Below, piece after piece: positions 1 to 21,968 of a stretch of 21,968 nucleotides of DNA (the stretch's first letter is position 1; each line of letters starts with the position of its first letter). The notes beneath the pieces are model-generated. The model searched no databases, had not been told where the DNA came from, and was given only the letters and a program-made list of their open reading frames with translations. This DNA comes from Octopus sinensis. Lineage: Eukaryota. Location of the stretch: contig NW_021823568.1 of NCBI RefSeq assembly GCF_006345805.1, forward strand, positions 1 to 21,968, in the 5' to 3' direction. Both the position numbers and the translations under genes were made by a program.

Positions 1-140
1 AGACCACCATAAGTGCATTGATATCAATCAATCTTACTTGTAAGAAGTTTGACTTTTATACATCATTGAATTTAATAAATGCTTCACAATAAAAAAAGTC
101 TAAAAAATCCTCGAATGCATCTCTTCCTCTCTATCCTCTG

Positions 141-330
141 TATATACATATAACATATAATATAATATATAATATATATATATATAATATATATATATAT
201 ATATGCATATAATATATATATATATATTATATATACATATACATATACATACGTATATATATATGTCTGTGTGTGCGTGTGTGTGCGTGCGTGTGTGTAT
301 GCGTGTGTGTAGCGTGTGTGGTGTGTGCGT
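141..330. repeat. Compound microsatellite: (TA)n-like tract then (TG)n/(TGCG)n
   Basis: Read directly: TA-rich 141-264, TG/CG-rich 265-330. Confidence 0.95.
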
Positions 331-503
331 TATATTTATCTAACGTTTCACAATTCATTTTGCAATATTCTGATGTGAAATCGGTGTTGTTGTAACATAT
401 ATTGTCATACTTCGGGTTGGTCATTGATAACTTTGATAGGTTGCGGCTAGTATAGGCCCAGGCTATGTCTAACTGAATAGTACCATCTGGTGAAGTCTTT
501 TAC

Positions 504-3390
504 TCATATATGGGGCACCATAGCCAACTTTAGCAAGAAATTATTACTGTTGGAGACATAACGGGGTGTAGGAAGTTGGTCCGGGATTCTTTGAAGAAAT
601 TTGTCCAGTGAACATTTAAATTTTATGGGATCCGTTTCCGTTTTGATGTATTTTGGTACTAAAGAGAGCTAGACCGGTTGAGTTAAACTTATTGTGACGT
701 AATATTGTTATGTGTACCGAGTTCGATTTCTGTAATGGACGGATAGCACTGGACCAAGTCTTGGATGGATTTTAAAGTCGGTGCCAACATTATTTTTGCA
801 ATATTGGTGGAATATTTTCCCCATCACACAAAGGATGTAGCGCTCCCGACAGCGTTGGAGAGAGTAGAGACTGAGTTCTTTTAGTCAACCCCGATAGTCA
901 ATGCCTCCCATGCCATCTATCTTTCTTGTGATTGACCTCTGGAGTGCTTCCATTTTCATAATGAGTTACTTCGTATGGGTGGGGTGGGGGGCACACTGGG
1001 CAACAGTATTCATGGTGGTATCGAGCAAAGGTGGAGTAGAGAAGGATGGTGGTGTAGACATCACTAGACCGGTAAGTTCTCAGAATCCAGCAGCACATTT
1101 CGCGGGCCAAGTCAACCTTGCTATATCTTGCTATTTAGATTGTTATCAACAATCACTCCAAAGTCTCTGTTATTGTTGGATGGCACTAGGGAGTCGCCCG
1201 AGGGAAGAGCATATGGTAATTTCAGAGTTTCCAAAGTGGATCAAATCAAACTTATCTTCGTTTAGAAGCATATTGTTTTTTCCCGACCATTGGATAACAG
1301 CAAGCAGATCTGATTCCCATGCTGTTTATGGCTTTCTGGAGCTTGGAATCATCTGCAAAGATTTTCAATGTAGAATGTTTGAGGACATTGCTATGTCGTT
1401 GATGTAAATGATGAAGAGGAGTAAGCCCAACACAGTAAATTGTGGGAAACCACCACTGACTTTGGCTGACCTGGATCGTATTCCCTCAAACACATGTTCG
1501 ATTCTAATCGTCAGAAAGCACTTTATCCACTGCAGCAGCTTTCCACAGACTCCAATGTTGAACAGTTTCTTCAGCAGGATTTTGCAGTCCACTCTGTCAA
1601 ATGCCTTGTTGAAATCAAGGTGTGTGACGTCAGTGTTGGATCCTTCTCCCAACGCTTTTAAGATGTCATCAAAATGGTGCAGAAACTGCGACAGGTAATC
1701 CCTACTATCAGGGAAACCATGCTGGTTGGGGTTAAGCAGATTTTTGTCTTCGAGGAAGTGAGTTATTCGCGATCTCACCACCCTCTCAAATACTTTAATG
1801 ATATGAGAAGTGAGTGAAATCGGACGGTAGTTCACTGCAAGATATTTGTTTCCCTTTTTGAAGACTGGATCGACAGACTGGGAAAAGAAAAGGATCAGGA
1901 ATGCAGCCTGCATCAAGTGACTTCCTCTAGCTAGGGGTGGGTGCAATTTGATGTCGCTACATCTTCACGATAGTCGCCGGGAACTTATCGGGACCTACTG
2001 CCAAGTTGTGCTTAATCTTATCTATTTCTGTTAGGATATCAGGTGCACCAAAAGTTATGTTAGATATGGTTAATTGAGTGTTTACATCACTGATACTAGC
2101 CAGATCAACCGCATTAACGTTACTGAAGACAGCAGTATTTTCTCTGCAGTATCTCACACAGTATCTCTTTTCACAATCATGTTGAGTGTTGTTCTCATCA
2201 ACCAGAGGGCCAACTTTGGAAACCGCGTCTTTATGTGTTTTAGTCTGTTTTTTGAAAATGAAAAGAACATTTTGGGATTGAGATTTATTTTCTCAATGGC
2301 CCAACTCAACTCAGCTACTCTTTGTTAATGATGGTCATCATGCATTTTTGGAGGGTGTGTTTTTTCGGTTCGAGTGATGGCAGTCGAATGGGTGTGTTGC
2401 TGCTGGCAGTATTAAAGTCGGTTCATTTTCTTGTTAATTATTTTTATTTTTTATGATAATTGCTCTTCTATTTCTAGGGATTCTGCACTTATATTTGTAT
2501 CCTGATCTTAATGGAGTATGTTTGGCGCATATATTTGTTACAGAATCTAAAAATGTCTGCCATGGTGTGTTTATGTTGGTGGAGGGGGGAGAGTGCGTGC
2601 GTGAAGGCCCAACCAACTTGTGAAAGATCTACGTTATGAAAATCCATAGTATCAAATGAATGGACAGGAGAGATGCCACAGGATTTGATCTTTGCGTGGT
2701 AGAATCTCAGAACGCAGTGGACCATGTCATTGTCTGAGAGTAGTGGTGTTTTTTCCACTGCAATATTGAGGATAGTGTTAGTGTGGTTACTGAACACTAG
2801 GTCCCAGGTGTTTTTTGTGACACCATGTCGGTTCACGAACAAGCTGAGTCAGGAAAAACTCATCCATAAAATCAAAAAGCAATTCGATTGCTTGAAGTGA
2901 AAAAACTTGGTTTCAAGCTGTTTGTGGACCAATCAACATTGGGAAGGTTGAAGTCCCACATCATGAATATGTTGTCAGCATGACACCGATGGATGAAACA
3001 CTTGATACTGATGACGCATTACTTGAAGCGTAGGAAAGGAGTGAGGGGTGGCCTATAGAGGTCAACAACTATTAAATTGCTGGTTTTACTAAACACAGAA
3101 GCTGCTTCACAGTAGCCATTGGTAAATACGTTCATTGCTTCGGTTGAAAAAGAATCGTGCACGAAAATGGCGCTCGCACCCTTTCTTCTGAACAAATGGC
3201 TGTAAAATTCTTCACTCTCACCTCAGCTTCCAAGTGGAGGTTATTGAGATGGGTCTCTGCGAGGATGAGAAAAGGGATATGATGCGGATTGTTATTAACC
3301 CAGTCCTCAATGAATTGGATCTTCCATTTTTGGGTATTGGGAAGGGCTGACGCCTTATGTATTGAGCAAAAATGTTGAGGCGATAGTGGT
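504..3390 (-). pseudogene. LINE-A ORF2 (endonuclease-reverse transcriptase), frameshifted with stops
   Basis: APE motifs FLILAETHL, DLYRPP, WDFNLPNVDW, DLVFSN, LLSDNDMV. RT motifs NYRPISLTSHIIKVFER, NQHGF, LDFNKAFDRVD, GGFPQFTVLGLLLFIIYIND (1365-1946). C-terminal EYCCPV and LKELSLYSLQRCRERY-like segments. Confidence 0.95.
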
Positions 3391-3449
3391 GACTAATTTT
3401 GACTGTTTTGGTGATTTGCTTGTTAATGGCAGCCATGGGAGTTTGTGCA

Positions 3450-4640
3450 ATAGGGTGGTGGTGCGGGTGGTATTGTGTGATGGCTAGAATGTTCTTTTGT
3501 AGCTCTTTTGCCAGTTTCATTATGACTAAAAGAGAATTCTGTTTGGAGAACTGAAAATGTTTGTGGTTATGTGTTTTGTATTGGTTAGGGGTCCCGTTTA
3601 TATTTTTATCTGTGCGACGAGTCCCCGGGAGATGGGTAAGTGGACAATTATGCTGTAGACATAATCTGTTACGCTGGGAATAGCGGCAGAATCTAGGGTT
3701 CCGTATAATATGAGTGTTATTTTTTTTCAAATTTGATTTAGTATTTGGTGAGGGTGATGGCAGCGGTGATAGTGGCATTGTTTTAGATTGTGCACTTTAG
3801 TGGTAGCAGCTGTTGTGACAAAGAATTAAGCGTCTAGTCCCTAGTAAATGAGTGAATTTGCAATTAGTGTCAGTTCACAACCTCTTGCATAGTGAATAGC
3901 GGCATATTTTGGGGTTTCGTGTTTGGCAGTGAGGGGCATGGATTTTAATTTGTGTACATTTGTGTTTGGCAAATTCATTTATGGGTCTTCAAGTAAGCAT
4001 TTAGTCGGTTGATCGCAAACAGGGATTGTAGAAGGTTGAAGCTGTGTCTTGCTGTTTTTGAGGTGGTTGTTGTAGCTGTAATTGTTAATGTTGTTGCTGT
4101 AATCGTTGATGCTGCTGAAGACTTGATGGGTAGGTAACAAACTCTAGTTGAATGGGGCGTGAATTGCTGGAATCTGAGAAACTGACCGTTTCATTAAGTA
4201 GGTCATCAATTGTAGTTGAATTAAGGAGTGTTAAGGTTTGAGACTGGTTAGTTGTTCCTGCTGCAGATGTTGTTGTTGTTGCGGTGGTGATTGTTGCTTT
4301 TCTGAGGTGGACGTTTTTGTTGCTATGATGGTTGTTGTGGCTGTTTTTCTTTTGCCGAGGTGGTTACTGTTGCTGCCGTGGCTGTTTTTGTTGTTGCGGT
4401 GATGGTTGTTGTTGTTGTTGGTGGTGGTGTTGACCAGTATTTGAAGAGAAAACGCGTTGGAGTTTTACAAAATGTCTATCAATTAATTTAAATGCCATTT
4501 CTGTTTGTTTAAGTTTGTTTTGAATCTGTTTCTCGGAGCGATTTCTGAAAAGTAGAATTCTACGTCTGGCTATTAGGTCACAGCATGATGTGTCTATGTT
4601 TTCCATTTGGGCAAGACAATACCGTGAAATTATCAGAAGG
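3450..4640 (-). pseudogene. LINE-A ORF1 remnant: Q/T-rich low-complexity region plus two CCCH-type zinc fingers
   Basis: ORF pieces 4364-4606 and 3218-3778. Fingers at 3830-3919 and 3614-3703 (C-x8-C-x4-C-x3-H; the first has Cys2 replaced by TGA). Lies immediately upstream of the APE. Confidence 0.75.
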
Positions 4641-5317
4641 TCTGTTACATTCTCAGACCAATTTTGTTTATCTTAGAGTTTTCTTTTTAAATATATTTGT
4701 ATATTATTGATTTACTCCTTGTGTTAGTGCTCAGTTATGTAGAAACGTATGCAACAGTAGTGAAGTAGTAGTGTAGACTGTATTTGTATTTGAGATAAAT
4801 ATTTACAGATGCATGAAGATAAAATATATGTACATGATAATGCAGAAATTTTTGCTTTGATGAGGAAATCTGCAGTTTGAAAGTGAAGGGTGTTTGAGTT
4901 TTGCGAAATTTTGTGATAATTTGATACATATAGTCGTGTATATGTGGCCGTTAGTTTTAAAGGGAGAGTTTTCAACAGGGATATATGAGTGTGAAGTGAA
5001 AAGTCTGTGTATAAATTCTGAGTGCTCTATGAATTTAATAAAATCGCAGGATGCATGTGTACGTGCGTATATATTCATTAGAATCACCAGAGAAATTTAT
5101 ATTGTACTCACGAGAAATCATTTCGTTTTCCACAGGTTATTGCAGGATGTATGGGGTCAGAGTTAATCTTTTGTTGATTTCTAATCTCAGTTTTCGTAAG
5201 AATTAGGAATTAAAATCCAGAGATGTTTGAGTTGATATGGTTTCTGTTTCTTTAAATACTTACTAAACAGAGCAATGAAAAACACGTCCGGTTGCCACGG
5301 CTAACATTTTTATTTAT

Positions 5318-5510
5318 TTGTTATTTTAATTTATTTTTACCAAATTAACACACGCATTATGTAGATGTTCTTTTTCTTCATTCGTTTATTGCTGTTATTT
5401 TATTATTTTAATGCCTGTCCATTCTCCGGAAATCTTTCGTCACACATCTGTGACCTCTTCAGCGACTCTTGACGTTTCCGTGTGTGTTCTTGCTCCACTC
5501 ACTCCATTCT
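5318..5510 (-). repeat. Left arm of inverted repeat (putative PLE terminal repeat) with hammerhead-like core
   Basis: Reverse complement aligns to 8083-8231 (about 90% over ~125 nt, by eye) and to 8315-8375. Confidence 0.85.
5427..5466 (-). ncRNA. Hammerhead-like core (CUGAAGA-G-stem II-GAAA), weak stem I
   Basis: Minus strand reads gtcg CTGAAGA G GTCACA gatg TGTGAC GAAA GATTTC cgg. Stem II is a perfect 6 bp; stem I is only 2-3 bp. Confidence 0.45.
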
Positions 5511-5544
5511 GTTCTTTTAAGATGTGTGCGCATGCGATTTTGTT

Positions 5545-5650
5545 CTTGTGTGTGTGTGTGTGTGTGTGTGAGTGTCTGTGTGTGTGTGTGACTGTGTATG
5601 TATATGTGTGTGTGCGTGTGTGTGTGTGTGTATGCTTGTGTGTATGTGTG
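5545..5650. repeat. (TG)n microsatellite, interrupted
   Basis: Read directly. Confidence 0.95.
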
Positions 5651-6260
5651 TAATAGCTTTTAGCAGCAGCCCTCGGCCCCAACCTCTCACCCCAGTATGC
5701 TGCTGCTGTCCTAAGACCGGAGAAAAAATGGCGGGTGGGTGGAAGTTACAGTGCCTCAATTCCTTTCTTTATATGTGTTAATCCACGGTGTTGGCATCGT
5801 GGTAGTTTTGTTGTTGTTACTGTTGTCGTCGGCACCGCTGCTGCTGCTGCTGCTGACTGTGTTAATTGCATTATTAACACCATAAGGCCGTTCATGAGAT
5901 TTCATGTGTGTGTGTGTTTGTGTGTATGTATGCGTTTGTTTCGAATGTATCTATGCCCTTCATATTGATTTATATATTTACTTTATCTGCCTCTGTCTCT
6001 CATTTATCGCAGGTACGTGGCAGATATATTTAGACATTCGTTTATTTATCTATTCCATTCATCTGTTTTTTGCACCTGTCTCTATTTCTCATTCGTATCA
6101 CAGGTAAGTGCATATATGTCTATTGAGTGTATATTGCTCAGTACGTATCTGTGTATCATTTACGTTTCTTCCCTTCCCCTTTTGTCCCTTTCTCTCTCTC
6201 CTCCCATTTTATCCTTTTCTCGTTTTCCTTCCTCTCTCTTCACATCCCTACTGTCTTTAG

Positions 6261-6620
6261 TCACGTGGTGTGGTGGGTGTTACTGTTCCATTCATGTTTT
6301 CTATTGACGTTCGGTCTGTCTACAGTTATGTATGTAGCTTCTGTAATCTGTCTATTTGTCGATAGTATTTTAACCTCTATGTTATTAATTGTTCCATGAG
6401 TATGTTGGTAAAGTACTGACGAGCTTTTCCCTTTATTGAGCTCTCGCCAAGATCCACCTGTATGCGCTCCTATACTGCGTGCAGTCCCCCCGATGTAGGT
6501 AGTTGTCAGGTTTCTGCACTATCCCTCAGTACATCGTAAGCTACACACTACATTCCTAACCTTACAATTAACCCGTGGGTTCATCCTACATACAACACAA
6601 TTGTACTCCATACAGGGGTA
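6261..6620 (-). pseudogene. GIY-YIG endonuclease domain of the PLE (one in-frame stop)
   Basis: Hand translation: CMEYNCVVCRMNPRVNCKVRNVVCSLRCTEG*CRNLTTTYIGGTARSIG...SVLYQHTHG...RQITEATYITVDRPNVNRKHEW, stop at 6261-6263. Missed by the ORF track. Confidence 0.88.
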
Positions 6621-7089
6621 CTTATCAAAGGGATAGGTATTGCAGATTAGGAAATTTAAAGGGGCGCCAGGCCTTTCCACTACTTTAATTCGTAGATTAG
6701 CTTTAATTAATGTTTTTCTAAAAAGGCATGCTGGTTCGCCGCATAGAACACTCTGGAATTTTTTGCTGCCATACCAAGTGTTGACCTTATCTATCTTCTT
6801 ACTGGTTCTTTCCCGGCTGTTCTAGGATTTACTCCTGTGCAGCGAACAAATCCCCTTAGCGTCACTCCCTATGATGGCTTTGTACTTAGTCCTCCTGGCT
6901 GCTTTTTACACTCTCATCCTGTCCCTGTAGTTGTAGCCAGAGAACTGCATGTGGTGGATGAAGTGTTGTATGTGTCTTTCCAATTCCACAGGATCGCACA
7001 TGCCAGACACATACCTCATCACTTTCTCTAAGTCATCTTTCAGAATGTTGTAGTTGGCGTTGTCCGCAATCGCTGCGTTCTTGAGAACA

Positions 7090-7995
7090 AGTTATTTAGA
7101 GGCCATGGGTTTGGAGAAATGAGAGTGAAGGATCTGAACTTTACTGTTCTTCGTTTCTAGCCAGAGTTCAGTATCTAAAACAGGTAATCTATAGTTAGGA
7201 TGCTTACTAGAGCAGTCTATCGTTATTTCTATACTCTGATGCATGGAGTTAGTTATTTGCTGGATGCTCTCCACAATGTTAGCTTCTAGATCATCAACGT
7301 TGTCTAGATCATCAGCATTGTTGATATCATCCCCGTAGCGGGAGTACATGATTATACTTATGGAGTTCTCTGCTAATTTCTCTTTAAGCCTCATATCCCA
7401 CCATAAATAGGTTAGCCACATCGACAGCGATACTGACACTGATGGCTGCACCTTCCTCTTGGGTGTATATCTTGTTACCAAACTTAAATATATGGCTCTT
7501 GAGTGTGGTCTTGGTAATTGCACCGACCGCATGCGTGACCAACTTTTTTCCCTGATAATTTTCGGTGGTCCGTATACCTCTGGCCCAACCGTTCTATCTC
7601 ACTTTGGGAGTCTTCTTGGCCATAGAAGTTATAGTGTTGGGGTCTATGTCTTATCGACCTAGTGGGGCAGAAACAACTAAGGTCATGGTCATCTATGTAC
7701 TCATTGTCGCATGCTAGTCTCAGGCCTAGTTCTTCTGTGTCAACACCACAGAACTCCACATCGCTCTAACTGATTCCCTCCACACATTTCTTCACAGCAA
7801 AATTCAACATCAATGGATGGGTATAAGGGACTGTACGCCCATACTGCCTATTATACATGCTGTCAGATCATGGGCATGGTTGCTCACATTGATTCTGATG
7901 AGGAGGTCATCTGTGCTGTCACACACATCTGGGGGCATTTTTATCAGGGTGTGAGAAGTTGGGGCTGAAGGTAAGGCCACGCTGCGGCTAAAAGC
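7090..7995 (-). pseudogene. PLE reverse transcriptase core, frameshifted
   Basis: Pieces in ORFs 7810-8007, 7484-7759 and 7092-7532, plus an unlisted frame with the Q..G motif; YSRYGDD catalytic motif variant. Confidence 0.88.
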
Positions 7996-8002
7996 TATGA
8001 AA

Positions 8003-8070
8003 CACACACATACACACGCGCGCGATCACATACACACACACACAAGGACACAAACGCTTACACACACAAA
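8003..8070. repeat. (CA)n-rich tract at the PLE 5' junction
   Basis: Read directly. Confidence 0.85.
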
Positions 8071-8125
8071 GATAAACACCTTAGAAGGAGAGTGAGTGGA
8101 GCAAGAAAACACACGGAAACGAAAA

Positions 8126-8165
8126 GTCGCTGAAGAGGTCACAGATGTGTGACGAAAGATTTCCG
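8126..8165 (+). ncRNA. Hammerhead-like core, second copy
   Basis: CTGAAGA 8130-8136; stem II GTCACA/TGTGAC 8138-8153; GAAA 8154-8157; quasi-palindromic AGATTT then C. Stem I is weak. Confidence 0.45.
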
Positions 8166-8243
8166 TAGAATGGACAGGCATTAAAATAATAAAATAACAG
8201 TAATAAATGAGTAAAGAAAAGAGATGACTTACGTTCATATATT

Positions 8244-8295
8244 GAATGGCGGTGCCCCAGCATGGCCACAGCTCGTGAGCTGAAACTAGATAAAA
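8244..8295 (+). mobile_element. 3' tail fragment of a SINE/LINE family nested in the right arm
   Basis: GAATGGCGGTGCCCCAGCATGGCCACAGC...GCTGAAAC followed by an A/TA tail; absent from the left arm. Resemblance to a cephalopod SINE tail is from memory only. Confidence 0.6.
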
Positions 8296-8806
8296 TATAA
8301 TATATATATATATAGTGCGTGTGTTTATTTGGTAACAATAAATAAATAAATAAATAAATAAATAGATAAATAAACATGGCCATCCCGAAGTACAACAATA
8401 AATATATTCTTTTATATCTATAAATAATTCCACATGGTTCGCTTGTTTCAATGGAGTTCGACCACTCAAACGAATTTACAGGCATGATGGTAGTGAATTC
8501 TAGTAGCTGTTCCTTGCACATATCACTGAAAAGAATCGAGAACGTTGGGTGCTAAATTCGATATCATGATATCAAATTAACTGATATTCTTCATGCATCC
8601 TTGGCAGAGGTAAGACGTTATTTATGTTCCCTGTTTTTCTCTATCATGCTTGTCTTAGTGATTCTCCTGTGGCTTAGAAATATTTTTACTTCTATTTTTA
8701 GTGAAGCAGGCGCTTATGCAGTGCCCTAGTATATATATATATATATTCTTGTGTATGTGTATTTTGTTTCATATTTATATTTGCATTTTTATAATTGTAC
8801 TTTATA

Positions 8807-8934
8807 ATCTCTGACGAGGCCTTGAGGTATATATATATAAGTAACTCATTTTTAACTGCATATTACCTCAATACATCTGACTAATATGGGCATAATGAGA
8901 TACTCTTATCTACAGGCTGAAACAGCTGTAAGAT
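8807..8934 (+). ncRNA. Type I hammerhead ribozyme candidate (PLE/retrozyme-like) with a long structured loop II
   Basis: Stem I ATCT(8807-10)/AGAT(8931-34); CTGACGA 8811-17; stem II GGCC(T)/(A)GGCT; GAAA 8919-22; palindromic stem III ACAGCTGT 8922-29; predicted cleavage after GUA (8930). Confidence 0.75.
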
Positions 8935-9247
8935 CCATTTTATGTGTATTATTCTTATGGTATTGATATATCTTACATATTGATATATATTGATTTGTTG
9001 CATTTGGATGTTCCTATTTATGTAGTTAATAAATAATTTGAATTGGTAATATCTGGAAGTTGATGATTGAAATGAATCTGTTCCTCCATTTTCTTATTTG
9101 TATTATATCTTCTTATATATATTCTTATATGTATTATATATAATTATTAATTTGTCTATATTGCTTTACACTTGCGGGCGCCAACGTTATTATTATCAAA
9201 ATTTATATCGTGCTTTTATATTTATAATTAATTTCACATGGTTCTTT

Positions 9248-12200
9248 TATAGGCGCAGGTGTGGCTGTGTAGTATAGGCGCAGGAGTGACTATGTGGTAT
9301 AGGCGCAGGAGTGGCTGTGTGGTATAGGCGCAGGAGTGGCTGTGTGGTATAGGCGCAGGAGTGACTATGTGGCATAGGCGCGGGAGTGGCTGTGTAGTAT
9401 AGGCGCAGGAGTGGCTGTGTGGTATAGGCGCAGGAGTGACTATGTGGCATAGGCGCGGGAGTGGCTGTGTAGTATAGGCGCGGGAGTGGCTGTGTAGTAT
9501 AGGCGCAGGAGTGGCTGTGTGGTATAGGCGCAGGAGTGACTATGTGGCATAGGCGCGGGAGTGGCTGTGTAGTATAAGCGCAGGAGTGGCTGTGTGGTAT
9601 AGGCGCAGGAGTGACTATGTGGCATAGGCGCGGGAGTGACTATGTGGCATAGGCGCAGGAGTGGCTGTGTGGTATAGGCGCAGGAGTGACTATGTGGCAT
9701 AGCGCGGGAGTGGCTGTGTAGTATAGGCGCAGGAGTGGCTGTGTGGTATAGGCGCAGGAGTGACTATGTGGCATAGGCGCGGGAGTGGCTGTGTAGTATA
9801 GGCGCGGGAGTGGCTGTGTAGTATAGGCGCAGGAGTGGCTGTGTGGTATAGGCGCAGGAGTGACTATGTGGCATAGGCGCGGAGTGGCTGTGTAGTATAA
9901 GCGCAGGAGTGGCTGTGTGGTATAGGCGCGGGAGTGACTATGTGGCATAGGCGCGGGAGTGACTATGTGGCATAGGCGCAGGAGTGGCTGTGTGGTATAG
10001 GCGCAGGAGTGACTATGTGGCATAGGCGCGGGAGTGGCTGTGTAGTATAGGCGCGGGAGTGGCTGTGTAGTATAGGCGCAGGAGTGGCTGTGTGGTATAG
10101 GCGCAGGAGTGACTATGTGGCATAGGCGCGGGAGTGGCTGTGTAGTATAGGCGCGGGAGTGGCTGTGTAGTATAGGCGCAGGAGTGACTATGTGGCATAG
10201 GCGCGGGAGTGGCTGTGTAGTATAGGCGCAGGAGTGGCTGTGTGGTATAGGCGCAGGAGTGACTATGTGGCATAGGCGCGGGAGTGGCTGTGTAGTATAG
10301 GCGCAGGAGTGGCTGTGTGGTATAGGCGCGGGAGTGCCTATGTGGCATAGGCGCAGGAGTGACTATGTGGCATAGGCGCGGGAGTGGCTGTGTAGTATAG
10401 GCGCAGGTGTGGCTGTGTGGTATAGGCGCGGGAGTGACTATGTGGCATAGGCGCAGGAGTGACTATGTGGCATAGGCGCGGGAGTGGCTGTGTAGTATAG
10501 GCGCAGGTGTGGCTGTGTGGTATAGGCGCGGGAGTGACTATGTGGCATAGGCGCAGGAGTGACTATGTGGCATAGGCGCGGGAGTGGCTGTGTAGTATAG
10601 GCGCAGGAGTGGCTGTGTGGTATAGGCGCAGGAGTGACTATGTGGCATAGGCGCAGGAGTGACTATGTGGCATAGGCGCGGGAGTGGCTGTGTAGTATAG
10701 GCGCAGGAGTGGCTGTGTGGTATAGGCGCAGGAGTGACTATGTGGCATAGGCGCGGGAGTGGCTGTGTAGTATAGGCGCAGGAGTGGCTGTGTGGTTTAT
10801 AGGCGCAGGAGTGACTATGTGGCATAGGCGCGGAGTGACTATGTGGCATAGGCGCGGGAGTGGCTGTGTAGTATAAGCGCAGGAGTGGCTGTGTGGTATA
10901 GGCGCAGGAGTGACTATGTGGCATAGGCGCGGAGTGGCTTTGTAGTTAGGCGCAGGAGTGACTATGTGGCATAGGCGCGGGTGACTATGTGGCATAGGCG
11001 CGGGAGTGGCTGTGTAGTATAAGCGCAGGAGTGACTATGTGGCATAGGCGCGGGAGTGGCTGTGTAGTATAGGCGCGGGAGTGACTATGTGGCATAGGCG
11101 CAGGAGTGGCTGTGTAGTATAGGCGCGGGAGTGACTATGTGGCATAGGCGCAGGAGTGGCTGTGTAGTATAGGCGCAGGAGTGACTATGTGGCATAGGCG
11201 CGGGAGTGGCTGTGTAGTATAGGCGCAGGAGTGGCTGTGTGGTATAGGCGCAGGAGTGACTATGTGGCATAGGCGCAGGAGTGACTATGTGGCATAGGCG
11301 CAGGAGTGGCTGTGTAGTATAGGCGCAGGAGTGGCTGTGTAGTATAGGCGCAGGAGTGACTATGTGGCATAGGCGCAGGAGTGGCTGTGTAGTATAGGCG
11401 CGGGAGTGGACTATGTGGCATAGGCGCAGGAGTGGCTGTGTAGTATAGGCGCGGGAGTGACTATGTGGCATAGGCGCAGGAGTGGCTGTGTAGTATAGGC
11501 GCAGGAGTGACTATGTGGCATAGGCGCGGGAGTGACTATGTGGCATAGGCGCGGGAGTGGCTGTGTGTAGTATAAGCGCAGGAGTGACTATGTGGCATAG
11601 GCGCGGGAGTGGCTGTGTAGTATAGGCGCGGGAGTGACTATGTGGCATAGGCGCAGGAGTGGCTGTGTAGTATAGGCGCGGGAGTGACTATGTGGCATAG
11701 GCGCAGGAGTGGCTGTGTAGTATAGGCGCAGGAGTGACTATGTGGCATAGGCGCGGGAGTGACTATGTGGCATAGGCGCGGGAGTGGCTGTGTAGTATAA
11801 GCGCAGGAGTGGCTGTGTGGTATAGGCGCAGGAGTGACTATGTGGCATAGGCGCAGGAGTGACTATGTGGCATAGGCGCAGGAGTGGCTGTGTAGTATAG
11901 GCGCAGGAGTGGCTGTGTAGTATAGGCGCAGGAGTGACTATGTGGCATAGGCGCAGGAGTGGCTGTGTAGTATAGGCGCGGGAGTGACTATGTGGCATAG
12001 GCGCAGGAGTGGCTGTGTAGTATAGGCGCGGGAGTGACTATGTGGCATAGGCGCAGGAGTGGCTGTGTAGTATAGGCGCAGGAGTGACTATGTGGCATAG
12101 GCGCGGGAGTGACTATGTGGCATAGGCGCGGGAGTGGCTGTGTAGTATAAGCGCAGGAGTGACTATGTGGCATAGGCGCGGGAGTGGCTGTGTAGTATAG

Positions 12201-15200
12201 GCGCGGGAGTGACTATGTGGCATAGGCGCAGGAGTGGCTGTGTAGTATAGGCGCGGGAGTGACTATGTGGCATAGGCGCAGGAGTGGCTGTGTAGTATAG
12301 GCGCAGGAGTGACTATGTGGCATAGGCGCGGGAGTGACTATGTGGCATAGGCGCGGAGTGGCTGTGTGTAGTATAAGCGCAGGAGTGACTATGTGGCATA
12401 GGCGCGGGAGTGGCTGTGTGGTATAGGCGCGGGAGTGGCTGTGTGGTATAGGCGCAGGAGTGACTATGTGGCATAGGCGCGGGAGTGGCTGTGTAGTATA
12501 GGCGCGGGAGTGACTATGTGGCATAGGCGCAGGAGTGGCTGTGTAGTATAGGCGCGGGAGTGACTATGTGGCATAGGCGCAGGAGTGGCTGTGTAGTATA
12601 GGCGGCGGGAGTGACTATGTGGCATAGGCGCAGGAGTGGCTGTGTAGTATAGGCGCAGGAGTGACTATGTGGCATAGGCGCGGGAGTGACTATGTGGCAT
12701 AGGCGCGGGAGTGGCTGTGTAGTATAAGCGCAGGAGTGACTATGTGGCATAGGCGCGGGAGTGGCTGTGTAGTATAGGCGCGGGAGTGACTATGTGGCAT
12801 AGGCGCAGGAGTGGCTGGTAGTATAGGCGCGGGAGTGACTATGTGGCATAGGCGCAGGAGTGGCTGTGTAGTATAGGCGCAGGAGTGACTATGTGGCATA
12901 GGCGCGGGAGTGGCTGTGTAGTATAGGCGCAGGAGTGGCTGTGTGGTATAGGCGCAGGAGTGACTATGTGGCATAGGCGCAGGAGTGACTATGTGGCATA
13001 GGCGCAGGAGTGGCTGTGTAGTATAGGCGCAGGAGTGACTATGTGGCATAGGCGCGGGAGTGACTATGTGGCATAGGCGCAGGAGTTGGCTGTGTAGTAT
13101 AGGCGCAGGAGTGACTATGTGGCATAGGCGCGGGAGTGGCTGTGTAGTATAAGGCGCAGGAGTGGCTGTGTTGTATAGGCGCAGGAGTGGCTGTGTGTAT
13201 AGGCGCAGGAGTGACTATGTGGCATAGGCGCGGGAGTGGCTGTGTAGTAAGGCGCAGGTGTGGCTGTGGTAGTATAGGCGCAGAGTGAGTGACTATGTTG
13301 CATGGCGCAGGAGTGGCTGTGTAGTATAGGCGCGGGAGTGGCTGTGTAGTATAGGCGCAGGAGTGACTATGTTGTATAGGCGCAGGAGTGGCTGTGTAGT
13401 ATATGCGCCGAGTGGACTATGTGGCATAGGCGCGGGAGTGGCTGTGTAGTATAGGCGCAGGTGTGGCTGTGTAGTATAGGCGCGGAGTGACTATGTGGTA
13501 TAGGCGCGGGAGTGGCTGGGTATGGTATAGGCGCAGGAGTGACTATGTGGCATAGGCCGCGGGAGTGGCTGTGTGGTTATAGCGCAGGAGTGACTATGTG
13601 GTATAGGCGCGCGGAGTGGCTGTTATAATAGGCGCAGGAGTGGACTATGTGGTATAGGCGCGGGAGTGGCTGTGTGGTATAGGCGCAGGAGTGACTATGT
13701 GGTATGGGCGCGGAGTGGCTGTGTGTGGTATAGGCGCAGGAGGACTATGTGCATAGGCGCGGGAGTGGCTGTGTGTATAGGCGCAGGAGTGACTATGTGT
13801 ATAGGCGCGGGAGTGGCTGTGTGGTATAGGCGCAGGAGTGACTATGTGGCATAGGCGCGGGAGTGGCTGTGTGGTATAGGCGCAGGAGTGACTATGTGGT
13901 ATAGGCGAGGGAGTGGCTGTGTGGTATAGGCGGCAGGAGTGACTATGTGGCATAGGCGCGGGAGTGGCTGTGTGGTATAGGCGCAGGAGTGACTATGTGG
14001 TATAGGCGCGGGGGTGGCTGTGTGGTATAGGCGCGGGAGTGCTGTGTGGTATAGGCGCAGGAGTGACTATGTGGCATAGGCGCGGGAGTGGCTGTGTGGT
14101 ATAGGCGCAGGAGTGACTATGTGGTATAGGCGCGGGAGTGGCTGTGTGGTATAGGCGCAGGAGTGACTATGTGGCATAGGCGCGGGAGTGGCTGTGTGGT
14201 ATAGGCGCAGGAGTGACTATGTGGTATAGGCGCGGGAGTGGCTGTGTGGTATAGGCGCGGGAGTGGCGTGTGGTATAGGCGCAGGAGTGACTATGTGGTA
14301 TAGGCGCGGGAGTGGCTGTGTTTATAGGCGCAGGAGTGACAATGTTGGTATAGGCGCGGGAGTGGCTGTGTTGTATAGGCGCAGGAGTGACTATGTGGTA
14401 TAGGCGCGGGAGTGGCTGTGTAGTATAGGCGCAGGAGTGACTATGTGGTATAGGCGCGGGAGTGGCTGTGTGGTATAGGCGCAGGAGTGACTATGTGGCA
14501 TAGGCGCAGGAGTGGCTGTGTAGTATAGGCGCAGGAGTGACTATGTGGTATAGGCGCGGGAGTGGCTGTGTGGTATAGGCGCAGGAGTGACTATGTGGTA
14601 TAGGCGCGGGAGTGGCTGTGTGGTATAGGCGCAGGAGTGACTATGTGGTATAGGCGCGGGAGTGGCTGTGTGGTATAGGCGCAGGAGTGACTATGTGGTA
14701 TAGGCGCGGGAGTGGCTGTGGGGTATAGGCGCAGGAGTGACTATGTGGTATAGGCGCGGGAGTGGCTGTGTGGTATAGGCGCAGGAGTGACTATGTGTAT
14801 AGGCGCGGGAGTGGCTGTGTAGTATAGGCGCAGGAGTGACTATGTGGTATAGGCGCGGGAGTGACTATGTGGCATAGGCGCGGGAGTGGCTGTGTAGTAT
14901 AGGCGCAGGAGTGACTATGTGGCATAGGCGCAGGAGTGGCTGTGTGGTATAGGCGCAGGAGTGACTATGTGGCATAGGCGCGGGAGTGGCTGTGTGGTAT
15001 AGGCGCAGGAGTGACTATGTGGCATAGGCGCGGGAGTGGCTGTGTAGTATAGGCGCAGGAGTGACTATGTGGCATAGGCGCGGGAGTGACTATGTGGCAT
15101 AGGCGCGGGAGTGGCTGTGTAGTATAGCCGCAGGAGTGACTATGTGGCATAGGCGCAGGAGTGGCTGTGTAGTATAGGCGCAGGAGTGACTATGTGGCAT

Positions 15201-16202
15201 AGGCGCAGGAGTGGCTGTGTAGTATAGGCGCAGGAGTGGCTGTGTGGCATAGGCGCGGGAGTGGCTGTGTGGTATAGGCGCAGGAGTGACTATGTGGTAT
15301 AGGCGCGGGAGTGGCTGTGTGGTATAGGCGCGGGAGTGGCTGTGTGGTATAGGCGCAGGAGTGACTATGTGGTATAGGCGCGGGAGTGGCTGTGTGGTAT
15401 AGGCGCAGGAGTGACTATGTGGTATAGGCGCGGGAGTGGCTGTGTGGTATAGGCGCAGGAGTGACTATGTGGTAATACGCGGGAGTGGCTGTGTAGTATA
15501 GGCGCAGGAGTGACTATGTGGTATAGGCGCGGGAGTGACTATGTGGCATAGGCGCGGGAGTGGCTGTGTGGTATAGGCGCAGGAGTGACTATGTGGCATA
15601 GGCGCAGGAGTGGCTGTGTGGTATAGGCGCAGGAGTGACTATGTGGCATAGGCGCGGGAGTGGCTGTGTAGTATAGGCGCAGGAGTGACTATGTGGCATA
15701 GGCGCGGGAGTGACTATGTGGCATAGGCGCGGGAGTGGCTGTGTAGTATAGGCGCAGGAGTGACTATGTGGCATAGGCGCGGGAGTGACTATGTGGCATA
15801 GGCGCAGGAGTGGCTGTGTAGTATAGGCGCGGGAGTGACTATGTGGCATAGGCGCAGGAGTGGCTGTGTAGTATAGGCGCAGGAGTGACTATGTGGCATA
15901 GGCGCAGGAGTGGCTGTGTAGTTATAGGCGCGGGAGTGACTATGTGGCATAGGCGCAGGAGTGGCTGTGTAGTATAGGCGCAGGAGTGACTTGTGGCATA
16001 GGCGCGGGAGTGGCTGTGTAGTATAGGCGCAGGAGGGCTGTGTAGTATAGGCGCAGAGTGGCTGTGTAGTATAGGCGCAGGAGTGACTATGTGGCATAGG
16101 CGCAGGAGGTGGCTGTGTGGTAGTATAGGCGCAGGAGTGGCTGTGTGGCATAGCGCGGGAGTGGCTGTGTGGTATATAGGCGCAGGAGCGGCTATGTGGT
16201 AT
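9248..16202 (+). repeat. ~7 kb minisatellite of 25-bp units (about 278 copies), derived from a SINE head
   Basis: Units AGGCGC(A/G)GGAGTG(A/G)CT(A/G)TGT(A/G)G(C/T)AT; the 25-aa periodicity of the spurious ORFs equals 3 x 25 bp. Copy number estimated as length/25. Confidence 0.98.
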
Positions 16203-16405
16203 AGGCGAAGAAGTAGGTGTGCGGTAAGTAGCTTGATTACCAACCACATGGTTCCGGCTTCAGTCTTACTGCTTTGCACCTTAGGCACACACACAACACA
16301 AGGACACACACGCATACACACACAAAGATAAACACTTTTTATAGCCACGGGCCACCAAAGCCTTGTGAGTGGATTTGATTGGCGGAAACTGAAGGAAGCA
16401 CGTCG
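16201..16405 (+). mobile_element. tRNA-derived SINE, degenerate, with an internal ~48-bp insertion and (TA)n tail
   Basis: The head resembles one array unit and continues GTAAGTAGCTTGATTACCAACCACATGGTTCCGGCTTCAGTC (degenerate B box ~16257-16267, about 45 nt after the A-box-like motif). Body CCAAAGCCTTGTGAGTGGATTTG...GGAAACTGAAGGAAGC matches an abundant Octopus SINE as I recall it (unverified). Confidence 0.8.
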
Positions 16406-16442
16406 TATATATGTATATATATATATATTAATATATAGTATA

Positions 16443-16493
<51 letters not shown>

Positions 16494-16496
16494 GTT

Positions 16497-16560
<64 letters not shown>

Positions 16561-16588
16561 CAAATATATATATATATATATATATACG
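16405..16588. repeat. (TA)n microsatellite
   Basis: Read directly. Confidence 0.95.
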
Positions 16589-16684
16589 TATGTGACCCTT
16601 CATCAGCTGTCGGCTGTTCATCCACTTAACATTTCGAGCAATTAATGATAATATAAGCTTCGAAAAAAACAGTTGCTCCCGCAA
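16588..16684 (-). repeat. Copy 1 of a diverged ~90-bp repeat (inverted partner at 17119-17195)
   Basis: Reverse complement GCGGGAGCAACTGT..TTCGAA..ATT..GCTCGAAATGT..AACAGCCGA..GCTGATGA aligns to 17119-17190. Confidence 0.7.
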
Positions 16685-16699
16685 GTAAAATACTGTACT

Positions 16700-16852
16700 C
16701 TCTTCCCCTTTTCTCTCTCTTCCTTTTTCTAATTCTTTTTTCTCCCCTTCTCCCTCTTTCGTTTTTCTCTTTCATCTTTTTTTCTCAATTCTTCTTTCTC
16801 CACTTCACCGTTTTTTTATCTCTCTCCCCCACTTCCTCCTTTACTCTCTCTC
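16700..16852. repeat. Polypyrimidine (CT-rich) low-complexity tract
   Basis: Read directly. Confidence 0.85.
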
Positions 16853-17118
16853 GTTGCTCATAAGTGACCCTCGTTCATCTTTCTTTTCCTCAGGAGATCA
16901 TCATTCTTTTCCTCTAGTCTGTCACACAGACCAGACGCACTCTTACCTCCTATCCTGTATTTTCTCTTGTCAAAGAATATCCTCCAGCGTTCGCTACCTT
17001 ACCTCGTCTGGCCTAACAGCCCACCATTTTTATTTTCATTTGGTTTGTTGTATGTCCCCATTGTCCTCTTTTTGTTACTAACTTTGACCCTCCGCAAATC
17101 CCAAATGTTTTGGGGTTC

Positions 17119-17195
17119 GCGGAGTAACTGTCTTTCGAAACCTCATATTGCTCGAAGTGTGGAGATCAACAGCCGAAATGGTGATGAGTCGTCCT
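17119..17195 (+). repeat. Copy 2 of the diverged repeat, overlapping a 15-bp hairpin at 17090-17124
   Basis: GCGGAGTAACTGTCTTTCGAAACCTCATATTGCTCGAAGTGT..AACAGCCGAAATGGTGATGA. Confidence 0.7.
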
Positions 17196-17291
17196 TTGTT
17201 TTCCATTTGTCTCTCTCGTTGATCGCATAACCAAGTTTGCCTACGTATTTCATGTTGTTTACGTTTTATGACATCCTATACCCATATAAGC

Positions 17292-17335
<44 letters not shown>

Positions 17336-17460
17336 GCAGGAGACATTGAGAGCCATTCTAAGCATTCTCGTATAACAATCATCCAACTGCTTCTTCAATG
17401 CTTTAGGGAGCACCCATATTTCAGCCCCGTATAGAAGAGAAGATTCCACTGTTGCCACTG
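17336..17460 (-). mobile_element. RTE-clade LINE ORF2 fragment embedded in (TA)n
   Basis: Encodes VATVESSLLYGAEIWVLPKALKKQLDDCYTRMLRMALNVS, matching the LLYGxETW...RMLR post-RT motif of RTE-like elements. (TA)n on both sides (17293-17335, 17461-17558). Confidence 0.85.
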
Positions 17461-17502
<42 letters not shown>

Positions 17503-17520
17503 CTATATATATATATATAT

Positions 17521-17554
<34 letters not shown>

Positions 17555-17559
17555 TATAA

Positions 17560-19125
17560 TATTGTTAATAATTATTGTTAATTAGCCTTAGGATTAAATT
17601 AAATAACGTTTAATATTGTGTTAATATTGTTAATAATTATTGTTAATTAGCCTTAAGATTAAATTAAATAACGTTTAATATTGTTAATATTGTTAATAAT
17701 TATTGTTAATTAGCCTTAGGATTAATTAATAAATTACGTTTAATATTGTTAATAATAATGATTGTTAATTAGCCTTAAGATTAAATTAAATAACGTTTAA
17801 TATGTTAATAATTTTTCAGATACTCTATCTTCTAATTAGCCTTAAGATTAAATTAAATAACGTTTAATATTAATAACGTCTAATTAGCCTTAGGATTAAA
17901 TTAAATAACGTTTAATATTGTTTAATATTGTTAATAATTACTGTTAATTAGCCTTAAGATTAAATTAAATAACGTTTAATATTGTTTAATATTGTTAATA
18001 ATTATTGTTAATTAGCCTTAAGATTAAATTAAATAACGTTTAATATTGTTTTAATATTGTTAATAATTCTTCAGATACTCTATCTTCTAATTAGCCTTAA
18101 GATTAAATTAAATAACGTTTAATATTACCCACACTCTAATATAATATTAACATTGCTAATATATTTTCAGATATAGGATTAAATTAAATAACGTTTAATA
18201 TTGTTTAATATTGTTAATAATTACTGTTAATTAGCCTTAAGATTAAATTAAATAACGTTAATATTGTTTAATATTGTTAATAATTATTGTTAATTAGCTT
18301 AGGATTAAATTAAATAACGTTTAATATTGTTAATATTGTTAATAATTATTGTTAATTAGCCTTAAGATTAAATTAAATAACGTTTAATATTGTTTAATAT
18401 TGTTAATAATTCTTCAGATACTCTATCTTCTAATTAGCCTTAAGATTAAATTAATAACGTTTAATATTACCCACACTCTAATATAATATTAACATTGCTA
18501 ATATATTTTCAGATACTCTATCTCCTAATTAGCCTTAAGATTAAAAACGTTTTTACCCACACTCTAATATAATATTAATATTGCTAATATATTTTCAGAT
18601 GCTCTATCTTCTAATTAGCCTTAAGATTAAATTAAATAACGTTTAATATAAAACGTCTAATTAGCCTTAAGATTAAATTAAATAACGGTTAATATTGCTT
18701 AATATTGTATATATAATTTTTCAGATACTCTGTCTTCTAATTAGCCTTAAGATTAAATTAAATAACGTTTAATATTACCCACACTCTAATATAATATTAA
18801 TATTGCTAATATATTTTCAGATACTCTATCTCCAAATCAGCCTTAGATTAAATAACGTTTTTTTTTTTTTTACCCACACTCTAATATAATATTAATATGC
18901 TAATATATTTTCAGATACTCTATCTCCTAATTAGCCTTAAGATTAAATAACCGTTTTTATCCACACTCTAATATAATATTAATATTGCTAATACATTTTC
19001 AGATACTCTATCCCCTAATTAGCCTTAAGATTAAATAACGTTTTTACCCAAAAAACGTTTTTACACAAACTTTAATATTGTTAATATTTCTTTTTCAAGT
19101 ACTCTATCTTCTAATTAGCCTTAAT
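17560..19125. repeat. AT-rich satellite, about 21 monomers of ~45-95 bp
   Basis: Recurrent core TAATTAGCCTTAAGATTAAATTAAATAACGTTT; left monomers ~64 bp, right monomers ~86-95 bp. Confidence 0.95.
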
Positions 19126-19185
19126 ATCTTCCTGTATTCTCTCGAACATAATTAGATAGATAAACGGATAGACGGATTATCCAGC

Positions 19186-20126
19186 ATGTCCAGAGCATGG
19201 AGACCTGACGAGCTGGATTTATTCGTACAAGCATGGGAGTGCGCCGGCGGAGATAGCCCTAGCGAGGTGATTGCGGCTGCGCTGAAGAGCAGAGGCTACA
19301 AGAGGACAGCGGCTCAGATGGAGCGAAAGAGACGGGAATTCGTGCGCTCATATGCGCTTGTACGGTCGCACATTGGCGCACTTGATGCCATCTTTGAGAA
19401 TGAGCGGGGCAAAGATGGCAAGAATTGAGACGATGAAAGAAGTCACCCCCACCTGGTGGACGCCCGGGAGGAGGTTTTGAATGAGAAACCTGCCCGGGAA
19501 GTGAACCCAGGTGCAAGTTCTCCAACCGGCAGCAAGGGCCATGGAGACGGAGAACCCGGTGAAGAGGTAGAGGGAGGAAGAAGAACTAAAAGAAGGACTG
19601 GAAGAGCTAAAGGAAAAGAAAAAGCTCAAGCAGGACCAAAGAGTGAAACAACCAGGAAATAGAAGTGGAACGCAAAGGATGGAACCAAACAGCGCACACG
19701 GGTGTGTATGTTCTACCTGAGAGGTTCCTGCTGGCATGGAAAGGAAGGTGCAGGCTGCCGCTTTGCACATCGGGGACCCTGCCACAGAGACACGAGGCAG
19801 ATGGACAAACCATCAACAACGCAAAGAAAAGGGAGGGACACGCAACACCTGCCCCAAAGCGGAGGTACGCAGATGTTGTGCGCGCCACAAACAGCCAACA
19901 TGATGTTGTCGAAAGAGCAGCTGCTGAGCAACAATCTTTTTTGCGCATGGCACAAAAGATTGTACAGCAGCTGACTGGCTTCATCAAACCCAAGCCCGCA
20001 GGTGGGACTACCCTATATACCAGACCACCACAGCAAACAGGACACAGGATGGACACCGCCCGGCAACAACGTACACCTCACCTCGATACTCCTACTGAAC
20101 ATCAGAGGACTGCAAACACTCAGTAA
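19186..20126 (+). pseudogene. LINE-B ORF1: Myb/SANT-like N-terminus, charged linker, CCCH finger, C-terminal region
   Basis: ORFs starting 19186, 19456 and 19702 share one frame, split by stops at 19426-28 and 19660-62. Finger CMFYLRGSCWHGKEGAGCRFAH at 19705-19770. A probable frameshift leads to the RRYADVV...QQSFLRMAQKIVQQL frame ending 20126. Confidence 0.75.
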
Positions 20127-21968
20127 CAGGACAAAGATCCCGTTCCTGAGAGACTTTGTTGCATGCAATCAAGCCTTATGCATAGCACTTACAGAAAAGG
20201 CACCTGAAACCGGACATAGCAGATGCGGAGTTACACATACCACAGTATGCTGTACTACGGACCGACAGGAAAGAAGGAGTCATGGAGGTGTGCTATGTAC
20301 ATCCGTGAGGACCTCACACCCCAGGTCCTCTGTCATACTCAAACTCGGTGTGTGACACACTAATGTACATATTAGGCAACTTGATGTAGTTGTGTGTGCT
20401 ACATATCGCCCTCCAGATGCCCCAAGCCATGTGGGCAAGTTTGAAGACTGCCTTATAAAAATAGAAGAAATTCTAACCACATTAGAACAACACATAGGTG
20501 TGCTTCTTATGGGAGACTTCAATCTGCCCAATGTCAGATGGCCCGAGGGCCTTTCTCTCCCAGGAATGACAAGATGTGAACGAGGACAGGCGAGGTCCCT
20601 CCTGAACCTCATCAACACCCTGTACATGGAGCAGGTAATACTCCAACCAACCAGGGCAGGTAACACACTGGATCTCTGCTTCACAAATGACATGGATCTC
20701 ATCCATAATGTGAAAGTGACACCGACACTACTCTCGGATCACAACATGATAGAGCTGACCATGTACGGGCCAAAAGAGAAAAGAGAGCACGGACATGCAG
20801 CCTACAAGAAACCCTCAAAATCTTTCCAGCTTGAACTACCATAAGGCAAACTGGAAACAAATTGAGAAAGAGATCCTCAAACAAAACTGGCCTAAATGTC
20901 TCTCCTCGCCAGACATCGACGTGAAACTTCAACAATTCATGTCTGTAATGCAAGCCATATGCTACAAATGTGTCCCAGAGAGAAAGGCCACTGTACACAA
21001 GAACAAAATCCCCAGAGAGAGGAAAATTTTAATGAGACGGCGTACGAAATTTTCAAATCGCCTAAACAAACAGATTGAAAGCAGTGAAAAGTCCCGCCTA
21101 AAAATAAAACTGTTGGAAATCGAAAAATGTCTGCAACTCTCCCATGAAAAAGAAAGAGCAGACAAAGAAGCTGGGTATGCCAAAGAAAACAGCTACAGTG
21201 CACTGTAGAATAGGGCCACTCCTCGAAAAGGATGGCACACTACAGGAAAACCAATGAGGGTAAGTGAAATACTGAATGAGCAATTCAAGAGTGTTTTCAC
21301 TCCACCCTTGGGCATCTCCAAATCACCAATCCAACTGACTTTTTTACCACTGCAGATATAAAATCAGAGGCGGCGACGATAGATTACATCGATATAAAGG
21401 AAGACGATGTAACCAAGGCTATAGATGAAATGAAAACAGACTCAGCTACTGGCCCCGATGGATTCCCGGCAATCCTCCTAAAAGCATGTAAGAGAGTCCT
21501 AGCAAGACCACTGCAGTCCTCTTTCAGAGCTTCTTGCAGCTGGCAAACTTCCAGGAAACTGAAGGAAGGTAAAATATGCCCCATTCATAAAGGAGGTAGC
21601 AGAGCGGAAGCCAAGAACTATAGACCTATCTCTCTGACCTCACACATCAGCAAGGTCATGGAACGAATAGTCAGAAGGAAGCTGATCACCTTCCTTGAAG
21701 CGAATGACTTGCTACCGACACCCAACATGGTTTCCGACAGGGAGAAGCTGTTTAACTCAGCTCCTACAACACTATGACTGGGTGCTGAAACGGCTGCTCA
21801 ACCACTCAAATGTGGAAGTGATATATCTCGACATTGCAAAGGCCTTTGATAAAGTCGATCATGGAATGATATGTCACAACTACGTGATCTCAACATAGTT
21901 GGAAAACTGGGAGAATGGCTTCATGACTTTCTGAGGATAGAAGTCAGGTGGTAGTAGCCAATGGGGCC
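20080..21968 (+). pseudogene. LINE-B ORF2 (APE + RT N-half), multiple indels
   Basis: LLLNIRGL, IALTE, SHGGV, TYRPP, GDFNLPNVRW, PTRAGNTLDLCFTN, SDHNMI; GPDGFPAILLK, NYRPISLTSHISKVMER, GRSCLTQLL, YLDIAKAFDKVDH. Confidence 0.95.

What the first reader, a model, noticed from the sequence alone, without database searches (positions are those of the whole stretch)
9248..16405. 7-kb satellite built from the Pol III A-box head of a SINE, still attached to the SINE body
Seen: the last unit (ATAGGCGAAGAAGTAGGTGTGCGGTA) runs without a break into a SINE body with a B-box-like motif. G-type units contain TGGCTGTGTGG, a 10/11 match to the A-box consensus TRGCNNARYGG. The array is therefore the first ~25 nt of the SINE amplified about 278 times. 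Established: tRNA SINEs use internal A/B boxes bound by TFIIIC, and TE-derived satellites exist. Inference: hundreds of A-boxes upstream of one degenerate B-box could give staggered Pol III starts, a TFIIIC/insulator platform or a long repetitive RNA. The SINE head may be a recurrent seed for minisatellites in this lineage.
Basis: partly seen in the sequence, partly recalled or inferred. Interest (0 to 1): 0.85.

Follow-up and report, generated by a model that had tools for sequence, protein, structure and literature searches.

The report
Octopus minisatellite born from SINE head
A 7-kb run of about 279 copies of a 25-base unit in an octopus-type genome is the first ~23 bases of a common short mobile element (SINE) copied over and over next to its parent copy; this kind of repeat birth is already known from reptiles, and nothing here shows that the run has a function.

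Summary
TRF finds one 25-bp array at 9248-16226 with 279 copies. Its last, most diverged unit (16201-16226) runs without a break into about 180 bp of SINE body (16227-16405).

In a 20.6-kb Octopus sinensis locus, the two best matches to the unit on either strand are exactly the 5' heads of two dispersed single-head SINE copies (19/23 and 20/23). The unit is SINE nt 1-23 plus a 2-nt TA linker.

The array behaves like an ordinary evolving minisatellite:
- seven unit types that differ only by transitions;
- alternating types;
- a block of about 23 units (575 bp) that recurs several times;
- decayed units next to the SINE.

The attached SINE is a wreck. Its B box is down to 7/11, a 52-nt CA-rich patch replaces 12 nt, its internal (TA)n has expanded, and its 3' half is gone.

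Only 53 units carry the 10/11 A-box match, and no unit has a B box. A TFIIIC or Pol III role is therefore unsupported and unlikely.

The closest known kind is the SINE-derived satellites of squamates (Vassetzky 2023). I file this as a new member of that kind, of modest interest. I could not test whether other loci carry the same array.

The parts
9248..16226 (+). 25-bp minisatellite of about 279 units. Each unit is SINE nt 1-23 (GGCGCAGGAGTGGCTGTGTGGTA) plus a TA linker. Seven major unit types differ only by transitions.
   Evidence: TRF; unit census; pattern scan, 256 matches against 0.01 expected; homology to SINE heads.
10981..13000 (+). Higher-order domain in which a block of about 23 units (~575 bp) recurs several times.
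   Evidence: Exact runs of 198-228 bp at lags 553-578, 1128 and 1704; identical units enriched at lag 23, z=6.4; unit-type string.
13351..13900 (+). Internal patch of irregular units with many indels. Either an old array core or low assembly quality.
   Evidence: Only 8 of 20 units are exact major types; mean edit distance 1.21.
15924..16226 (+). Decayed proximal units next to the SINE. The terminal unit 16201-16226 matches the G-type 23-mer at 18/23.
   Evidence: Mean edit distance 1.0, against about 0.1 at the left edge; sequence; 18/23.
16227..16405 (+). SINE body fragment: the rest of the head plus the conserved central domain, ending at the family's internal TA/TG microsatellite. The 3' half is missing.
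   Evidence: Alignments A1 and A3 with O. sinensis and Argonauta copies; blastn and nhmmer; no match to the 3' half.
16250..16266 (+). Degenerate B-box-like site. GGCTTCAGTCT is 7/11 against GGTTCGANNCC; the O. sinensis copy L045a has AGTTCAGTCCC at 9/11.
   Evidence: Read from the sequence.
16287..16338 (+). CA-rich 52-nt patch (X') that replaces AGTGTCTTCTAC of the SINE. It is 92% identical to window 8032-8082. Its end, together with the next base, forms the first T5 run (16336-16340) after the array.
   Evidence: blastn; alignments; T-run scan.
16406..16586 (.). (TA)92 expansion of the SINE's internal microsatellite. SINE homology ends here.
   Evidence: TRF; alignment.
9213..9244 (+). Left flank segment Y', 29/32 identical to 8409-8440. 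It ends 3 nt before the first unit.
   Evidence: blastn E=2e-7 and local alignment.
7950..8374 (+). Context: a second, strongly decayed SINE-like copy 'U' in the same orientation. It has a single head remnant, the CA-rich X patch (8032-8082), a 3' tail (8245-8295) and an (AATA)n run.
   Evidence: nhmmer tail hit E=0.02; alignment A3; sequence.

Best explanation
This is a SINE-derived minisatellite. A tRNA-like SINE that is common in octopods inserted here. Afterwards, a 25-nt segment covering the element's first 23 nt (the 5' acceptor-like strand plus the A-box region) and 2 nt of adjoining sequence was duplicated in place; the segment is bounded by TA...TA microhomology.

The duplicate then expanded to about 279 copies by unequal sister-chromatid or homologue exchange, replication slippage and gene conversion. 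These are the usual engine of G-rich minisatellites. The interior stayed homogenised and acquired a dimer-like alternation of two unit types and a block of about 23 units. The units beside the parent SINE and the SINE itself decayed.

Shown: the array, its continuity with the SINE body, the homology of the unit to heads of dispersed copies, the higher-order structure, and the decay of the parent copy.

Inferred: that the first duplication happened in place after insertion, the exchange mechanism, and that the array is a neutral by-product without a Pol III or TFIIIC role.
For: Array.

Octopod origin of the window: the LINE RT ORF's best named relative is an Octopus sinensis protein, whose locus L045 was fetched.

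Unit = SINE head. In L045 (20.6 kb) the two best matches to the 23-nt unit on either strand are the 5' ends of its two dispersed SINE copies. L045a matches the A-type unit at 20/23 and L045b matches the G-type unit at 19/23; the binomial P for 18/23 or better at a fixed site is 1e-7. Both copies have one head only.

Continuity with the SINE body and central domain, which is also conserved in Argonauta hians.

Non-SINE linker: the 4 nt before GGCG are TATA here, but TTCCT and TAAA in the two O. sinensis copies.

Minisatellite dynamics:
- adjacent identical units are depleted (5.2% against 9.6%);
- lags 2, 4 and 23 are enriched;
- exact runs over 200 bp occur at lags 575, 1128 and 1704;
- units are decayed only at the SINE side and in one internal patch.

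Same architecture in the literature: squamate SINE-derived satellites have a longer terminal unit that runs into the SINE, alternating subvariants, and up to about 1000 units (PMC10702118).

TE-rich, non-coding context: Pfam RVT_1 and Exo_endo_phos_2 fragments on both sides.
Against: The SINE 5' end rests on only three independent copies. A second, decayed SINE-like copy 0.9 kb upstream is also preceded by TTTTAT. The TA/TATA linker could therefore be a subfamily leader or part of a local duplication rather than private flank.

No target-site duplication could be found, because the 3' half of the SINE is missing.

I could not show that this is the only locus, so the array might have been born elsewhere.

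Lack of function is an argument from promoter rules, not a measurement.

Array length and the indel-rich patch depend on an assembly I cannot check.
Confidence: 0.75

Rival explanations
1. One reading: the array is a working platform of A boxes that, with the downstream B box, gives staggered Pol III starts, recruits TFIIIC as an insulator, or yields a long repetitive RNA.
For: Each unit derives from the A-box region, and 53 units match TRGCNNARYGG at 10/11. Neither strand of the array has a run of four or more T, so a polymerase that started there would not meet a Pol III terminator before 16336. The + strand RNA would be highly structured, at -53 kcal/mol per 150 nt.
Against: No unit has a B box, which is the high-affinity TFIIIC site (established knowledge of type 2 promoters and of ETC/COC sites). 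The only B-box-like site is 7/11. Only the last one to three units lie within a normal A-B distance, and these are the most decayed, with 9/11 A boxes. About 80% of units have further A-box mismatches. The tRNA models do not recognise the head. The parent SINE is disrupted by a 52-nt patch and lacks its 3' half.
Confidence: 0.04
2. The array was not born at this locus. It belongs to a multi-locus SINE-head satellite family, or to a SINE variant that carries a variable number of head repeats. It reached this place by segmental duplication or retroposition and then grew.
For: Squamate SINE-derived satellites occur at tens to thousands of loci per genome (PMC10702118). The neighbourhood shows local duplications: a 32-nt segment at the left array edge and a 52-nt patch in the SINE body both have copies 0.8-8 kb upstream. 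The two unit types mirror two head variants of dispersed copies.
Against: Both dispersed O. sinensis copies have a single head. No other 25-mer array was found in about 60 kb of octopod DNA, in the rest of the window, or in the protein database via array ORFs. A 7-kb array cannot be part of a Pol III SINE transcript of normal size.
Confidence: 0.12
3. The array is real, but its length and fine structure are assembly artefacts: collapsed or over-expanded long-read consensus.
For: About 35 units are 23, 24, 26 or 27 nt long, and a patch at 13351-13900 is full of indels. Such errors are typical of uncorrected long reads.
Against: Ordered higher-order blocks and exact runs over 200 bp at specific lags are not what consensus noise gives. 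Both edges are anchored in unique sequence.
Confidence: 0.07
4. Chance juxtaposition: an unrelated G-rich minisatellite that happens to abut a 5'-truncated SINE.
For: G-rich 10-60-bp minisatellites are common. The unit contains GCAGGAG, reminiscent of classical minisatellite cores (from memory only).
Against: The unit matches the heads of independent dispersed SINE copies at 19-20 of 23 positions, exactly where the body alignment predicts, and the array is in phase with the parent head.
Confidence: 0.01

Closest known systems
SINE-derived satellites (sSat1/2/3) of squamate reptiles (Vassetzky, Kosushkin & Ryskov 2023, PMC10702118)
   Same: Tandem arrays whose unit is a portion of a tRNA-related SINE. 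A longer terminal unit continues into the SINE. Two or three locus-specific subvariants alternate. Arrays reach several hundred to about 1000 units. Longer arrays are more homogeneous.
   Different: Units there are 67-215 nt and usually include the B box, body or LINE-derived region. Here the unit is only 25 nt and is confined to the extreme 5' end (A-box region). The host is a cephalopod mollusc, not a reptile. Multi-locus and subtelomeric distribution is shown there and was not testable here.
Classical G-rich hypervariable minisatellites (vertebrates)
   Same: Unit of 10-60 bp, kilobase-scale array, strong G/C strand asymmetry, interspersed variant units, and growth by unequal exchange or conversion (what it works like).
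   Different: Those generally have no traceable mobile-element parent. Instability and polymorphism were not measured here.
Tandem-like SINE multimers in bivalves and other TE-derived tandem repeats (PMC11481361; reviews cited in PMC10702118)
   Same: Mollusc SINEs give rise to tandem structures through recombination. This fits the general principle that TE fragments seed satellites.
   Different: The bivalve cases are tandems of whole or nearly whole SINEs (2-15 units, sometimes with target-site duplications between them), not hundreds of copies of a 25-nt head piece.
tRNA-related tandem families of amphibians (PolIII/TAN, OAX, Rana/polIII, Hy/polIII; summarised in PMC10702118)
   Same: Tandem repeats that contain Pol III promoter-like, tRNA-related sequence.
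   Different: Units are 200-360 nt, include both boxes in some cases, and have no demonstrated SINE parent. Here the SINE parent is attached and the unit lacks a B box.
TFIIIC-only sites (yeast ETC, fission-yeast COC) and tRNA-gene insulators
   Different: These sites are defined by B boxes. The array has only A-box-derived sequence, so the defining feature is absent.

Membership tests
SINE-derived satellite (sSat type) | Head-to-tail tandem array of many units | tested here: met
   279 units of 25 bp; all on one strand.
SINE-derived satellite (sSat type) | Unit homologous to a portion of a dispersed SINE family | tested here: met
   19/23 and 20/23 identity to the heads of two dispersed O. 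sinensis copies. These are the best matches in 20.6 kb on both strands.
SINE-derived satellite (sSat type) | Terminal unit extends into the remaining SINE sequence | tested here: met
   The unit at 16201-16226 continues into about 180 bp of SINE body. The SINE's own 3' terminus is missing.
SINE-derived satellite (sSat type) | Several loci per genome, often subtelomeric | not testable with these tools
   No searchable octopod genome was available. Only about 60 kb of other octopod DNA could be fetched, and it held no second array.
tRNA-derived SINE (type 2 Pol III promoter) | A box and B box at tRNA-like spacing | tested here: inconclusive
   The A-box-like site is 10/11 in the consensus unit. 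The B-box-like site is 9/11 in L045a and 7/11 in the window copy, about 35-40 nt downstream. Motifs this degenerate are not significant on their own.
tRNA-derived SINE (type 2 Pol III promoter) | Head recognisable as tRNA-like (cloverleaf or tRNA model) | tested here: inconclusive
   Rfam gave no tRNA hit even at E<=10. ARAGORN found nothing at default settings. It called a cloverleaf starting at GGCG only at 70% of the normal threshold, a level at which 9-18% of shuffled sequences are also called.
tRNA-derived SINE (type 2 Pol III promoter) | Dispersed copies with a LINE-type 3' tail | tested here: met
   Independent copies occur in O. sinensis (two) and Argonauta, plus a decayed one in the window. 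L045a ends in an A-rich (AAAAGAAT)-like tail. Target-site duplications were not identified.
Minisatellite | Unit of 10-100 bp, array of 0.5-30 kb, variant units interspersed | tested here: met
   25 bp, 6.98 kb, seven major variants in ordered patterns.
TFIIIC platform (ETC/COC-like) | B box in each bound site | tested here: not met
   The units contain no B-box-like sequence. The only such site is at 16250-16266 and is degenerate.

The most novel reading that the evidence does not exclude
Octopod genomes repeatedly turn the 5' head of their most abundant SINE into G-rich 25-mer arrays at many loci. That would make a lineage-wide satellite family of A-box-derived units that is bound by Pol III factors or condensin, or transcribed into structured G/U-rich RNA. 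It would extend SINE-derived satellites from reptiles to molluscs and give them a chromatin role.
Probability: 0.04. Interest if true: 0.7.

Novelty: new member of a known kind. Interest (0 to 1): 0.3.

Why it matters
This locus catches satellite birth from a mobile element with the parent still attached: the donor, the duplicated segment and its 2-nt microhomology can all be read directly. The only systematic description of SINE-derived satellites is in squamates, whose authors left open whether the phenomenon exists elsewhere. A cephalopod example, with a much shorter 5'-terminal unit, suggests the process is general wherever SINEs are very abundant; in Octopus vulgaris they make up about 11.6% of the genome (PMC13282606). 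In practice, such arrays will be mis-annotated as SINE or 'simple repeat', and they inflate SINE counts. The finding does not, as it stands, bear on Pol III biology.

Tried and rejected
1. Searching for other arrays through their spurious ORFs. The array/junction ORF (169 aa) gave no hit at E<=0.001 among 5.8 billion proteins.

2. Scanning metagenome and GTDB contigs with an 18-mer of the unit. The 43 hits were all single chance matches, and none carried SINE body sequence.

3. IMG/VR scans with body, unit-junction and central-domain patterns. These gave one chance hit and then nothing.

4. A back-translated antisense SINE consensus recalled from memory, used as a protein query. It returned one hit, an Argonauta hians 'hypothetical protein' that is a translated SINE. 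That was useful for conservation of the body but not for the head.

5. Other LINE-protein loci (ENA contig L047, Logan contigs L048-L050). None held a SINE of this family.

6. Full-text search for SINE or unit sequence strings in papers. No hits. No paper in the library describes an octopus SINE-head array. Albertin 2015 is not held.

7. tRNA detection with Rfam and ARAGORN. Negative or at noise level.

8. Target-site duplication search for the array-linked SINE. None found.

9. The idea that CACATGGTTC beside the array is a SINE remnant. Rejected: it belongs to a 32-nt segment duplicated from 8409-8440, and its match to the SINE body is at chance level for the window (E about 1.8).

10. A G3-type quadruplex motif. 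None found; only two-tetrad GG motifs are present.
Full report
**What is there**

TRF finds one dominant feature in the window: a 25-bp array at 9248-16226 with 279.1 copies, 84% matches and consensus TATAGGCGCAGGAGTGGCTGTGTGG. It is G-rich on the + strand (GC about 0.58, GC skew about +0.52). A degenerate 21-mer of the unit matches 256 times, always on the + strand and always inside the array, against 0.01 expected.

Splitting the array at its anchors gives seven major unit types that together make up most units. They are combinations of four transition polymorphisms: CAGG/CGGG, GGCTGTG/GACTATG, TGG/TAG and T/C before ATAGG.

The left edge is sharp (...CACATGGTTCTTT|TATAGGCG). On the right, the last unit (16201-16226, ATAGGCGAAGAAGTAGGTGTGCGGTA) runs straight into AGTAGCTTGATTACCAACCACATGGTTCCGGCTTCAGTC....

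**Whose genome, and what is the adjoining sequence**

The flanks are LINE debris. Pfam finds RVT_1 and Exo_endo_phos_2 fragments on both sides. The best named relative of the RT ORF at 1365-1946 is an Octopus sinensis protein. Its chromosomal locus (L045, 20.6 kb) contains two dispersed copies of the element that follows the array:

- L045a (1589-1975) is a full-length copy of about 390 bp.
- L045b (9590-9745) is a second copy found by nhmmer at E=4e-12.

The window sequence 16227-16405 aligns with them from the head through the conserved central part (...AAAGCCTTGTGAGTGGAT..ACGGAAACTGAA..CGTCGTATATATG). The same central domain occurs in Argonauta hians, where it has even been annotated as a protein.

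This is therefore a dispersed octopod SINE. SINEs make up about 11.6% of the O. vulgaris genome (PMC13282606). Three tRNA-derived octopus SINE families have been known since Ohshima & Okada 1994 (cited in PMC4758252). I could not assign this one to a named family.

**Is the unit the SINE head?**

Yes. Anchored by the body alignment, the heads compare as follows:

| Sequence | Head |
|---|---|
| Array unit | GGCGCAGGAGTGGCTGTGTGGTA |
| Window junction | GGCGAAGAAGTAGGTGTGCGGTA-AGTAGC |
| L045a | (T)GCACAGGAGTGCCTATGTGGCA-AGTAGC |
| L045b | GGTGCAGACATGGCTGTGTGGTA-AGAAGC |

As an unbiased control I slid the 23-mer over all of L045 on both strands. The two best matches are exactly these two SINE 5' ends:

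| Copy | A-type unit | G-type unit |
|---|---|---|
| L045a | 20/23 | 18/23 |
| L045b | 16/23 | 19/23 |

The binomial P for 18/23 or better at a fixed site is about 1e-7.

The four bases upstream of GGCG differ between copies: TATA here, TTCCT and TAAA in O. sinensis. The unit is therefore SINE nt 1-23 plus a 2-nt linker (TA) that equals the bases just 5' of the head. The duplicated 25-mer is bounded by TA...TA.

I read this as a first duplication that happened in place after insertion. There is a caveat. A second decayed SINE-like copy in the window is also preceded by TTTTAT, so a subfamily leader or a local duplication cannot be excluded.

**How the array behaves**

- Adjacent units are identical less often than chance (5.2% against 9.6%).
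- Units two or four apart are identical more often than chance (z = 4.6 and 7.8).
- There is a further peak at 23 units (z = 6.4).
- Exact runs of 198-228 bp recur at lags 553-578, 1128 and 1704 within 10981-13000. With seven interspersed unit types, this means that a block of about 575 bp was itself duplicated several times.
- Units are near-perfect at the left edge (mean edit distance 0.1). They are decayed in the last ten units beside the SINE (1.0) and in a patch at 13351-13900 (1.2).

This is the pattern of a minisatellite that grows and homogenises by unequal exchange and conversion while its oldest end decays. It matches what Vassetzky et al. describe for SINE-derived satellites in squamates: a longer terminal unit that runs into the SINE, alternating subvariants, up to about 1000 units, and greater homogeneity in long arrays (PMC10702118).

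**State of the parent SINE**

The parent SINE is a ruin.

- Its B-box-like site is 7/11 (GGCTTCAGTCT).
- A 52-nt CA-rich patch (16287-16338) replaces 12 nt of the family sequence.
- The family's internal TA/TG microsatellite has grown to (TA)92 (16406-16586).
- Nothing after that matches the 3' half present in L045a.
- No target-site duplication can be found.

**The functional proposal**

The A-box match is real but modest. The exact 10/11 motif TGGCTGTGTGG is in 53 units. Another 78 units have TGGCTGTGTAG and 118 have TGACTATGTGG, both 9/11.

By the established rules of type 2 Pol III promoters, TFIIIC is anchored by the B box and reaches the A box over a limited distance, and TFIIIC-only sites (ETC, COC) are B-box sites. 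Here no unit has a B box, the single B-box-like site is degenerate, and the few units within range are the most decayed.

Neither Rfam's tRNA model (E<=10) nor ARAGORN at default settings sees a tRNA-like head. A cloverleaf starting at GGCG appears only at 70% of the normal threshold, where 9-18% of shuffled sequences also score.

Two points remain formally compatible with a long RNA. Neither strand of the array has a run of four or more T, so the first Pol III terminator lies at 16336. A + strand RNA would also fold strongly. That is permissive, not evidence. I put the platform idea at about 4%.

**What could not be tested**

I could not test whether the head is a recurrent seed. The tools gave no searchable octopod genome.

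- ORF-based, metagenome, GTDB and IMG/VR searches found no second array.
- The other octopod DNA I could fetch (about 60 kb) holds only single-head copies.
- No paper in the library reports such an array in cephalopods.

**Loose ends in the neighbourhood**

- A second, much more decayed SINE-like copy ('U', about 7950-8374, + strand) lies 0.9 kb left of the array.
- Its CA-rich segment 8032-8082 is 92% identical to the patch inside the array-linked SINE, although the rest of the two copies is only about 60% alike. That suggests a short conversion tract or a shared module.
- A 32-nt segment 35 nt after U's tail (8409-8440) recurs at 29/32 at 9213-9244, ending 3 nt before the first unit. These point to local duplication or repair events around the array edges, which I cannot resolve.
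- The two alternating unit types resemble the two head variants seen in L045a and L045b. This may mean that SINE subfamily states are represented in the array.

**Verdict**

The origin story is supported. The functional story is unsupported and unlikely. This is a new (mollusc, 25-nt, 5'-terminal) member of the known class of SINE-derived tandem repeats. It is of modest interest, chiefly as a clean snapshot of satellite birth from a SINE.

Noticed in passing
window 7950-8374 (+): A second, strongly decayed SINE-like copy 'U' in the same orientation, 0.9 kb left of the array. It has a head remnant (AGAAGTTGGGGCTGAAGGTAAG), central-domain remnants, a 3' tail at 8245-8295 that aligns to the O. 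sinensis SINE tail, and an (AATA)n run at 8337-8374. It has a single head and no array.
   Followed up: partly
window 8032-8082 vs 16287-16338: A 52-nt CA-rich segment is 92% identical between copy U and the array-linked SINE. It sits at the same relative position in both, while the rest of the two copies is only about 60% alike. It could be a short gene-conversion tract, a templated repair patch or a subfamily module.
   Followed up: partly
window 8409-8440 vs 9213-9244: A 32-nt direct repeat (29/32, E=2e-7), 804 bp apart. The second copy ends 3 nt before the first array unit. It might be a long target-site duplication of an unidentified 772-bp insert, or a local duplication. It also explains the CACATGGTTC 10-mer next to the array.
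   Followed up: partly
window 17557-19069: A very AT-rich (GC 0.16-0.20) complex tandem array with periods of 64, 86-95, 126 and 308 bp. It lies directly 5' of a + strand LINE with a Myb/SANT-like ORF (19186-19428), an endonuclease (20392-20844) and an RT (21430-21777). It may be a monomeric 5' UTR or promoter array of that LINE, or a separate satellite.
   Followed up: no
L046 10040-10172 (Argonauta hians, minus strand of the locus): An annotated 'hypothetical protein' (P0121, 99 aa) is an antisense translation of the SINE central domain. In this copy the head is replaced by a perfect 17-bp inverted repeat (CGCATCGGATTTGAAAC ... GTTTCAAATCCGATGCG).
   Followed up: no
L045 1588-1610 and 9593-9615 (O. 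sinensis): The two dispersed SINE heads each resemble a different one of the two alternating array unit types: A-type 20/23 for L045a and G-type 19/23 for L045b. This hints that the unit types mirror SINE head variants or subfamilies.
   Followed up: partly
window 141-330, 5547-5651, 16406-16586, 17292-17562: There are unusually many long dinucleotide microsatellites, (TA)n and (TG)n, in 22 kb. Two of them sit at positions where the SINE family carries an internal TA/TG seed.
   Followed up: no
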